Source: Acidimicrobiia bacterium
GTDB taxonomy: Bacteria; Actinomycetota; Acidimicrobiia; Spongiisociales; ZC4RG35
Assembly: GCA_965215185.1 (NCBI GenBank)
Contig: OZ244034.1
Location: 2,624,001-2,688,000, forward strand
DNA: 64,000 bases
Reading direction: 5' to 3'
Shown here: piece after piece, positions 1 to 64,000 of the stretch
How positions within the stretch are numbered: position 1 is the first letter of the stretch
Layout: each line of letters starts with the position of its first letter
Program-made: the position numbers and the translations under genes
Notes under the pieces: model-generated
Told to the model about the DNA's origin: nothing
Database searches by the model: none
What the model saw: the letters and a program-made list of their open reading frames with translations, nothing else

Positions 1-16
1 AACCCAGGTCGCCCGA

Positions 17-874
17 TCAGCGGTCGGTGCGATAGGGGTTGAGGAGGTCGGTGAGGGTGTCGCCCAGCAGGGTGAAAATCAGGACGGTCAAGAAGATGGC
101 GCTTCCTGCTCCCACCGCCAGCCAGGGGTTGATGGAGATCAGGGTCTTTCCGGTGTTGAGCATGGCGCCCCAGGACGGCGCGGGCGGCTGAGCGCCCAGG
201 CCCAGGAAACTGAGCGCCGCCTCGGGGAGGACCGCAGTGGCGAAGGTGAGGGTGAACTGCACCAGGATGATCGAGGTGAGGTTGGGCAAAAGCGACCGTT
301 GCATCAGATAGATGTGGCTGGCCCCCAAGGCTCTCCCGGCCAGAATGAACTCGCTTTCCCGAAGGGACAGGGCCATACCGCGCACCAAGCGGGCGAAGCG
401 GGGAATCTGGACGATGCCGATGGCGATGATGGTATTTCGTAGGTTGGTTCCCAGCACCGCCACCGTGGCCATGGCCAGGATGATGGGGGGAAACGCCAAC
501 AGTCCGTCGGTAGTACGCATCATGATCGTGTCGGTGAGTTTGCCGAAGTAACCGCTGATAACCCCCATAGGCACTCCGAATATCACCGCAATCGCGGTGG
601 AAGCAAAGCCCACATAAAGCGAGACTCGGGCACCGTAGATCACCCGACTGAAAATGTCCCTGCCAATCTCATCGGTCCCCAGCCAGAACTGGGCCGAAGG
701 CAACTCAAAGGGATAGGCGACCGATTCGGTGGAACCGTACGGCGCCAGCAGATCGGCGAAAACCGCCACCAGCACCAGAGCCGCCACCATGGTCAAGGTG
801 AACAGGTGCACCGGGTTGCGGACTATTGCCCTCCAAAGTTTGCGTTTCTCCGAGAACGGCGCCGGCGACGTCAT
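17..874 (-). CDS. Dipeptide/oligopeptide ABC permease (DppC-like), copy 1
   Basis: LGTDEIGRD and EAALSFLGLG motifs; close paralog of 32933-33790, but AVLPEAA instead of AVLTEAA. Confidence 0.9.
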   Translation of the reverse strand: MTSPAPFSEKRKLWRAIVRNPVHLFTLTMVAALVLVAVFADLLAPYGSTESVAYPFELPSAQFWLGTDEIGRDIFSRVIYGARVSLYVGFASTAIAVIFGVPMGVISGYFGKLTDTIMMRTTDGLLAFPPIILAMATVAVLGTNLRNTIIAIGIVQIPRFARLVRGMALSLRESEFILAGRALGASHIYLMQRSLLPNLTSIILVQFTLTFATAVLPEAALSFLGLGAQPPAPSWGAMLNTGKTLISINPWLAVGAGSAIFLTVLIFTLLGDTLTDLLNPYRTDR

Positions 875-896
875 ATTGAGTTTCTGCCTTCTTTGT

Positions 897-1844
897 TCAT
901 GAGCGGGAGATCCTTGGGTCGAGCCACGAATAGGTCAGGTCGACCAGCAGGTTGATGATCACGAAGGTGGCGGCTGACACCAGTACCGCGATCTGCACGA
1001 CGTCAAAGGCCCGGTTAAGGATGGATTGGATCATCAGCCACCCCAATCCCGGCCAGGTGAATATTTGTTCGATCACCACCATCCCTCCCACCAGCAGCCC
1101 GAAGTTGACTCCCACCTCCGTAATAAGCGGTATTGCGGCGTTCCGGAATGCGTGCCAGTAGTTCACCCGCCGTTCGGTCAGCCCTTTGGCGCGGGCGGTG
1201 CGCACGTAATCGGCCCGGAGAACCTCCAACATCCCGGCTCTCATGAACCGGGTGAGCCGGGCGGCGGTCACCGATCCAATGGTGATGACCGGCATGATTA
1301 GTTGGCTGAGGTGCTTGATCGGATCTTCTCCGAATGGAACATATCCACCGGGCGGAAGGAGGGGGAACACCTCTACCAGAAGGATGAGCAGACCGATTCC
1401 CATCACATAGGTGGGCATGCTGAAACCCAGGGTGGTGAAGACCCGGGCAGTGTGGTCAACCCAGGTCCCTTCCCGGATGGCGGAGATCATCCCCAGTGGA
1501 ATGGCTACCAAAACAGCCAGGATTATGGACAGCGTGGTCAGTTCCAAGGTGCGCCCCAAAGCCGGGAAAACCAGGCTGGAGACTTCGGCGCCTCCATGAG
1601 TGATCGAACTTCCAAAGTCCCCTCGAGCCAGGTTCCCCATCCATCGCAGATACTGGGTAGCGAGCGGGTCGTTGAGACCCATCTCCTCACGCAGCGCTTG
1701 GTAAGCCTCGGGTGGCGCGTCGAGACCGAGCGTCATGGCGGCGGGGTCACCCGGCACCAGCCGGAAGATTACGAACACGGCGGTGGACACTATCCACATC
1801 ACCAAAAGCCCGTGCAGCAGGCGACGGACGAGGTATCTGGTCAT
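897..1844 (-). CDS. ABC permease (DppB-like), copy 1
   Basis: Real start MTRYLVRR at 1844 inside the 651-aa ORF; PGDPA, DYVRTARAKG, IFTWPGLG. Confidence 0.9.
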   Translation of the reverse strand: MTRYLVRRLLHGLLVMWIVSTAVFVIFRLVPGDPAAMTLGLDAPPEAYQALREEMGLNDPLATQYLRWMGNLARGDFGSSITHGGAEVSSLVFPALGRTLELTTLSIILAVLVAIPLGMISAIREGTWVDHTARVFTTLGFSMPTYVMGIGLLILLVEVFPLLPPGGYVPFGEDPIKHLSQLIMPVITIGSVTAARLTRFMRAGMLEVLRADYVRTARAKGLTERRVNYWHAFRNAAIPLITEVGVNFGLLVGGMVVIEQIFTWPGLGWLMIQSILNRAFDVVQIAVLVSAATFVIINLLVDLTYSWLDPRISRS

Positions 1845-2852
1845 GGCCCACCGACCGCGTTTGCTTCGCCACCCGGATAATGGCAGGCCACCATGGTCTT
1901 GGCCACCGACGCCAGCGGGGGATCCTGGTCCACGCACCTGTGGTCGCCGCGCCAACATCTGGTGCGGAACCGGCAGCCCGAAGGGGGATCCAAGGGATTG
2001 GGCAGGTCGCCGGTGAGGATGATCCGTTTGCGGGTTTGCCTGCCCAGAGCGGCCGAAATGTCGGGAACCGCCGAGAGAAGGGCGATCGTATAGGGGTGCT
2101 GCGGGGAGTTGAACACCTCGTCCCGGGGGCCTTCCTCGACTATCCGACCCAGATACATCACGGCCACCCGATCGGAGACCTGTCCTACCACCGACAGATC
2201 GTGGGCGATAAACAGGTACGCCAGGCCCAGTTCGTTTTGGAGGTCTTCCAGCAAGTTGAGAATCTGGGCCTGGATGGAGACATCCAGGGCTGACACCGGC
2301 TCGTCCAACACCAAAAGGGAAGGCTGAAGGGCCAAGGCTCTGGCGATGGCGATCCGCTGGCGCTGGCCGCCAGAGAACTCGTGGGGAAACCGCCGCAGGG
2401 AATCGGGAGGCAGTTGCACCAGGGAAAGAAGCTCCGGGATGCGCTTTCGGGCTACTTCTCGAGGTATGCCATGGATAGTGAAAGGCTCGAGGAGGATCTG
2501 TTGCACGCGAAAACGAGGGTTGAGGGAAGCGTAAGGATCCTGGAAGACAATCTGCATCTGTTGACGCAGCGGACGCATCTGCTGATGGTTGAAGTGAGTG
2601 ATCTCCTGTCCCGAAAAACTCAGGCTGCCGGCCGAAGGCTCTAGGAGTCGAAGGATCGTTCTCCCCAAGGTGGACTTGCCGCATCCCGACTCTCCCACCA
2701 ACCCCAAGGTTTGACCCGGCTTGATGGAGAGGGTGACGTTCTCCACCGCCACCAAAATGGTGGCCTTCTGAGCGCCGCTTCGGCGGATGTGATAACGGGT
2801 GGTGATATCCCGTACCTCCAGAATCGGCCCCTCCGGCGCCGTCTTTACTCAT
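1841..2852 (-). pseudogene. ABC ATP-binding subunit (DppF-like), copy 1, with a +1 frameshift near 2828-2831
   Basis: GESGCGKS, FSGGQRQR, C-terminal Cys motif. ATG at 2852 is out of frame with PILEVRDITT.. by one extra G relative to the paralog (MNTDTAQRPILDIRD). Confidence 0.75.
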
Positions 2853-3859
2853 GTTCCCCTCTCCTTAGCCCAAGAGGCCGCCTCGTCGGTGAAATGGCAG
2901 GCAGCCTGTTGGCCGGTCCCCAAATCCAGGAGTTGCGGAGTGTCAGATCTGCACACCGAACGTTCTCGTCCTATTGCGCAACGGGGATGGAAGGGACAGC
3001 CCGGCGGCACGTTGGCCATGTCAGGAGGCTGCCCGGGAATGGAGTAGAGCTTGGTCCGTTTACGTTGTATTGAGGGGATGGACGCCAGCAACCCGATCGT
3101 GTAGGGGTGCCGGGGCCGAGAAAAGATATCGGCGATGTTGCCCTCCTCAACGATGCGCCCGGCGTACATCACTATCACCCGGTCGGCTATCTGGGAGACC
3201 AGCCCCAGGTCGTGGGTGATGAGAATCGAGGCCGCCCCGGTCTCTTCACGAGCGGCTTTCAGTGTTTCGATCACCTGCGCCTGAATGGTGACATCCAGGG
3301 CGGTGGTCGGTTCGTCGGCGATCAGCAGTTTGGGCCGGTTGGCCATAGCCATGGCGATCATGGCCCGCTGTCGCATGCCACCTGAGTATTCGTGAGGGAA
3401 CTGGTTGTAGCGCCGTTCAGGTTGAGGAATGCCCACCATTTCCAACAACTCGACCCCGCGCCGCCGATGGGCGTCATTGGGACTTGATGGATTGTGGGTC
3501 CACAGTGCTTCTCGTATTTGTTCTCCCACCCGGATCACCGGATTCAGAGAGGTCATGGGATCCTGGAAAACCATGGAGATCTCCCGACCTCGGATAGAGC
3601 GCAGGGCTTCTGCCGAGAGTGAGAGCAGGTCCTTGCCTTCGAAGAGAGCCCGTCCGACGGTGATCTCTCCGGGCGGACGGGGGATGAGCCCAAGGATGCT
3701 GAGTACCGTCACGGTTTTCCCGGATCCGGATTCGCCCACTATCCCCAGGGTTTCTCCGGCGCCGATGGAGAAACTGACGCCGTTGACGGCATTGATCACC
3801 TGGTCGGGGGTGTTGAACCGGACGCACAACCTGTCCACGGTCAGCAGCGGAGCGTGCAT
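2849..3859 (-). CDS. ABC ATP-binding subunit (DppD-like), copy 1
   Basis: GESGSGKT, YSGGMRQR, DEPTTALD, CPFHPRC. Confidence 0.92.
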   Translation of the reverse strand: MHAPLLTVDRLCVRFNTPDQVINAVNGVSFSIGAGETLGIVGESGSGKTVTVLSILGLIPRPPGEITVGRALFEGKDLLSLSAEALRSIRGREISMVFQDPMTSLNPVIRVGEQIREALWTHNPSSPNDAHRRRGVELLEMVGIPQPERRYNQFPHEYSGGMRQRAMIAMAMANRPKLLIADEPTTALDVTIQAQVIETLKAAREETGAASILITHDLGLVSQIADRVIVMYAGRIVEEGNIADIFSRPRHPYTIGLLASIPSIQRKRTKLYSIPGQPPDMANVPPGCPFHPRCAIGRERSVCRSDTPQLLDLGTGQQAACHFTDEAASWAKERGT

Positions 3860-3894
3860 CTCGCTTGAAAGTACCTCGTCTCGGAAAATCTTGT

Positions 3895-3933
3895 GGAAGG
3901 GGAGGAAGACGCCGAAACATCTTCCTCCCCTCC
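3895..3933 (-). terminator. Stem-loop downstream of the SBP gene (attenuator or mRNA stabiliser)
   Basis: GGGGAGGAAGA..TCTTCCTCCCC inverted repeat; equivalent hairpin at the same position in the paralog (36818-36857). Confidence 0.55.
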
Positions 3934-3947
3934 GGGGATTGCTGTGG

Positions 3948-4856
3948 TTATCCGCCCTTGGAAACGTTGGTCAAGAACAGATGTCCTTGGGTATGAGCGA
4001 TAAAGCCCGAGACGTTGGCCGCCGCCGCAATCGGCGTGACCCGTCCACCCAGCACGATTTGGGGCTGTTCCTCCATCGCCCACAACTGCAACTGCTGCAT
4101 AGCGGCGTAATAGTCGTCGTCGGACGGTATGGACCGGACATTGGTCAGTAGCTCATAGAACTCCGGCTTTTGGTCGATCCATCCCAGCGTCTCGGTGAAG
4201 AGCTTGTTGTAGGGATGGTTCAACAGGTCATACTCGTCGGGCTTGGGAACCATGGCGCACAGGGCCAAGTCGAAGTTGCCGAAGTTGTCCAAGTCCTGGC
4301 TGAAGGCGATCAGGGTGCGGTTCACGTAAGTGCCCACATCCATGATGTTGAGCTCTATATCGATGCCAAGATTGGCCAACTGGCTCTGGACTCCCTGGGC
4401 CAGGGTGTCGAACTGGAATCCCAATCCGCACACGATCATCTCTCCACCATCGAACCCGTTGGCATAGCCGGCCTCGGCCAGAAGGGCCTTGGCGCCTTCC
4501 ACATCAGGCGTGTTGTACGATGGAGCGTCGGCGTTGAAGAAGGCGGGGTTGGCTTCCATCGGGTTGGAGATCAACTGCATGAAGCCGAACAGGCTCCGCG
4601 CCAGGCCCTGGCGATCCAAGGACATACTGACCGCCTTGCGAACCTGGGGGTTGGACCAGGGGTCGTGGCGGGTATTCACATGGAAGTGGTAGATACCCGA
4701 GTTGAAGCCCTCGGCCGGGCCCAGGATCTGCACACCGGCGCTCTGCAGGGTGCCGATCTCGCCCAGCGGCGTCGCGGCCAGCATGTCCACCTCACCGGTG
4801 CGGATCTGCAGCGACTGCACCGTACCGTCGAGAACCGTGCGATAGACGATCCCGTC
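3948..4856 (-). pseudogene. C-terminal half of a family-5 ABC substrate-binding protein (SBP, split gene)
   Basis: Aligns to the C-half of 36876-38753 (YHFHVNTR, CAMVPKPDEYDLLNHPYNKLF); homology stops at DGIVYRT, at 4856. Confidence 0.9.
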
Positions 4857-4997
4857 AGCTCCACCGGATTGGAGATGGTTTCCCAGGTCAGAGGCTTGGT
4901 CTCGCTACGGGTTATCACTTCTTCACAGCGGAGGCGGGCTTTCCCTGTCGCTGCCTCGATTGTTGCACGTGCCTTTACCTTGATGGACCCCTGTCGG

Positions 4998-5207
4998 CTA
5001 GTCGATCAGTTCTATGGCGCCGGTCGGGCAGGCTCGCACAGCCTTGCGCACATTGTCGATGAGCTGCGGCGGGATCGAATCGAGCCGAGCAGTCGAGTAT
5101 CCCTCGTCGGTCATTTCGAAGGCTTCCGGTGCGATGGCCACGCATTGTGCGACTCCCACGCATTCTTCGGTGACTCTTACACGGGAGGCTTCGCCGGTGC
5201 TTGTCAT
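4998..5207 (-). CDS. Ferredoxin (3Fe-4S type, P450 partner)
   Basis: CVGVAQC...CPTGAI; ATGA overlap with the P450 stop. Confidence 0.88.
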   Translation of the reverse strand: MTSTGEASRVRVTEECVGVAQCVAIAPEAFEMTDEGYSTARLDSIPPQLIDNVRKAVRACPTGAIELID

Positions 5208-6451
5208 TCTCGGGTTAGGGATGAGAGGACTGGCAGTGAGATCATTCCTCTGTGGGTCGTAACCGTGTGCCATTGAGGTCTGAAGTCTGGGTCGAGCCGT
5301 GGTGAAGGTACGTGGGTGAGGAGCGATTTGATAGCCACCGCGGTCTCGAGCCTGGCGACGGGCGCCCCGAGACAGAAATGGACGCCGCGGCCGAACGCGG
5401 CTTGTTGCTGGGGTGTGAAAGAGCGATGGATGTCGAACTTCTCCGGATCCTCGAAATGAGCCGGATCCCTGTTTGCCGCTGCAAGAACACAGACAACCCG
5501 TTCACCCGCTTGGATGATCTGTCCGCCGAGTTCGCAGGTCTCAATCGCCGTCCTTCTGTCTTTGGGGAGCGGAGATTCAAAGCGAAGACTCTCCTCCACG
5601 CAGTTGGCGATCAGCCTCTCGTCCTCCTCGACTTCGGCCAGCTGATCAGGATGCGAAAGGAGCAGGAATGCCGTGTTGCCGATTGATGCGGTGGTCGTGC
5701 CGTTGCCGGCGATGATCAGATGAAGACATGTGGCGATGGCCTCCGGCAGCGTGAGGTGGCCGGCGTCGATCATCTGAGCGGCTCGTGTTAGTACATCGTC
5801 TCGAGGTTGCTGGCGGCGTTCGTCGATCCAGGAGGTGAGCAGGCCATGCCATTTGGCGAGATTCTGATCGAAGTCGCGTGCACGATTGGGATCCGGCGGC
5901 GTGGCTCCGAAGAAGTGGCGCTGGTCCATAGTGACGCTCGGGATGTCCACCCGGTGAGACCGAGGAACTCCTACTACCTCGGAAACAACCTCCACGGGAA
6001 GTGGTTCCGCCAACTGGGTCACGACATCGACTATTTCATCATCAGCGGTGGCAGCCTCCATCAGCCGGTTGGCCGACGCGGTTATGGCCTCTTCGAAGTT
6101 CGCTACCACACGAGGGACGAAAGAACGTCCGAAGGCTCGCCGGAGCCGCAAATGATCGGGCGGGTCTGTGATATTCAGTTGAGCCACACCGAAGTGGTAG
6201 GCCAGCATCGCGTTCTCTTCGCGCACGGCTGGGTCCAGGTTGTTGATGTGGCTCAGCTCTGCTCCCATGCTGGAGAACATGTGAGGGTTGGTGAGTACCT
6301 CGTCCACGAGGTCGAAGGCGGTCACCAGCCATTGATTCAAGGTCGAGCTCCAGTAGACAGGTGACTCCTCCCGCAGCTTCTTGTAGATGTCATACTGTCG
6401 CGTTGCAAAATCAGCGGAAACCAGGGCGTTTTCGATCTCGGTAATGGGCAT
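5204..6451 (-). CDS. Cytochrome P450
   Basis: Heme motif FGRGVHFCLG, ExxR (ESLR), DPPDH, I-helix AGNGTT. Confidence 0.96.
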   Translation of the reverse strand: MPITEIENALVSADFATRQYDIYKKLREESPVYWSSTLNQWLVTAFDLVDEVLTNPHMFSSMGAELSHINNLDPAVREENAMLAYHFGVAQLNITDPPDHLRLRRAFGRSFVPRVVANFEEAITASANRLMEAATADDEIVDVVTQLAEPLPVEVVSEVVGVPRSHRVDIPSVTMDQRHFFGATPPDPNRARDFDQNLAKWHGLLTSWIDERRQQPRDDVLTRAAQMIDAGHLTLPEAIATCLHLIIAGNGTTTASIGNTAFLLLSHPDQLAEVEEDERLIANCVEESLRFESPLPKDRRTAIETCELGGQIIQAGERVVCVLAAANRDPAHFEDPEKFDIHRSFTPQQQAAFGRGVHFCLGAPVARLETAVAIKSLLTHVPSPRLDPDFRPQWHTVTTHRGMISLPVLSSLTRE

Positions 6452-6544
6452 GAGGACCTAACTCGCCCGCAGGGCGGATCGTATCCTTACCAGGGGCATC
6501 AATTGCCAAGAAAACTGGATAATCATCTGTCAGGAAGCTCCCCC

Positions 6545-6587
6545 TCACACGGAGGGCTGTGGTGGAGACTAGCAGCCCTCCGTGTGA
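6545..6587. terminator. Perfect 15-bp stem hairpin between the SDR and P450 genes
   Basis: TCACACGGAGGGCTG (6545-6559) and CAGCCCTCCGTGTGA (6573-6587). Confidence 0.6.
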
Positions 6588-6640
6588 CCCGGCCTTACTG
6601 GTTTGCGTGCGTACGGTTGTCCGAACCGGCAAATAGCTGG

Positions 6641-7420
6641 TCAGACCATAAGGTCGCCGCCGTTTATGTCCATCGAAGCCCCGGTGATGTAGGCGGCGCG
6701 GTCGGAGGCGAGGAAGGCGACAAGGTCTGCCACTTCGGTCGGTGATCCCAACCGTTGGATCGGGAAGCCAGACGCATACTCATCGGCTCGTTCTACAGAG
6801 ATCGTGCGTCTTGTCATTTCGGTGTCGAACAGCCCGGGACAGATGGCGTTGACGGTTATACCATGCACGGCGACTTCTTTGGCCACTGCCCGGGTCAGTC
6901 CGAGGATGGCGGTCTTTGCGGTCGTGTAGTGGGCGCCTCCCATGGTGCTCACGCTTTTCCCGGCTGTGGATGACATGTTGATGATCCGCCCCCAGCCTTT
7001 CCGCACCATGTCCGGAATCACTTCCTGGGTGCAGTGGAACGTGCCAGTGAGGTTTACCCCCATTACCCAATTCCATTCGCTCTCGGTGATGTCCACAAAG
7101 CGGGTGGGACGCAGGACTCCGGCATTGTTGACCAGGATGTCGATCGAACCTAGTTTCTCCCCGGCGATACCCACCATCCGTGAGACTTCGGCCCGATCAG
7201 TCACATCGGCGGCTACGGCCAGGGCAGCGGCTTCCATCTGACATAGCTCTTTCATGGTCGACGCCAGGTTGTCGACCTCCAGGTCATTGATCACCAAGTT
7301 GGCCCCGGAGCGGGCCAGGCGGAGCGAGATTGCCCTGCCCATCCCTTGGGCCGCGCCGGTTACCAGCGCCGTTTTTCCAAGAAGATCGTCGGATGTTGTG
7401 TTCAGTTGATTGTTATTCAT
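6641..7420 (-). CDS. SDR family oxidoreductase (FabG-like)
   Basis: TGAAQGMG, NNAG, YTTAK. Confidence 0.92.
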   Translation of the reverse strand: MNNNQLNTTSDDLLGKTALVTGAAQGMGRAISLRLARSGANLVINDLEVDNLASTMKELCQMEAAALAVAADVTDRAEVSRMVGIAGEKLGSIDILVNNAGVLRPTRFVDITESEWNWVMGVNLTGTFHCTQEVIPDMVRKGWGRIINMSSTAGKSVSTMGGAHYTTAKTAILGLTRAVAKEVAVHGITVNAICPGLFDTEMTRRTISVERADEYASGFPIQRLGSPTEVADLVAFLASDRAAYITGASMDINGGDLMV

Positions 7421-8423
7421 CTGGGGTCAATCCTCTTTGTGAGCGAGCCTCGGGGTTGACAAGATTCTTGGGTAACTGACCATCCAGGTAACGGATCGCC
7501 TCTTTCGCGGTGTTGATAGCGAGTTCATGGGAGGCGTCCTCGGAGAACCAGGCGGTGTGTGAGGTCACGAGAACGTTTGGCCGGCTGAGGATCGGATGGT
7601 CCAAGTCGGGGTCGGGCTCTCCGTCGAGCACATCCAGTGCAGCATACGAAACCGATCCCGATTCGATTGCCTCATCAAGTGCATCCAGATCGATAAGCCC
7701 TCCCCGGCTGGTATTGAGGATCACCACACCCTTGCGAGCCGTTTCAAAGCTGCGGGCATCCAGCAGATGGTGAGTCTCTTCGGTCAATGGGCAATGAAGC
7801 GAGACAATGTCCGATGTTGCTAAGAGCTCCTGCAGATCGACAGATGTCGTCCCCACCGCTTGGTGTTGTTGGGGTGGCAGGAAAGGGTCAAAGGTAACGA
7901 CATCCAGACCGAAGCTGGCCGCTCTGCGCGCCACCGATCGGCCGATTCTCCCAAAGCCCACGATGCCAAGGCGCCTGCCGTTTAGCCGGCGCATGGCAGG
8001 AAGGGTTGCGGTGACATGCCAGGAGCGCTTCTGCCGCCAGGTTGTCATGCACTCCGGCAGCCTCCGCATTGCCGAGAGCATCAGGAGCATCGTATGGTCG
8101 GCGACCTCGTCAACGCAGAAATCCGGTACGTTGGCAACCCAGATACCGGCAGCTGTGGCGGCTTCCACGTCGATCACGTCGTAGCCAATCCCAGCCCTGA
8201 TCAGCAGACCGGTTTCCTTCAGTTTGGAGATCTCCGCCGAAAAAAAGTGCATGCCCCCGATAATGACCACCGGTATCTGCGCTGCTCGGGCTGCGGCCTC
8301 GGCGGGTGTGACACCCGCATCAAGTACATGGACTTTCACCGAAGCAGCTTCGAGATGCTCTACAGCCGGTGCCAGGATTTCGGCTGCGTCGGTTACGAGA
8401 GCCTCTCGCGGTTCGATCCTCAT
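7413..8423 (-). CDS. D-isomer-specific 2-hydroxyacid dehydrogenase (CtBP/SerA-like)
   Basis: GIGYD, GFGRIG, HCPL, NTSRG, DVLDGEP, SHTAW. Confidence 0.9.
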   Translation of the reverse strand: MRIEPREALVTDAAEILAPAVEHLEAASVKVHVLDAGVTPAEAAARAAQIPVVIIGGMHFFSAEISKLKETGLLIRAGIGYDVIDVEAATAAGIWVANVPDFCVDEVADHTMLLMLSAMRRLPECMTTWRQKRSWHVTATLPAMRRLNGRRLGIVGFGRIGRSVARRAASFGLDVVTFDPFLPPQQHQAVGTTSVDLQELLATSDIVSLHCPLTEETHHLLDARSFETARKGVVILNTSRGGLIDLDALDEAIESGSVSYAALDVLDGEPDPDLDHPILSRPNVLVTSHTAWFSEDASHELAINTAKEAIRYLDGQLPKNLVNPEARSQRGLTPDE

Positions 8424-8487
8424 CGTGCCGCCTGCCTTTTTCGCCTAGGGATCGCGAAACCGGCTCCCCAGCCGCTGATCGGGGTAT

Positions 8488-9447
8488 TCACAGGCGTCCC
8501 GCGTCCTTGAGCAGATGGAGGATCTTCTTGGCGGCAAGTTGGTGCAGATCGCCGAGGGCCGAGGCTGATGCCCCGGCCATGTGCGGTGTCTGGATTACGT
8601 TGTTCCGGCCGGAGAGGGGGTCGCGCCTCTCCGGTGGCTCAGGATCTCGAACATCGAGAGCGGCTCCGGCCAGCCGGCCGCTGTCGAGTGCATCGACGAG
8701 CGCCTCTTCGTCGACGAGGCTTCCACGAGCGATGTTTATGAGCACGGCGCCGGGTTTGATAGCCGACAGGGTTTCGTGGTTAATCATCCTTATCGAGTCA
8801 GCGTTCAGCGATGCGCACAAGATCACGTTGTCGGATTCGGCCATAAGGTCTGAGAGTTCCATATGCGGCAGGAGAGGATCGGCGGCGGCCGGCGGGTAGT
8901 GGTGGTGAGCGACGGTGCGCATTCCGAAGGCCCGGGCCCGGATGGCTACCTCCCTTCCAACCCTCCCCGCGCCGATGATCCCGACGGTCTGGCCGTGGAG
9001 GCGGGGGATCTCCCAGACCTCGGGGAAGCGCCTCAGGTCCCATTCCCCGGAGGCGGCGGCAGCCGCCATTGGAACCAAGCGGCGGCGCAGGGCCAGCAGC
9101 AGAGCCATTGCATGCTCGGCCACCTCCTTGGTATTGGCCTGAACATTGGTGACCGCTATTCCGGCCTTCCTGGCAGCCTCGGCGTCGACTTGGTCCTTTC
9201 CGGAGCTGTAACAGAGGATTCCGACGCATCGCTTGAAACCCGCAATAAGCCGGCTGTCAACCTGGACCAGACTGCTTGAAACGACCACGTCCGCCCTTGC
9301 CACGAGGGTGTCCCGGTGTTCCTCATCCTCCGGCACGATAAGGTCGACTCCATGCGCGGCGAGGATTGAACGCTCGATCTCGTACGACCAGCCGTGAGAC
9401 CAGGTCAGGGGGTCGAGAATCGTCGCGACCGGTGGCTCAGACTCCAT
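8488..9447 (-). CDS. Second D-2-hydroxyacid dehydrogenase
   Basis: GAGRVG, NIARG, DVRDPEP, TPHMAG; start uncertain (MESEPP chosen). Confidence 0.85.
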   Translation of the reverse strand: MESEPPVATILDPLTWSHGWSYEIERSILAAHGVDLIVPEDEEHRDTLVARADVVVSSSLVQVDSRLIAGFKRCVGILCYSSGKDQVDAEAARKAGIAVTNVQANTKEVAEHAMALLLALRRRLVPMAAAAASGEWDLRRFPEVWEIPRLHGQTVGIIGAGRVGREVAIRARAFGMRTVAHHHYPPAAADPLLPHMELSDLMAESDNVILCASLNADSIRMINHETLSAIKPGAVLINIARGSLVDEEALVDALDSGRLAGAALDVRDPEPPERRDPLSGRNNVIQTPHMAGASASALGDLHQLAAKKILHLLKDAGRL

Positions 9448-9539
9448 AAACACCTTCGTAGAGAAACGTGCAGTTGCGACGAGCGGGTTCCATGGCTCCT
9501 GGACTACAGTACAGACCAGACGATCGACTAACAAACAGT

Positions 9540-9571
9540 TGAATAGGCGGGATTGTGAATAGGCGGGATTG
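9540..9571 (+). repeat. Exact 16-bp tandem duplication in the divergent promoter/RBS region
   Basis: TGAATAGGCGGGATTG x2. Confidence 0.9.
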
Positions 9572-9574
9572 CAG

Positions 9575-10681
9575 ATGAAACGTGTCTATGCCCGAGGTGG
9601 CGTTGCGATCGTCCGTGATGTGCCAGAGCCGGAGATTCGCAAGGGCGAAGTGCTGATAAAGACGGCATACTCCGCCATAAGCGTGGGCACCGAGATGTGG
9701 TTGATCGAAGGGTCAGCCGATCCCACCTTCACCAACCATGAGTATCCGCCAGATCCGCCGCGATGGCCGAAGACGCGAAGCCCGATCGGCCGGAATTATC
9801 CTCTGCCGCGCCCGCCGGACCCGGAGGCGATCTCATTGGGCTACAGCCTCTCAGGTCGTGTTGTAGACGTCGACGACCAGGTCACAGATCTCCGGGCCGG
9901 AGATGCAGTGGCTGCTTCCGGCTCGCAATGCGCTCATCACGCGGGAGTCGTAGCTGTTCCCAGAAGCCTGGTGGCCCGTGTCCCTGCGGGCTTACCCTTG
10001 CGTGATGCGGCGCTGGTAACTCTCGGCTCAGTGGCCGTGACAGCGTTGCGGGAGACCCGCTGCCAGTTCGGGGAGCGCATTGTGCTTTACGGTCTCGGGC
10101 TCCTCGGCCTACTAGCTGCCCAGGTGGGAAAGGCCGCCGGGTTCGACCTGATCGGTATCGAGATCGACGAGGGCCGGTTGAGTCTGGCCCGATCCATGGG
10201 TCTAGAGGTGATCAACCCGAACACGACGGATCCCGTGAGGAGGGTGAAGAATCTCACAGACGGCTTCGGCGCTGACGCGGTTATTCTCGGCCTCAAAACG
10301 GCGTCGAGCGAGGCCATGAATATGGCATTCGACATGTGCAGGCAACGTGCCCGAGTAGTCGCCCAAGGCTTGTTTGGCATGGAGGTGGAGCGTTCCCGTT
10401 TCTACGCGAACCAGGTGGAACTAGTTCCGGTTATCGGATACGGGCTCGGTCGTTACGACCCCGTCTACGAGGAAGGCAATACCGACTATCCGATTGGCCT
10501 CGGACGATGGACCGAGAACCGCAACCAGGAGTACTTCCTCCGGCTTCTGGTCGAGGGTCACGTCACCTCGAGACTGATCGCCCCCGTCTCGGTACCTATC
10601 GAGCGTGCGCCGGAGGCCTATGACATAATCCGAGGACCGGACCGTCCGCCAACCGTGCTACTCACTTACGAGGGCGGATAG
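9575..10681 (+). CDS. Zinc-binding (MDR) dehydrogenase, resembling the N-domain of bi-domain oxidoreductases
   Basis: SAISVGTE, LGYS, GLGLLG, YGLGRYDPVYEEG..DYPIG..RWTENRN. Confidence 0.82.
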   Translation: MKRVYARGGVAIVRDVPEPEIRKGEVLIKTAYSAISVGTEMWLIEGSADPTFTNHEYPPDPPRWPKTRSPIGRNYPLPRPPDPEAISLGYSLSGRVVDVDDQVTDLRAGDAVAASGSQCAHHAGVVAVPRSLVARVPAGLPLRDAALVTLGSVAVTALRETRCQFGERIVLYGLGLLGLLAAQVGKAAGFDLIGIEIDEGRLSLARSMGLEVINPNTTDPVRRVKNLTDGFGADAVILGLKTASSEAMNMAFDMCRQRARVVAQGLFGMEVERSRFYANQVELVPVIGYGLGRYDPVYEEGNTDYPIGLGRWTENRNQEYFLRLLVEGHVTSRLIAPVSVPIERAPEAYDIIRGPDRPPTVLLTYEGG

Positions 10682-12549
10682 TGAACAGAGGCAGACCGGT
10701 GTCTGCCAACGACCTAGGGGCGATTCGGTGGCCGCTGGACCCTGCCCTAAGCGCTGATGGCAAATCCCTGGCCTACGTAGTTTCCGGGGTCGACATGCGC
10801 CGCGACCACCTGGCCTATCGACTCCATCTTCGAAACCTCGACACCGGTCAGGATGAGGTGGACGGTGGGAGCCGGATCAGGAAACCCCTCTGGTCCCGCG
10901 ACGGCGAGTTGCTTGCCTATTTGAGGGAAACTCCTCGAGGCTGGCAGGTGGCGATTCACGGTCGGGGGAGCATCCTGACTGATGTGGCGGGGGGAGTGGC
11001 GACATTCGACTGGTCACCTTTAGGCGATCGGATTGTGGCTCTCCATGCGGGTGGCGAGCCGGCTTATCACAGGAGCGTTGGTCCGGCAGACCGCACCGAC
11101 GGATCCATCTTGGCCGATGTGGCGACCGGTGAAGTTCGGCGTCTGGCCACTGTCCCCGGGCCGATCCGGGTGGCCCGATGGTCCCCCTCGGGCGCGGAGG
11201 TCGGCCTGGTTGTCGGCGACGCAGTCGGTGACTCGCTGTGGCTGGCGCCGGCTGGAGGCGGCGTGCCCAGACAATTATTCTCATGGCAGGGGCCCATCAA
11301 CTCTTTCGAGTGGTCACCTGACGGCCAGTCAATCGCGGTCACCGGCCGACCGGAGGGTATTGATCCCTGGCTCAATAACGAGTTGTGGGTCGTGGACCCC
11401 GACGACAGAATACCTCCACAGCGGTTGGCGCCGGATCTCGATCGCAGCATCGGGCAGGTGGTCCGTGGTGATGACGAACGAGGCGTTATCCCCGTTGATG
11501 TCCAGTGGACCGGAAATGGAACGGCAGTGTTGGCTGTCTACGCCGATGGTGGTCGCAGCCTCCTCGGCGCTTTCGGATTAGATGGCACATTGCGTCCGGT
11601 TGCCGGAGGAGACCGGGCAATTCTCGACTTCTCAGCGTCCGGGGACACCGATCGAGTTGTCATCTCCTGGTCGGACGCCGGAAACCCCGGCGACCTCTCA
11701 CTCCTTGCCGGTGGCGAAGAGACTGCCGTCACCGATCTCAATGCCGGGTGGCTGTCGGCTATCGAGTTGGCGCCGACTTCTGTGATCACCACTCCCACAT
11801 CCAGAGCAACACGGGTCGAAGGCTGGCTGACCTCACCGGTCGGAGCAGATGAGCCATTTCCCCTGGTGGTCCAAGTACACGGTGGCCCGCACTATTCGGT
11901 GGGACAGCGATTCTCCTTCGACGCCCAGCGGCTGGCAGGTATGGGAATCGCTCTACTACGGAGCAATCCGCGGGGGAGCCAAGGCTATGGAACGGAGCAC
12001 GCTTCAGCGATCAGAGGGGATTGGGGCGGTGGGGACTTCGAAGACATCCTGTTGATCGTTGAAGCCGCCCTCGAAGCCGCTCTAATCGACTCCGAACGTT
12101 TGGGCATGATCGGTGAGAGCTACGGAGGATTCATGGTGAACTGGGCGCTAGGTCAAACTGGACGGTTCAGCGCCGGTGTGGCCGAAAACGGCATAAGCGA
12201 CCTCACCGCTATGGGGAGAGGGCGAAATGGCCGAGCCTTCTGGCACCTGGAGTTAGGGGGCAGCCCCGATGATCTGCCGGATCTATACACCGAGTTGTCC
12301 CCGCTCACACACGTCGGCTCGATCGACACTCCACTGCTTCTGATCCACGCCGAGGAGGACACCACATGCCCGATCGAGCAAAGCGAGATGATGCACGAGG
12401 CAATGAGCCCCTTAGGCAAGGAAGTGTCGATGTTCAGGGTTCAGGGCGAGGAGCACTTCGTCAACGTATTCGGCCGCCCATCCATGAGACGCCTCCGAAC
12501 GGACATCCTAGACTCGTTCCTGTTGGAACATCTCGATGTCATTTGGTGA
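10681..12549 (+). CDS. S9 family peptidase (acylaminoacyl/dipeptidyl peptidase) with beta-propeller
   Basis: WSP repeats, HGGP, NPRGSQGYG, GESYGG nucleophile, catalytic Asp (EEDTTC) and His (EEHF). Confidence 0.92.
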   Translation: MNRGRPVSANDLGAIRWPLDPALSADGKSLAYVVSGVDMRRDHLAYRLHLRNLDTGQDEVDGGSRIRKPLWSRDGELLAYLRETPRGWQVAIHGRGSILTDVAGGVATFDWSPLGDRIVALHAGGEPAYHRSVGPADRTDGSILADVATGEVRRLATVPGPIRVARWSPSGAEVGLVVGDAVGDSLWLAPAGGGVPRQLFSWQGPINSFEWSPDGQSIAVTGRPEGIDPWLNNELWVVDPDDRIPPQRLAPDLDRSIGQVVRGDDERGVIPVDVQWTGNGTAVLAVYADGGRSLLGAFGLDGTLRPVAGGDRAILDFSASGDTDRVVISWSDAGNPGDLSLLAGGEETAVTDLNAGWLSAIELAPTSVITTPTSRATRVEGWLTSPVGADEPFPLVVQVHGGPHYSVGQRFSFDAQRLAGMGIALLRSNPRGSQGYGTEHASAIRGDWGGGDFEDILLIVEAALEAALIDSERLGMIGESYGGFMVNWALGQTGRFSAGVAENGISDLTAMGRGRNGRAFWHLELGGSPDDLPDLYTELSPLTHVGSIDTPLLLIHAEEDTTCPIEQSEMMHEAMSPLGKEVSMFRVQGEEHFVNVFGRPSMRRLRTDILDSFLLEHLDVIW

Positions 12550-12591
12550 CGCAGTAGATGTGAGGAGCCATCCGGACGGCAGGAGAGCTCG

Positions 12592-13743
12592 ATGAGAGTC
12601 ATGGATTACGAGTGTTTCGTGGTGAGCCACGAGCTCGATCCCCGCACCGGACCCTCCATCGCCTACAGCAGCGCCCACTCCTACGTTGTCGTGAGGATCA
12701 CCGGATCGCTGGGCCACATGGGGTGGGGCGAGACGTACAGGGCTCCGGGAGTGCTGGCGACTGTCGAGGAAACGCTCCGGTCGGTTTCCGGTAAGGAGGA
12801 TTCGCTGCGGTCGCTGTTGCGGGAGGTCCGCTGGGTCGCCGGAGGTCTCGAGGGTGGAGGCTTCGCCAACTCCGCAGTTGCCATCGCCCTGGAGGATCTC
12901 CGAGCCAAGGAGCTAGGTGTACCCATCAGCGAGATGTTTGGCGGTCCGACTCGCTGGCGAGTGCGGATGTACGCGGCCAGCGGAGGCTACGTGGAGGGTT
13001 TGCCCCCCGAGGAAACCTGGCCGCAAGAGTACGATCGAGTCCGGAAAGCCGGCTTCACCGCCATGAAGTTGCGGGTCGGAGGGTACCCGATCGAGCACGA
13101 AGCTCCTCTCTTGGAGCAGCTGCGAGTCGGTGCGCCCCACGACTTCGACCTCCTGGCGGACGGAAACGCCGCATACACTTTCAAGGAGTCAGTTCGCATG
13201 GGGAAAGTCATGGAGAAGCTCGGCTTCCTGTGGTTCGAGGAGCCCATGGAACAGCGGAGCGGATATGTCGGATATGGCCGTCTCCGGGACCTACTCGAAA
13301 TCCCTCTGGCTGGGGGAGAGGCCCTGATGACTCGTATACGAGCGCGTCAGCTCTTCGAAGCGCATAGTGTTGACATCGTACAGCCGGATCCGGTAATAGC
13401 CGGCGGCGTTACCGAGGTTCTCGCTATCGCAGAACTGGCCGCTCTGTACGGAATCGTCACCGTTCCTCATACATCGAACTCGGCCATCGGCATTGCCGCG
13501 GCTCTGCAGGTCATCGCCTGCCTACCCGACTACACGAGGTCGCCCTCAACACTGCAGCCGCTGCTCGAATACGGGGTCGACGACAGTCCATGGCGCCGGG
13601 ACCTGCTCACTAGCGACTTCGAGATCTCTGACGGACGGGTCACGATTCCTACCGGCCCGGGTTTGGGGGTAGAGATCGCAGAAGACTATCTGCGATCCGT
13701 TGCAGTGGAGCGCCGGTCCGGTCCGGGCCACGGGGGCGTCTGA
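12592..13743 (+). CDS. Mandelate racemase/muconate lactonising enzyme family
   Basis: GWGE, KLR, DGN, WFEEP, GE, QPD, PH, GPGLGVE. Confidence 0.92.
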   Translation: MRVMDYECFVVSHELDPRTGPSIAYSSAHSYVVVRITGSLGHMGWGETYRAPGVLATVEETLRSVSGKEDSLRSLLREVRWVAGGLEGGGFANSAVAIALEDLRAKELGVPISEMFGGPTRWRVRMYAASGGYVEGLPPEETWPQEYDRVRKAGFTAMKLRVGGYPIEHEAPLLEQLRVGAPHDFDLLADGNAAYTFKESVRMGKVMEKLGFLWFEEPMEQRSGYVGYGRLRDLLEIPLAGGEALMTRIRARQLFEAHSVDIVQPDPVIAGGVTEVLAIAELAALYGIVTVPHTSNSAIGIAAALQVIACLPDYTRSPSTLQPLLEYGVDDSPWRRDLLTSDFEISDGRVTIPTGPGLGVEIAEDYLRSVAVERRSGPGHGGV

Positions 13744-13768
13744 TCCGGCGATGCAGGAGAAACGGGAT

Positions 13769-14191
13769 ATGAGACCACTTCCTGGGGCCGAGACTGAGCG
13801 ATTCCTGCGAGGGCAGCCCAACCTCGTCCTGGGCACGACACGGCGTGACGGATCACCCCAGTCTTCACCCCTGTGGTACCTGTGGACAGGCGTTTCGTTT
13901 CTTATGTCGACCGTCTCCTGGACGGCGAAATGGCACAACCTGAGGCGTGACCCAAGGTGCTCTGTTTGTGTAGACGATCCGGAAACCGGAAGGATGGTCG
14001 TGGCCTACGGAGAGGCCGAGCTTCACGAGGGTGACGTTCGCGAGCGGACTAGAGGGATTGTCGATAAGTACTACCCCTTTGACCAAGCCGCCGCTGATGC
14101 TCATATGGAACGGATCTTCACCTCGCCCGACCCCCGTGTGTTGATCGAGGTGGCGCCGACCAGGCTGATCGCCAGAAGGCTGGATCAGTGA
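13769..14191 (+). CDS. PPOX-class (probably F420-dependent) oxidoreductase
   Basis: LGTTRRDGSPQSSPLW, KWHNLRRDPR; AGGAG upstream. Confidence 0.85.
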   Translation: MRPLPGAETERFLRGQPNLVLGTTRRDGSPQSSPLWYLWTGVSFLMSTVSWTAKWHNLRRDPRCSVCVDDPETGRMVVAYGEAELHEGDVRERTRGIVDKYYPFDQAAADAHMERIFTSPDPRVLIEVAPTRLIARRLDQ

Positions 14192-14219
14192 ACGCTGGTT
14201 TAGGTTAGGTCTGGTAACC

Positions 14220-16337
14220 ATGACTTCAGGTGTTGTCTCACCCGCCGGCGATGGACAAGGCTCTGATGGTTCGGCGCTTCTCCGGGTGCGAGACCTGAAA
14301 GTGCGATTCAGAACGGGCCAGGGCACGATTCACGCTGTCAACGGACTCAGTCTTGACCTCGACCCAGGTGAGACTCTCGCAATCGTGGGAGAGTCAGCAT
14401 CGGGAAAGTCGGTCACGGCCCTTGCCATCATGGGTCTCCTGCCGCCTGAAGCCGATATCGAGGGATCGGTTCGATTGAAGGGTCGCGAATTGCTTGGGCT
14501 CCCGGATAAAAAGATGCGAACTGTCCGCGGCCGTCACATCGGGATGGTGTTCCAGGACGCAATGACATCTTTGGATCCAGTCTTTACGGTAGGCAACCAG
14601 ATCGTCGAGGCTATCAGAGCGCACCGAAAGGACATATCGTCGAAAGAAGCCGAGGCTCGAGCCGTCGAGCTCCTCGACCTAGTCGGGATCGCTGCCGCAT
14701 CGAAGCGGATCCACGACTTTCCTCACGAAATGTCCGGCGGGATGCGGCAGCGGGCAATGATCGCCATCGCCATTGCCAACGATCCGAGCATCCTAATTGC
14801 CGACGAGCCAACCACGGCCCTAGATGTCACGATCCAGGCACAGGTGATGGACGCACTAGCCTTGGCACAGGAAACGACCGGTGCAGCCATCTTGTTGATC
14901 ACCCACGATCTCGGTCTCGTGGCGAGTCACGCGGATCGCGTGCAGGTCATGTATGGCGGCTTCACCTTCGAGGCTGGTGGATCCGATGAGGTCTTCTACA
15001 GGAGCAAGAACCCGTACACGCGGGGTCTTCTCAGTGCGATCCCGAGGGCCGACCGGCGGGACGAGAGACTGCAACTCATACGCGGTTCGCCTCCCACGGC
15101 TGTGCTCAACCCGGTGGGCTGTGTCTTCGCGCCGAGGTGTGACTACGCACAAGACATCTGTACGGAGCAACGTCCGGCACTGGTTCAAATTGGTGAAGGA
15201 CACGTTTCCAGGTGCCACTTCGCCGCCGCGATCGACCGGCTTGCCGGGAACCAGCCCGCCGGACCTCGAGAGTTGCGTGACTTGCGGGGCTCGGCAAGGG
15301 TCACCGACTCTGCGGCCCCGACTCCGCCGGTTCTCGAAGTCACCGATCTGGTTAAGCACTTCCCTGTCAGGCGGGGCTTCTTCAGGCGTGTTGTGGGCTC
15401 TGTCAAGGCGGTGAACGGTGTGAGCCTCACAGTCGACCGCCAGCAGTCGCTTGGAATCGTGGGGGAGAGCGGCAGCGGTAAGACCACCCTTGCCCGTTGC
15501 ATCCTCAGAATGACCGAACCGACCTCAGGATCGATCCGCTTTCTCGGACGAGAGCTAACCGAGGCGGACGCAGCAACCATGCGGCGGCTGCGAAACAATC
15601 TTCAGCTTGTTTTCCAGGATCCCTATGCCTCGCTCAACCCCCGGATGACCGTTCGGCAGATCGTCGGTGAGCCCCTCAAGATCCAGGGCTGGGACCAAAC
15701 GCGGGCGCGCACGCGGATTGGCGATCTGATTGAGGCGGTCGGCCTTTCGACCAGTCACCTAAACCGATATCCCCATGAGTTTTCGGGGGGACAGCGGCAG
15801 CGGATAGGCATCGCCCGCTCACTGGCCCTCGGACCGGATCTGGTCATACTCGACGAGCCTGTCTCGGCGTTGGACGTCTCGGTTCAAGCCCAGGTCCTCA
15901 ATATGCTCGACAGTTTGCAGGCTGAGTTCGACCTGGCCTTCATATACATTGCCCACGACCTGTCTGTGGTGCGACACGTCTCCGATTTCGTGGCGGTCAT
16001 GTATCTGGGAAAGATCGTCGAGACGGCAGACAGCGATCAGCTATACGAGAACCCTGCGCACCCGTACACACAGTCGCTTCTCTCGGCGGTGCCGGTTCCC
16101 GACCCGATCAATGCCCGAAGACAGCAGCGCGTGATTCTCAAGGGCGACATTCCCGACCCGTCGGAGTTGCCGCCAGGATGTGCGTTTCATACCCGCTGCC
16201 CTATCGTCCAGGACCGCTGCCGGGTCGAGACACCGCTTCTGGAAGAGGTGTCACCGGGTCACTTCGCCTCCTGCCACTTTGCGTTGAGGCCGGGAGAGAC
16301 ATTGGACAAAGCACTCCGTCAAAGCAGTACAACATAA
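14220..16337 (+). CDS. Fused DppD-DppF ABC ATP-binding protein
   Basis: Two NBDs (GESASGKS, GESGSGKT), each with a C-terminal Cys cluster. Confidence 0.93.
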   Translation: MTSGVVSPAGDGQGSDGSALLRVRDLKVRFRTGQGTIHAVNGLSLDLDPGETLAIVGESASGKSVTALAIMGLLPPEADIEGSVRLKGRELLGLPDKKMRTVRGRHIGMVFQDAMTSLDPVFTVGNQIVEAIRAHRKDISSKEAEARAVELLDLVGIAAASKRIHDFPHEMSGGMRQRAMIAIAIANDPSILIADEPTTALDVTIQAQVMDALALAQETTGAAILLITHDLGLVASHADRVQVMYGGFTFEAGGSDEVFYRSKNPYTRGLLSAIPRADRRDERLQLIRGSPPTAVLNPVGCVFAPRCDYAQDICTEQRPALVQIGEGHVSRCHFAAAIDRLAGNQPAGPRELRDLRGSARVTDSAAPTPPVLEVTDLVKHFPVRRGFFRRVVGSVKAVNGVSLTVDRQQSLGIVGESGSGKTTLARCILRMTEPTSGSIRFLGRELTEADAATMRRLRNNLQLVFQDPYASLNPRMTVRQIVGEPLKIQGWDQTRARTRIGDLIEAVGLSTSHLNRYPHEFSGGQRQRIGIARSLALGPDLVILDEPVSALDVSVQAQVLNMLDSLQAEFDLAFIYIAHDLSVVRHVSDFVAVMYLGKIVETADSDQLYENPAHPYTQSLLSAVPVPDPINARRQQRVILKGDIPDPSELPPGCAFHTRCPIVQDRCRVETPLLEEVSPGHFASCHFALRPGETLDKALRQSSTT

Positions 16338-16549
16338 AATTACCGGGCTATCCATGCGAGGGGATCCTGTTGACCGTTAGGATCAATTCCAGCCCCGTGT
16401 GACGGTCGGCAAGGGCCCCTTTGGGCGCCGCTGATCATTTGACGGGCATCCCTCTTCCGTCACGTGAGTATGGACCATTGGTTTGTGTTGGGTCGATTCC
16501 TAAGCGATGACGGTCGAGGGGCAGTGTTCTACGCGGAAAGGAACGAGAC

Positions 16550-18376
16550 ATGGGATCGCACAAAATGAAGAGATGGGTCGTAGTCCTGCTGGCGTTTGCC
16601 CTGGTGGCGAGCGCCTGCGCAGCAGACGATGACACCGTCGACACAACAGCCCCCGCCCCCGCCCCTACGACCACAACCACGGCGGTGATGGACGATGGCG
16701 GTGATGAAGCCCCCGCCCCCACGACCACAACCACGGCGGTGATGGACGATGGCGGTGATGAAGCCCCCGCCCCCACGACCACAACCACGGCGGTGATGGA
16801 CGATGACAGTACCACAGAAACGACTGCTGCGAGTACTGACGGCGGGGTGGAAGCCCCGGACACACTCAATATTCATGTTGGCGAGTTCGCCACTTTGAAC
16901 CCTTTCCTCTCCAGCGGCATCGGCCGCGGGACGGTTACAGCCGTGATCTACCAGCCGCTGGTTTTCATAGGACCTGACAACACCGTTCATGGTGGAGCTG
17001 CGGAGTCCTGGGAGATAAGCGGCGATGGTCTCACGATCACCTTCCATCTGCGAGATGACCTGATTTGGAGCGATGGTGAGCCTTTCACGTCCGAAGATGT
17101 CCTTTGGAGCATCTCGAAGTATCTCACCGCCGACCTGAGCCTCTGGGCCAACCGGATCGGTGGCGTCCTCGGTCAGGGTGAAGGGGATGTGCCCGCGGGT
17201 CTGAGCGCCCCCGACGACCACACTTTTGTGGTCCAGCTCGCCGGATCCAATCCGCCATGGCTGAGTATTCTGGCGGCGCAGGGTTTCGTGATCTCGATGC
17301 TCCCCGAGCATGTGCTGGGTGGCATGTCCAACGAGGAACTCGCTACAACGGAGTACTTCAACGAGGCACCTGTCACGCTCGGTCCTTACAAGTTCGTTCG
17401 TTGGGAACGAGACCAGTTTGTGGAGCTGGAAGCCGACCCGAATTGGCCTGCTTCGGTCGCGTTCGACAGGGTGAGATTCAGCCTTCTCCAGACCGATGTG
17501 GCAACCGCTCAACTCGAGACAGAAGACCTGCACCTTTCAACCCAGATCGCGCCTCTTGATGTAGCGCGGCTCCAAGCGTTGGACAACGTCGTGATCCAGA
17601 CGGTTACCGGAGTCTGGCCCGAGGTTCTGCAGTTCTTCGTGGATCAGCCGGAACTCGCCGACCCGCGTGTTCGCCAGGCAATGGCATACGCGCTGGATCT
17701 CGAAGGGCTCTGCCGGGAGGTGCTGGTGGGCTACTGCACGGTCACCAGGGACCAGGTTCGCCTTCTGGCGCCTGCCTGGGCGATTCCCACTGAAGGCATG
17801 ATCGTGTATGAGTACAACCCCGACCGCGCTCGCGAGCTACTCGCCGAAGCCGGATGGGATTCCGGTACCAAGTTGACCCTGCTCAACATCGGGGGTCAGG
17901 ACCGTATCCGTAACACCGAGTCGGTAATCATCCAGGCAAACTTTGCCGCGGTGGGCATCAGCTTGAACGTCCTGGCTACAGACGTCGGAACGCTGCTCGA
18001 CATCGGACGCAATGCGGATCGCCGCGGAGAGATCCATATGTTCCTCAACCGTGGCGCTCACTTTTCTGCCGACCCGAATCAGGTATCCCCGTACAACAGT
18101 TGTCACACCCACTATCCGAACGGCGCAAACCTGTCGTGGTTTTGCCGCGACGACCTTGATGCGCTCTGGGAGCGAGGGCTTCAGGTGGCCTCGCCCGAGG
18201 AGCGTGCGCCGATTTACCACGAGGCGTTCAGGATCCTCAACGCTGACATCGACTCGTTGAACCTTTACTGGCCCGAGACGATCGTGGCTCACGCAGGTGC
18301 CCTGAGGGGTGTGCAACCGGTCGGCCAGCCGGAGCACGTCACTTGGAACATCGCGGACTGGACATGGGGAGGTTGA
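16550..18376 (+). CDS. Family-5 ABC substrate-binding lipoprotein with acidic Thr-rich tether
   Basis: Lipobox ASAC; WSDGEPFTSEDV; GPYKF; DPRVRQA. Confidence 0.92.
   Translation: MGSHKMKRWVVVLLAFALVASACAADDDTVDTTAPAPAPTTTTTAVMDDGGDEAPAPTTTTTAVMDDGGDEAPAPTTTTTAVMDDDSTTETTAASTDGGVEAPDTLNIHVGEFATLNPFLSSGIGRGTVTAVIYQPLVFIGPDNTVHGGAAESWEISGDGLTITFHLRDDLIWSDGEPFTSEDVLWSISKYLTADLSLWANRIGGVLGQGEGDVPAGLSAPDDHTFVVQLAGSNPPWLSILAAQGFVISMLPEHVLGGMSNEELATTEYFNEAPVTLGPYKFVRWERDQFVELEADPNWPASVAFDRVRFSLLQTDVATAQLETEDLHLSTQIAPLDVARLQALDNVVIQTVTGVWPEVLQFFVDQPELADPRVRQAMAYALDLEGLCREVLVGYCTVTRDQVRLLAPAWAIPTEGMIVYEYNPDRARELLAEAGWDSGTKLTLLNIGGQDRIRNTESVIIQANFAAVGISLNVLATDVGTLLDIGRNADRRGEIHMFLNRGAHFSADPNQVSPYNSCHTHYPNGANLSWFCRDDLDALWERGLQVASPEERAPIYHEAFRILNADIDSLNLYWPETIVAHAGALRGVQPVGQPEHVTWNIADWTWGG
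16655..16805 (+). repeat. 54-bp tandem repeat (about 2.8 copies) encoding APAPTTTTTAVMDDGGDE
   Basis: Near-identical units read directly from the sequence. Confidence 0.92.
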
Positions 18377-18413
18377 GCAACTCTCGTTGAACACCGAACC
18401 TTTAATGTCATGT

Positions 18414-18445
18414 GGTTGGGGGCGTCCGATTGGACGCCCCCAACC
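18414..18445 (+). terminator. Stem-loop after the SBP gene
   Basis: GGTTGGGGGCGTCC-GATT-GGACGCCCCCAACC, 14-bp stem. Confidence 0.7.
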
Positions 18446-18505
18446 CGATCACGATCCTTGTAAGGATTTCACTGGCCGCTAACGGATGGAAGTTTGGAAG
18501 GACTG

Positions 18506-19468
18506 ATGGGCCGATACGTTCTCAGGCGTTTGCTGACCTCCATTCCGGTCGTGACCGGCATCATGCTCCTCTCCTTCGTCCTGGTGCAGTCGATGCCTGG
18601 AGACCCGCTGCTCATGCTGATTCCACCCGACCTGCTGCAGGGGGCCGAAGGCCAGGCATTTCTCGCTGCGCAGAGAGAACGATTCGGACTTGATGATCCG
18701 TTAATCGTGCAGTTCTTCAGGTGGGTCGGTGAACTCTTCCAGGGAAATCTCGGTTTCTCATTCCACCTGGGCAAGCCCGTCACCGAGATACTGGGCGATA
18801 GGGCGGGTCCCAGCTTGATACTTATGGGGGGGTCGATGCTGGTAGCTCTGGTGATCGCAGTTCCCACTGGACTCGTAGCGGCCCTGCGCAGGAACAGAGC
18901 CTTCGACTATGTCGCCTCGGCTGTCGGGATGTCGGTCATTGCCATTCCCAGCTTCTTCACAGCTCTCGCTGTCATCTACATCTTCGGTGTCAAGCTGCGC
19001 TGGCTTCCGCCCGGGGGGATGGGAGAGGAGGGGATCGGTGACTTTCTCATCCACGCCATCATGCCGATCGGAGTTCTCAGCGCCGCCCTGTTCGGCCCCT
19101 ACATGCGATACACCCGGCAGTCCGCCCTCGAGGTGCTCAACGAGCCCTACATAACCGCCGCCCGCGCACGCGGCGTCTCGAGAAGCCTGGTTGTCGGAAA
19201 GCACACACTGAAAAACGCTGCCATCCCGATAGCCACCGTCACGGTCGTTCAGATCCCGCTCCTCGTTGGCGGGGCAATAGTCATCGAGAAGATGTTCGCC
19301 TGGCCGGGTACAGGGCTGATCGTCTTCAATGCGATCACCACGCGAGACTTCCCGGTGATCATCGGCTTTACGCTGCTGGTGGCTCTGATCGTGGTCTTGT
19401 CACAACTCTTCCTCGACCTATTCATAGGGTGGCTCGATCCCCGCGTGCGTATCGAAGGAGCGCAATGA
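18506..19468 (+). CDS. ABC permease (DppB-like)
   Basis: MGRYVLRRL, PGDP, YITAARARG, FAWPG. Confidence 0.92.
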   Translation: MGRYVLRRLLTSIPVVTGIMLLSFVLVQSMPGDPLLMLIPPDLLQGAEGQAFLAAQRERFGLDDPLIVQFFRWVGELFQGNLGFSFHLGKPVTEILGDRAGPSLILMGGSMLVALVIAVPTGLVAALRRNRAFDYVASAVGMSVIAIPSFFTALAVIYIFGVKLRWLPPGGMGEEGIGDFLIHAIMPIGVLSAALFGPYMRYTRQSALEVLNEPYITAARARGVSRSLVVGKHTLKNAAIPIATVTVVQIPLLVGGAIVIEKMFAWPGTGLIVFNAITTRDFPVIIGFTLLVALIVVLSQLFLDLFIGWLDPRVRIEGAQ

Positions 19469-20424
19469 CCAGGCCCGGCGCCCGAGGCAGGTTCCTTTCT
19501 CCTGCCGACGTGCAGGAGGTGTCGGACGCACTCATCGAAGAACTGGAAGGCGCTGCGAAGTCCGCCAAGAGTCACCAGAGCCCCTCAAGGAGGGCTTGGC
19601 GCCGATTCCGACGGAACAAGTTGGCGATGTCGGGTCTGGTGTTTCTCGTCTTCGTTGTGGTGCTGTCGGCCCTCGGCCCGCTGATCGCCCCGGACCCTTT
19701 AGCCATCGATTTGGCGGCTGTCCTCAGGCCACCTGCTTGGGAATATTGGCTTGGCACAGACCAGGCAGGCCGTGATGTCTTCGCTCGGGTTGTCTCCGGG
19801 GGACGAGTCTCATTGACCATCGGCTTTGCCTCGGCGATCTCCACCGTCCTGGTCGGCTTGGTGCTCGGAACAATCGCCGGATACCGGGGTGGGGTCTTTG
19901 ACTGGTTCTTCATGCGCCTTGTCGAGGTGGTCCTCTCCTTCCCAACCCTGGTGCTGATCATCTTTTTCGTCACGCGATTCGGGCGCAGTGTCACGAGCAT
20001 CGTTCTCGTGATGGCGCTGTTTCAGTGGCCGATCGCAGGGAGGTTGGTCAGGAACATGAGTGTCGCTGTGAAGGAACTAGAGTTCGTGCAGGCGGCGCGT
20101 GCGTTCGGGGCCAAGGGTTTCCACACGGCGGTTCGACACGTCCTCCCCTCGGCGGTGGGCCCGCTGACTGTGGCCGGCACCCTGCTGGTGGCACAGGCAA
20201 TCCTTATCGAGTCCGCGCTGTCGTTTCTGGGGTTCGGGATTTCACCCCCCACGGCGACATGGGGAAGCATCTTGAACGAGGCGCAGTCGCTGACAATCCT
20301 CGAGACAATGCCCTGGCTCTGGATCCCGGCCGGCCTGCTGATCACTCTCACGGTGCTGGCCATCAACTTCGTGGGTGACGGGCTGCGAGATGGACTGGAT
20401 CCACGGGCAAGCGAAATGACCTGA
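19465..20424 (+). CDS. ABC permease (DppC-like)
   Basis: LGTDQAGRD, ESALSFLGFG, GDGLRDGLDP. Confidence 0.92.
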   Translation: MTRPGARGRFLSPADVQEVSDALIEELEGAAKSAKSHQSPSRRAWRRFRRNKLAMSGLVFLVFVVVLSALGPLIAPDPLAIDLAAVLRPPAWEYWLGTDQAGRDVFARVVSGGRVSLTIGFASAISTVLVGLVLGTIAGYRGGVFDWFFMRLVEVVLSFPTLVLIIFFVTRFGRSVTSIVLVMALFQWPIAGRLVRNMSVAVKELEFVQAARAFGAKGFHTAVRHVLPSAVGPLTVAGTLLVAQAILIESALSFLGFGISPPTATWGSILNEAQSLTILETMPWLWIPAGLLITLTVLAINFVGDGLRDGLDPRASEMT

Positions 20425-20431
20425 TCCCGAA

Positions 20432-21457
20432 TCAATCCGGCGACTCGAACAACTCAACCTGCTGGGTCTGCCCAGTGAGCATGGCCCGCTCGATCAGCCG
20501 ACTCACGACGACCGAGATCGTCCCGTCCCTCAGTCCCGGGTTAGGATGATCACCGTCCAACACAGCTCGGGCGAAGCGATCGACAAGCTGGTCCATTCCC
20601 ACCGCGAACGGGTCCTCAACGTCGTCGACGAAGTGAACTGTTTCCGATACCGAGTTGTCGTGCAGGATCAGCCTACGCCCGTGGTCGAATACAGTGGCAT
20701 TCACTCCCCGACCAGCGGACTGGAATGACCATACCGACAGGAGCCCACTTTTGCCCGCGGTTCCGTGAACCACCGAAGCGATTGCCCCATTTTCGAAGAG
20801 AATCGTTGCCACCGTGTTATCCGGGTCCGAGAGGCCTTCGATGGCGAGGGCGCCGCCTTCTGCTCCGATTCGAACCGGTTCGCTTCTTGAGAGGAACCGC
20901 ACCACGTCGACGGAGTGGACCAACGAGCTCATCAGTCTCCCACCGCTCAAAGACCGGTCATTGACCCAGCCAGCGGTCTCCTGCTGCAGGTCGTAAAGAG
21001 TGTGAGCAGTCAGGACAATCGGATCGGGAACTGCGCGTCGGGCCCGCCGGATCGCCGGGGCGAATCTGAACTTGAAGCCCACCATGAGCGTGACTCCTGA
21101 ACGCGCAACAGCCTCTTCGATCCTCATGCAGTCATCAACGGAGGTTGCCATCGGTTTTTCCACAAGAATGTGCTTGCCTGCCTCAGCTGCCCCAATAGCG
21201 ATCTCCGCGTGGGTATGGGTAGTGGTTGCGATCACCACGCCGTCGATGTCAGGCCTCGCCATGACGCTCTTCCAGTTCGGCGACCATTCGTCGACTCCGG
21301 TTGCTTCGGACAGAGAAGCGGCGCGTCCGATGTTCCTGTCACAGCACACGACAAGATCCGCGTGAGGCGACCTAAAGGCGGCCTGAGCGTGGTAGGCCCC
21401 CTGGAAGCCACAACCGATCAACGCCAACCGAGCCTTGCCCGGCAGGGTGGCTTTCAT
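20432..21457 (-). CDS. Gfo/Idh/MocA oxidoreductase
   Basis: IGCG, KHILVEKP, GGRL...HSVD. Confidence 0.92.
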   Translation of the reverse strand: MKATLPGKARLALIGCGFQGAYHAQAAFRSPHADLVVCCDRNIGRAASLSEATGVDEWSPNWKSVMARPDIDGVVIATTTHTHAEIAIGAAEAGKHILVEKPMATSVDDCMRIEEAVARSGVTLMVGFKFRFAPAIRRARRAVPDPIVLTAHTLYDLQQETAGWVNDRSLSGGRLMSSLVHSVDVVRFLSRSEPVRIGAEGGALAIEGLSDPDNTVATILFENGAIASVVHGTAGKSGLLSVWSFQSAGRGVNATVFDHGRRLILHDNSVSETVHFVDDVEDPFAVGMDQLVDRFARAVLDGDHPNPGLRDGTISVVVSRLIERAMLTGQTQQVELFESPD

Positions 21458-22743
21458 GGAGATCTATCACCCAAGGCGCTGGATGCCTTGGAGTCCAACA
21501 CTTTCGAGTCGCTGCTGTCGGGAGCTTTTACGAGTACACCGCTTTTCCACACATGCGTGATCGAAGAGGCATCTTCGAGGACGGTGATCTTCTCCAAGGG
21601 ATTGGCTGACACCGCTATCACGTCTGCCCGAGCGCCTCTCTCGAGCACACCTTCCGATTCGGCCTGGGCGCCTACAGTGAGGGGCCCGTGTGCAGTGGCG
21701 GCCTGGATCGCCGCTCGCTGAGTCATGCCCAACTCAACGAGAAGGGAGAGTTCTCTGCCGTTGCGGCCCCACATGTCACCACTGGTGATGATGTCGGTGC
21801 CTGCTGCGATCTTTACGCCGGCCGCCAGAGCATGCTGTATGGCCTCGGCGCCCCGACGGTAAGTGATCTCCAGTTTCCGTCGGGCGAAATCAGGTAACTC
21901 CACGAGCGAGTCCTCGGACAGCAACGCTTCGCCTATGAAACGCGTCGAGACCAGGATCGTGCCGGAGTCCGCCATAGCTCGAGCACTTTCGGAGTCGAGG
22001 AAGGTCCCATGCTCAATGGTCCGAACCCCCGCCCTGACGGCCGCCATAATGCCGGCTTTGCCATGGCAGTGAGCCGCCACTACACGATCAGCCCGCCCTG
22101 CCTCCTCGACTATGGCTGCCAATTCCTCGGGAGAGAACTGCGGGTGTTCCGGCTTGTCCAGTTCGCTGACCACTCCACCGGTTGCGCATACCTTGATGAC
22201 TCTGGCGCCTTTCCTCAGCTGCCTGCGCACTCCCCTGAGACATTCCGGCACCCCATCGCAGAGTTCGAGGTCGGGCAGTGACCGGGACGACGCAACGAAG
22301 TCGAGCGGGAGGGAGTGGAGATCTCCATGCCCACCTGTCATCGAAAGCATCGCTCCCGAGCCATAGATATGGGGGCCGACCAGTATTCCTTCCTCAACGG
22401 CTGCCGCCAGATCAACTCCTAGGCCGCCGACTTCGCGAAGGCTGGTGAAGCCGGCCTTCAACGCCTGTCTGGCGTCCTCGGCGCCGCGCAAACCACGTTT
22501 GACAATTGGTTCCGTCACCAGTTCTCTGAGGTTTACCGACCTTATTCCAAAGAAATGGCAGTGGCTGTCCCAGAGGCCGGGCATGAGCACGGGCACCCTG
22601 GTCGTCTCATCTCCGGGTGGGGCGGTGGCCTGGGGCCCCGCATAGACGATTCGATCGCCCTTGATGACCAAAGACCCGTCTGTTATGGGCGCGTCCGTGC
22701 CGTGGATCAGGGTTTCGGCGTCGATTCGCTGCGAAACACCCAT
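21454..22743 (-). CDS. Metal-dependent amidohydrolase (Xaa-Pro dipeptidase-like)
   Basis: PGLWDSHCH, GGHGD, IKVCATGG, AAHCHG, IEHG, AGTD. Confidence 0.92.
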   Translation of the reverse strand: MGVSQRIDAETLIHGTDAPITDGSLVIKGDRIVYAGPQATAPPGDETTRVPVLMPGLWDSHCHFFGIRSVNLRELVTEPIVKRGLRGAEDARQALKAGFTSLREVGGLGVDLAAAVEEGILVGPHIYGSGAMLSMTGGHGDLHSLPLDFVASSRSLPDLELCDGVPECLRGVRRQLRKGARVIKVCATGGVVSELDKPEHPQFSPEELAAIVEEAGRADRVVAAHCHGKAGIMAAVRAGVRTIEHGTFLDSESARAMADSGTILVSTRFIGEALLSEDSLVELPDFARRKLEITYRRGAEAIQHALAAGVKIAAGTDIITSGDMWGRNGRELSLLVELGMTQRAAIQAATAHGPLTVGAQAESEGVLERGARADVIAVSANPLEKITVLEDASSITHVWKSGVLVKAPDSSDSKVLDSKASSALGDRSP

Positions 22744-22768
22744 CTCTAGTGGGACTCTTCCACGCTGC

Positions 22769-24373
22769 TCATGGGTCGAGCAACTTCCCGGAGCGGGATC
22801 CAGTAATCGTGTCTTGCCTAACTGCTTGCTGACCGTTCACCATGACGAATTCGATGCCCGACGGATGGCGTGCAGGAGCCTCGGGACTACTCCGGTCCCG
22901 GAGAGATTCGGAGTCGAAGACGACGATGTCGGCGAACCCACCTACTTTGATCACCCCTCGATCGGTGAGTCCCAGCGAAGACGCAGGCAGTGAGGTCATG
23001 CGCCGAACAGCCTCTTGTATCGAGAACAACCCTACGTTCCTCACGTAATGCTCGATGACCCTCGCCACGTACCCGTATGACGAGGCATTCCACACGAGAG
23101 GACAACTGTCGTCCTCACCAGCCGTGACGACACCGTCGCTCTCGATGCTGCAGTAGGGGAGCGACAGCACCCGTCGGAGGTCCTCCTCAGTGGCGTAGAT
23201 ATGCCGTATGGCGACCGAACGAAGCTGGCCTTGCGCTGCTAGCAGAATGTCACAGCAAGCATCCGAAACGCTTCGACCGGTCGCGTTTGCAATCTTGGGC
23301 AAACACATGCCTGTCAATCCCGGATCGGCCGGAGTGTCCGCGATATAGATCTCCTCGTAGCCGGCGACTCTGGCAAGGAATCCGGGCGCCGACTCGAAAT
23401 GGTTACCGATCGCCGAGCGTGCCCTCTCGGACGCCAAGCGCGCGAGCGCTTGATCCGTAGAACCCTCCAGAGCCCATCCCGGGAATAAATCGATCAAGAG
23501 CGCCGGCCCCCAAATCTCGGGGAAGGTGTCCACCCCGATCTGCTCTCCATCCACCACCGCCTCGGAAACGAGGCGGAAAGCCTCCTCGCTGGAATCCTGT
23601 GGTGCGTTCGGTCTCGATGCGAAGTGCGAGAGTTGCAGACGCGCTCCCGAACCTCGGAAGGTGCTGAGGGCCTCGGTAGTTGCCTCTGCGTGTTCTTCGG
23701 CCCGCCCACGAATATGCGTAGCGTACAGCCGTGACCGAGCGCCGACTTCGGCAACCAATGGCTTGAGCTCGTCCTGGTGGGCCCACATACCTGGCTGGTA
23801 CTCCAGTCCCGTGGACATCCCGAAGGCACCCTCATCGAGACACCGAGAGAGGAGTTCTCGCATCTGACGAAGCTCGGCCGCGTTGGGCTGCATCGCCTCC
23901 ATACCCATCACTGCGTTGCGGAGGGCCCCATGGGGCACCAGCGGCGCGACGTTGATTGCCGTCGCATGGAGTCGGGCTGCGTACTCTCCAAAACTTGACC
24001 AGTCGACTGTGACATTCCACTCTGGTGAGTATCCGAACGCAACTGTGCCCACTTGGTCCCGGTGGCGCAAGGGAGCTACTCCTCCACCGCAGTTACCCGT
24101 CGCGATGGTGGTGATGCCCTGTCGGAGAGCACTGTCTGCCGACGGGTAGGCCAGAAGCGTGAAGTCGGCATGAGAGTGCAGGTCGATGAAACCTGGACAG
24201 ACGGTCATTCCTTTAAGCTGGACAACGCGGACCCCTTCCGAGACCGGCAAGTGAGGGCCGAGCGCTACGATTCGCTCCCCCTCAATTAATACATCTTGGA
24301 CCAGTGGTGCAACTCCGGTTCCGTCCACGACCATGCCGCCTTTCAGCAGCCATCGTTCAGTCACGGTTCGCAT
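22769..24373 (-). CDS. N-acyl-D-amino-acid deacylase (D-aminoacylase family)
   Basis: PGFIDLHSH, GNCG, STGLEY, THIR, LSH, ADIVVFD. Confidence 0.9.
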   Translation of the reverse strand: MRTVTERWLLKGGMVVDGTGVAPLVQDVLIEGERIVALGPHLPVSEGVRVVQLKGMTVCPGFIDLHSHADFTLLAYPSADSALRQGITTIATGNCGGGVAPLRHRDQVGTVAFGYSPEWNVTVDWSSFGEYAARLHATAINVAPLVPHGALRNAVMGMEAMQPNAAELRQMRELLSRCLDEGAFGMSTGLEYQPGMWAHQDELKPLVAEVGARSRLYATHIRGRAEEHAEATTEALSTFRGSGARLQLSHFASRPNAPQDSSEEAFRLVSEAVVDGEQIGVDTFPEIWGPALLIDLFPGWALEGSTDQALARLASERARSAIGNHFESAPGFLARVAGYEEIYIADTPADPGLTGMCLPKIANATGRSVSDACCDILLAAQGQLRSVAIRHIYATEEDLRRVLSLPYCSIESDGVVTAGEDDSCPLVWNASSYGYVARVIEHYVRNVGLFSIQEAVRRMTSLPASSLGLTDRGVIKVGGFADIVVFDSESLRDRSSPEAPARHPSGIEFVMVNGQQAVRQDTITGSRSGKLLDP

Positions 24374-25409
24374 CCTCGCGGAACTCGAAGGCTTTGATGA
24401 TCTCTTGCTCCGATGACCAGTTGCCGGTGATCAGAAGCCCGATGCGCTCACCAGGGATCGATTCTCCAAAGCGTTCCAGTGCCGCGATTGGTGAAGCTGC
24501 GGCACCCTCCAGCGCCATCCCTGTGCAGAAGAGTGCCAGCGCCATAGCTCGGTAAAGGTCATCTTCCTGGACGAGTGCGATCGTATCGAGGTACTCGATC
24601 ATCACTGCCAGGGCCAACTCTCCGGGACGCGTAGTAGCCAGGCCGCCAGCGAACGTCAGACACTCGGACTCGACTATCTCTCCACCGAGCCAGCTCTGGG
24701 TTGCTCCACTGGCTGCCGTCGATTGCACACCAATAATCCCGGTTTTTGATCGGCGAAGCTCGCAGGCCAGCAATGACCCTGCGATCAGATTGCCACCTCC
24801 GATGGGCGCGATAACAGTGTCCAGATCGGAGTCGGATTCGAGAATCTCCAAGAGCACTGTTGAAGCTCCTGCCATCAGGTCGCCACTTTCACCATCCTCA
24901 ATGTATGAAATGCCATTGCCCGCGATTCCAGCAGCGGCCTGTTGGGCTTGCCCGAGGTGTTCACCTTCGATGCGAATCTCGGCCCCGAGACCGCGCATCG
25001 CTTGGAGCTTCTCCTTAGCGGTGCCTTCCGGTGCATAGACCACTGTCTTGAGACCGTAAAGAGAGGCGGCGAACGCGACACCCTGTCCGTGATTGCCCGT
25101 CGAAGCTGTTACTACCGTGTGAGCTCCCGATTCCTCGGATATCCGACGGAGGGCAACGAGGGCTCCCCGGTGCTTGAACGAGCGGATGGGGGAAGCAAAC
25201 TCGAGCTTCATGTAGATCTGGCGACCGTAGCGAGCAGAAAGCGACTGTGATAGCACAAGGGGAGTGGGCCGCTGGTGACTGCCAATCACCATCTCGGCAA
25301 CTCTCAACTCTTCCGGCTGTGGAACCGGGGAGTCGGGCCACGTTCTGGAGATCGGCCGTCTGTGATAGGTACCAGGACCACGATTCTTCGATGACGGTCC
25401 CATGCTCAC
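24357..25409 (-). CDS. PLP-dependent threonine/serine dehydratase family
   Basis: SFKHRGA, STGNHGQG, PIGGGNL, TGN; start uncertain. Confidence 0.88.
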   Translation of the reverse strand: MSMGPSSKNRGPGTYHRRPISRTWPDSPVPQPEELRVAEMVIGSHQRPTPLVLSQSLSARYGRQIYMKLEFASPIRSFKHRGALVALRRISEESGAHTVVTASTGNHGQGVAFAASLYGLKTVVYAPEGTAKEKLQAMRGLGAEIRIEGEHLGQAQQAAAGIAGNGISYIEDGESGDLMAGASTVLLEILESDSDLDTVIAPIGGGNLIAGSLLACELRRSKTGIIGVQSTAASGATQSWLGGEIVESECLTFAGGLATTRPGELALAVMIEYLDTIALVQEDDLYRAMALALFCTGMALEGAAASPIAALERFGESIPGERIGLLITGNWSSEQEIIKAFEFREDANRD

Positions 25410-26632
25410 CGGCGCGTGGCGGCTAGGACGGACAGGACGTGGTCGATGTCGGCGGTGGTGTGGTCGGCGTTGACTTGGAGGCGGATTTCTTCGTGGCCTC
25501 TGGGTACTACGGGATAGGTGAGGCCGGTTGCCAGGACGCCACTGTTAAAGAGGGCCGTGACCATTCGGCGGGTCTGGTTGGTGTCGCGTAGCATGAGGGG
25601 GACGATGGGGTGCTCACCGGGTATGATCTGGTATCCCAGCGCTACCAGGTTGGACTCGAGCCGGCGAGTGAGGTGTCTCAGCTGGCCTAGGAGCGTCTGC
25701 CCTTCGGGACTGTCCAGTATTCGTAGGGCGGTAAGGGCGGCGCTTGCTTCGGCGGCGGTGATCGGGTTGGAGTAGATGTAGAAGGGGGAGGTCTCCCGCA
25801 GGAAACGGATGACCGTGCTTGCAGAGACCACGTATCCTCCGTTGACTGCCAGGGCCTTTCCCAGGGTGCCGATGAGTATGTCGGCGGGCGGGCTGCCCGT
25901 GTGTTCTTCGGTGCCCCGGCCGGTGGGGCCGAAGGCGCCCACTCCGTGCGAGTCGTCTACGACCACCACCACGTTTTCGGGGAAGCTGTGATCGTGGCGA
26001 CGGGCGATGTCCATGATCTGGTCCAGTGGAGCGTGGTCTCCGCGCATGGAGAAGATGCCGTCGGTCACGACTATCGCCCGTTTTGCCCGCCCGGCCGCCT
26101 CGGCAAGTTGATGATCAAGAGCCGCCATGTCCAGATGCGGGTAGACGGACTTGCTTAGAGGCCGGGCGAGGCGGATGGCGTTGATTATGGAGTTGTGGTT
26201 GAGTTCGTCGGAGATCACTGTGGTGGTCGGGTCGATGAGGGAAACCAGGGTTCCTAGCACGGCGGCGTAGGCGGAGGAGAAGATCATCCCTTCCTCTCGC
26301 CCGTGGAAGGCGGCCAAGCCATGCTCCAGTTTCACATGGGGAGTGTGGGTCCCCACGATGAACCGCACCCCTCCGGGTCCGGTTCCCATCGCCCGGGCGG
26401 TGACCTGTTGAGCCCGGATCACTTCGGGATGCAACGCCAACCCCAGGTAGGAGTTGGAGTTCATCCGGATGAAAGCACGGTTCCCGTGGCCCTCAAGCAA
26501 GTATCTGGGGCCTCGCTCCCTCTCGGGACCGACGACCTGTCTTACCACCAGTTCCCCGCCCTTGGCCATCCCCTGTTCATCAAGGCGGGTGACATGGCGG
26601 TCAAGTTCATCGATCAATCGGTCCAGCGGCAT
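25406..26632 (-). CDS. Glycine C-acetyltransferase / alpha-oxoamine synthase (Kbl-like)
   Basis: NSYLGL, DELNHNSII, DGIFSMRG, DDSHG, GTLGKA. Confidence 0.88.
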   Translation of the reverse strand: MPLDRLIDELDRHVTRLDEQGMAKGGELVVRQVVGPERERGPRYLLEGHGNRAFIRMNSNSYLGLALHPEVIRAQQVTARAMGTGPGGVRFIVGTHTPHVKLEHGLAAFHGREEGMIFSSAYAAVLGTLVSLIDPTTTVISDELNHNSIINAIRLARPLSKSVYPHLDMAALDHQLAEAAGRAKRAIVVTDGIFSMRGDHAPLDQIMDIARRHDHSFPENVVVVVDDSHGVGAFGPTGRGTEEHTGSPPADILIGTLGKALAVNGGYVVSASTVIRFLRETSPFYIYSNPITAAEASAALTALRILDSPEGQTLLGQLRHLTRRLESNLVALGYQIIPGEHPIVPLMLRDTNQTRRMVTALFNSGVLATGLTYPVVPRGHEEIRLQVNADHTTADIDHVLSVLAATRR

Positions 26633-26736
26633 TCAAAGCCTCGTGGTAGTAAACCCTTTCAAATGTTATAGGCGTTGGCCGAAAATTCCGGGCCTCCAAA
26701 AAACGTGTATCGCGCCTGTATCTTGGCTTCCGTGCC

Positions 26737-26842
26737 TGGGATTGTCTTCTCAGAAGCCCTGGGCGATGCACCATTTCATGACCGCGGCGGTGCGCTGTTT
26801 GACACGGTGGGCGGTTTCAGGTTCTGGTGCCAGATAGGGGTG
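26737..26842 (-). pseudogene. Internal fragment of a second P4-type integrase
   Basis: ETAHRVKQRTAAVMKWCIAQGF*EDNP, matching 28222-28325; in-frame stop. Confidence 0.85.
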
Positions 26843-27070
26843 GGAAACGGCTCTAACGCTCGGCCCAATAGGGCAACTGCTACCACTACGCGATGTCCTG
26901 GAAATCACAAGCCTCAAGAAATCGCAACTGTACCGGCTAATGGCAGCTGGGGAGTTCCCAAAACCGCCCAAGATAGGATTCCGAACAGTCCGCTGGACTC
27001 TCGATTCGATCCTGGCCTGGGTCGAGAATCTGCCAGAGGCAACTTACACCAGCCCACCAGAAGACGAGGA
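26841..27070 (+). pseudogene. AlpA-family HTH regulator / recombination directionality factor, start apparently lost
   Basis: LLPLRDVLEITSLKKSQLYRLMAAGEFPKPPKIGFRTVRWTLDSILAWV; no in-frame start upstream of the HTH; frame stays open to 27356. Confidence 0.72.
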
Positions 27071-27557
27071 ACCGACACCCCACGGGACGAGACCAATGGT
27101 GTCTAACCACACGCCAGCCGACCAAAACCAGCGCCCTCCAAACCGGATAGTGCCCACCTCCTGCAAGAGAGAAAGAACCTGCCCCCACCCGCACCGCTCC
27201 AGCACTGAAGTGCAGGGCGGCCTCTGTGTCCGGTCGTGTCACGTTAGTTGGCCGACTGGTGTCATTAGTGCCTTGCCTGTCGTTTTGCGACTCCCATACG
27301 GTTTGAAACATCATCAACACCGTGTTCATCTCCCCAATGGCTACTGCCCACTTTGACGGTTTGTCTTTTGTCGCTCTGATCATTTTGCCAAATTGAGTCG
27401 CCCCGGTTTTGTAGAGGGTTGGTTGTGAACAGCCCTGGGTGTCGAAGCTGTTAGGAAGAGTCGCCTTTTAGCGATCCCGATGACCCAACCTCTTTTGTTC
27501 CTTGACACAGCATCATCCTTGGGAGGCCGATTACCCGCGAGGGTGTTCCACGGCCTT

Positions 27558-28769
27558 CTACAACGTGCTACCAATCGAGCTGTCTGTCCCAATCGGTGCC
27601 ATGAAAAGGATTGAGGCTTCGCGGATGTTTAGGTAGCGGCTCCAGTTTTCCATCAGTTGGCGGCGTCTTTCCAGTAGGTCGGTTCGAGCGTAGGCTTTTT
27701 CTACAGCGTTTCGGATTTCGTGACCGAGGGCCCGTTCCGCGACTTCACGGCTAACACCGGTTTCTCCGCACCAGTCCCGAAACGAGCTTCTCATCCCGTG
27801 TGGCACACAACCCACATTGTTCTCTTTGCACAGTTTGCTCATAGTGGCGTTACTAGGCGGCCGTCCGGTAGGCGAGGGAAAAACCAGGCCATCCCCGCCG
27901 GACAGTTGGTGTGCGGTGTGGAGAACCGCCAGAGCCCCGCTGCTCAAAGGCACCCGGTGTATTTGCTGTGTTTTGGTGTGCTCGGCAGGGATTGTCCAGG
28001 TTGCTGTGGTGAGATCAATTTCTGTCCATGTGGCGTGTCTGACTTCACCGCTTCTGGTGGCGGTAAGGGTCAGGAATTTGAAAGCGGCGATCGTCGCCCA
28101 ATGGGCATCTGTTGTTTCGACGGTTCGAATGGCTGCGCCGACCTGGCTGTGGGGTAGGGCCTTCATGTGTTGGGGTCGTTGGGTGTTGGAACCTAGGGCG
28201 GCGGTGATACGGTCGTCGGCTGGGTTGTTCTCTCGGAACCCCTGGGCGATGCACCATTTCATCACCGCGGCGATCCGCTGTTTCACCCGGCGGGCCGTTT
28301 CGGGTTTTGGGTGCCATATGGGGGTGAGACAAGCCATGACGTTGGCGGTCGTGATTAGGTCCACCCGCCTTTTCCCAAGGTGAGGATAGGCATAGGTGTG
28401 GAGGGTTGACCGCCAGTGCTCTTCGGACCTGCCACCCGGTTTCCACTTGGCGGCGTGAAGCCGGATTACCTGTTCGGTCGCCTGGCGAAAGGTAGGTGCC
28501 TTGCGGGGGCGGGGGTTGCGGCCTTCTGCGATGGCTTGTCGGTTCCGGAGAGCCCGCCGGCGGGCTTCGGCGAGGGTGACTGCCGGGTAGCTACCCAGCC
28601 CCAGGTTGGTGTATCTGCCGTTGATCTGGTTTCGTTGCGCCCAGGTTTTGGAGAGTCGCCCCTGGATGTTGGTTGGTTTGACCAACAGGCTCAGTCCATG
28701 GCCGCCTCGGCCGTTGCCATAGCGTCCGGGTTGGGTCACTGTCCTAACGAAAGATGCTGTGAGTGTTGG
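27558..28769 (-). pseudogene. P4-like tyrosine integrase; first four codons (30040-30051) displaced by IS110
   Basis: Arm-binding N-domain (GRYGNGRGGHGLSLLV..LGLGSYPAVTLAEAR), R (TRSGE), HGMR, LGH, Y (AYAR). Confidence 0.9.
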
Positions 28770-28776
28770 TGAGCTC

Positions 28777-29805
28777 CTATGTCAAAATCGGGGTTGGTTT
28801 TGGTGGTTGGAGGTGGGTCCAGATGCGGTCTGAGATTCGGCGTTTGAGGACGCGTATGGCGTCTCTGTGGGTCTTTCCTCGGGTGATGAGTTTCTGGTAG
28901 TAGCGGCGGCCTTCGCTGTCTGCGCGGGCGATCTGGGTCAAAGCGGCGGTGTGGATGGCCCGGTTTAGTTGGCGGTTCCCACCCCGGTTGAGTCGATGGC
29001 GTACTACTCGTCCGCTGCTGGCTTCGATGGGTGCGGTGCCGTTGGCCATGGCGAACTTGTCTTTGGTCGCATAGCGGTGTGGGTTGCCCACCTCCGAAAG
29101 GATGGTGGCAGCGACCAGTACACCCACCCCGTGAATGTCTAGTAGACGGGTTTCGGATTGGTCGACCAGTGTTTTGATCTCGGCGGTGAGTTGTTTGATC
29201 TCGGTGTCCAGTTGTCGCAGTCTTCGGATGCGTTGTTTGGCTACCCGCCCGTGGGGGGTGGTGTCCCGCCAACACAGTTTCATGGCCTGGTCGAGGGCTT
29301 TTCGGGTGGTGAGCCGGGGAATGTTCTGGTGGTAGCCTGGTCGGAGTTTCCCCAGGTCGGCGTGGAGCCGGTTGGCCTGGGCGGTGCGGTCTTCTACCAG
29401 TTCACGGCGGTATGAGACCAGCACACGGAGGTCTTCGGTGTCCTCCCAAAACGTCGGCGGGGCGAGCGTGTTGTCTCGGAGAGCGACCCTGGCGATCACC
29501 CAAGCGTCGACCTGGTCGGTTTTGGTCTGGGTACGGCCCCGGCGCCGGACCTGGGCGGTCAGCTGCGGTGGAACCTCCCGGATGTCCAGACCAGCGGCCA
29601 TAGCGGCGACCGCGGCTGGGCGGCCGAACGTGCCGGACCCCTCGACCGCTACCCTGGCGGCGTTGGTGGTGTGAGCCCAATCTATGAGTTGACGGTGACC
29701 AGTAGGGGTGTTAGCGATGGTCCGGTACTCCAGGGCGGTGCCCAGGTGGTCTACCAAACAGGCAGAAAGGGTATCCTTGTGCGAGTCGATCCCGATAACG
29801 AACAT
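28777..29805 (-). CDS. IS110-family transposase / bridge recombinase
   Basis: DEDD RuvC (GIDSHK, VEG, KTDQVDA), PIEASSG catalytic Ser, GNRQLNRA; GGAGG RBS. Confidence 0.96.
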   Translation of the reverse strand: MFVIGIDSHKDTLSACLVDHLGTALEYRTIANTPTGHRQLIDWAHTTNAARVAVEGSGTFGRPAAVAAMAAGLDIREVPPQLTAQVRRRGRTQTKTDQVDAWVIARVALRDNTLAPPTFWEDTEDLRVLVSYRRELVEDRTAQANRLHADLGKLRPGYHQNIPRLTTRKALDQAMKLCWRDTTPHGRVAKQRIRRLRQLDTEIKQLTAEIKTLVDQSETRLLDIHGVGVLVAATILSEVGNPHRYATKDKFAMANGTAPIEASSGRVVRHRLNRGGNRQLNRAIHTAALTQIARADSEGRRYYQKLITRGKTHRDAIRVLKRRISDRIWTHLQPPKPTPILT

Positions 29806-29819
29806 GGTTCAATCCTCCA

Positions 29820-30020
29820 ATTTCGGGGGTTTGCGGGAGCGGCAGAAGGCTCGGCGAAGCGCATCCATGCGTCGAAACAACACCCCCACAGGGGGCAGAT
29901 ACAAGTCACGCTCCTATCAAGCGACAACACCGAGCGGGCAACCGGTGGGGAGACACTCACTAACTAAGCCACCACAATGGGGCAGGGTCGTTTGGAGTCA
30001 TCCCCACCGGCACTGCCACA
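29820..30020 (-). ncRNA. Putative IS110 bridge RNA
   Basis: Guides AAACGACC and GTTAGTG inside a 10-bp stem match the target flanks; ATAGGAGC and ACGCATG match the element ends; RNA boundaries approximate. Confidence 0.82.
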
Positions 30021-30158
30021 CCCCAACATATAACACGCATGGTCGTTTCACCCCTGCTTCTCCCTTTCGGCTAACCCAGAGAAGGTCCGGTACCGCCGAT
30101 TACTCCGATGGGTTACTTCGATAGTTATCAACATTGCAATGCGATTAGGTGCAACCCT

Positions 30159-30252
30159 ATGGGACTGTCTGGAACTACCTGGGACACCAATACCCCGTTG
30201 ACCTGGGCAAATATGAACCACATGGGACACTATGCGCCTATATAGGACACTA
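30159..30252 (+). repeat. GGGACAC-type direct repeats (candidate integrase arm sites)
   Basis: ATGGGACTG 30159, CTGGGACACCA 30179, ATGGGACACTA 30222, ATAGGACACTA 30242. Confidence 0.5.
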
Positions 30253-30262
30253 AACCCGCGGA

Positions 30263-30774
30263 CGTCCAGGTAAGGCAACCCTTCCTGCCAGAAGTTCTCG
30301 TTGCGTACGATTTCAACCTGCTGGTTGCGTTCCCATTCCACGAACTTGAAGGGACCGGTTCCGATCGGCGTCTCGTTCAGGTCGATGTCGGGATCCCGCG
30401 GCGAGATGTACACATCCACCAGGGTGCTGGCCAGGATGCGGTCGGGCTCGCCGAGTCGGATCTCCACGGTCATGTCATCGACCGCTACGGTCCCGACTAC
30501 CCGGGTCAGGAGAGAAGATGTCCGTCCAGACTCAGGCTCCTGCGCCCTGCCCATGGATACCACCACGTCTTCGGCGCCAAAGGGAGAACCGTCGTGGAAG
30601 GTCACGCCTTCCCGGAGGTTAAAGGTCCAGGTGGTGGCCAGCGAGGGAGACGGTCCAGGTGGTGGCCAGCGAGGGAACTATCTCATAGGTCTCCAGGTCG
30701 AACTCCACCAGGGTGTCATACATGTTGGTGATGATGTTGCGGTCGTTAGTCGAACCGAATCGGTTGGGATGCAG
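30263..30774 (-). pseudogene. N-proximal fragment of the split SBP gene
   Basis: LHPNRFGSTNDRNIITNMYDTLVEF...FHDGS...GTGPFKF...QEGLPYLD; frameshift at 30624-30676; signal peptide missing. Confidence 0.9.
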
Positions 30775-31395
30775 TACCTACCAGTCGCTGCAGGTCATCG
30801 CCGACGCCCAAGCAGACGGCGCCGAACCGTTTGATTTGATGATCTGCGACGTAGCCCATCGAACCACCGGGGTTCATAAGAAAGCCCGGATCACGGTGTC
30901 TTCGTGGTTGTTGCCCCACGACCAGACGATTCTCCAAGCCGACCGGCGGCTGTACATGACCGCCACGCCTCGGCTTTACAGCGCCAATGTCAAAGAAAAA
31001 GCCAAAGAGCGGCAGGCGGCTATCTATTCGATGGACAACGAAGCCACCTACGGGCCTGAGATTTACAAGATGAGCTTCAAAAAAGCCGTAGACGACGGTT
31101 TCTTGTCGGACTATGAAGTAGCCGTCGTCGCGGTGTCTGACAGTCTGTTCGCCAATCTGGCGGGCGACTTTGTCTAGGAGCATGAAGAAACCGGGGTGAA
31201 CGTCGAGGATGTGGTGAAACTCCTCGGGTGTTGGGACGCTCTGGCCGATCCCGACCACCCGTGGCACGAATGGTCGGGTCACCGGGCAGGTCAACACTCC
31301 CCACGCCGCCCAGCGGGCCATCGCCTTCTCCAACACCATCAAGAGTTCGATGAATTTGGAGAAGTGGTGGCCGGACATCATCAGCCGACTAGGGC
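30773..31395 (+). pseudogene. Fragment of an SF2 helicase of Type ISP restriction-modification type
   Basis: STYQS, ICDVAHRTTG (degenerate DEAH), MTATPRLY, LSDY, RAIAFSNTIKSS; stop at 31175 and frameshift near 31255. Confidence 0.75.
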
Positions 31396-31620
31396 GGCTG
31401 GGCGCTGGTGGTGGGGGAAGGCGAGATCATCGGGTCCAAGCACGAATCGATCGAGGGACCCAACGGAATGTTCCGCTTCTCCTCGGGTCCGGCGCCCCAG
31501 GCCTTCCAGCGATTCTGCAACGCCGGCGCCACCCACCACAGCGTGCTGACCCCCGGCCACCACCTCCGGACGCTTCAACTGATGGCGGAGTGGATGGGCT
31601 TCGAGGTCCGGGCGGTCTGA
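31393..31620 (+). pseudogene. C-terminal fragment of an L-arabinose/L-fucose isomerase-family protein
   Basis: LVVGEGE...GATHHSVLTPGH...LMAEWMG C-terminal signature; no N-terminus. Confidence 0.6.
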
Positions 31621-31756
31621 TACCGGCCTCGGCCCGGGGATTCTCCCCGCCAATTAACTCTCTCTCCCACCGGAGCGCCGGAGGGTCTGTGCTCTACCAT
31701 TACCTCATAGGGCTTTCTTGCAGAAGTAGGGGCTGAGTGGTCCCGGAACAGGAGAA

Positions 31757-32884
31757 GTGATGCGCATAGCCAAAGTAACTCCAATCTCGGTCGCCTATCC
31801 CGAGCCCAACGACTCGGGCGCCACCCGGCACCTCACCTTTTGCCGGATCGAGACCACCGATGGGACCCTGGGCTGGGGAGAGTCGGTGACCATGTGGCCG
31901 GAGGCGTGCCGAGCAACCGAGCAGGTCATCTTAGGGATGGGGGAACTCATTCTGGGACGGGACGTGGCTGACAACATCGCCATCTGGCGGGAGTTGCGCA
32001 ATCACGCCTGGTGGTATGGATATCGTGGCGGGATTTCTCACTTCGCCCTCTCGGCGATCGACCTGGCCCTGTGGGACCTGAAGGGAAAGGACCTGGGCCA
32101 GTCGGTTCTCAGGATGCTGGGCGGCGCCGCCCGAGAGTCGCTGCCGGCCATTGCCAGCACCCACGCCTTTCTAACCATGGACGAGGAGATCGATAAACAC
32201 GGCCGGTGGGTGCAGGAAGACGGTTACCGGGGGGTGAAGATCGGATTGGGCAAGGCGGGGATAACCCGCCTGGGTTTCGATGCCAAACGGGACATCGAAT
32301 TCATGCGCCGGCTCCGGGAGGCGGTGGGTCCCGATGCCTGGATCATGCTGGACCGCGGTGTCAAGTGCACCTGGGACCTGGAACACGCCATCCGACTGAT
32401 CCGCAAATTCGAGGAGTACGGGTTGCGGTGGATGGAGGAGCCGTTCGAGCCCCGTGAGTTCATCAACTACAAGAAACTCCGAGGCGCCGTGAACACCATG
32501 CTGGCGTGGGGAGAGCGGGAGTGGGACGAATACGGCTACCGCGAGGTGATCGGCACCGGCACCGCCGACGTGGTGGGAGTCGACCCCGGTCGCGTCGGGG
32601 GGATCACCGGCGCCCTGCGGATCATTCGCCTGGTGGAAGACGCAGGAGTGTGGTTCAACGCCCATGCGTGGAGCGGCGCACCGGTGACCGCCGCCAGCCT
32701 GGCGCTGTCGTTTACCACGAACCGATGCCTGCTGTTCGAGTTCAAGCCCATCGAGAATCCGATGCAGCATGAACTGGTCACCAACCCCTTCGTCCATGAT
32801 CGGGGCACCGTCGGCATCCCCCCGGAGCGACCCGGTCTGGGCATCGACGTGCAGGAGAGCGTCCTCCAGAAGTACAAGTTGTGA
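31757..32884 (+). CDS. Mandelate racemase/MLE family enzyme
   Basis: GWGE, IDLALWDLKGK, KIG, WMEEP, GERE, PGLGID; AGGAG RBS. Confidence 0.93.
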   Translation: MMRIAKVTPISVAYPEPNDSGATRHLTFCRIETTDGTLGWGESVTMWPEACRATEQVILGMGELILGRDVADNIAIWRELRNHAWWYGYRGGISHFALSAIDLALWDLKGKDLGQSVLRMLGGAARESLPAIASTHAFLTMDEEIDKHGRWVQEDGYRGVKIGLGKAGITRLGFDAKRDIEFMRRLREAVGPDAWIMLDRGVKCTWDLEHAIRLIRKFEEYGLRWMEEPFEPREFINYKKLRGAVNTMLAWGEREWDEYGYREVIGTGTADVVGVDPGRVGGITGALRIIRLVEDAGVWFNAHAWSGAPVTAASLALSFTTNRCLLFEFKPIENPMQHELVTNPFVHDRGTVGIPPERPGLGIDVQESVLQKYKL

Positions 32885-32932
32885 TCATCGATCGCTCCGG
32901 TAGTCTCTCCGTGACAGGGAAACCCCTGTCCT

Positions 32933-33790
32933 TTAACGGTCGGTGCGGTAGGGGTTGAGGAGGTCGGTGAGGGTGTCGCCCAGGAGGGTGAAGACCAGCA
33001 CCGTTATGAATATGGCGCTTCCCGCTCCCAACGCCAGGTAGGGATTGGTGGAGACCAGGGTCTTTCCGGTGAGGAGCATGGCGCCCCAGGACGGGGCGGG
33101 AGGCTGAGCGCCCAGACCCAGGAAACTGAGGGCGGCCTCGGTTAGCACCGCGGTGGCGAAGGTGAGGGTGAACTGCACCATGAGGATCGAGGTGAGGTTG
33201 GGCAGGAGCGACCGCTGCATCAGATAAACGTGACTGGCGCCCAATGCTCGGCCGGCTGTGATGAATTCACTCTCTTTGAGGGAGAGGGCCATTCCTCGCA
33301 CGAGACGGGCGAAGCGGGGGATCTGCACTATCCCGATGGCGATGATGGTATTCCGCAGGTTGGTTCCCAACACCGCCACCATGGCCATGGCCAGGATGAT
33401 GGGAGGGAAAGCCAGCAGGCCGTCGGTGGTGCGCATCATTATGGTGTCGGTGAGCTTGCCGAAGTACCCGCTGACAACGCCCATCGGCACCCCGAATACC
33501 ACCGCGATGGCGGTGGAGGCAAAGCCCACGTACAGTGAGACGCGTGATCCGTGGATGATCCGGCTGAAGATGTCCCTTCCTATCTCGTCGGTGCCCAGCC
33601 AGAACTGTGCGGTAGGCAACTCGAAGGGATAGGCGACCACTTCGGTGGCGCCGTAAGGCGCCAGGAGGTCGGCAAACACCGCCATCAGCACCAGCAGCGC
33701 CACCATGCTGAGCGTGAAGAGGTGAAGGGGATTGCGGGTTATCCTCCTCCAGATCTTGCGTCTCTCCGAGAACATTGCGGCAGAGGTCAT
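32933..33790 (-). CDS. ABC permease (DppC-like), copy 2
   Basis: Paralog of 17-874. Confidence 0.92.
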   Translation of the reverse strand: MTSAAMFSERRKIWRRITRNPLHLFTLSMVALLVLMAVFADLLAPYGATEVVAYPFELPTAQFWLGTDEIGRDIFSRIIHGSRVSLYVGFASTAIAVVFGVPMGVVSGYFGKLTDTIMMRTTDGLLAFPPIILAMAMVAVLGTNLRNTIIAIGIVQIPRFARLVRGMALSLKESEFITAGRALGASHVYLMQRSLLPNLTSILMVQFTLTFATAVLTEAALSFLGLGAQPPAPSWGAMLLTGKTLVSTNPYLALGAGSAIFITVLVFTLLGDTLTDLLNPYRTDR

Positions 33791-33812
33791 ATCCGGGTTG
33801 GTCCTTGTGCGC

Positions 33813-34756
<944 letters not shown>

Positions 34757-34760
<4 letters not shown>

Positions 34761-35767
34761 GATCGAGCGCCGGAGTGGTTTTCGGCGCCCGGGTAATGGC
34801 AGGCCACCAAGCTGTCGGCGACAAGCGCCAATGGGGGGTCCTGTTCGACGCAGAGTTGGTCGCCTCGCCAGCACCGGGTTCTGAACCGGCAGCCGGAGGG
34901 CGGATCGAGGGGATTGGGCAGGTCGCCAGCGAGAATTATCCGCTCCTGGGTCTGTCGACCCTGGGCGGCGGAGATGTCGGGGATCGCCGACAGGAGGGCG
35001 ATCGTGTAGGGATGCTGGGGGGAGTTGAAAACCGCGTCCCGGGTGCCTTCTTCCACGATGCGGCCGAGGTACATGACCGCCACGCGATCGGAGACCTGGC
35101 CCACCACGGAGAGATCGTGGGCGATGAACAGATACGCCAGGCCGAGTTCGGTTTGCAGGTCTTCCAGCAAGTTGAGAATCTGGGCCTGGATGGAGACGTC
35201 CAGCGCCGACACCGGTTCGTCCAGCACCAGAAGAGAGGGCTCCAGAGCCAGGGCTCGGGCGATGGCGATCCGCTGTCGCTGCCCGCCGGAGAACTCGTGG
35301 GGGAACCGGCGCAGGGAGTCGGGTGGCAACTGAACCAGGGAGAGCAGTTCCGGGATCTTTTGCCGGGCCACCGCCCGGGAGATGCCATGGATGCGGAAGG
35401 GCTCGTACAGGATCTGCCGGACTCTGAACCGGGGATTGAGGGAGGCGTAGGGATCCTGGAAGACGATCTGCATCTCCTGGCGCAACGGACGCATCTGTTG
35501 GTGGTTGTAGTGGGTGATGTCCTGTCCCGCAAAGTTGACCGTTCCCGCCGCGGGTTCCAGCAGTCGGATGATGGTCCTCCCCAGGGTGGACTTGCCGCAT
35601 CCCGACTCTCCCACCAGCCCCAGAGTCTCACCGGGCTTGATGGACAGGGTGACGTCCTCCACCGCCACCAGGGTGGTGGCCTTCTGGGCGCCGCTGCGGC
35701 GGATGTGGTAACTGGTGGTGATGTCCCGGATATCGAGAATCGGTCTCTGGGCGGTGTCGGTGTTCAT
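34757..35767 (-). CDS. ABC ATP-binding subunit (DppF-like), copy 2
   Basis: MNTDTAQRP start with ATGA overlap; Walker A/B and signature motifs. Confidence 0.92.
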
Positions 35768-36774
35768 GTTGCTCTCTCGGTGAGCCAGGATGCCGCTTCC
35801 TCGGTGAAGTGACAGGCTGCCTGCTGGTCGGTCCCCACCTCCATCAGCCGCGGGGAGTCGGATCGGCAGGCCGAACGCTGCGCTCCGATGGCGCACCGGG
35901 GATGGAAGGGGCACCCCGGGGGGACGTTGGCCATGTCGGGAGGCTGGCCGGGAATGGAGTAGAGTTTCGTCCTCCTTTGCGTGATCGAAGGAATGGAAGC
36001 CAACAGTCCGATCGTGTACGGGTGCCGTGGCCGGGAGAAGATGTCGCCGATGCGCCCTTCCTCCACGATCCGACCGGCGTACATCACTATCACCCGGTCG
36101 GCGATCTGGGAGACCAGTCCCAGGTCGTGGGTGATCAGGATGGAAGCCGCCCCCGTCTCCTCGCGGGCCGCCTTGAGAGTCTCGATCACCTGCGCCTGGA
36201 TGGTCACGTCCAAGGCCGTGGTGGGCTCGTCGGCGATCAGCAGCTTGGGCCGGTTGGCCATGGCCATGGCGATCATGGCGCGCTGGCGCATTCCGCCCGA
36301 ATACTCGTGGGGAAACTGGTTGTAGCGTCGTTCCGGTTGCGGGATCCCCACCATGTCCAGCAATTCGATGCCACGCCGTCTGTGGTTTGACTTCGATTCG
36401 GAAGGATTGTGGGTCCACAGAGCTTCCCGCAGTTGTTCCCCCACCTTGATAACCGGGTTCAGCGAGGTCATGGGATCCTGGAACACCATGGAGATCTCCT
36501 GTCCCCGGATCGAGCGGAGCGCTTCCGTGGACAGGGGCAGCAAGTCCTGCCCTTCGAAGAGAGCCCTTCCACCGGTTATCTCCCCGGGGGGTTTGGGGAT
36601 GAGCCCCAGGATGCTCAGCACCGTCACCGTCTTGCCGGATCCGGACTCGCCGACTATTCCGAGGGTCTCCCCGGTGTTGAGGGAGAAACTCACGCCATTG
36701 ACGGCATTGATCACCTGATCAGGGGTCTTGAACCGGACCGAAAGGTTTTCGACGGTTAGCAACGGAATTGGCAT
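35764..36774 (-). CDS. ABC ATP-binding subunit (DppD-like), copy 2
   Basis: GESGSGKT, YSGGMRQR. Confidence 0.93.
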   Translation of the reverse strand: MPIPLLTVENLSVRFKTPDQVINAVNGVSFSLNTGETLGIVGESGSGKTVTVLSILGLIPKPPGEITGGRALFEGQDLLPLSTEALRSIRGQEISMVFQDPMTSLNPVIKVGEQLREALWTHNPSESKSNHRRRGIELLDMVGIPQPERRYNQFPHEYSGGMRQRAMIAMAMANRPKLLIADEPTTALDVTIQAQVIETLKAAREETGAASILITHDLGLVSQIADRVIVMYAGRIVEEGRIGDIFSRPRHPYTIGLLASIPSITQRRTKLYSIPGQPPDMANVPPGCPFHPRCAIGAQRSACRSDSPRLMEVGTDQQAACHFTEEAASWLTERAT

Positions 36775-36817
36775 CGAGATAGAAGATACCTTGCTGGGGG
36801 AGGTTTGGGCGGGAGGA

Positions 36818-36857
36818 GAGGAGGGGCGGGGACGCCGAAGCGCCCCCGCCCCTCCTC
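36818..36857 (-). terminator. Stem-loop after the SBP gene
   Basis: GAGGAGGGGCGGGG..CCCCGCCCCTCCTC. Confidence 0.65.
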
Positions 36858-36875
36858 AGTTTGCGTTAGCGGAAC

Positions 36876-38753
36876 CTAGTTGTCTGTCAGGTAGACGTCG
36901 GTGAGGTACAGGGTTCCTTGAGTATGCGAGATGAAGCCGTGGACGTTGGGACTGTGGGGTATGGGGTTCAATCGCCCTCCGAGGACGATCTGGGGTTGTT
37001 CCTCCATGGCCCACGCCTGCAACTGGTGGATGGCTTCCTTGTACTCGATGTTGGAGGAGATGGATCGGGCACTGGACAGCAGTTCGAAGAACTCGGGCTT
37101 GTGGTCGATCCATCCCATGGTCTCAACGAAGAGTTTGTTGTAGGGATGATTCAGCAAGTCGTACTCGTCCGGCTTGGGCACCATTGCGCACGCGGCCAGG
37201 TCGTACAGGCCAAGCTGGTCAGGGTCATTCGTATGCGTGGGGAGCGTTCTGTCAATATAGGTCGCCACGTCCATGATGTTCAGCTCGATCTGGATGTTCA
37301 AGCCGGTTCTCAGTTGCTCCTGAACGGCCTGGGCCAGCCAGGTGTGCTCGGGGTCAGTATCGCAAACTATCATCTCCCCGCCGTCGAAGCCGTCGGCGTA
37401 CCCCGCACTCTCGAGAACGGCCTTCGCTCCGGCGACGTCAGGAGCGTTGTATGAGGCCGCGTCCGGGTTGAAGAACTGCGCGTTGTTCTCCATGGGGTTG
37501 GAAAGAATCTGCATGTGGCCCAGCAGGGTTCGTTGCAGCGCAGGGCGATCAATCGCCATGCTGGTGGCCTGGCGCACCAACGGATTCGACCAGATGTCCC
37601 TGCGGGTGTTGACGTGGAAGTGATACAGGCCGGTGTTCCCTGATGGAGGACTGGCGATTACGATGCCCGCTTCGCTGAGGGTTGCCAACTCGGCCAACGG
37701 ACCCTGGGCCAGCATGTGGACCTCGCCGGTTCGCATCTGAAGCGACATGACGCTGGTATCAGGAACGGTAACGTACTCGATCCTGTCCAGGTAAGCGTCG
37801 CCCCAGTAGTCGGGGTTGCGCTCTATGACAACCCGTTGGTTTCTCTCCCAGGACACGAACCTGTACGGGCCGGTGCCGGTAGGCGTCTGGTTCAAGTCGA
37901 TGTCCTCGGCAGGCGATATATACACGTCGATCAGCGTGCTGTGCAATATGCGATCCGGCTCTGAGAGTCGAACCTCCACGGTGAGGTCGTCAATCGCTAC
38001 GACTTCTGCGACTCGAGTCAGCAAGGAAGCTGTCCTTCCGGACCCGGGCTCCTGCGCGCGTTCGATTGAGCGAACAACGTCAACGGCGTCCAGATCCGAG
38101 CCGTCGTGAAAAACCACGTCCGGACGAATGCTGAAGACATGCGACAGTCCGTCTTCTGAGACATTCCAATGAGTGGCCAGCAAAGGCCTGATCTCGTAGG
38201 TGTTCAGGTTGAACTCAACCAGGGTTTCATACATGTTGGTGACGACGTTGCGGCCAGCTGTGGATCCGTACCGGTTGGGATGCAATTGGTGTGGATCGGC
38301 CGTTTGGGCGATGATGAGCGTCCCACCACGGGGAATCGTCGCCGCCATGGCGGCCTCTTCCAACTCCATCTCGGCCATGGCGGCTGCCGCCTCGGCTTCG
38401 GCTACCATCGCTTCGGCTTCGGCTGCCATTGCTTCGGCTTCGGCTGCCTTCGCTTCGGCCTCAGCCAATGCTTCCATGGCTGCTTCGTCTCCTTCTTCGG
38501 CGGCCATCTTGGTGTCTTCCAGTTCCGCCATGGCCTCATCCAGGGCAGCTTGTGCTGCGGCAGCGGACGCGGACGCGGACGCGGCTTCGGCTGAGGCGGC
38601 TTCGGCTGCTGCTTCGGCTTCGGCTGCCTGCGCTTCGGCGGCAGCGCGGGCTGCGGCTGCAGCTGCGGTTGCGGCCTCAGCTTCCGAAGTGTCCTCTCCA
38701 CAGGCCGTTGCAACCAAGGCCAGAATGGCCAGCAGTGTGAGAAGTTTCTTCAT
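36876..38753 (-). CDS. Family-5 SBP lipoprotein with long Ala/Glu helical stalk
   Basis: MKKLL..ATAC lipobox, about 110-aa AE-rich segment, FHDGS, GTGPYRF; AAGGAG RBS. Confidence 0.93.
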   Translation of the reverse strand: MKKLLTLLAILALVATACGEDTSEAEAATAAAAAARAAAEAQAAEAEAAAEAASAEAASASASAAAAQAALDEAMAELEDTKMAAEEGDEAAMEALAEAEAKAAEAEAMAAEAEAMVAEAEAAAAMAEMELEEAAMAATIPRGGTLIIAQTADPHQLHPNRYGSTAGRNVVTNMYETLVEFNLNTYEIRPLLATHWNVSEDGLSHVFSIRPDVVFHDGSDLDAVDVVRSIERAQEPGSGRTASLLTRVAEVVAIDDLTVEVRLSEPDRILHSTLIDVYISPAEDIDLNQTPTGTGPYRFVSWERNQRVVIERNPDYWGDAYLDRIEYVTVPDTSVMSLQMRTGEVHMLAQGPLAELATLSEAGIVIASPPSGNTGLYHFHVNTRRDIWSNPLVRQATSMAIDRPALQRTLLGHMQILSNPMENNAQFFNPDAASYNAPDVAGAKAVLESAGYADGFDGGEMIVCDTDPEHTWLAQAVQEQLRTGLNIQIELNIMDVATYIDRTLPTHTNDPDQLGLYDLAACAMVPKPDEYDLLNHPYNKLFVETMGWIDHKPEFFELLSSARSISSNIEYKEAIHQLQAWAMEEQPQIVLGGRLNPIPHSPNVHGFISHTQGTLYLTDVYLTDN

Positions 38754-38921
38754 CTTGATCGCTCCTTTGTTGTCAGAGGTGTCCAATGATAAGATCTTTG
38801 AGAGTCAGAATACCCAATATGTAGGTGATGTTTCCAGAAAAATGGAAAATAGATTACGAAAGTGGCATTTCCCCAGAAAAAGGGAGATCCGCCAAGGATG
38901 CATACCATGGGAGGGCAAGAG

Positions 38922-39260
38922 ATGTCCGACTTTCTGAAACGTCCCAGACTTCCTGCCGGCATCGATGGTTCCCGCCGCGATCTGTGGGAGGAATTCCGGC
39001 GACAGCCGTTTGGCAAGCACTCTCCTGATCTGCAGGCGCTGCTGGAATACATGCGGGGTGGTCCCATCAGCGGCAAGTACTTCCTGAAGCTGACCGGCCC
39101 TCATTCGGAGTGGACGCTGGCTCGGTTTAGCACCACGTACCCATTGACCACCGAGACTCTGCCCGAGCATGTCTTCACCACCATCGAAGACGCCGAATAC
39201 TTCGTGTTCCGCCGCCGCTGGGAGGAGATGTTCGCCGCCGACCCTGGAGCGGAGTCGTGA
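38922..39260 (+). CDS. N,N-dimethylformamidase small-subunit-like protein
   Basis: EEF..PFGKHSPDLQALL..MR..GKY..AEYFVFRRRW; GTGA overlap with the large subunit. Confidence 0.72.
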   Translation: MSDFLKRPRLPAGIDGSRRDLWEEFRRQPFGKHSPDLQALLEYMRGGPISGKYFLKLTGPHSEWTLARFSTTYPLTTETLPEHVFTTIEDAEYFVFRRRWEEMFAADPGAES

Positions 39261-41491
39261 GCGTCAAGGCCGCGGTCATGGGATATGCGGACCGCCAGAG
39301 CGTGCGGCCGGGAGAGCGCATCGAGTTCAAGGTGAGCGCGCTGGGTCCGGAGACCTACCGGGCGGACATTGTGCGGTTGATCGCGCCGGAAGTGGGTCTG
39401 GGAGACGACTGTCCGGACTTCTGCGAGATCGAACTCGATACCGAGGTCTGCGGTGACTATCCCACGGAGTGGCAGCCCATTCATCCCGGTTCGGCGGTGC
39501 GGGTGCCGCTGCCGGGGGGTCTTCCCCTGGATAAGGGAGTAACCCTCAGCGCCAACATCTTTCCCACCTTGGCCGATGCGGGTCGGCAGGGCATCCTGGG
39601 CACCCACAGTCCCACCGACGATTCGGGCCTCAGCCTGATCCTGGAGGACGGGGCTCTCGCTCTGGCGGTGGGAAGTGGGGGGTCCACGGCCATCGTGACC
39701 AGTTCGATTACCCCGGTGGAGCACCGTTGGACGGCGGTGGCCGTCACCTATGAGCCTGGCGTCGGCACTGTGGAGTTTCATGCTCGGGGACTGGAGGGCC
39801 ATCGCCTGGAAGGTGCGCTGTCATCGCGGGAGAGACATGAAGGAGCGGCGCACGGAGCATCGGGAGGAAGCCACTTTTACATAGGTGCCGCTCGAGCCGT
39901 GGGTGACCGCAGGGTGGAGCACACCACACTCTGTTTCAACGGCCGGATCGAACGGCCCCGGGTCTACGCCCGGCTGCTTGATCATGAAGACATCTCCCGT
40001 CTGTCGGAGGTGGCCGGTCCGGGCGTGGTGGAGGATGCCTATGGAGATTGGGATCTCTCGATCGGAATCGACACCGACTCGGTCACCGACGTGTCTGGCA
40101 ACGGCCACCACGGGGAAACGGTCAACCTGCCCGCCCGCGGTGTAGGTGGCTCCAACTGGGCGGGGGAGACCGACAACTGGCAGCAGAAGACCGAACAGTA
40201 CGGCGCCATCCACTTCCACGACGACGACGTCGATGACGCCCGGTGGCGGACCACCTTCACGCTGGTGGTACCCGAGGACTGGAAGAGCGGATGCTATGCG
40301 GCTCGCCTGCGGGCCGACGACGCCGAGTTCTACGTTCCGTTCGTGGTGCGGCCCGCGCCGGGCAAGGAATCGGATGTGGTGTTGCTGCTGGCCACCGCTA
40401 CCTACGGGGCCTATGCCAACCTGCGGCTGCGGGTCGTCTTCCCATGGAACGAGTTGATCCACGGTCGCTTGACGGTGCTGGACGACACGGATCTGCTGAT
40501 GCTCCGGTTTCCCGAGATCGGCTCCTCCACCTACGACAGCCACACCGACGGGAGCACCGTTGTCTATGCTTCGATGCGGCGACCGGTCACCAATTTCCGC
40601 CCCAAGGGCCGCATCTACAAGTTCTGCCAGGACATGCTGCTGGTCTCCTGGCTCGAGGAGGATGGTGTCGACTACGACGTGATCACCGACGAGGACGTGC
40701 ACCGGGAGGGCCAGTCTGCTCTGACGCCTTATCGGGTGGTCATCTCCAGTTCCCATCCCGAATACATCAGCACCCAGATGTTCGACGCCACCGAAGACCA
40801 TGTCAGGCAGGGAGGGCGGCTTATGTACCTGGGAGGCAACGGCTGGTACTGGCGGATCGCCTATCACCCCACCCGGTCGGGGATTGTCGAGGTTCGTCGA
40901 CCCGATGCTCCCCGGCTGTGGGCGGCTGATGTCAGCCAGGGGCATCTCTCCTTTTCGGGGGAGCGCGCCGGTACCTGGTCGTGGGCGGGACGGCCCCCCA
41001 ACACCTTTCTGGGGGTGTGCTTCATCACTCAGGGCTTTGACGAGTGCTCCTACTACCGTCGCACTCCCGCTTCTCACGATGAGCGGGCTTCTTTCATCTT
41101 CGAAGGTGTTGAGGATGAGATCATCGGCGATTTCGGCCTGTTGCAGGGTGGGGCAGCCGGATACGAGATCGACCGGGCCGACGCTGCGTTGGGCACTCCC
41201 CGGCATGCGCTGGTGTTGGCGTCCTCGGAGGGACACTCCAACCTCTACGACCTGATGGTGACCTCGCTGGTCGACATCCTGCCGCCCAGCAATCCGGACG
41301 ATCCGGACCGGATTCGAGCAGACATGGTGTTCTACGAGTCGCCGGGGGGCGGAGCGGTCTTTTCGGTGGGGTCCATCGCTTGGTCCGGCAGTCTCAGCCA
41401 CGCCCGCTACGGCAACAATGTGGCGGCGGTGAGTCGCAACGTCCTGAACCGGTTCCGGGATCCAGAACCCTTCCGGATGCCCGCCCAGTGA
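39257..41491 (+). CDS. N,N-dimethylformamidase large-subunit family protein
   Basis: LamG-like domain, YGAIHFHDDD, TYGAYAN, STYDSHTDG, HPEY, GGNGWYW, AAGYEIDR. Confidence 0.88.
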   Translation: MSVKAAVMGYADRQSVRPGERIEFKVSALGPETYRADIVRLIAPEVGLGDDCPDFCEIELDTEVCGDYPTEWQPIHPGSAVRVPLPGGLPLDKGVTLSANIFPTLADAGRQGILGTHSPTDDSGLSLILEDGALALAVGSGGSTAIVTSSITPVEHRWTAVAVTYEPGVGTVEFHARGLEGHRLEGALSSRERHEGAAHGASGGSHFYIGAARAVGDRRVEHTTLCFNGRIERPRVYARLLDHEDISRLSEVAGPGVVEDAYGDWDLSIGIDTDSVTDVSGNGHHGETVNLPARGVGGSNWAGETDNWQQKTEQYGAIHFHDDDVDDARWRTTFTLVVPEDWKSGCYAARLRADDAEFYVPFVVRPAPGKESDVVLLLATATYGAYANLRLRVVFPWNELIHGRLTVLDDTDLLMLRFPEIGSSTYDSHTDGSTVVYASMRRPVTNFRPKGRIYKFCQDMLLVSWLEEDGVDYDVITDEDVHREGQSALTPYRVVISSSHPEYISTQMFDATEDHVRQGGRLMYLGGNGWYWRIAYHPTRSGIVEVRRPDAPRLWAADVSQGHLSFSGERAGTWSWAGRPPNTFLGVCFITQGFDECSYYRRTPASHDERASFIFEGVEDEIIGDFGLLQGGAAGYEIDRADAALGTPRHALVLASSEGHSNLYDLMVTSLVDILPPSNPDDPDRIRADMVFYESPGGGAVFSVGSIAWSGSLSHARYGNNVAAVSRNVLNRFRDPEPFRMPAQ

Positions 41492-42270
41492 CCTCCATCA
41501 AACCGACGGATTGGAGCTTGGGCGCCGGCCTGCGGGATCGGGTGGTGTTGGTGACCGGGGCGGCAAGTGGCATCGGCCGGGCGACCGCCCGGACCATGGC
41601 GGCGCTCGGGGCCCGGGTGGCGGCTTTGGATCGGCAGGAAGCGGTGCGGGACGTGGTGTCGGAACTGGACAACCCCGGCCAACACCTGCCGGTGGTTTTT
41701 GATCTGTCCGATATCGGGTCGTTGTCTTCAATGGTGGCCGATGTGGAGGCGCGCTTGGGCCCTTTGTGGGCGCTTTCTCATGTGGCGGCCTATCTGCGCC
41801 GGAAAGAGTTGAAGGATGTGACTGAGGAGGACTGGGATGCTCAGCTGGACGTGAATTTGAAAGCTTCCTTCTTTCTCAACAAGGCGGTGGGCGAGGCAAT
41901 GATCGCCACCGCCAGGGGGGGCCGGATCATTAACTTCACTTCCGGGGCCTGGCTGACCGGACCGGTGCATGGGAGTCATGCGTATGTGGCCAGCAAGGGG
42001 GGCGTCGTCTCCATGACCCGTGGTTTCGCTCGAGCCTATGGGCCGTACAACATCTTGGTGAACTGCGTCTCGCCCGGTCAGATCGATACTCCCATGCAGC
42101 ATGTGGACAACCCACCGGAGATAGTGGCCGCTGGAACCGCGGCGTGTCCTTTGGGACGGATGGGACGCCCCGGAGAGCTAGCGGCAGTGGTGGCTTTCCT
42201 GGCTTCCGAACATGCCAGTTTCGTGAGCGGCGCTACCATCAATGTCAGCGGCGCGCTGGTCATGTATTAG
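41488..42270 (+). CDS. SDR oxidoreductase
   Basis: TGAASGIG, YVASK; GTGA overlap. Confidence 0.9.
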   Translation: MTSIKPTDWSLGAGLRDRVVLVTGAASGIGRATARTMAALGARVAALDRQEAVRDVVSELDNPGQHLPVVFDLSDIGSLSSMVADVEARLGPLWALSHVAAYLRRKELKDVTEEDWDAQLDVNLKASFFLNKAVGEAMIATARGGRIINFTSGAWLTGPVHGSHAYVASKGGVVSMTRGFARAYGPYNILVNCVSPGQIDTPMQHVDNPPEIVAAGTAACPLGRMGRPGELAAVVAFLASEHASFVSGATINVSGALVMY

Positions 42271-42286
42271 CCGAGTTGGATCGTTT

Positions 42287-43198
42287 GTGAACACCATCCA
42301 GACCGTTTCGGGAGAGATTTCTGTAGACGAGTTGGGTCTGACTTTGCCCCATGAGCATGTGTTCTTGGATGTCTACGAGATCACTATGAACTCGCATCTC
42401 ATCCTGAGTGATCCGCAGGTGGCACGATACGAGTTGGGGGTTTTCAAGGAAGCCGGGGGGTGCACCATTGTCGACCAAACGGTGCACGGACTCAATCCCG
42501 ATCCGGTGGCGCTTCGGCAACTGGCCGAGGATGTGGGGATCAACATTATTGCCGGGACCGGGTTTTACTGGGAGAAGTTCCATCCTCCCTGGCTGAAGGA
42601 CATGAGCGATCGCGATATCGTGGCCATGCTGGTGAAAGACCTGACGGTGGGTTTCTATGGAACCGACATCAAGGCGGGGATCATGGGCGAGATCGGAACT
42701 CATCATCGGAGAATCTCTGCTGCCGAAGAGCGGGTGATCAGGGCTTGTGCCACAGCTCAGCGGGAGACCGGAGTTCCCATCTCCACCCATGCCCTGTTCA
42801 CCCGCATAGGTCTGGAGCAGGTGAGGCTTTTCGAAGACGCCGGGGCCAATCTCGACAAATTGGTGATTGGCCACGTCGACACGACCCCGGATGTGGACTA
42901 CCATCTGGAGTTGCTTCGGAGAGGAGTTTGGATCGCCTACGACGCCATTGGACAGCTCGACAAGCAGTCTGACGAGAGACGAGCAGACGCCATCGCCCGA
43001 CTCATCCGGGCCGGTTATCGTGACCGGATTCTGCTCTCCACCGATATCGGAAAGCGGGGCGCCTTAAGGTCATATGGAGGAACGGGGTATGACCATGTGA
43101 TCACCCGTTTTGTGCCTCTGTTGCGGGGCAACGGCATCAGCGAGGAAGACATAGAGGCGCTTACGGTCGCCAATCCTCGACGTCTCTTCACCCGATGA
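42287..43198 (+). CDS. Phosphotriesterase-family (PHP/lactonase-like) hydrolase
   Basis: LPHEH, GTGFY, GEIG, STH, IGH, STD, NPRR. Confidence 0.9.
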   Translation: MNTIQTVSGEISVDELGLTLPHEHVFLDVYEITMNSHLILSDPQVARYELGVFKEAGGCTIVDQTVHGLNPDPVALRQLAEDVGINIIAGTGFYWEKFHPPWLKDMSDRDIVAMLVKDLTVGFYGTDIKAGIMGEIGTHHRRISAAEERVIRACATAQRETGVPISTHALFTRIGLEQVRLFEDAGANLDKLVIGHVDTTPDVDYHLELLRRGVWIAYDAIGQLDKQSDERRADAIARLIRAGYRDRILLSTDIGKRGALRSYGGTGYDHVITRFVPLLRGNGISEEDIEALTVANPRRLFTR

Positions 43199-43251
43199 TG
43201 TACAGCAAGGAGCAACTTCCCACCGTCTTTGGCGGTAGGGAGTAACCGACC

Positions 43252-44316
43252 ATGAGCAAGGTTGGGCGCACCAGTTCTGTGTCAGTGGTCCTTTTTGGCC
43301 TGGGCACCGTTGGTCGGGCGACTCTCCGGCTGTGTCTGACCCGTCCGTGGCTTCGTCCGGTGGGGGCGGTGATCGGTTCCACGTCGCTGAAGGAACGAAT
43401 CGCCTCCGGGGAGATTCCCGCCGATCTTCAACTCTCCCACGATCCCGATCATCTGTTGGATCAACTCCGTCCGGAGGTGGCCCTGATAGCCACCCGGTCT
43501 CCGATCGCCGAAGTCAAAGACGACATCCTTAGGTGTGTGCGCAGGGGAGTGAATGTGGTCACCTCCAGTGAGGAACTGGCCTACCCGGCGGCCACCGATC
43601 CCGCGGCGGCCGAGGAGATCGCAGCCGCCTGCCGCCGCTTTGGGGTGGCGGTGGTGGCCACCGGAGTCAATCCGGGCTTCGTATTCGATGTACTGCCGGT
43701 GGTGATCTCCGGCGCCTGCTGGGATATCGACCGGATTTCGGTCACCCGGGCGCTGGACGCTTCGGTCTTCGGGCAGCGGGTACACCGTTCGCTGGGGGTG
43801 GGATACAGTCCGTCGGAATTCGAGCAGGCCCGCGGGGAGGGCATCATCCGCGGGCACATCGGCTTTGAGGAAAGCGCCCGGGTCATCGCCGAGGTGCTGG
43901 GGAGGACACTGGACCGTTTTGAGGAGAGCGTTGAGCCCCTGATCGCAGACCAACCTTATCAACTGGCCGAGTATGTCATTCCCCCAGGTCTAACGGCCGG
44001 GGTTGTCCAAGAGGCGACCGGCTGGGTTGACGGTCAACCGTGGCTTCGGTTCGACTTATCTCTGCATGTGGATCCGGGCTCGGTTGGCATGGAGACCAGT
44101 GATCGTGTCCTCATCGAGGGAGAGAACACCATCGACGTCACGATCCGGCCCGGCACCCAGTCGGTATTGACCACCTCTGCCCGTCTTGTCAACAGTATCC
44201 ATTCGGTCCTATCCGCCCCACCGGGGTTATACACCGCGGCCGATTTGCTGCCCGCCGCTCCCTGGCTGCGAAAAACTCCTCCTCAGGGCATTCGCAGGCG
44301 CGTCGCCCAGGCTTGA
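43252..44316 (+). CDS. DapB-like / 2,4-diaminopentanoate-dehydrogenase (amine dehydrogenase) family
   Basis: GLGTVG, GVNVVTSSEELAYP, TGVNPGF, GHIGF. Confidence 0.8.
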   Translation: MSKVGRTSSVSVVLFGLGTVGRATLRLCLTRPWLRPVGAVIGSTSLKERIASGEIPADLQLSHDPDHLLDQLRPEVALIATRSPIAEVKDDILRCVRRGVNVVTSSEELAYPAATDPAAAEEIAAACRRFGVAVVATGVNPGFVFDVLPVVISGACWDIDRISVTRALDASVFGQRVHRSLGVGYSPSEFEQARGEGIIRGHIGFEESARVIAEVLGRTLDRFEESVEPLIADQPYQLAEYVIPPGLTAGVVQEATGWVDGQPWLRFDLSLHVDPGSVGMETSDRVLIEGENTIDVTIRPGTQSVLTTSARLVNSIHSVLSAPPGLYTAADLLPAAPWLRKTPPQGIRRRVAQA

Positions 44317-44703
44317 GCGACCAGGCTGGTTCGTTCTCGCGCTGTTGTGCCAACACCTGCTTTCGGTATGGTCACGGGGGTTGTGAAAAAGACCGCTGAT
44401 GGGGAGTTGATTCTGTCCCACCGAGAGTCCATATTGAAAAAGCCAAACACCGAGAGACGGTCCGTTCCGGCGTCGTGCGGACCGCGTTAAGGGATTACAC
44501 CGGTTAATGCAACAAGCCCTGTTTCGAGGGGGCGGAGCTTGTTCGACCCATGGCAAGGTGGCGGCGGGGGAGGGCCCGAAAGGGACAGGAAATGTCGCGA
44601 CAATTCCTGCTATGTTGCCCGACGACTATCAGTCGAAAACTACGCGCCCGCACACCGACCTGGTATTCGCCCTCCTGTAGCTGCGCCTGTAAGACAGGGC
44701 AAG

Positions 44704-45096
44704 CTAGTTGCAGACGGCGGTGGCTTCGATCTCGATCAGGTATCCGGGGTCCAGGAAGGCTGACACCTCAACCATGGTGGAGGCGGGCTTTATGTCCCCG
44801 AACATCTCGGCGTGGGCTCTTCCGGCCTCTTCCCATCGAGAAATGTCGGTGAGAAACAACCGGGTGCGGACCACATTGGCAGGCGTGGCTCCCAACTTGG
44901 CCAATGCCCTGACGATGATCTGCAGACAGGCTTTGGTCTGTCCGTACATATCATCGGGGGCGATCACCGATCCGTCCGGCGCCCCGGCGGTGGTTCCGGC
45001 CACCTCGATCAGGTTGCCCACCCGGACCGCCCGAGAGTAACCCACCGGGTCCCACGGGCGGTTGGATGGTACCTGCTGTCTTTGGCCACTCGACAT
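44704..45096 (-). CDS. RidA family protein
   Basis: VGYSRAVR, VAGTT, PASTMVEV, IEIEA. Confidence 0.9.
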   Translation of the reverse strand: MSSGQRQQVPSNRPWDPVGYSRAVRVGNLIEVAGTTAGAPDGSVIAPDDMYGQTKACLQIIVRALAKLGATPANVVRTRLFLTDISRWEEAGRAHAEMFGDIKPASTMVEVSAFLDPGYLIEIEATAVCN

Positions 45097-45110
45097 GGTT
45101 GTCTTCGGTC

Positions 45111-45572
45111 CTAGTCGTCTTCGGCGGGGAAAACGTCCACCGTGATAGGGAACTGGACATCTTCGTGAGGCCGAATGGTGACCGGGAAAGCACCGATACT
45201 GCGGATCGGAGCGTCAAGCACCACATGGTGAGGCTCAAGAACGAAGCCGGTGTCCCGACGCACCGCCTCCACCACGTCTTTGGCGTTCACCGAGCCGTAG
45301 AGGGTGCCTGCCTCGGAGGCGCGGGCGGCGATGACAACCATTTTGCCCACCAGCCGGGTGGCGACCTGCTCGGCCTGGGACTTGCGCCGCGTGTACTCGG
45401 TCAGCTTCGTCTGCTTGAGGGCCTGGATGTGGGCGATGGCCCGAGGGGTGGCCTTGACGGCCTTCTTGCGAGGTATAAGGTAATTCCGGGCGTATCCGGG
45501 TGCTACCTCTACCACTTCGCCTTTGTCTCCCAACCCGGAGATGTCCTCGGTAAGGATTAGTCGGGCGCTCAT
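45111..45572 (-). CDS. rplI: 50S ribosomal protein L9
   Basis: [28 protein letters not shown]. Confidence 0.96.
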
Positions 45573-45835
45573 AGGTTGGTGTAGGGCAGAAGGGCCATTT
45601 CGCGGGCGTTTTTGACGGCGCGAGCCACCGCATTCTGATGTCGTTGGCAGTTGCCGGTGGACCGCCTCCCGCGGATTTTGGCGCGGGCGTCGGAGACATA
45701 CCTGCGCAGCAGGGTGATGTCCTTGTAGTCCACATAGCGGATTTTGTTGTCGCAGAAGTGGCAGGTCCGCTTCTTTACTCGCCGATAGCTTGATCCCGAG
45801 CGGGGGCGTCTTGTGGGTGAAGCTTTGCGTGCCAT
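45569..45835 (-). CDS. rpsR: 30S ribosomal protein S18 (Zn-binding form)
   Basis: [25 protein letters not shown]. Confidence 0.97.
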
Positions 45836-45847
45836 GGTGCTCCTTTC

Positions 45848-46312
45848 CTAGAAGGGCTCTTCGTCGCTGCTGTAAGAACCCGAAGGACGGGGGGGAGCGG
45901 CTGGCGGACGCGACTGTCGCTGTTGGCCTCCGGCCTGGTAACCGTCTCCGGATTCGCGGGTGGTGCGCCTCACGTCGGCGGTGGCCCACCGAAGGGATGG
46001 CCCGATCTCATCGATCCGCACCTCCACCACCGCGCGCTTTTCGCCGGTCGGGGTTTCCCAAGTGCGTTGCTGCAGGCGGCCGGTGACGACGACCCTCGAC
46101 CCCTTCTGCAGGGATTCGGCAACGTTTTCGGCGTACTGACGCCAAACCGTTCCGCTGAAAAAGCTGGTCTCTTCCTGCCATTCTTCGTTGGCGTTGCGCC
46201 AGCGGTGGCTGACGGCCATTCGGATGTTGGCTCTAGGTATTCCCGACGTAGTGAAACGCAGTTCGGGGTCTTCCACCAGATTGCCAACCAGTGTCACAGA
46301 GTTATAGGTCAT
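45848..46312 (-). CDS. ssb: Single-stranded DNA-binding protein
   Basis: LVGNLVEDPELRFT, IGPSLRWA, DEEPF tail. Confidence 0.97.
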   Translation of the reverse strand: MTYNSVTLVGNLVEDPELRFTTSGIPRANIRMAVSHRWRNANEEWQEETSFFSGTVWRQYAENVAESLQKGSRVVVTGRLQQRTWETPTGEKRAVVEVRIDEIGPSLRWATADVRRTTRESGDGYQAGGQQRQSRPPAAPPRPSGSYSSDEEPF

Positions 46313-46346
46313 TTCTCTTCTCTCTCTCGTTTCTCAGGGACCTGGC

Positions 46347-46634
46347 TCATGTTTCAGGACGGATGATTTTATGACGTAGCACATCATCGGCCAAAGACAG
46401 TACCCGGCGGAGGGAGTCAACGGTGGCAGGTTCCGACTCGAACCGGTTGATGGTGTAATAACCCTCAGAGACATGATCTATCGGGTAGGCAAACTTTCGC
46501 TTGCCCCACGGATCGGTCTCTTGGTTGGAGGCTCCTTGGTTGGCCATGAACGCACTCAACTCAGAAACTTTGTCCCGGTACTCTGCCTCGGACATTTCCG
46601 GGCGATGGATAGTCATAAGTTCATATTGACGCAA
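46347..46634 (-). CDS. rpsF: 30S ribosomal protein S6
   Basis: MRQYE, WGKRKFAYPI, GYY, VLRH; TTG start. Confidence 0.96.
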   Translation of the reverse strand: MRQYELMTIHRPEMSEAEYRDKVSELSAFMANQGASNQETDPWGKRKFAYPIDHVSEGYYTINRFESEPATVDSLRRVLSLADDVLRHKIIRPET

Positions 46635-46639
46635 CTTGC

Positions 46640-46705
46640 GTCACCTCCTTTGGGCATCCGCTCGAATGCAGAAGGCCCCTTTCAATGGGGCAGGACAGGC
46701 GCCTT
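46640..46705 (-). promoter_or_regulatory. Putative S6:S18 ribosomal-protein leader
   Basis: CCTTCT-[GCATTC GAGC GGATGC]-CC-AAAGGAGG: anti-SD pairing, hairpin and C-rich bulge before the SD. Confidence 0.55.
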
Positions 46706-46781
46706 GTGGCGCGTTTGGGGGGACTTGGCAATGATAATAGCGCATGCCAGGACTAACGAGTCCGCCATCGCCTGCGATGTT

Positions 46782-47546
46782 TCACGGCGAAAAGCTGGTT
46801 TCTTCCAGGATGAGGTATTCCCTCGAAGCCACTGCGTCGAAGAATCCCGGAGGAGCTTCCAGGGCGTAACGCACCGGCATTTCAGATTGATAGGAGGGGC
46901 AGGGGTCGACGGTGCATGGAACCATGGCCACTACCAGGAAAAGAGAGTTCGCTTCGTCGAAGAATCCGATGTCGAGGGGGATGAGCGTGTTCTTCATCCA
47001 AAAGGACACCTGTAGGGGAGAATCCCAAGCAAAAAGCATTCCATCCAGTTCGCCCAGGGAGGTCACTGCCATCAAGCCGCGGCCGCGGAGGGTGGGAGTG
47101 TCCGCCAAGGCCAGCAGCAGTGACTGATCGCCTAGCAGGGCGCTGATGATCTCGAACCCGGTTACGTCTCCGCTATCGAGTGGGGAGGGGATAGGGGGGG
47201 TTGTGGATGGCGCTTCAGTGGTAAGGGTTGTGTCGGCGCTGGTGGCAGGAGGTGAGGTGGCGGCTGGGGCTGGCGCAGCGGTGGTAAGGGTTGTGGATGG
47301 CGCTTCGGTGGTAAGGGTTGTGGGGGTGGTTGTGTCGGCGCTGGTGGCAGGAGGTGAGGTGGCGGCTGGGGCTGGCGCAGCGGTGGTAAGGGTTGTGGAG
47401 GGGGTGGCGGTGGCTGTCGGCTCGATCGCGGCGACAGCAGCAACGGTGAGTGTGCCTTCTCCCTGATCGTTCCCGGACGAAGTCTGCTCGCAGGCTCCGA
47501 CAGCAAGTGTGAGGAGAACTAAAAGGAGTAGACGTTCGCGGTTGAA
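46782..47546 (-). CDS. DUF192-domain lipoprotein with Pro/Thr tether; start codon reads TTC
   Basis: FWMKNTLIPLDIGFF, YALE; frame open upstream to xNRERLLLLVLLTLAVGAC after GAGGAGG. Confidence 0.75.
   Translation of the reverse strand, partial: FNRERLLLLVLLTLAVGACEQTSSGNDQGEGTLTVAAVAAIEPTATATPSTTLTTAAPAPAATSPPATSADTTTPTTLTTEAPSTTLTTAAPAPAATSPPATSADTTLTTEAPSTTPPIPSPLDSGDVTGFEIISALLGDQSLLLALADTPTLRGRGLMAVTSLGELDGMLFAWDSPLQVSFWMKNTLIPLDIGFFDEANSLFLVVAMVPCTVDPCPSYQSEMPVRYALEAPPGFFDAVASREYLILEETSFSP
47199..47399 (-). repeat. Tandem duplication (about 90-100 bp) encoding a T/P/A linker
   Basis: STTLTTAAPAPAATSPPATSADTT unit twice. Confidence 0.85.
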
Positions 47547-48379
47547 GGTTCCTCCTCTAACAGGGCTTCCTCAAGACCCGCGTCCACTCGGTAGGTCTCC
47601 TTCTGGTCGGGAAAGTTGCCGGCTTTCACATCGTCACGGAAGCGGCGGAGCGCATCGGTGGCGATGGCGCGCAGATTCGCATACTGACGCACGAACTTTG
47701 GATAGGTGCCGAACCCCATTCCCAGCAGGTCGTGGAAGACCAGGACTTGCCCGTCTGCGCAACGACCGGCGCCGATTCCGATAGTTGGTATGCAGATGCG
47801 TTCGGTGACCACCGACGTCAACACTTCCGGTATGCCCTCCAGGACCAGGGAGAACACTCCAGCCTCCTCCAGGGCTTGGGCGTCCCGGATGATCTTGCGG
47901 GCGGTGTCCAGTCGGCGACCCTGGACGCGATAGCCCCCCTCGGTATGGATGGACTGGGGGGTGAGTCCCAAATGGCCCATCACCGGGATCTGGGCGGCCA
48001 GCAGGCGCTCGATGTGAGGTATCCGCTCTGATCCCCCTTCGATTTTCACCGCCTCGGCACCCGCTCTGATCAAGGTGGCGGCATTTCGAACGGTTTCCTC
48101 GGGGGAAACGTGAAAGCTCATCCAGGGCATGTCGCCCACAATCAGCGAATGGGGCTTGGCCCGCGCTACAGCCCCCACATGAAGGGCCATCATCTCCATG
48201 CTCATCGAAAGAGTGGTGTCGAAGCCGTGGACGACATTGGCGGCGGAGTCTCCAACCAAGATGATGTCGATGCCGGCTTCCGAGGCCAGTTTTGCGCTGG
48301 GGAAATCGTAGGCAGTCACCATGGCGATCTTTTCGGCGCCTTTGCGGGCTGCGATGGCGGGGACAGTCACCTTTGCCAT
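47519..48379 (-). CDS. panB: 3-methyl-2-oxobutanoate hydroxymethyltransferase
   Basis: TAYD, LVGDS, KIEGG, GHLGLTPQS, GIGAG, GQVLV. Confidence 0.97.
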   Translation of the reverse strand: MAKVTVPAIAARKGAEKIAMVTAYDFPSAKLASEAGIDIILVGDSAANVVHGFDTTLSMSMEMMALHVGAVARAKPHSLIVGDMPWMSFHVSPEETVRNAATLIRAGAEAVKIEGGSERIPHIERLLAAQIPVMGHLGLTPQSIHTEGGYRVQGRRLDTARKIIRDAQALEEAGVFSLVLEGIPEVLTSVVTERICIPTIGIGAGRCADGQVLVFHDLLGMGFGTYPKFVRQYANLRAIATDALRRFRDDVKAGNFPDQKETYRVDAGLEEALLEEEPSTANVYSF

Positions 48380-48595
48380 GTTTTTTCTCCTCTCTCCCCA
48401 CCGCTAAAGGGTTGGGGGATCGGTTTTGGTTTTGAGATAGCCCAGTCCGGGGGTCAGCACGCTGCTAATCGAGTCGACCGCCCCCTGAGGGCTAGCTGAT
48501 CCTAATAATAAGCTGCCGCTAGGTGTCGAGAGCCGGGATTTGGTAGGTGGGTTTTAACCTTGTGCGTTCCGCTGTCGCCTTTGGGGCGAGGCCTG

Positions 48596-48949
48596 CTACA
48601 GGTATATGCCGACGAGGATCACAACAAGGGTGAGAACGGTGACTGCCGTGAGCCTCTTTCCCCTTACGGGCTGATCAATCTTTGCAGTTCTGATCTTGCC
48701 GACTTTGAACACTCCGACGGCAATCAACATCACCACGGGATGGAAGAGGGCATCCCAGGTCCCGTTCGCGACCAAAAGGATGATCCCCAGCAACGCCTGG
48801 ACATCCAACAAAATGGAAGTAACGCTTACCAAGGCAGGGTGATGGGAGGAGTCTTTGTTCCATTTGCCCAGTCCGATCACCAATACGGAGATCAGGGCGA
48901 CCAGCACCAGCCACCGGAGGCCTGAATGTGTTTCTAACAGAAAATCCAT
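48596..48949 (-). CDS. Small 4-TM membrane protein (cytochrome b-like His pattern)
   Basis: HSGLRWLVL..LDVQALLGIIL..HPVVM. Confidence 0.65.
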   Translation of the reverse strand: MDFLLETHSGLRWLVLVALISVLVIGLGKWNKDSSHHPALVSVTSILLDVQALLGIILLVANGTWDALFHPVVMLIAVGVFKVGKIRTAKIDQPVRGKRLTAVTVLTLVVILVGIYL

Positions 48950-49131
48950 ACTGGTAATGATATCGGATATTGGGTTTTTGCTTGCCGAGTTTCGACCAAC
49001 CGCTACGGAGCCGCCCTCCTGGAGACTGTTGGTACCCTGAGGCCGTGGGAAAGCGGCAAGCGCTCTGCCCATCGGCATCCCCACAGTTTGGGAGTCCGAA
49101 ATGTAACAAGAAGCCGCCAGTGGAGGACAAA

Positions 49132-49452
49132 ATGCTTTTCGAGTTGAGGCGGTACCAGTGCAAACCGGGAAAACGCGACGAATGGGTCCGTTTCATGGAA
49201 GAAACGTTGATACCCTTCCAGGTTTCCCATGGAGTGGTTGTGGTGGGATCATTCATAGACGAGGAGAATCCCGACGAGTACGTGTGGATCTGGCGTTTTG
49301 ACTCCGAAGAGGAGCGCGAGCGGATATACCAGGCCAGTTACGGAAGTGACACCTGGAACGAGGAGATACTGCCCAAGGTGGCGGAGATGGTCATTCGGGA
49401 ACGTTCGGTGATCTCGCGCCTACGACCCACGCCGAAGTCGGTTATCCGTTAG
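49132..49452 (+). CDS. NIPSNAP family protein
   Basis: FELRRYQCKPG..YVWIWRF..LRPTPKS; GGAGG RBS. Confidence 0.88.
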   Translation: MLFELRRYQCKPGKRDEWVRFMEETLIPFQVSHGVVVVGSFIDEENPDEYVWIWRFDSEEERERIYQASYGSDTWNEEILPKVAEMVIRERSVISRLRPTPKSVIR

Positions 49453-49484
49453 AGGGGGGCCTCATCGGGGGCCCACTTTGAAGA

Positions 49485-50261
49485 TCAGCTGGCGTTTAGT
49501 AGTTGATCTCTCAGCCAGACGATATCCGCTTCCTGGCCTTCCGATGGGGTTTCCACCACTGCCGGGGCGCCAGCCTCGCGGACGACTACTGCCAACAGAT
49601 CGGGCGGGATTTCGCCTTCCTTGAGATTGGCATGACGATCCCTTCTGGAGTCGAATGGATCACGGGAATTGTTGGCATGCACCAAATCGATTCTTCCCGT
49701 CGCAGCCAGGATCCGCTCCACCAGCCCTTCGAGCGGCTCTCCTCCCGCCCAGGCGTGACAGGTGTCGAGCACGAAACCCACGTCCAAGTCGCCGATTTCC
49801 TCCCACAGTCGCCGGATGTCCTCCAGCTTCCGGGCGGCGGCAAAATCTCCTGAGGCAGTGTTTTCGATCAACACCGGCACGTCGGTATCGAGTTGGACGA
49901 GCGCCTTGCGCCAGCGTTTGAAGGCCTCTCCCATGTCGCCTCCACCCGTTACATGTCCGCCGTGAACCACCACCCCCGCTGCCCCGATCTCGGAAGCAGC
50001 CTCGCAGGTATCGGCGAGGATCCGTCTGCTGGGTATCCGTATTCTGCTCACCTTCGCAACCACATTCACCAGGTACGGGCTATGAACATAAATGGGAATT
50101 GAGGAGGCGGCCAATTTTTCGGCATCATCCCGAGGTAGGGGCTTCTTCCAACTTTGCGGGTTGGACAAGAAAACCTGGATCACATCGGCGCCGATCGCTT
50201 CGGCATCGGCCAGAGGTGTCTTGTTGGACAGATGCGCCCCGATCAGCGGAGGGCTAGCCAT
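49485..50261 (-). CDS. nfo: Endonuclease IV
   Basis: IGAH, HSPY, VVHGG, ENTA, DTCH, HANNS, DRH, VETP. Confidence 0.92.
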   Translation of the reverse strand: MASPPLIGAHLSNKTPLADAEAIGADVIQVFLSNPQSWKKPLPRDDAEKLAASSIPIYVHSPYLVNVVAKVSRIRIPSRRILADTCEAASEIGAAGVVVHGGHVTGGGDMGEAFKRWRKALVQLDTDVPVLIENTASGDFAAARKLEDIRRLWEEIGDLDVGFVLDTCHAWAGGEPLEGLVERILAATGRIDLVHANNSRDPFDSRRDRHANLKEGEIPPDLLAVVVREAGAPAVVETPSEGQEADIVWLRDQLLNAS

Positions 50262-50829
50262 TGTTGGTCGCCTCGAGTTGTTCGGACATCATGCTGAGAT
50301 AGTGATTGCTCACCGTGGCCACCACTTCGGCGCGAACTGACCAGTCGGAGGCCAATACCCGCAGGATGCGGCTTCCTGTCCATCTTGCTCCCCACGGGTC
50401 ACGGGGGAGGTCGTTGGTCGAGTAGGTGGGGTGCAGGACAATGGTCAGGCTTGACAAAAGGCTCCCGTCGTCAGACACCGCTTGGGAGAACACCTCTTTG
50501 ATCGCATCCCAGGGTAAGAGGTCGGTAGGGCGAAAAGGGCCCCGCAGCGCAAGATAAAGTCCATTCGGAGCCACGATCAGCATGGCCCGTGCCCGAATTC
50601 CTGAGATCACGCCCCAAATAATCAAGGCAACGCCCATCGCGAGCATGAGCCCCGCCCACACCCGCTCCCGAGCCTCCAAGACTTCTTCTCCTTGGTAGAC
50701 CCTCTCAACAAGTGCGGCCACCAGCCCATTCCAAACCAGCAGATCCAGGGCCACTACAACCAGCACCGCTCCCAACAGGGCGATAAACCAGCTTCGCCGG
50801 GACGAGTTGTGGACGGTGATGGTTTCCAT
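50254..50829 (-). CDS. Hypothetical membrane protein
   Basis: Two TM segments, GAGGAG RBS, overlaps the nfo start. Confidence 0.65.
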   Translation of the reverse strand: METITVHNSSRRSWFIALLGAVLVVVALDLLVWNGLVAALVERVYQGEEVLEARERVWAGLMLAMGVALIIWGVISGIRARAMLIVAPNGLYLALRGPFRPTDLLPWDAIKEVFSQAVSDDGSLLSSLTIVLHPTYSTNDLPRDPWGARWTGSRILRVLASDWSVRAEVVATVSNHYLSMMSEQLEATNNG

Positions 50830-50944
50830 TTTCTCCTCAAGGGGCGATTTACACGATACCGTGCTTTGGGAGAGAAGCTGACGGACCACTCCAAAGTGCA
50901 GATCGCGATTGGCAAGAAAAGACGGATCGGTTAGCTTGAGAGGC

Positions 50945-51625
50945 ATGAAGCTCACTCTCATCCGTCACGCCGAGCCGGCTTGGACACAGGGCGGCCGCAT
51001 GGTAGGCAACCCACCACTCTCTGAGTTGGGCGGACGCCAAGCTCAACAGTTGGCGGAGAGATCTTGGTCCGGGGTGGATGAGCTATGGGTCTCGGAGTTG
51101 AAACGTGCTCGGGAGACTGCCGCCCCCCTGGCGGAGAAGCTCGGTTTGACACCCCAGGTACACCCTTGGATGAATGAGATCGGGGACCCGGTGGAATGGG
51201 ATGGGATGCCCATCCGGCAGGTGGAGGCTCAAATGTCCAAACTGGAGGGGGCGCCTTCTCTCGAAAGGCTGTGGAGAGGCGTGCGGAGGGGAGAGGCGTA
51301 TCACAGCTTCCGGGAGAGAATCGCCGACGGACTGCTCCGGTCACTGGAGGGTTTCGGGGCAACAATGCTGCAACCCGATCAGCCTCGCCTGTGGAAGCCC
51401 GCCGAAAGGAAGTCAATTGTGCTGGTGGCCCACGGCGGAACCAACGCGGTGATCTACGAAACGCTCCTGGGGTGTGCAGCGACACCCATCGCATGGCATA
51501 AGTTCCGCTCCCTCCACACGGCGGTCTCCGTCCTGCGGACCCATCCCCTGGCACATGCGGTGGTTTTTGCTCTAGAGAGATTTGGGGATGTTACTCACCT
51601 GTCGCCCGAGCAGGTGACCCAATAG
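50945..51625 (+). CDS. Histidine phosphatase family
   Basis: LIRHAE, SELKRARET, VAHGG. Confidence 0.9.
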   Translation: MKLTLIRHAEPAWTQGGRMVGNPPLSELGGRQAQQLAERSWSGVDELWVSELKRARETAAPLAEKLGLTPQVHPWMNEIGDPVEWDGMPIRQVEAQMSKLEGAPSLERLWRGVRRGEAYHSFRERIADGLLRSLEGFGATMLQPDQPRLWKPAERKSIVLVAHGGTNAVIYETLLGCAATPIAWHKFRSLHTAVSVLRTHPLAHAVVFALERFGDVTHLSPEQVTQ

Positions 51626-51627
51626 CC

Positions 51628-52410
51628 TCAGCGTCCGTAGCGACGTTGTCGACGGGAAAAGTCCCGCAGCGCCCGTAAGTAGTCGACCCGGCGAAAAGCT
51701 GGCCAGTAGACATCTGCGAATACGAACTCGGCGTAGGCGGACTGCCACAGCAAGAACCCCGACAGTCGGGATTCTCCTGATGTTCGGATCAACAGATCGG
51801 GATCGGGGAGGTCGGCGGTATACATGTGGCGGGCCAGTCCGGTGGCGTCGATCCGGTCCGCCACCTCCATTGGGTCCTTGATGGTGGCACCGAGTTCCGC
51901 CACCAGATTGCGACAAGCATCAACTATCTCTTGGCGGCCCCCATAGCCCATGGCGATGGTCAGATTGCGGTTCTCCTCACTTGGTCCAGTCTGTTCCATG
52001 GCGGTTTTTGCAGCCGTTAGCAACCTGGCGGGCAGTAGATCCAGGCTTCCTATGAATCGCAGCCCCATTCCATGACTCTGGCATCGTTTCGGGATACGTT
52101 CGAAGAAGCGGATCAGTACCTCGTAAATGGGTTCGAGTTCGGCGGGCTGGCGATTGAGGTTGTCTTTCGACAAGGCCCAGGCGGTAATAGCCGGAATCTG
52201 TAGCTCTGCCGACCAGTCGACGAATTGCTCGAACCGGCGCATTCCCTCCCAGTAGCTGTCTTCGTAGGCGGGTAGGCCGCTGCGGCGGGCATAGCGGCGA
52301 TGACCGTCGAGAATCACCCCCACATGCCGGGGAAAGCGGGAGGCGTCCATCTGGGCAAGCAGGCGTCGTTCATAGATGCGGTAAAGGAGGCTGGTGAAGG
52401 GAGCGGGCAT
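51628..52410 (-). CDS. uppS: cis-isoprenyl diphosphate synthase (UppS family)
   Basis: ILDGHRR, YGGRQEI, PDLLIRTSGESRLSGFLLWQ, RRYG; alternative start 52455. Confidence 0.9.
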   Translation of the reverse strand: MPAPFTSLLYRIYERRLLAQMDASRFPRHVGVILDGHRRYARRSGLPAYEDSYWEGMRRFEQFVDWSAELQIPAITAWALSKDNLNRQPAELEPIYEVLIRFFERIPKRCQSHGMGLRFIGSLDLLPARLLTAAKTAMEQTGPSEENRNLTIAMGYGGRQEIVDACRNLVAELGATIKDPMEVADRIDATGLARHMYTADLPDPDLLIRTSGESRLSGFLLWQSAYAEFVFADVYWPAFRRVDYLRALRDFSRRQRRYGR

Positions 52411-52444
52411 ATATGTTTTCGACGAGTTGGTTCGTTCGCCAATC

Positions 52445-53227
52445 CTATCTCGCACCTCGGGGATCCCAGCTGAAGAACCGGGTGGTTATCAACAACCCGA
52501 GCAGCAACCATCCGCCCATTATCGCCAGATTATCCCATCCGAGCACCGGACCGGTATGGAAGGGGTCGAAAGCGGCGCCGAACGGTTCTGCGAAATGTTT
52601 GAGCGGAAAGATGTCTCCGAGGATCACCAGCCACCGGGGGGCGTCCTCTAGCGGGATGAAGATGCCCGAGATGAAGGCCATGGGCAGAAAAACGGCGTTG
52701 GCCACGGCTGGCACGGAATCGCCGCTCTTGACAAGTGCACACACCGACAGTCCCAGCGCTGAAAAGGTGGCCATACCCAGTACGAACGCCAACACGGCCG
52801 AACCGAGATCGTCCCACAACATTACGAAACCGAAGAGAGCCCAGCCCACCCCGAACATAAGCACCACCGAGAGCACCGCGATCCATACCCCTGATCCGAT
52901 TCGCCCCGCCATATATATCCAAGCTGGAAGGGGGGTGCCCCGCACCCGTTTGAGGATGCCCTGGTCGCGGGCCAGAGCCGTGCCGATCGAAAGGCTGGTA
53001 AAAGTGGCTGACACCGCTGAGAACACGGCCATCGCCGGAGCGAAGAACTGAGAAAAGCGGTACCCGTCGGTCACTTCTTCGCTTCCAAAGATCACGCTGA
53101 ACAGCACCAAGAAAAACACCGGGAGCGCCATCGTAAAGAAGGCGGCCACCGGCGTCCTCCAAAATGTGCGAGTCTGGCTTCGTATTTGCTGCCAAAGAAG
53201 GAGAAGGTCGGCTTGTGCGCCTTTCAC
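52445..53227 (-). CDS. ABC-2 exporter permease
   Basis: FWRTP, RDQGILKRVRGTP, FISGIF. Confidence 0.88.
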   Translation of the reverse strand: MKGAQADLLLLWQQIRSQTRTFWRTPVAAFFTMALPVFFLVLFSVIFGSEEVTDGYRFSQFFAPAMAVFSAVSATFTSLSIGTALARDQGILKRVRGTPLPAWIYMAGRIGSGVWIAVLSVVLMFGVGWALFGFVMLWDDLGSAVLAFVLGMATFSALGLSVCALVKSGDSVPAVANAVFLPMAFISGIFIPLEDAPRWLVILGDIFPLKHFAEPFGAAFDPFHTGPVLGWDNLAIMGGWLLLGLLITTRFFSWDPRGAR

Positions 53228-54135
53228 GATGTCCGTCCTTGGTGACTTGCTTCATCCATGATTTGCAGGTAGATGTCTTCCAGGCTGGGCCTTGTCACCT
53301 CAAGGCCGGCCAGTTGCACTCCACGGCGGGTGGCCCACCCAGTCAGGGCGTACAGGTCGGCGGTCGGATCGGTGCTTCGGTAGACCACCTTGTTGTCGAT
53401 CAACGCGGGGCCCTCTCCGATGGTGGGCAGGTCGGTTGGGTCGGGGACGGTGAAGTGGATGGTGGTGACGGGTTGGGCTGCGCCTAAAGTCTCGGGCGTG
53501 CCTTCGGCCACGACTCTTCCCTCGTTCAAAACCACTATCCGATCGGCAAGATGCTGGGCCTCGTCGAGATAGTGGGTAGTCAAGAGGATGGTTTTACCCA
53601 AGGCGGTGAGTCCCTCCACCAACTCCCATGATTTGCGGCGGGCGGCCGGGTCGAACCCGGTGGTGGGCTCATCGAGAAAAACCAGATCGGGATCGCCCAC
53701 CAGGCCCAAAGCCAGATCTAGGCGGCGACGCTGGCCACCTGACAGGGTCTTGACGCGGGAGTTCGCCTTCTCCTCCAGCCCGACCAGAGCGATCAACTCC
53801 TCTGAGGGGCGGCGGCCGGAGTAGGACGCTCCGTACAAATCGAGCACCTCCCGCACGGTCAGCACCAACTCGATGCCGGTCTCTTGGAGTACGATGCCGA
53901 TCCGATCGCGGAAAGCCCTTCCTCCGGTAGCCGGATGAAAGCCCAGGACATCGATATCGCCGCCGTCCGCCTCTCGATAACCCTCCAGAATCTCCACTGC
54001 GGTGGTTTTCCCGGCTCCGTTGGGACCCAGTAGCGCCAACACCTCGCCTTCGGCGACCGTGAAGCTGGTACTGTCGAGGGCGGTCACGTCACCATAGCGC
54101 TTCACAAGATTGCGGACGGTTATGGCGGTGGACAC
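53224..54135 (-). CDS. ABC-2 exporter ATP-binding protein
   Basis: GPNGAGKTT, LSGGQ, DEPTTG, PSLEDIY. Confidence 0.93.
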   Translation of the reverse strand: MSTAITVRNLVKRYGDVTALDSTSFTVAEGEVLALLGPNGAGKTTAVEILEGYREADGGDIDVLGFHPATGGRAFRDRIGIVLQETGIELVLTVREVLDLYGASYSGRRPSEELIALVGLEEKANSRVKTLSGGQRRRLDLALGLVGDPDLVFLDEPTTGFDPAARRKSWELVEGLTALGKTILLTTHYLDEAQHLADRIVVLNEGRVVAEGTPETLGAAQPVTTIHFTVPDPTDLPTIGEGPALIDNKVVYRSTDPTADLYALTGWATRRGVQLAGLEVTRPSLEDIYLQIMDEASHQGRTS

Positions 54136-54454
54136 CAGAAAAAGGATAACCCTGGGCGCGGAGGGCTCTTCCAGGGGATTCTGACAAAACCCAACGTGTT
54201 AGTGGTTGACTTCTGTCCCACCCCCGTCACATATTGGACATCAGCTACAAAAACCTCGGCCACGGTAATGAGCTCACCGGGCCACAAATCCCTGAGATCA
54301 TCTCCGAATCCTTGTCCCTGACCGGACCTGGATTCTCGCGACCTCAAGTCGGCGGCGGTGGCGGGGGAGGGAGCCCGAACAGGAGAAACATGACCCCACT
54401 TTTCACAACCTAGCGTTGCATCCATCCCGGAGCCCAGGATGTGTTCCGGCCTTT

Positions 54455-56305
54455 TCAGGGAGTCTTCACTGAGCTTGAACGGCTATTCGGCTGCCGCTGC
54501 GATGAGCGGCCTACCGCCGGGTGTGCCCCTGCAAGGAGTGGGATCGGCATGGGAACCAGCTTGGCCCGCAGATACTCGCCCAAGCTTTTGGCTTGGGGGT
54601 CGGTCCGGGTGTTGGAGGACACGCCTTCTCCCAGGAGTCCCCGCACCACGAAATTGATGGCGTGGAGGTTGGGCAGCGGATGGCGCTCCACCTCCAGATC
54701 GGCGGCCTCGGAGAGCAGTTCCTTAAACCGGGCCACAGACAGGAATCCGAGCATCCATGTGAACGCTTCCTCGCTCTCGGTCCACACCCCGACATTGGCG
54801 TCTCCACCTTTGTCGCCCGAGCGCGCCCCAGCTATCTCACCCAAGGGCGCCATCGCCGTTTCGGCGTCCTTCCAGCGATCGGGTCCCGTCTCCAACGGGT
54901 CAGTGGACTCACCAACCCCCGGATCAACGTCGACCTGATCGTTCTCACCCACCGCCGGTGCCCTGAGGGCGGGGATCTCGCTTTCCCTGTCTCCCATGCA
55001 AACCTTCTGGACCACTTGGGAGGCGTCCACTGTGGTCGGCCAGTAAACGGCGTATGGGGAGGAGTCCCCGGGTGGGGCCGTCATGAAGAACCCGGGATAG
55101 TGAGCCAGCGCCAATTCCACCGCCGCCCGGGAGAACCGCTTTCCCACCTTGTCGGGATCCTGGTCTTTCACAGTTATCCGAAGCTGCGACATGGCCGCCT
55201 CGTTGGTGACCGGATCGGGATGACCGGTCTCGGTAAAGGAGACGGCCGCCTCGGCGAACTGATCAGGGCCTCCCAGACTCTCCCATAGGGCATCGGTAAC
55301 CAACTCCGCCTTTCGATTAGCGTCTAAGCCGGTGATCATCATGGTCACCGAGTTGCGGTAGCCCCCCAGATAGTTGAGGGCGACTTTCAGGGTGGAGGGC
55401 GGGGGCTCTCCCCGAACTCCGGTTACCCCCACCCGATCGGGCCCGTCCTGGATCAGCCGGATGGTGTCCAAACGGGCGGTCACATCGGGATTGTGATACC
55501 GCGCTCCACCCACCTCATACAGAAGCTGAGCAGTGACAGTGCCCACCGACACCAACCCACCGGTTCCCGGATGCTTGGTGATCACGGCCGACCCGTCTTC
55601 GGAAAGTTCGGCGATCGGAAATCCCACCCGTTCCAATCCTGGGACCCGGTCGAAGAAGGAGTAGTTGCCCCCGGTGCACTGGGCGCCACATTCGATGATG
55701 TGCCCGGCCACCAAAGCTCCCGCCAGTTGGTGGTAATCCTCCGCTCTCCAGTCAAAGGCCCACATTCCGGGTCCGATGACCACTGCCGCGTCTGTCACCC
55801 GTCCGGTTACCACCACGTCCGCCCCCCAAGAGAGGGCCTCGGCGATACCCGCTCCGCCCAGGTAGGCATTGGCGGTCAGGGGCATGACTCCTGATGGAAA
55901 GGGCCGCCCGGAATCAAAATGACGCAGTTTGTTGACCTCCTGCAATTCGGAGACTCGCCCGGTTAGGTCATCGCCCGAAACCCAGGCGATGCGGGGTTTA
56001 AGGCCCAGACGATCTGCCATCTCCCCCAGCCGCTCGGCCATTCCTTGCGGGTTCAGGCCACCGGCGTTGGACACCACCTTGATCCCCCGGTCCAGGCAGG
56101 TTCCCAGCACCTGTTCCATCTGGGTTAGAAAGGTACGAACATACCCGCCCTTGGGGTCGCGGCGACGCAGACGCCAGAGAATCGCCATGGTCAACTCGGC
56201 CAGGTAGTCCCCGGTCAGGACATCGATTGGTCCTCCCTCCACCATCTCCCGAGCCGCTGCCAGCCGGTCTCCATAAAAGCCCGAGCAGTTGGCGATGCGC
56301 AACAT
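54455..56305 (-). CDS. Acyclic terpene utilisation AtuA family protein
   Basis: RIANCSGFYGDR, DYLAELTM, GHIIECGAQCTGGNY, ARSGDKGG. Confidence 0.9.
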   Translation of the reverse strand: MLRIANCSGFYGDRLAAAREMVEGGPIDVLTGDYLAELTMAILWRLRRRDPKGGYVRTFLTQMEQVLGTCLDRGIKVVSNAGGLNPQGMAERLGEMADRLGLKPRIAWVSGDDLTGRVSELQEVNKLRHFDSGRPFPSGVMPLTANAYLGGAGIAEALSWGADVVVTGRVTDAAVVIGPGMWAFDWRAEDYHQLAGALVAGHIIECGAQCTGGNYSFFDRVPGLERVGFPIAELSEDGSAVITKHPGTGGLVSVGTVTAQLLYEVGGARYHNPDVTARLDTIRLIQDGPDRVGVTGVRGEPPPSTLKVALNYLGGYRNSVTMMITGLDANRKAELVTDALWESLGGPDQFAEAAVSFTETGHPDPVTNEAAMSQLRITVKDQDPDKVGKRFSRAAVELALAHYPGFFMTAPPGDSSPYAVYWPTTVDASQVVQKVCMGDRESEIPALRAPAVGENDQVDVDPGVGESTDPLETGPDRWKDAETAMAPLGEIAGARSGDKGGDANVGVWTESEEAFTWMLGFLSVARFKELLSEAADLEVERHPLPNLHAINFVVRGLLGEGVSSNTRTDPQAKSLGEYLRAKLVPMPIPLLAGAHPAVGRSSQRQPNSRSSSVKTP

Positions 56306-56319
56306 TTTCGTTTTGCCTT

Positions 56320-57771
56320 TCACGCCAACTCCCGGCTGTGTCGAGGGCTTTGCCGGCACAGGTTTTCCACCTCGTCGGGAGCCCTGGGCAAACCTGCGGT
56401 GAGATTCTCATATCCCTCGGAGGTGATCACCACGTCATCTTCGATTCTCACTCCGATGCCCAAGAGCTCGGGGGGAATGGCATGTTTGACTTTGGGAGCC
56501 TCCTCCCGCAGCTTCTGGTGACGTGCGGCGGCGGAGGGGTCCAGCATCCGCTCTGTGGCCCATTGATCGGAATCGTATTCCAGCCGGGCGAATTCAATCT
56601 CGGGGCGGGCAGGGTCCACATACAGGCCGGGTTCAACGGTCAGCACCATGCCCGGTTCCAGAGTCCTATGAGCGCCTTGGGTCCGGTAGGCGCCCACATC
56701 GTGGACATCCATCCCCAGCCAGTGGGAAGTTCCGTGCATGAAGAACTCCGAATACAGGTGCATATTCATCGCCTCTTCGACACCGGTTGGCAGCAGTCCC
56801 ATCTCCACCATCCCCTCCACCAGCACACCCAGAGCCGCCTCGTGTGGCGAGCGGATGTGGGCGCCCGGTTGACAGGAGGCGATTGCTTTGTCCTGAGCCT
56901 TCAGCACCACCTCGTAGACACGGCGTTGCGGGCCGGTGTATGAGCCGGATACCGGGAAGGTGCGGGTGATGTCAGAAGTGAAGTGGTGGAGTTCACAGGC
57001 CGCGTCCACCAGCAGCAGGTCACCTTCTTCCATCCGCCGGTTGTTGTCGACATAGTGGAGTATGCAGGCGTTGGGTCCAGAGGCGACGATGGGCGGGTAT
57101 CCCTCGCGGGGAGACCCGCCCATCCGCCACACGTGTTCCATGGCGGCCTGGACCTGGTATTCCCATCGGCCGGGGCCCGCGATCCGCATAGCCTCCCGGT
57201 GGCCTTCCATAGTCAACTCACAGGCCTCCCGCAGCCACTGGATCTCCTGGGCAGATTTGCGCAGACGAAGCTCGGATAGAAGCGGACGCAGGTCGGAGAG
57301 ATGGCGGGGGAGTTTCACCCCTAGTCGGGTGTGCAGGGCGTCGGTCTTTTCCAGCAGGTTCATGACCTGTGTTGGTCGGGCGGCCGCCGCCAGGGAAACC
57401 CAAATAACCGACCGGCCCTGCGCCAGCCTCAGCAGCCGGTCATCGAACTCGGCAACGGGATAGGCGGCATCGGCGCCGTAAGACTCTTTTGCGCCTTCCA
57501 CTCCGGCCCGAGGACCGTCCCAGATCTCTCTCTGGCGGTCTTTTGGCTGGACGAACAGCGTGAATTCCCCCTCCGGGTGTTCGGGGGCGAGTACCGCCGC
57601 GGCATGAGGTTCGGCGAATCCGGTGAGAAAAAAGAAGTCGGAATCCTGACGAAAGAGGTTTTCGACGTCGGGGTTACGGAGACTGGGAACGGCGGCCATT
57701 ACCACCGCCAAACCCTCGGGGCCGACTAATTCGGAAAGTCGCTTCCGGTTATGGGCGAAAGGGTTGTCCAT
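56320..57771 (-). CDS. pepP: Xaa-Pro aminopeptidase
   Basis: FRQDSDF, SDITRT, HGTSHWLGMDVHD, TVEPG, GVRIEDD. Confidence 0.93.
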   Translation of the reverse strand: MDNPFAHNRKRLSELVGPEGLAVVMAAVPSLRNPDVENLFRQDSDFFFLTGFAEPHAAAVLAPEHPEGEFTLFVQPKDRQREIWDGPRAGVEGAKESYGADAAYPVAEFDDRLLRLAQGRSVIWVSLAAAARPTQVMNLLEKTDALHTRLGVKLPRHLSDLRPLLSELRLRKSAQEIQWLREACELTMEGHREAMRIAGPGRWEYQVQAAMEHVWRMGGSPREGYPPIVASGPNACILHYVDNNRRMEEGDLLLVDAACELHHFTSDITRTFPVSGSYTGPQRRVYEVVLKAQDKAIASCQPGAHIRSPHEAALGVLVEGMVEMGLLPTGVEEAMNMHLYSEFFMHGTSHWLGMDVHDVGAYRTQGAHRTLEPGMVLTVEPGLYVDPARPEIEFARLEYDSDQWATERMLDPSAAARHQKLREEAPKVKHAIPPELLGIGVRIEDDVVITSEGYENLTAGLPRAPDEVENLCRQSPRHSRELA

Positions 57772-57847
57772 CTCAAGTCCTTTGGTTCCACAAGGTGACC
57801 CTGAAAAGGATAAGGGCGATCAGTACCAGGTGTACCTCCCCGACGAG

Positions 57848-58789
57848 TCAGCCGGTTGGGGAAACGACAGCCAGGTCTACAACCAGTGGGAAGTGATCCG
57901 ACCCAACGTCGGGTCCCAGCCACCTGTCCGCAACCACGAAATCCGAGGAATGGAGTAAATGATCAATGGGAACCCGGGTGAGGAAGTTGCCATTCACAGG
58001 AAAACTTGCGGCCAGACCGAAACCGCGCTGTGAATTTCGAAGCCCGACATCGGCAAGGGCCGCGAAAACATGAGACCAGGGAGTGGCGTTGAAGTCCCCG
58101 GCCACCACGGTGGGTCCCACCGAACCCCGGGCCCAATTGGTAACAAAGCCGAATTGGGCGTCTCGCAGCGCTGCACGACGCCCGTTGGTCGGAGCCAGGG
58201 GATGGATTCCGAGCAATGTCACCTCCGTTTCGCCCAGGCTCACCACCACCTCCATCGCTCGGGCTTCCCGCTCGGCCCATCCGTGGCTGATCACCCGGGA
58301 AGGCGGCTGTTTGGTCAACGCCAGAGTGGAGAAAATCAAGCGGTCGGGACGGGAGCGATATTGCTGATAGTGAAGCCGCCCGTCTTCAAAAGCTTCTGCC
58401 AGTGCCTCTTCCCAGAGTCGGCTGGCTTCATGAACGAACACCACATCCGCGTCTGCATTTCCTAGGAATTCCACTGCCTTCTCGTATTCCTGATTCTGTC
58501 CTTGAATATTGATCGAAACCACCCGCAGACGGGGCGCATCCGGCGGAACGTCCTGCCTTCCCCAAAACAGGGGAGCCACAAACGCCAGATTCACCAGTCC
58601 CATAATCAGAGTCGCCCATCCCAGGCGCCGCCACTTCCTTAACAGCAACACCGCAGCGGCCAGCAGCAGACCCACCGCATATTGAGGGCGAAAGCTGGCC
58701 GCCAAATCCAGCGGCCAGACCCACCCACCGAGGAACCCACCGAGGCTGACCACGCCGATCAGCAAAGCGGGGATTGCTACCAGGATCAA
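57848..58789 (-). CDS. Membrane-anchored endonuclease/exonuclease/phosphatase family protein
   Basis: N-terminal TMs, GDFNATP, IDH, GSDH. Confidence 0.88.
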   Translation of the reverse strand: MILVAIPALLIGVVSLGGFLGGWVWPLDLAASFRPQYAVGLLLAAAVLLLRKWRRLGWATLIMGLVNLAFVAPLFWGRQDVPPDAPRLRVVSINIQGQNQEYEKAVEFLGNADADVVFVHEASRLWEEALAEAFEDGRLHYQQYRSRPDRLIFSTLALTKQPPSRVISHGWAEREARAMEVVVSLGETEVTLLGIHPLAPTNGRRAALRDAQFGFVTNWARGSVGPTVVAGDFNATPWSHVFAALADVGLRNSQRGFGLAASFPVNGNFLTRVPIDHLLHSSDFVVADRWLGPDVGSDHFPLVVDLAVVSPTG

Positions 58790-58901
58790 TTCCGCGAAAC
58801 CCTACATCCTCCCGGGCGGATCCCCCAGCCATGGGTTCTTGCAAGAGCGCTCACTACCACTTTGATTGACACCTACGGTGCGACCGGACATGGAGGACGG
58901 G

Positions 58902-59633
58902 TCACCAAAGGGGAAGACGCCGCTCCGCTTGTCGGAGGCGTTGGCGGCGGTCTTTGACGTCAGGTATCACGAAGGAAACCAGGTCCCAGAAATGGGAGGA
59001 GTGGTTCATGGCGATTAGATGGGTGAGTTCGTGCACCACCAGGTAGTCGATCAGTTCAGGGTCGAGCATCATGGCCTGCCAGTTGAAGCGCAAAGTCCCG
59101 TCACGGGCACAACTCGCCCAGCGCCGACGTTGGTCTCGAATCAGAATCCGAGGCTCGGTGTTGCATGCCACGAACGGCAGCCAGTACTCGACACGTTCGG
59201 GCAGATACTCGGCCGCTCGTTCGCGATACCACTCTATAAAGGAGTTGCGGATCAACTCCCTGCGCTCTTCCTCAGAGAATCCCGGAGGTGCGTCGAACAA
59301 GAAGCGCCCGTTGTCGAAACGGACCCATGGTCTTGAGAACTGATCAGTGCTCACGGTTATCTGAACTTCCACACCGAGATACGGCATCGTTTCCCCGCTT
59401 ATGAACTGTTTGGGTGCGGGCCTGTTCTTCAGAACTTCGCGCCGGTCCAGGATCCATCGTGCCTGTTTGCGAATCAGCTGCTCCACTTCGCGGTCAGAAG
59501 TATCAGCCGGGGCGAGCACCCGTACGTTTTCGAGGCTCACCTGGGTCTGAATGGTTTTCTTGCGTCGCTGGCTGCGAACCACCACGTAAGTGATGGTTGT
59601 ATCTCCGAATTGGACGTTGCCCTTGTGGTTCAT
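58902..59633 (-). CDS. YgjP/M48-like (DUF45) metallohydrolase
   Basis: RRWASC, VHELTH..NHSSHFW. Confidence 0.88.
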   Translation of the reverse strand: MNHKGNVQFGDTTITYVVVRSQRRKKTIQTQVSLENVRVLAPADTSDREVEQLIRKQARWILDRREVLKNRPAPKQFISGETMPYLGVEVQITVSTDQFSRPWVRFDNGRFLFDAPPGFSEEERRELIRNSFIEWYRERAAEYLPERVEYWLPFVACNTEPRILIRDQRRRWASCARDGTLRFNWQAMMLDPELIDYLVVHELTHLIAMNHSSHFWDLVSFVIPDVKDRRQRLRQAERRLPLW

Positions 59634-59752
59634 TGGTCCTCCCTTCAGACCACTCCAACGATTTGAGGGGTCAGTCTGTATGTTGTTGTCTCCGCAAAAC
59701 GGTAAGTTGCCCACCCGTCTTTCCTTCCCTATGCAGGAGCCGGGTTGTTGCT

Positions 59753-60625
59753 CTAGGTGCTCACCAGCCAGTCGGCGATGAGCTGTCCGATCTCGGGCCC
59801 GGAGTCTTCTTGGATGAAGTGGGTTCCCCGTACGGTGTTTTCGGTCTGGTTGGGCCAGGAGCGGCAAAACTCCCGTTGCTTTCCGATCAGGATGGTCCCC
59901 GGCTTGGCGTTGATGAACAGCTTGGGCACCTGGCTGTCCGCCAGCCACTGCGCGTAATCGGCGACAATCTGAGCTACATCGTTGGGCTTGCCATCGATGG
60001 GAATCTCCCGCGGCCAGGTCAGTGTGGGCCGGCGGGTCTCGCCTCCGTCGGCGTAGGGTCGGCGATACTCGGCCATCACCTCCTCCGACAGGGGATCAAT
60101 CACCGAGGCGGGAAGGATCCTCTCCACGAACACGTTCTTGTTGATAACGATCTCCTCCCCGGCCGGTGAACGCATGGCTTCGAATATGTGCCGAGCGGGT
60201 CCCGGCCAATCGTCCCAGGAGACCGGGCAGACGATCGTCTCCATGTAGACCAAGCCCCGGACCGCGTCTCGGTTGCGGTTGGCCCAATCGAAGGCCAGGG
60301 CTCCACCCCAGTCATGTCCCACCAAGGTCACATTGTCGGTGGCCCCCACCGCTTCCAGCCAACCATCCACGTACCGGCGGTGCTCCACGAAGCGATAGGA
60401 GCTCGGTCCCGAGGAATCGAGCTTGTCGGAATCCCCCATCCCGATCAGATCGGGCGCCAGGCATCGACCTTGGCCGACCAACGGCAGGATGACGTTGCGC
60501 CACAAGAAGGAAGAAGTGGGATTTCCGTGAAGGAAAACGATCGGGTCGCCTTTGCCGGCCTCGGTGTAGGCTATGCCCTTGCCGAGGACTTCCACGTATT
60601 TCTTGGAGGATGCGAAGTTGCTCAT
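59753..60625 (-). CDS. Haloalkane dehalogenase (LinB/DhaA subfamily)
   Basis: HGNPTSS, HDWGG nucleophile, YMET, WPREIP, HFIQED. Confidence 0.93.
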   Translation of the reverse strand: MSNFASSKKYVEVLGKGIAYTEAGKGDPIVFLHGNPTSSFLWRNVILPLVGQGRCLAPDLIGMGDSDKLDSSGPSSYRFVEHRRYVDGWLEAVGATDNVTLVGHDWGGALAFDWANRNRDAVRGLVYMETIVCPVSWDDWPGPARHIFEAMRSPAGEEIVINKNVFVERILPASVIDPLSEEVMAEYRRPYADGGETRRPTLTWPREIPIDGKPNDVAQIVADYAQWLADSQVPKLFINAKPGTILIGKQREFCRSWPNQTENTVRGTHFIQEDSGPEIGQLIADWLVST

Positions 60626-60744
60626 GGGGCAAGCTTAGAAAGCGGATGTGACGATTTCGGGTGGCGCCCAAGGCCCACCTTGCCCGGCGGCGGCTCTAAC
60701 CCCACAGACGAGGGCTTCCACTCACATCCGTATACCCTGGGGAC

Positions 60745-61392
60745 ATGGAACTTACACAGGCTCTCTATACAACCCGCGCCATGCGCCGGGTGCTGCCAGA
60801 CCCGATTCCCACCGAGGTGGTGCAGGCAATGTTGGACGCGGCGGTGCGCTCCCCCTCGGGCGGTAACGCTCAAAACTGGCGTTTTGTGGCCGTTGCCGAT
60901 CCGCAGGTGCGAACCGGACTGGGCGCGCTCTATCAGGAGGCATTCGCCACTCTATTGGAAAAGGTCTACGGCAAGATCTTGGATCGGGCCCGCCGGGGCG
61001 GCGACGAAAAGACGCTTAGCGTCTTCAAATCAGCCCAGTGGCTGGCCGACAACGCCGCCGAAGTCCCGCTGTGGCTGCTTTTCTACACAAGAGGAGACCA
61101 GTCGGGAGCATCTACCTACCCGGCAGTGTGGAGCGCCATGCTGGCTGCTCGCGGACATGGGGTGGGCACATGTCTCACCACCATCCTGGGAGACTTCAAA
61201 GCGGCCGAAACCGACAAGTTATTGGGAGTCCCGGCCGACCGGGGCTGGAAGCAGGCGGCGGCCGTTTCCTGTGGGTATCCGATGGGTCGGTGGGGCGTAG
61301 CCAGTCGCCGTCCCGTCCACGAGGTCGCCTACGCCGACCGATGGGACACTCCGGTCTCCTGGAGGGTCGACGAGCCTCTTTGGAGTGGTTAG
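60745..61392 (+). CDS. Nitroreductase family
   Basis: TRAMRR, SPSGGNAQNW, ARGHGVG, GYP. Confidence 0.9.
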   Translation: MELTQALYTTRAMRRVLPDPIPTEVVQAMLDAAVRSPSGGNAQNWRFVAVADPQVRTGLGALYQEAFATLLEKVYGKILDRARRGGDEKTLSVFKSAQWLADNAAEVPLWLLFYTRGDQSGASTYPAVWSAMLAARGHGVGTCLTTILGDFKAAETDKLLGVPADRGWKQAAAVSCGYPMGRWGVASRRPVHEVAYADRWDTPVSWRVDEPLWSG

Positions 61393-62471
61393 GTCGATGA
61401 ACCCGGTATCTCCCCAAACAGCCTCTCGTAAGCAGAGATCGCGGCCCGGTCGGTGAAACCCGCCACGTAGTCGACGGCCCTCACCTGGGGAGGGTCATTC
61501 TCCAGCCCGAACCCGTCTGGGAGATCCTGGGGGTACTGGATGTAATGCTCCACCAGTCGGGTGATGACTCCGATAGCCCAATTGTGCTCGCGCCGGCGGT
61601 CGGGGCTTTCGTACACCCTTTCGAACATCATCGTCCGGAAATCGGTCATAACCGAAAGGGCCCCCGGATCCATGCAGATGGCCCCGGTCCGAGCGGATTC
61701 GTTGATAACGGCGCGGGACATGGAGGATGTCCATTGGCCGGGTTCCCCGAATCTTTGAATCATGTCGGACGGGATGTCCTGTGGTGACAGGGCTTGGTGG
61801 CGAAATGCGTCGTCCAGATCGTGGGTTAGGTAGGCGATACGGTCCGCGAATCGACACAGCATTCCCTCGGGAGTGGCGGGAGCAGGTTTGACCCGCCAGG
61901 TGTGCGCCCGGATCCCGTCCAAGGTTTCGAAGGTGAGGTTGAGGGGCTCCAACAGGTTGAGCAGCCGGATGCCGTGGGCGGCGTGGTGCCAATCGCCCTC
62001 TTCCACGTAGGGAGAGAGGGCCTCTTCGCCGACATGCCCGAAAGGCGAATGGCCGATGTCGTGTCCCAGGCATATTGCCTCGGTGAGGCCCTCGTTCAAG
62101 CCCAACGCCACCGCCAGGAATCTTCCGATCTGGGCGACATGGATGGTGTGGGTGAGGCGGGTGATCACATGGTCACCGGGTGGGTCGGGGAACACCTGGG
62201 TCTTGTTGCGCAGACGGCGGAAGGCTTTGGAGAACAGCAATCGGTCCCGGTCGACCTGGAAGGAAGTCAATAGGTCGTCGGGCGGCTCGGGTATAGACCT
62301 TCCTCGGGAGTCGGCCGAGCGAGTGGCCAAGGGGGAGAGCGAGGTCTCGGCTAACTGGCGGCGGCGGCGGTCCCGGATACGAAGAGGTGACTCGGCCGAT
62401 CGGGCTGTCACGCATTGTCCTCCCGTTGCGGTCGCCTTCGAAAGTAGCTTTTCAGTGCGGTCTTCGGGCAT
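61389..62471 (-). CDS. HD-domain dNTP triphosphohydrolase (dGTPase-like)
   Basis: FRRLRNKTQV, TRLTHT, GHDIGHSPFGH, ADRIAY, DYVAGFTD; start uncertain. Confidence 0.9.
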   Translation of the reverse strand: MPEDRTEKLLSKATATGGQCVTARSAESPLRIRDRRRRQLAETSLSPLATRSADSRGRSIPEPPDDLLTSFQVDRDRLLFSKAFRRLRNKTQVFPDPPGDHVITRLTHTIHVAQIGRFLAVALGLNEGLTEAICLGHDIGHSPFGHVGEEALSPYVEEGDWHHAAHGIRLLNLLEPLNLTFETLDGIRAHTWRVKPAPATPEGMLCRFADRIAYLTHDLDDAFRHQALSPQDIPSDMIQRFGEPGQWTSSMSRAVINESARTGAICMDPGALSVMTDFRTMMFERVYESPDRRREHNWAIGVITRLVEHYIQYPQDLPDGFGLENDPPQVRAVDYVAGFTDRAAISAYERLFGEIPGSST

Positions 62472-62505
62472 GATGTTCTGTGGTCGAATATACCATTCGT
62501 AGGAT

Positions 62506-64000
62506 ATGGAGTACCGGGCGCTATATCGCAAATACCGGCCACAAGTCTTTGGGGAGGTGATCGGCCAGGAACATGTGACCAAAACCTTGGTTCGGGAGGC
62601 GCGAGAAAGACGGGTGGCCCACGCCTATCTGTTCGCCGGACCGCGAGGAACCGGAAAGACCTCCACGGCCCGGATTCTGGCCAAGGCCATCAACTGCGAA
62701 GATCCGCGTCCCGATGGTGAGCCCTGTGACGAATGCGCCACCTGCCAGGCTATATCCGCCGGCAGTTCGCTGGATGTCCAGGAGTTGGACGCCGCCTCGC
62801 ACAACTCGGTGGAGAACATCCGGGAAATCCGGGTGCAGGTGACCATGGTGGCGGCTGGTCCATCCGCCCATCGGGTCTTCATCCTCGATGAGGCGCACAT
62901 GCTGTCCACCGCCGCCTGCAACGCGCTGCTGAAGACCCTGGAGGAACCGCCGCCCAATGTCCATTTCATCCTGGCCACCACCGAGCCCTACAAGCTGCTG
63001 GACACCATTCGATCCCGAAGCCAGCGCTTCGACTTTCATCCCGTACCGGCGGAGACCCTCACCCGCCATCTGCGTTGGGTGTCCGAACAGGAAGGCTACG
63101 AAGTAGGCGATGGTGGTTTGGAGATGGTCGCTCGCCACGCGCAGGGAAGCGTTCGCGACTCGCTGAGCCTCTTGGAGCAGGTGGCCGCTCTGGGTGATGG
63201 GCGAGTGAATCCGGAAGGGGTAGAGCGGGCGCTGGGAGTGGCGGATCGAGCTTCTATGATGGTCCTGGCCAAGGCGGTGGCCGATCGGGACGCTCCGGCG
63301 GTACTGTCGCTGGTGGGCCGTCTGGATCGTCTGGGGGTAAACCTGCGATCCTTTATTTCCGAGGCGATCGGGTTCTTCCGAGGGGTGTATTTGGCGCATC
63401 ACCTTTCCGATCCTCGTGCAGTTTCCGATGAACCCTCCGAAACGGTAGAAGATTGGACGCAGACGGCTAAAACCCTGTCCGTCTCCGATGTAAATCGGGT
63501 TATCGATCAGCTAGGGGAGGCGCTGATCAAAATACGGGAAGGCCGGGAGGAGCGCCTCATGCTGGAAATGGCGCTCTTGTGGATCGTCCGTCCTGAAACC
63601 TCCATCCATCCTGCCGCCCTGCTCAGAAGGATCGAGGCACTGGAAGCCCGGATGACGGAGGCTCGCGTTCCGGTTCCGGGGGTCATATCCACCGCTGGTT
63701 CAACCGCGGCGGCTGTCCCGGCCGCCTCACCTCCACATCCCTCCAAGGCTGATGTTTCGTCTGCGTCGGCCTCTCGACCCACTACCAAGCCAAAAGAGTC
63801 CCCCGCTCCGGCTGAAAGGCCCCCGGCAGAAGCCTCTGACTCGCCGCCCCTTACCGGTCCTCTCACCTACCAACAGGTGCTGGGCATGTGGGCCGAGATC
63901 GTAGGGGGTTTCAACCGGATGGATAACGCACTCCTACGTCAGACCAGACCGGTCGCCTTGGAGGGAAACCGTCTGATGATCGATTGTGGCAGTTCTTTCC
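62506..64000 (+). CDS. dnaX: DNA polymerase III subunit gamma/tau (runs off the window)
   Basis: MEYRALYRKYRPQ, GPRGTGKT, Zn Cys cluster, DEAHML, LKTLEEPP; absent from the ORF track because there is no stop in the window. Confidence 0.96.
   Translation, partial: MEYRALYRKYRPQVFGEVIGQEHVTKTLVREARERRVAHAYLFAGPRGTGKTSTARILAKAINCEDPRPDGEPCDECATCQAISAGSSLDVQELDAASHNSVENIREIRVQVTMVAAGPSAHRVFILDEAHMLSTAACNALLKTLEEPPPNVHFILATTEPYKLLDTIRSRSQRFDFHPVPAETLTRHLRWVSEQEGYEVGDGGLEMVARHAQGSVRDSLSLLEQVAALGDGRVNPEGVERALGVADRASMMVLAKAVADRDAPAVLSLVGRLDRLGVNLRSFISEAIGFFRGVYLAHHLSDPRAVSDEPSETVEDWTQTAKTLSVSDVNRVIDQLGEALIKIREGREERLMLEMALLWIVRPETSIHPAALLRRIEALEARMTEARVPVPGVISTAGSTAAAVPAASPPHPSKADVSSASASRPTTKPKESPAPAERPPAEASDSPPLTGPLTYQQVLGMWAEIVGGFNRMDNALLRQTRPVALEGNRLMIDCGSSF

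Follow-up and report, generated by a model that had tools for sequence, protein, structure and literature searches.

Interruption of a P4-type integrase gene by an IS621-type element at an apparently near-cognate site in an Acidimicrobiia bacterium

Introduction

Why does an IS110-family insertion sequence (IS) lie within the first codons of an integrase gene in this Acidimicrobiia genome, and could its excision restore the integrase? An earlier note on the same DNA had proposed that the RNA guide of the element may be tuned to the 5' end of this integrase family and that the insertion may act as a reversible off-switch. Bridge recombinases of IS621 and the IS110 group have been described by Durrant et al. 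2024 (PMC11208160) and Hiraizumi et al. 2024, 2026. The locus was analyzed within a window of 64,000 nucleotides (contig OZ244034.1, positions 2,624,001 to 2,688,000), to which the coordinates refer; the integrase, the element and its RNA all lie on the minus strand. A guided, near-cognate knock-out of the integrase is well supported, and the explanation preferred here (probability about 0.7) is that an IS621-type element inserted twice, independently, at a near-cognate integrase start via a CA core and disabled the gene.

Structure of the interrupted integrase gene

The insertion at this locus (copy A) is an IS110-family element of 1,270 bp, including one CA core, at 28770-30039, directly 3' of codon 4 of a P4-type tyrosine integrase gene. 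Upstream of the gene, a putative ribosome-binding motif, AAAGGGAG, was read at 30060-30067; a similar motif, GGGAG or GGGAA, precedes the start codons of paralogous integrases. Based on direct reading and comparison with the paralogues, the GTG start and the first four codons as far as the core (GTG AAA CGA C/CA, 30042-30051) are severed from the remainder of the gene, GTG AAA CGA CCA as a whole running from 30051 to 30040. The final two bases of codon 4 are the left copy of the CA core, the crossover dinucleotide (30040-30041), and the right copy is at 28770-28771; both were located by setting the occupied against the empty site. The interior of 1,268 bp (28772-30039; 1,270 bp with one core), whose ends were set against copy C and the empty paralogue, begins with the left end TGCGTG at 30039 and closes with the right end GGAGCT at 28772. 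Downstream of the right core the sequence continues with CCA ACA CTC ACA GCA TCT TTC GTT AGG ACA GTG from 28769.

The remainder of the integrase (27558-28769) is open from codon 5 to its stop. In the joined-frame translation from 28772, Pfam identified Arm-DNA-bind_3 (PF13356), Phage_int_M (PF22022) and Phage_integrase (PF00589), that is, the arm-binding, central and catalytic domains in the order that characterizes a P4-type integrase.

Removal of copy A in silico joined GTG-AAA-CGA-CCA to CCA-ACA-CTC with the frame kept. The uninterrupted form, VRRPPTLTASFVR, is present in a paralogue of the same genome (G000 896985-896965, minus strand), and from it the insert measures 1,270 bp, its position being ambiguous by the 2 bp of CA. 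What the occupied form has beyond the empty one is the IS plus CA and nothing else, with CA flanking both sides; the core is the short one of the IS110 family, 2 bp of CA without any longer target duplication. This paralogue reads GTG AGA CGA CCA CCA ACA CTC, with AGA where copy A has AAA, and of the empty site sought by the earlier note the 15-mer was recovered while the match fails one base further upstream. In three other public runs (X5, X7 and X8) contigs also join 28769 to 30040, skipping 1,270 bases with two bases that fit both sides; since they carry 5-8 further differences, they represent paralogous or orthologous empty sites. The observation of the earlier note, an IS110 element after codon 4 with GTG AAA CGA CCA and CCA ACA CTC as the sequences to be joined, was confirmed by direct reading, and its interpretation is partly supported; the interval that it gave, 28767-30051, holds for the insertion but takes in a few flanking bases, so that its exact ends do not.

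The region upstream of the integrase (30052-30266) is common to paralogous elements, as determined by blastn against the genome itself and by comparison of boundaries at A, B and a further paralogue (p897). The similarity stops near 30266-30273, at the beginning of a partial gene for a solute-binding protein (SBP_bac_5). For the element end near 30266-30273 no partner repeat was found, ARAGORN identified no tRNA genes in the window and none in loci L001, L002 and L008, and the element-boundary sequence matched none of the tRNA genes of the genome. The surroundings of locus A are a mosaic of fragments with one element end common to the paralogues, so that an island here is at most putative. The genome as a whole is rich in duplicated integrase modules and mosaic segments. 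An ORF at 26940-27356, considered as an AlpA-like excisionase, was dropped for want of Pfam support.

Recombinase and candidate junction promoter

The recombinase (transposase) gene of the element (28777-29805) encodes 342 amino acids and was assigned by Pfam and structure homology. Its product contains DEDD_Tnp_IS110 (PF01548; E = 6.2e-31, residues 4-152, profile positions 1-151 of 155) and Transposase_20 (PF02371; E = 1.8e-20, residues 219-304), and both domains match the IS621 recombinase (PDB 8wt6, E = 9e-20). An SSG motif aligns with ESG of IS621, and its serine is presumably the catalytic one.

Based on reading and on analogy with IS621, a candidate -35 half, TTGACA, was located at the right end (28780-28785) and a candidate -10 half, TATATG, at the left end (30027-30032). 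In the predicted circle junction the two halves are separated by 17 nt and agree with the consensus at 10/12 positions, while a promoter scan of the linear arrangement gave no sigma-70-like site. By the same analogy, the promoter would be formed solely in the excised circle.

Bridge RNA and its guides

[quoted passage not shown] It folds with an MFE of -99.1 kcal/mol (z = -2.87), and RNAalifold with 11 relatives gave two stem-loops in which 7/41 pairs show compensatory changes: a predicted target-binding stem-loop at about 30010-29942 and a predicted donor-binding stem-loop at about 29935-29849, both placed by the consensus fold. Among the relatives the scaffold is constant and the guide blocks are variable. 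A scan of 28600-30300 against Rfam gave no bridge-RNA family, only a chance match to serC (E = 0.69); Rfam has no model against which this RNA could be scored. With its Pfam domains and its two-loop RNA in the left end, the element agrees with the earlier description as an IS110-family member with an RNA guide. It is of the IS621 type, with a DEDD/serine recombinase and a left-end bridge RNA, and looks active.

The left target guide, AAACGACCC (29985-29993), is a 9-nt variable block between constant scaffold bases, and at related sites it corresponds to eight flank bases plus the first core base. The right target guide, GUUAG plus UG (29958-29964), is the complement of CA + CTAAC and was recognized by comparison of the blocks with those of the relatives, whose GGUAG+UG complements CA+CTACC, their right flank, at 7/7 positions in three sites and 6/7 in three. 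The left donor guide, AUAGGAGC (29910-29917), has the same sense as the right end of the IS, ATAGGAGC-T-CA, and is nearly invariant among 11 aligned relatives, one of its eight positions (G at 129) differing in one of them. The right donor guide, ACGCAUGG (29865-29872), is the complement of CA+TGCGT at the left end; of its eight positions, the five of ACGCA do not vary and the sixth differs in 2/11 relatives. As is typical of the IS110 family, the RNA matches both the target flanks and the two ends of its own element.

In the target loop of this element, the inner hairpin is shortened by a 13-nt deletion that none of the relatives shares. An 8-base stretch, GUGAGUGU, complementary to ACACTCAC of the integrase was considered as an extended right guide and was rejected as constant scaffold in all relatives. 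The variant base of this stretch pairs with a compensating change (columns 53-113), the pair being A-U here and, in the other ten sequences, G-C in nine and G-U in one.

Copies, target sites and related elements

Three identical copies of the element are present in the genome (1271/1271 over 28769-30039). Copies A and B lie at the same base in two diverged paralogous integrases, and copy C lies in an arm of a palindromic repeat. The copy A integrase is 88-94% identical to its paralogues, while the flanks of A and B agree at only 208/229 and 1037/1185 positions (9-12% diverged), the first differences lying some 20 bases from the IS on its upstream side and 26 on its downstream side. Since the IS is identical but these flanks have diverged, it arrived after the integrases split. 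That two diverged paralogues are cut at the same base by an identical IS bears out the claim of a sequence-guided and repeatable insertion at the integrase start.

At site C the guides fit in the usual register, left 8/9 and right 7/7; under the rule drawn from the relatives, a site of this repeat type is the ideal target. At the integrase site the left guide fits at 4/9 in the usual register and at eight contiguous bases if slid by one base, and the right guide at 6/7. Among 15 non-integrase sites, the left guide fits 9/9 at 4 and 6-8/9 at 11, all of them best in register 0; for the right guide, the 11 full-length copies outside integrases (C and the ten in relatives) score 4-7/7, four of them 7/7 and three 6/7. 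The distant copies G001a, G001b and G004 entered the alignment, fold and tree and were kept out of this register comparison. A guide tuned to the 5' end of the integrase, as the earlier note suggested, does not agree with a fit of 4/9 there against 8/9 at site C in the register of the lineage. Two substitutions in the guides occur in this IS and in none of its relatives; each brings the guides closer to the integrase site, and one at the same time takes them further from site C.

Occupancy was scanned in the 3.1-Mb genome with the IS removed in silico. In the usual register (left at least 8/9, right at least 4/5) exactly one site passes, the occupied site C. In the slid register (left 8/8, right at least 4/5) there are three, namely the occupied integrases A and B and one free site near G000 776750. 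The IS therefore holds three of the four best-fitting sites, and all five near-miss sites, one base off the 14-base integrase-type site, are empty. No exact-pattern match to an IS with the same guide was found in the contigs of other genomes or in metagenome contigs, and the site preference accordingly rests on three insertions.

The insertion sites of the relatives, which the earlier note had proposed to list, all lie in other sequences: none of 14 insertions (10 full-length, 4 partial with left flank) splits an integrase start, and three are 50-400 bp from an integrase-family gene, outside its start. Partial and contig-end copies (G007, G009, G012, G014, G016 and others) were counted only where the left flank was present (L020, L041, L047 and L048). 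The usual target of the lineage is one arm of a palindromic repeat of about 65 nt, with a stem-loop just 5' of the insertion point; no palindrome partner was found at the integrase site. In a tree of recombinase DNA the IS branches from within a group of relatives with guides directed at the repeat, and by this placement its own guide appears derived relative to theirs.

Intact paralogues and homologues of the integrase start with [VML][KN]RPxTL; the earlier proposal depended on a KRPxTL beginning, and homologues do begin [KN]RPxTL. At the nucleotide level, the integrase site (at most 2 mismatches in 21 bases) is found in 2/17 genomes of the genus, and a recombinase of the IS110 element lies within 3 kb of none of eight homologous integrase loci in other genomes. 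The integrase at copy B has a frameshift as well, and in the IS-free paralogue a nonsense codon is present; what is visible in this family is decay, not switching.

Origin of the insertions

According to the preferred explanation, a variant guide (left AAACGACCC, right GUUAG-UG) would have derived from a lineage aiming at the repeat. The integrase start, GTG AAA CGA C/CA/C CAA C, would be close enough to this guide to be used, with the pairing slid by one base to give eight contiguous left-guide bases and 6/7 right-guide bases. Two independent insertions by recombination at the CA core would then have parted the promoter, ribosome-binding site and four codons from the remainder of the integrase, probably knocking it out. 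Because the IS is co-oriented with the integrase, transcription from the integrase promoter would enter the bridge RNA and the recombinase gene. Against this explanation stands the left guide fit of 4/9 at the integrase in the register used elsewhere in the lineage, and a literature search, with supplementary target lists outside its scope, gave no report of bridge recombinases tolerating a one-base slip. Two of three copies in integrases could also mean that the integrase is the true preferred target, and the rule for an ideal site drawn from the relatives might fail for a variant with a 13-nt deletion in its target loop.

A more elaborate scheme is possible but unlikely. Here the bridge RNA would have drifted from the repeat to the integrase codons by slid pairing, and the IS would lock the elements and borrow the integrase promoter, so that signals mobilizing the elements would also mobilize or excise the IS and re-arm the integrase.

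It is distinctly doubtful that the bridge RNA was selected for the integrase start, with an IS that parasitizes and immobilizes the elements and whose scarless excision makes a reversible switch. Such a scheme would account for the insertion of copies A and B, out of three, at one and the same base of paralogous integrases, for the eight contiguous matching bases of the left guide, and for both unique substitutions favouring the integrase site while one disfavours site C. The copy A integrase is moreover otherwise open with all its domains, and the IS is placed for transcription of its bridge RNA from the integrase promoter; for IS621, read-through transcription is reported to have been required for excision, and post-excision junctions to have been seen by PCR. 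The fit to the integrase, however, requires an unusual one-base slip, among the 14 insertions in relatives none splits the start of an integrase, only 2/17 genomes of the genus have the nucleotide site, and none of the eight homologous loci elsewhere has the recombinase within 3 kb. The frameshift at copy B and the nonsense codon of the IS-free paralogue likewise speak for decay, and excision would restore the gene in silico at copy A, where the frame is open, but not at copy B. Excision is reported to be less efficient than insertion, and according to two preprints copying out, with the donor copy staying behind, is the main mode of IS110 elements, which also counts against a switch. Run X2 (organism A) gave no contig with the site empty, a weak argument as contigs cannot reveal rare variants. 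A reversible switch is possible on paper only.

A single ancestral insertion, followed by duplication of integrase and element together and by later gene conversion that kept the IS identical, appears quite improbable. Duplicated integrase modules and mosaic segments are many in this genome, and gene conversion is known to act between copies of an IS. The IS copies are nevertheless identical at 1271/1271 positions between flanks that are 9-12% diverged, conversion tracts would have to stop in each copy almost exactly where the IS stops, given how close to it the flanks begin to differ, and copy C, at an unrelated site, is identical as well. Insertion without RNA guidance, by chance or at a structural hotspot, would fit the left guide match of 4/9 in the usual register but is scarcely credible given that the same base was used twice, that chance would produce eight contiguous matching bases at a one-base offset in about 1 of 16,000 sites for each offset (by arithmetic, with the core C given) and that the 3.1-Mb genome has four best-fitting sites, three of them occupied.

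Comparison with known systems and significance

Members of the IS110/IS1111 group aimed at other mobile elements include IS4321/IS5075 (inverted repeats of the Tn21 family), IS1383 (ends of IS1384) and the IS1111-attC elements. Their targets are terminal repeats or attC, whereas the target here is an integrase start and apparently a near-cognate one. IS492 in epsG of Pseudoalteromonas atlantica is an IS110-family element whose precise excision restores the gene, giving reversible phase variation. The present element likewise belongs to the IS110 family, but its sister loci show decay. Among the matches listed in a literature search, judged by title and start of abstract, no report of an IS110 element interrupting island integrases was found.

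The element resembles IS621 in its recombinase with DEDD and serine domains, its long left end encoding a two-loop RNA, its 2-bp core common to donor and target, and palindromic repeats as natural targets. The left guides of both have the sense of the top strand and the right guides are complementary to it, and promoter halves at the two ends meet in the circle, which here is predicted. It differs from IS621 in having a CA core in place of CT and a distant recombinase (E = 9e-20), and in that 2/3 copies lie in a protein-coding start region where the left guide fits in the slid register only. ISPpu10 and further IS110 elements that target REP sequences (Na et al. 2026 preprint) are like this lineage in targeting one arm of a conserved palindromic repeat; at the integrase site, by contrast, no such palindrome partner was found. 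If the lineage has a stem-loop gate, the integrase insertions would have bypassed it.

With a single guide and with three of its four best-fitting sites in a genome of 3.1 Mb occupied, this is a natural, internally controlled case of bridge-RNA targeting, and it suggests that the left guide can work slid by one base. Such slip tolerance, if true, bears on off-target prediction for genome editors based on bridge recombinases. In its present state this is a well-documented knock-out by a site-specific IS, and a fairly ordinary one, in which one mobile element silences the integrases of another. If the interruption proved reversible or coupled to the integrase promoter, it would be a new kind of mobility control over integrating elements.

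Insertion into the integrase gene

The integrase and its insert are read on the minus strand. A putative ribosome-binding motif of the integrase (AAAGGGAG, 30067-30060) precedes its start, GTG AAA CGA CCA (30051-30040), after which the insert begins with TGCGTGTTATAT at 30039 and ends with ATAGGAGCT at 28772. CA (28771-28770) follows, and from 28769 the integrase resumes with CCA ACA CTC ACA GCA TCT TTC GTT AGG ACA GTG, all by direct reading. Based on ORF reading and domain search, the rest of the gene keeps an open frame from 28769 to a stop at 27558 (minus strand), and its product carries Arm-DNA-bind_3, Phage_int_M and Phage_integrase domains. The gene within the insert (28777-29805, minus strand, 342 aa) was assigned DEDD_Tnp_IS110 and Transposase_20 domains by domain search, and its product matched the solved IS621 recombinase over both domains (E = 9e-20), which bears out the IS110 identity proposed in the earlier note.

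An uninterrupted form is present in a 94%-identical paralogous integrase of the same genome (G000, 896985 downward), which reads GTG AGA CGA CCA CCA ACA CTC... (VRRPPTLTASFVR). Comparison of the occupied gene with this paralogue gave an insert size of 1,270 bp, with CA assignable to either side. In contigs of three other public sequencing runs 28769 is joined straight to 30040, again with two bases assignable to either side; these empty-form contigs differ at 5-8 further positions. The insertion after integrase codon 4, as first noticed, is confirmed by the direct reading, the uninterrupted paralogue and the contig joints.

Three copies of the element, identical over 1271/1271 bases, were found in the 3.12-Mb single-contig genome. 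Copy A is that of the window; copy B (984058-985328) lies in a second paralogous integrase at exactly the insertion base of copy A, and copy C (1647191-1648461) has as neighbours the genes for an Abi_C-domain protein and a nucleotidyltransferase, one on each side. Upstream, A and B agree at 208/229 flanking positions and downstream at 1037/1185, the nearest differences being about 20 and about 26 bases away from the IS. Because the copies are identical while their flanks diverge this close by, the simplest reading of the sequences is that A and B would be two recent, separate insertions into genes already diverged. One old insertion followed by gene conversion limited to the IS is possible but strained.

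Bridge RNA and target rule

The left end of the element (234 nt) folds better than shuffled sequences (z = -2.87). Ten full-length relatives with 84-94% identity are spread over four further genomes from the genus (G002, G003, G008 and G011); some match to the IS was obtained from 16/16 other genus genomes, the copies beyond those four being more distant or partial. Alignment of the relatives' left ends revealed a constant scaffold with few variable blocks and a consensus fold of two stem-loops. Published accounts of IS621 describe left guides in the sense of the top strand, right guides complementary to it, and a core that takes part in the pairings; the left-end RNA fits this layout in its two stem-loops, guide senses and core. 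Of the two donor guides, AUAGGAGC corresponds to the right end of the IS and ACGCAUGG to its left end; both are conserved across the relatives, individual copies showing a few single-base differences. Direct reading of the two ends, by analogy with IS621, indicates that the circle junction would place the right-end TTGACA 17 nt before the left-end TATATG, a candidate promoter-like arrangement; a promoter scan found none in the linear form.

Among the relatives, the left block, 9 nt after the scaffold GGCUCC, corresponds to eight bases of the flank and the first base of the core. Fits of 9/9 occur at four sites (G008a, G003a, G003b and G003c, letters denoting IS copies) and fits of 6-8/9 at eleven further sites, which include copy C and four partial copies, with the best fit at register 0, the usual register of the lineage, in every one of them. 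The right block, 7 nt before the scaffold AGUGC, complements CA together with five bases of the right flank; among the 11 full-length non-integrase sites, four show a fit of 7/7, three of 6/7 and four (G003, G002c) of 4-5/7. Since the blocks of the present element are AAACGACCC (left) and GUUAG-UG (right), its predicted ideal target is AAACGACC-CA-CTAAC. The site of copy C, AAATGACC-CA-CTAAC, fits 8/9 on the left and 7/7 on the right.

The repeat that copy C has entered, through its right arm, is a diverged member of a palindromic family with units of about 65 nt, and several copies of the relatives are inserted in the same repeat family. The lineage is therefore a palindromic-repeat-targeting IS110, like several known IS110 elements. 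Fifteen standard repeat arms occur at about nine loci in G000, for example 1658787-1658832, 1961856-1961901, 1964886-1964931, 2002669-2002714, 1644042 and 1644356, and the repeat locus near 1669269 is the empty counterpart of a G011 insertion. Both arms of each repeat bear the usual target of the lineage.

Fit of the guides to the integrase site

At the integrase site, GAAACGAC-CA-CCAAC, the left guide fits 4/9 in the usual register; a one-base slide gives eight contiguous matches (AAACGACC), and the right guide fits 6/7. Moving the crossover to remove the slip was ruled out, the junctions demanding exchange inside CA. An extra match of GUGAGUGU with ACACTCAC was rejected as a guide, being a scaffold stretch conserved in all relatives, whose sole differing base has a compensating change in the stem.

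Sites were counted in G000 with the IS removed, requiring a left fit of at least 8/9 (usual register) or 8/8 (slid register) and a right fit of at least 4/5. The usual register yielded one qualifying site, that of copy C, and the slid register three: integrases A and B and an unoccupied site near 776750. Because 3/4 of these best-fitting sites hold the IS, the guide match at the integrase site is judged from the sequence counts not to be chance. The site near 776750 (plus strand; slid 8/8, right arm 4/5) is the only unoccupied one fitting as well as the integrase sites, and is a candidate next landing site. No IS was found in any of the five sites one base off the 14-base integrase-type site (0/5), three of which are at other integrase starts. 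None of the 15 standard repeat arms holds this IS; those among them that were scanned against the ideal target have three mismatches to it.

A tree of recombinase DNA rooted on distant copies nested the IS, with G002a/G011 as sister, then G002b, then G008, all of which aim at the palindromic repeat. Two substitutions set its guides apart from those of all these neighbours, U to C at position 4 of the left guide and, in the right guide, G to U; each raises the fit to the integrase site, and U to C lowers that to site C. No integrase start is split in the relatives' insertions (0/14). A tblastn search of the integrase against 50 loci found integrase-family genes, none split, 50-400 bp from three relatives' copies (loci L038, L016 and L019, in G002 and G003); this nearness could be chance or a loose link between integrating elements and the repeat targets. 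Allowing at most two mismatches, the 21-base integrase site occurs at three places in this genome, at one in G002 and at none in the rest of the 17 genus genomes. No such recombinase was found within 3 kb at eight homologous integrase loci of other genomes, and exact-pattern contig scans of other genomes and metagenomes found no IS with the same guides.

The suggestion that the guide is tuned to the integrase start is supported in part: two derived substitutions improve the fit, but a one-base slip is needed, the relatives do not share the target and the site is nearly genome-specific. Among the other insertion sites that the earlier note proposed to list, copy B's is an integrase start, and the relatives' insertions and copy C lie outside integrase starts. 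In our reading, the integrase start is a productive near-cognate site of a drifted guide and not a long-standing dedicated target.

The integrase family and its surroundings

As anticipated from the motif KRPxTL, intact paralogues begin VKRPSTL, MNRPKTL, VKRPKTL, VKRPNIL and VKRPKTL, and homologues in other genomes VKRPSTL, MNRPKTL, MKRPKTL and LKRPVTL. The family has more than 10 copies or fragments in G000, many clustered at 859-985 kb beside a tRNA-Met gene. This region (859000-985000, just past the tRNA-Met gene at 858714-858789) is dense in integrase paralogues and fragments together with other IS110-family genes, and could represent integrating elements piled up in tandem.

A, B and the empty paralogue share no more than the integrase and some 226 bp upstream of it, the limit lying near 30266-30273. 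Beyond it, gene debris (30267-31177) contains part of a solute-binding-protein gene (SBP_bac_5, covering just positions 28-149 of the 368 in the profile) and then, on the other strand, a ResIII-type helicase fragment, whose weak Pfam match is to the end of the domain (21.7 bits against a cut-off of 22.5). No second attachment repeat was found; ARAGORN gave no tRNA in the window or in loci L001, L002 and L008, and the boundary sequence matched none of the genome's tRNA genes. These searches therefore do not show a delimited island. Upstream of the integrase, at 30150-30262, a short motif (TAGTGTCC / TGGTGTCC) recurs several times in direct orientation; its copies are conserved in the paralogues and are possibly arm-type integrase binding sites.

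Segment 25839-27480 (1,642 bp) is a recent segmental duplication, 99.7% identical to G000 1271186-1272827, a copy which adjoins a 5'-truncated integrase; within the segment are a partial aminotransferase-class gene, an integrase fragment and an ORF of no assigned function. For the aminotransferase class I/II gene (25406-26632) there is a second copy, region 25408-26737 being 97% identical to G000 2742738-2744067. An old duplication of a gene cluster, of transport or enolase-superfamily type, spans 31383-35972 (about 4.6 kb); its counterpart with 81% identity, G000 2622451-2627057, overlaps the window start.

Consequence of the insertion

The insertion severs the remaining integrase from its promoter, its ribosome-binding motif and its first four codons. 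Translation from the GTG at 28739, the next in-frame start, would leave the arm-binding domain without its first strand, and the AGGA before this GTG is poorly spaced; for these reasons integrase function is likely lost in copy A. Scarless excision would restore the integrase on paper at copy A, but not at copy B, whose integrase has a frameshift near residue 270. The IS-free paralogue (G000 895816-896985; L008 1015-1542) has a premature stop at codon 176, a W in other paralogues.

The literature on IS110 excision is mixed. According to one account (PMC13626964), IS621 excision occurs, requires read-through transcription into the left end and leaves detectable post-excision junctions, with lower efficiency than insertion. 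Two preprints report mainly copy-out with the donor copy staying in place; off-target insertion of a "half-match" kind, at sites fitting one arm only, is described in one of the two. From the orientation of the IS, transcripts from the integrase promoter would run into its left end. A reversible off-switch is given perhaps one chance in eight. The mechanism, guided insertion by an IS110 bridge recombinase, is already known; what is special here is that an integrase start was used twice, that the guide is a derived one and that its left part fits with a slip of one base.

What the first reader, a model, noticed from the sequence alone, without database searches (positions are those of the whole stretch)
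29806..30039. IS110 bridge RNA whose four guides match this element's own target and donor
Seen (minus strand): CCGGTGGGGA...TCCCCACCGG (30001-30010 with 29942-29951) forms a 10-bp stem enclosing two segments. AAACGACC (29986-29993) equals the left target flank gAAACGACCa. GTTAGTG (29958-29964) is the reverse complement of core plus right flank CACCAAC, with 1 mismatch. A downstream region holds ATAGGAGC (29910-29917), identical to the element's right end, and ACGCATG (29866-29872), the reverse complement of core plus left end CATGCGT. Known: IS110 recombinases such as IS621 use a bispecific bridge RNA with target- and donor-binding loops in this order. Inference: this is a complete natural programmable recombinase with a CA core, target about AAACGAC-CA-CYAAC and donor TAGGAGCT-CA-TGCGT. 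The left donor guide match sits about 2 nt further from the core than the left target guide match, so the architecture may be a variant. Whether this ortholog is already catalogued cannot be told here.
Basis: partly seen in the sequence, partly recalled or inferred. Interest (0 to 1): 0.88.

Follow-up and report, generated by a model that had tools for sequence, protein, structure and literature searches.

The report
Bridge-RNA insertion sequence (IS110 family)
This is a working-looking copy of an IS110-type jumping gene whose upstream RNA carries short guide segments that match both its own ends and the places where it has landed; the mechanism has been known since 2024, so this is a new example and not a new kind of system.

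Summary
Window 30041..28770 (minus strand) holds a 1268-nt IS110-group element bounded by a CA core. The genome has 3 identical copies, and an empty paralogous site carries a single CA.

The 234-nt left end folds into two stem/internal-loop modules. The loop segments match the left target flank, the right target flank, the right end and the left end in the strand pattern described for the IS621 bridge RNA, handshake dinucleotides included.

In 17 related insertions the target guides track the flanks: 0 of 20,000 permutations reach the observed match, for either side. The stems covary in 26 more distant homologues.

The "offset" left donor guide is a position-7 mismatch plus two wobble pairs over the core.

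It differs from IS621 in three ways:
- The core is CA, not CT.
- The bottom-strand guides do not Watson-Crick pair with the second core base.
- One RNA has inserted in two left-flank registers 1 nt apart.

The window copy cuts off the first codons of a P4-like integrase gene. It is a new member of a known kind. Expression and activity are untested.

The parts
30042..30051 (-). Left target flank. GTG (30051-30049) is the start codon of the interrupted integrase gene; AAACGAC (30048-30042) is the left target (LT).
   Evidence: The empty paralogue and an intact 386-aa paralogue start VRRP../VKRP.. at this GTG.
30040..30041 (-). Core dinucleotide CA, left copy.
   Evidence: CA is the only sequence shared by both junctions in 3 of 3 copies. 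It occurs once in the empty site.
29806..30039 (-). Left end (LE), 234 nt, non-coding; encodes the bridge RNA.
   Evidence: Covariance model R1, built from it and 12 homologues, finds 24 of 29 more distant loci.
30027..30032 (-). -10-like hexamer TATATG. It would lie 17 nt downstream of the right-end TTGACA in the circular junction.
   Evidence: Read. It matches 4 of 6 positions and lacks T at position 6. The scan finds no promoter in the integrated state. This is an inference by analogy with IS621.
29997..30011 (-). Target-binding loop (TBL), basal stem, 5' arm.
   Evidence: All 11 pairs of this helix show changes on both sides among distant homologues.
29985..29993 (-). Left target guide (LTG) AAACGACCC, followed by U29984. 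Same sense as the left flank, so it would pair with the bottom strand.
   Evidence: Hypervariable columns 50-59 of alignment A1.
29968..29983 (-). TBL distal stem-loop.
   Evidence: helix 3: 3 of 5 pairs with changes on both sides.
29958..29964 (-). Right target guide (RTG) GUUAG plus core complement UG. Complementary to the top strand of CA-CTAAC.
29956..29957 (-). TBL handshake guide AG, complementary to the donor's CT just left of the core.
   Evidence: 16 of 16 elements with a resolved right end. The concept comes from passages of PMC11208158.
29941..29954 (-). TBL basal stem, 3' arm.
29928..29934 (-). Donor-binding loop (DBL) basal stem, 5' arm CUCGGUG. It pairs with 29856-29850.
   Evidence: Helix 4: 4 of 4 modelled pairs show changes on both sides.
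29907..29917 (-). Left donor guide (LDG) AUAGGAGC-G-UG. Same sense as the right end ATAGGAGC-T-CA.
29881..29898 (-). DBL distal hairpin.
   Evidence: also flagged as terminator-like at a chance-level count. It varies in sequence and length among homologues.
29866..29872 (-). Right donor guide (RDG) ACGCA plus core complement UG.
   Evidence: It covaries with the core (UG to CG where the core is CG).
29864..29865 (-). DBL handshake guide GA.
   Evidence: Its first base pairs with target position 7 in 22 of 22 sites. Its second base pairs with position 6 in 6 of 22.
29850..29856 (-). DBL basal stem, 3' arm CGCCGAG.
28777..29805 (-). Recombinase gene, 342 aa, including the stop codon TAG.
   Evidence: Pfam PF01548 (6.2e-31) and PF02371 (1.8e-20). 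NCBIfam NF033542, 210.8 bits against a cut-off of 140. IS621 structure 8wt6, E = 9e-20.
28780..28785 (-). TTGACA, a -35-like box at the right end.
   Evidence: TTGACA was seen in 15 of 17 right ends printed (L018 has TTGCCA, L030 is cut off; L029 keeps TTGAC before its sequence diverges) and in 9 of 10 printed (not L040). Counted by eye.
28772..28779 (-). Last 8 nt of the right end (left donor, TAGGAGCT).
28770..28771 (-). Core dinucleotide CA, right copy.
28765..28769 (-). Right target (RT) CCAAC.
   Evidence: 4 of 5 paired with the RTG.
27558..28739 (-). Remainder of the interrupted P4-like integrase gene (context, not part of the element).
   Evidence: Pfam Arm-DNA-bind_3, Phage_int_M, Phage_integrase. 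Read upstream in its frame, it meets a stop inside the IS.

Best explanation
This is an active or recently active IS110-group insertion sequence, 1268 nt plus a CA core. Its left end encodes a two-loop bridge RNA.

By analogy with IS621, the element would excise as a circle. Joining the right and left ends would place a TTGACA box 17 nt upstream of an A/T-rich hexamer, and the bridge RNA would be transcribed from the left end.

The first internal loop would hold the target. [quoted passage not shown] The second loop would hold the donor junction in the same way (LDG with the right end, RDG with CA plus the left end). Handshake dinucleotides pair with the other DNA after top-strand exchange. 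A DEDD/Ser recombinase tetramer then exchanges strands at the CA core.

Shown here: the element's ends and core, the guide matches, guide/flank covariation, stem covariation and the protein family. Inferred, not shown: transcription, circle formation, catalysis and programmability.
For: (1) Three copies identical over 1268 of 1268 nt, each with CA at both junctions. An empty paralogous site has a single CA.
(2) Recombinase family. The catalytic-Ser position aligns (ASSG against ESGS in the 8wt6 alignment).
(3) Four guide matches at the expected loop positions. All four together were reached in 0 of 5000 shuffles.
(4) Alignment of 13 left ends: the scaffold is nearly invariant, and the variable columns fall exactly on the LTG and RTG.
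(5) Guide/flank matching. LT: observed 0.895 against a permuted mean of 0.602, 0 of 20,000 permutations reach it, 17 insertions. RT (5 positions): 4.0 against 2.29, 0 of 20,000, 15 insertions.
(6) Where the core is CG (L028, L029), the RTG and RDG core complements change from UG to CG. Where the right end has GAAGC (seen in L028; L029's right end is not resolved), the LDG reads GAAGC as well.
(7) Handshake guides: TBL AG matches donor CT in 16 of 16 elements. The first DBL base pairs with target position 7 in 22 of 22 sites, and changes from G to U where that position changes from C to A.
(8) Model R1 finds the RNA next to 24 of 29 more distant recombinase genes. On those 26 matches, 95.2% of cells are paired against 71.6% in shuffles, 20 of 23 pairs show changes on both sides, and 0 of 500 shuffles reach any measure.
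(9) In 18 of those 26, the LTG loop has an exact match of 7 nt or more in the 90 nt upstream of the RNA; where I checked by eye, it lay at the apparent left-end boundary (no shuffle control).
(10) Within this genome, the three insertion sites are 3 of the 4 sites that lie within one non-core mismatch of the guide-predicted targets.
Against: - No direct evidence of transcription of this copy, of a circular junction or of recombination.
- The laid runs are contigs only and showed no circle or empty-site joint.
- The junction -10 hexamer matches only 4 of 6 and fails the scan's rule.
- The RTG of this copy has a mismatch to its own flank and is not significant alone.
- The window copy's left flank fits the LTG only if it is read 1 nt out of the register used by copy 3 and most relatives.
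- The related elements are kin and share some guides, so the permutation figures overstate independence.
- Rfam gave no hit.
Confidence: 0.93

Rival explanations
1. The left end is only a 5' UTR or promoter region. The matches to the ends are protein-binding subterminal repeats, and the matches to the flanks are chance or a consequence of protein-determined target preference.
For: The donor-side segments (ATAGGAGC, ACGCATG) are almost invariant among close relatives, as protein sites could be. The RTG match in this one copy is at chance level.
Against: - The LTG and RTG columns are the most variable in the left end, and they change together with the flanks.
- The stems that frame them covary.
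- The strand pattern (5' segment in the same sense as the DNA, 3' segment complementary, core and handshake positions) is the one described for bridge RNAs.
Confidence: 0.03
2. It is a genuine bridge-RNA element but no longer mobile: a decayed or domesticated copy.
For: No circle or empty-site reads were seen. There is no consensus promoter in the integrated state.
Against: - Three copies are identical over 1268 of 1268 nt. The flanks of copies 1 and 2 are only 93-95% identical on the integrase side (200-500 nt) and 90% on the left-end side (200 nt). That points to recent independent insertions.
- The ORF is intact and the catalytic motifs align.
- Weak bridge-RNA expression from integrated IS621 loci is stated in the abstract of PMC13626964, so a weak promoter in the integrated state is expected.
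Confidence: 0.04

Closest known systems
IS621 bridge recombinase and bridge RNA (E. coli; Durrant et al. 2024, PMC11208160; Hiraizumi et al. 2024, PMC11208158; PDB 8wt6)
   Same: - Two-domain DEDD/Tnp recombinase.
- Long left end encoding an RNA with a target-binding loop and then a donor-binding loop.
- The 5' segment of each loop has the sense of the left DNA half (pairs with the bottom strand); the 3' segment is complementary to core plus 5 nt of the right half.
- Handshake dinucleotides lie 3' of the core complements.
- 2-nt core, no target duplication.
- A -35 box in the right end.
   Different: - Only distant protein similarity (E = 9e-20).
- Core CA instead of CT. The passage read calls the second T 'almost invariant' among IS621 relatives.
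- The LTG ends in CU directly against the distal stem, so its second core base faces a mismatch. The LDG has UG (wobbles) opposite CA.
- The LT is 8 nt in the usual register.
- The IS621 RNA itself was not compared by sequence here.
IS622 / ISCro4 (PDB 9t56; preprint 10.1101/2025.05.14.653916, passages read)
   Same: Same protein family (E = 3.2e-17) and the same guide and handshake scheme as described in the passages read.
   Different: CT core there. It is a close relative of IS621, not of this element.
Near-identical and related elements in Acidimicrobiia and other metagenome-assembled genomes (loci L017-L031, 58-97% protein identity)
   Same: Same scaffold, the same ends (TGCGTGT...ATAGGAGCT) and, in most, the same CA core. 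They differ mainly in the LTG, RTG and distal hairpins.
   Different: Different guide sets and insertion sites. L028 and L029 have a CG core.
IS1111-group elements with a right-end RNA (seekRNA / bridge RNA in the right end)
   Same: Same recombinase family and the same RNA-guided principle (passages of PMC11208160).
   Different: There the RNA lies in a long right end with longer subterminal inverted repeats. Here the right end is 8 nt past the stop codon's first base and the RNA is in the left end, so this is the IS110 group and not IS1111.

Membership tests
IS110-family bridge recombinase element (IS110 group) | Recombinase with an N-terminal DEDD RuvC-like domain and a C-terminal Tnp domain carrying the catalytic Ser | tested here: met
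   PF01548 6.2e-31 and PF02371 1.8e-20. NF033542 'IS110 family RNA-guided transposase', 210.8 bits against a cut-off of 140. In the alignment to 8wt6, the Ser of ASSG aligns with the Ser of ESGS.
IS110-family bridge recombinase element (IS110 group) | No terminal inverted repeats or target duplication; a 2-nt core at both junctions and once in the empty site | tested here: met
   3 of 3 copies have CA at both junctions. The empty paralogue has one CA.
IS110-family bridge recombinase element (IS110 group) | Long non-coding left end, very short right end, RNA encoded in the left end | tested here: met
   The left end is 234 nt. The stop codon lies within the last 8 nt of the element.
Bridge RNA | Two stem/internal-loop modules supported by covariation | tested here: met
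   95.2% of cells paired, 20 of 23 pairs with changes on both sides, 0 of 500 shuffles reach. That alignment was fitted to the model, which favours the structure.
Bridge RNA | Target loop: the 5' segment matches the left flank in the same sense, the 3' segment is complementary to core plus right flank, and both covary with insertion sites | tested here: met
   (0 of 20,000 permutations for each side). for distant homologues (no control).
Bridge RNA | Donor loop: the 5' segment matches the right end, the 3' segment is complementary to core plus left end, and both covary | tested here: met
   Matches. Covariation is limited to the few variable positions: the core (A to G with U to C, in 2 of the 13 aligned sequences, L028 and L029) and the right end GGAGC to GAAGC with the LDG (L028).
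Bridge RNA | Handshake guides complementary to positions 6-7 of the non-cognate DNA | tested here: met
   TBL: 16 of 16. DBL: position 7 in 22 of 22, position 6 in 6 of 22.
Bridge RNA | Promoter completed by the right-end/left-end junction of the circle | tested here: inconclusive
   TTGACA (28785-28780), a 17-nt spacer, then TATATG (30032-30027). The -10 matches 4 of 6 and lacks T6. No promoter is found in the integrated state.
Bridge RNA | The RNA is made | tested here: inconclusive
   Two RNA-library contigs (188 and 227 nt, one study) lie on 29793-29976 and carry the target loop of a close relative (L017 type). Contigs cannot show a transcript, and DNA carry-over is not excluded.
Bridge RNA | Guide-dependent, reprogrammable recombination | not testable with these tools
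   Needs a recombination assay.
IS621-like subgroup | CT core paired by all four guides | tested here: not met
   The core is CA. The RTG and RDG pair with it (UG). The LTG has CU or CC, and the LDG has UG, opposite CA.
IS1111 group (right-end RNA) | Long right end carrying the RNA, with long subterminal inverted repeats | tested here: not met
   The right end is 8 nt and the RNA is in the left end.

The most novel reading that the evidence does not exclude
This Acidimicrobiia clade is a natural bridge system with a non-CT core (CA or CG). Its two bottom-strand guides do not need Watson-Crick pairing with the second core base, and its left-target pairing tolerates a 1-nt slip. The same, sequence-identical RNA inserted twice independently at AAACGAC-CA (7 nt of left target) and once at AAATGACC-CA (8 nt). 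If this is functional and not merely tolerated, it would relax two design rules taken from IS621: the CT core, and a fixed 7+2 left-guide register.
Probability: 0.3. Interest if true: 0.55.

Novelty: new member of a known kind. Interest (0 to 1): 0.35.

Why it matters
It confirms from sequence alone that a tool-free reader can recognise a complete bridge-RNA element. It adds a well-delimited natural example from an uncultured Acidimicrobiia lineage: exact ends, an empty site, three insertion sites and about 40 homologues with differing guides.

For the field, the useful details are the CA core, the unpaired or wobble second core position in the LTG and LDG, and the natural use of two left-flank registers by one RNA. 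All three bear on off-target prediction and on which sites can be targeted.

Biologically, the element has twice cut off the start of integrase genes of resident integrative elements, so one mobile element is inactivating another. None of this changes the known mechanism.

Tried and rejected
- Rfam 15 at E <= 1 over 28500-30400: only a chance-level serC leader hit inside the ORF. No bridge-RNA family matched. I cannot say whether Rfam holds one.
- blastn ('distant') of the element against the plasmid collection: no match.
- A 3-nt core (YCA), considered to explain the two left-flank registers and the LDG offset. Rejected because it predicts junctions with T/C swapped in about half of the insertions, and none of the roughly 17 junctions printed shows this.
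- A scoring slip: the RT score was mis-indexed by one base and gave a null result (18,168 and 19,720 of 20,000 permutations at or above the observed value). It was corrected, and the RT figures should be ignored.
- Read laying: all four runs are contigs. No circle junction and no empty-site joint appeared; the one joint listed (skipping 296 nt inside the ORF, side 27, one contig) is uninformative.
- Promoter scan: nothing in the integrated state. The junction was not submitted to any tool because joined sequence may not be typed.
- Short ATA/TAT subterminal repeat (mentioned for IS110s in the passages): ATA...TAT is present in this copy, but the TAT is not kept in relatives (L017 type), so I make no claim.
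- Terminator-like hairpin at 29897-29881: 3 found against 1.4 expected in the region. It is the DBL distal hairpin.
- Preprint 10.1101/2025.10.25.684509: a term search for core, mismatch, register and bulge returned nothing.
- Two paper searches listed no paper on Acidimicrobiia bridge RNAs or CA cores. That covers only those two searches of the held library.
- Supplementary tables of Durrant et al. and Perry et al., which list predicted orthologues, are closed. This element or a near relative may already be listed there.
- The tally (52 of 401 genomes) includes two genomes flagged unpublished (G275, G212). No locus or other claim rests on them.

Full report
**Observation.** On the minus strand the window holds an ORF of 342 aa (29805..28777). 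It is preceded by 234 nt of non-coding sequence and followed almost at once by the end of a repeat.
- The stem is GCCGGUGGGGAUGAC (30011-29997) with GUCUCCCCACCGGU (29954-29941).
- AAACGACC lies at 29993-29986.
- GUUAGUG lies at 29964-29958.
- AUAGGAGC lies at 29917-29910.
- ACGCAUG lies at 29872-29866.

The whole left end folds to -97.2 kcal/mol (z = -3.17; 0 of 200 shuffles as stable).

**The element and its ends.** A search of the window's own 3.12-Mb genome found three full copies. Between the junction dinucleotides they are identical over 1268 of 1268 nt.
- Copy 2 lies in a paralogue of the same flanking sequence.
- Copy 3 lies in unrelated DNA, which fixes the ends.
- Each copy is bounded by CA on both sides.
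- A third paralogue of the flank is uninterrupted and reads ...GTGAGACGAC-CA-CCAACACTCAC with a single CA.

So insertion is precise, with a 2-nt core and no other duplication. The flanks of copies 1 and 2 are only 93-95% identical on the integrase side (200-500 nt) and 90% on the left-end side (200 nt), while the element has no difference. I read this as two independent, recent insertions into the same position of diverged paralogues. Gene conversion among copies is not excluded.

**The protein.**
- Pfam gives DEDD_Tnp_IS110 (6.2e-31) and Transposase_20 (1.8e-20).
- NCBIfam gives NF033542 'IS110 family RNA-guided transposase' at 210.8 bits against a cut-off of 140.
- The only solved relatives are the IS621 (8wt6, E = 9e-20) and ISCro4 (9t56, E = 3.2e-17) recombinases. 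The serine of the Tnp domain aligns.

**The RNA against what is known.** I read passages and section 8 of Durrant et al. 2024 (PMC11208160) and passages of Hiraizumi et al. 2024 (PMC11208158). They state the following.
- The 5' side of each internal loop pairs with the bottom strand over 8-9 nt.
- The 3' side pairs with the top strand.
- The core is included in all four pairings.
- Two nucleotides 3' of each core complement (handshake guides) pair with positions 6-7 of the other DNA after strand exchange.
- The promoter's -35 box lies in the right end.

The element here fits each point.
- Target loop: UCC / AAACGACCC / U / distal hairpin / UUA / GUUAG-UG-AG.
- Donor loop: AUAGGAGC-G-UG / distal hairpin / ACGCA-UG-GA.
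- The TBL handshake AG is the complement of the donor's CT in 16 of 16 elements with a resolved right end.
- The first base of the DBL handshake pairs with target position 7 in 22 of 22 sites. It switches from G to U in the elements whose targets have A there. The second base pairs with position 6 in 6 of 22.

**Is it more than chance?** Within this copy alone, three of the four matches are each rare in dinucleotide shuffles of the left end (98, 17 and 56 of 5000). All four together never occur (0 of 5000). The RTG match of this copy has a mismatch and is not significant alone. The 8-nt value that test recorded for the right flank is a different, probably fortuitous complementarity (29960-29953 with 28766-28759; 477 of 5000).

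**Homologues.** A scan of one genome per species returned 20 loci.
- I used the 15 that hold a left end (L017-L031, 58-97% protein identity, mostly Acidimicrobiia metagenome-assembled genomes).
- I left out L032 (only the 3' part of the gene and the right end), L035 and L036 (short fragments), and L033 and L034 (23-26% identity).

Thirteen distinct left ends were aligned; L019, L021 and L024 were dropped because their RNAs duplicate L018, L020 and L017. The scaffold is almost invariant, and variation is concentrated in the LTG, the RTG and the distal hairpins.

The guides follow the flanks. Examples:

| Locus | Left flank (DNA) | LTG (RNA) |
|---|---|---|
| L018 | AAAGTTCC-CA | AAAGUUCC-CU |
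| L020 | AAATGAAC-CA | AAAUGAAC-CU |
| L023 | AAACCCCC-CA | AAACCCCC-CU |
| L031 | CGATAGGA-CA | CGAUAGGA-CA |

- In L031 the right flank CA-ACCTA also matches the RTG.
- L028 has a CG core; its RTG and RDG carry CG, and both its right end and its LDG read GAAGC.

Permuting flanks among elements (WIN2 dropped because it is the same site type as WIN1) gave these results:

| Side | Observed | Permuted mean | Permutations reaching observed | Insertions |
|---|---|---|---|---|
| LT (share matched) | 0.895 | 0.602 | 0 of 20,000 | 17 |
| RT (5 positions) | 4.0 | 2.29 | 0 of 20,000 | 15 |

The elements are kin and several share guides, so these figures are not true probabilities.

**Wider family.** The protein was found at E <= 1e-40 in 52 of 401 genomes of the class. 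That count includes the window's genome and two genomes flagged unpublished, on which nothing else rests.

A covariance model of the RNA (R1) matched 26 places in 24 of 29 fetched loci. On that alignment:
- 95.2% of cells are paired, against 71.6% in shuffles.
- 20 of 23 pairs show changes on both sides.
- Slid controls fall to 32-54% paired.

The alignment is fitted to the model, which favours the structure. In 18 of the 26 matches, the LTG loop has an exact match of 7 nt or more in the 90 nt upstream of the RNA, and where I checked by eye it lay at the apparent left-end boundary (no control run).

In 15 of the 26, that match ends in CT, and the LTG's CU sits directly against the distal stem. 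So the common geometry of this RNA family is LT-CU-stem with a CT core.

**What differs from IS621.**

1. The window's clade has a CA core (CG in L028, L029 and L040). The RTG and RDG carry the matching UG or CG. The LTG keeps CU, so its second base faces a mismatch. The LDG reads G-UG opposite T-CA: a position-7 mismatch, then U:G and G:T wobbles to the bottom strand. A passage notes that LD position 7 is the mismatch-tolerant position in IS621.

2. There are two left-flank registers.
   - Copy 3, L017-L024, L026, L027 and L030 place 8 flank bases plus the first core base on the nine LTG bases.
   - Copies 1 and 2, L025, L028, L029 and L031 place 7 plus the first core base on the first eight.
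   - For the window's own RNA, both registers occur with the identical RNA: AAACGAC-CA twice and AAATGACC-CA once.
   - The run of C at the 3' end of the LTG would allow a 1-nt slip or bulge. That is an inference.

**Specificity within the genome.** I scanned the genome for the guide-predicted targets, requiring the CA core.
- 7-nt register: one unoccupied site within one mismatch (at 776744), besides the two occupied ones.
- 8-nt register: no unoccupied site within one mismatch, besides copy 3.
- The unoccupied paralogous integrase starts differ by an LT change (AGACGAC, at 896969) or by RT changes (TCAAC at 21461, GCAAC at 2504924).

**Context.** The window copy sits after the tenth base of a P4-like integrase gene (GTG AAA CGA C|CA). 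An intact paralogue (386 aa) and the empty paralogue both start at that GTG. In the window, reading the integrase frame upstream runs into a stop inside the element. The insertion therefore separates the integrase from its start codon and upstream signals. The surrounding 26.6-31.7 kb is a patchwork of gene fragments.

**Expression.** The scan finds no sigma-70 promoter in the integrated state. In a circle, TTGACA (28785-28780) would lie 17 nt from TATATG (30032-30027), a 4-of-6 match.

Two metatranscriptome-library contigs from one study (188 and 227 nt) lie on 29793-29976. One continues into the target loop of the L017-type relative. This is at most a weak hint that such RNAs are present in RNA libraries. 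It does not concern this exact copy, and contigs cannot show transcripts.

**Verdict.** This is a genuine bridge-RNA IS110 element, correctly read by the first stage. It is a new member of a known kind, with small architectural peculiarities that are worth an experiment but do not change the known mechanism.

Noticed in passing
window 30050-30260 (minus strand) and 30048-30605: Upstream of the IS there are about 210 nt with repeated AGTGTCC(C/T)A-like motifs. Beyond them lies an SBP_bac_5 gene fragment (profile positions 28-149 of 368) that breaks off near 30260. It looks like the attachment-site end of an integrase-bearing island inserted into a solute-binding-protein gene.
   Followed up: partly
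window 26739-26827 vs 28222-28310: An 89-nt stretch is 84% identical to part of the integrase gene, so a second, decayed integrase fragment lies just downstream. The region 26.6-31.7 kb also holds a ResIII fragment (30713-31177).
   Followed up: no
G000:C1 near 21461, 896969, 984k, 2504924 and window 30051: There are five paralogous P4-like integrase gene starts in one 3.1-Mb genome. Two are occupied by this IS, one is intact (386 aa), and two are broken (stops after 175 and 57 aa).
   Followed up: partly
L029 ~1290-1330 and L040 (downstream block): In two different relatives the sequence after ...TTTGAC does not continue as the usual right end (ATAGGAGCT). Both continue as TGTGAGAATA.... This may be an alternative or extended right end, or a shared insertion.
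   Followed up: no
L039 junctions: The left junction has TG and the right junction has CG at the core, so the first core base differs between the two junctions of one element. This is consistent with a target and donor that differed at that base.
   Followed up: no
G000:C1:51401-51514 (-) and 2584226-2584377 (+); also 3102985-3103998 and 1282447-1283454: There are two weak further matches to the RNA model (E = 2.7e-6 and 8.7e-5) and two other IS110-family recombinase genes at 36-37% identity. The genome therefore carries other bridge-type elements.
   Followed up: no
window 16655-16816: Three tandem copies of a 54-nt unit (98% and 85% identical to the first) lie inside a 608-aa ORF (16550..18376).
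   Followed up: no
L003 flanks (G000:C1 ~1645.7-1650.0 kb): Copy 3 lies between small ORFs. Two of them look like nucleotidyltransferase-type proteins by eye (motif ...GS.ARR......D.DLL.V.P); this was not tested against any family library.
   Followed up: no
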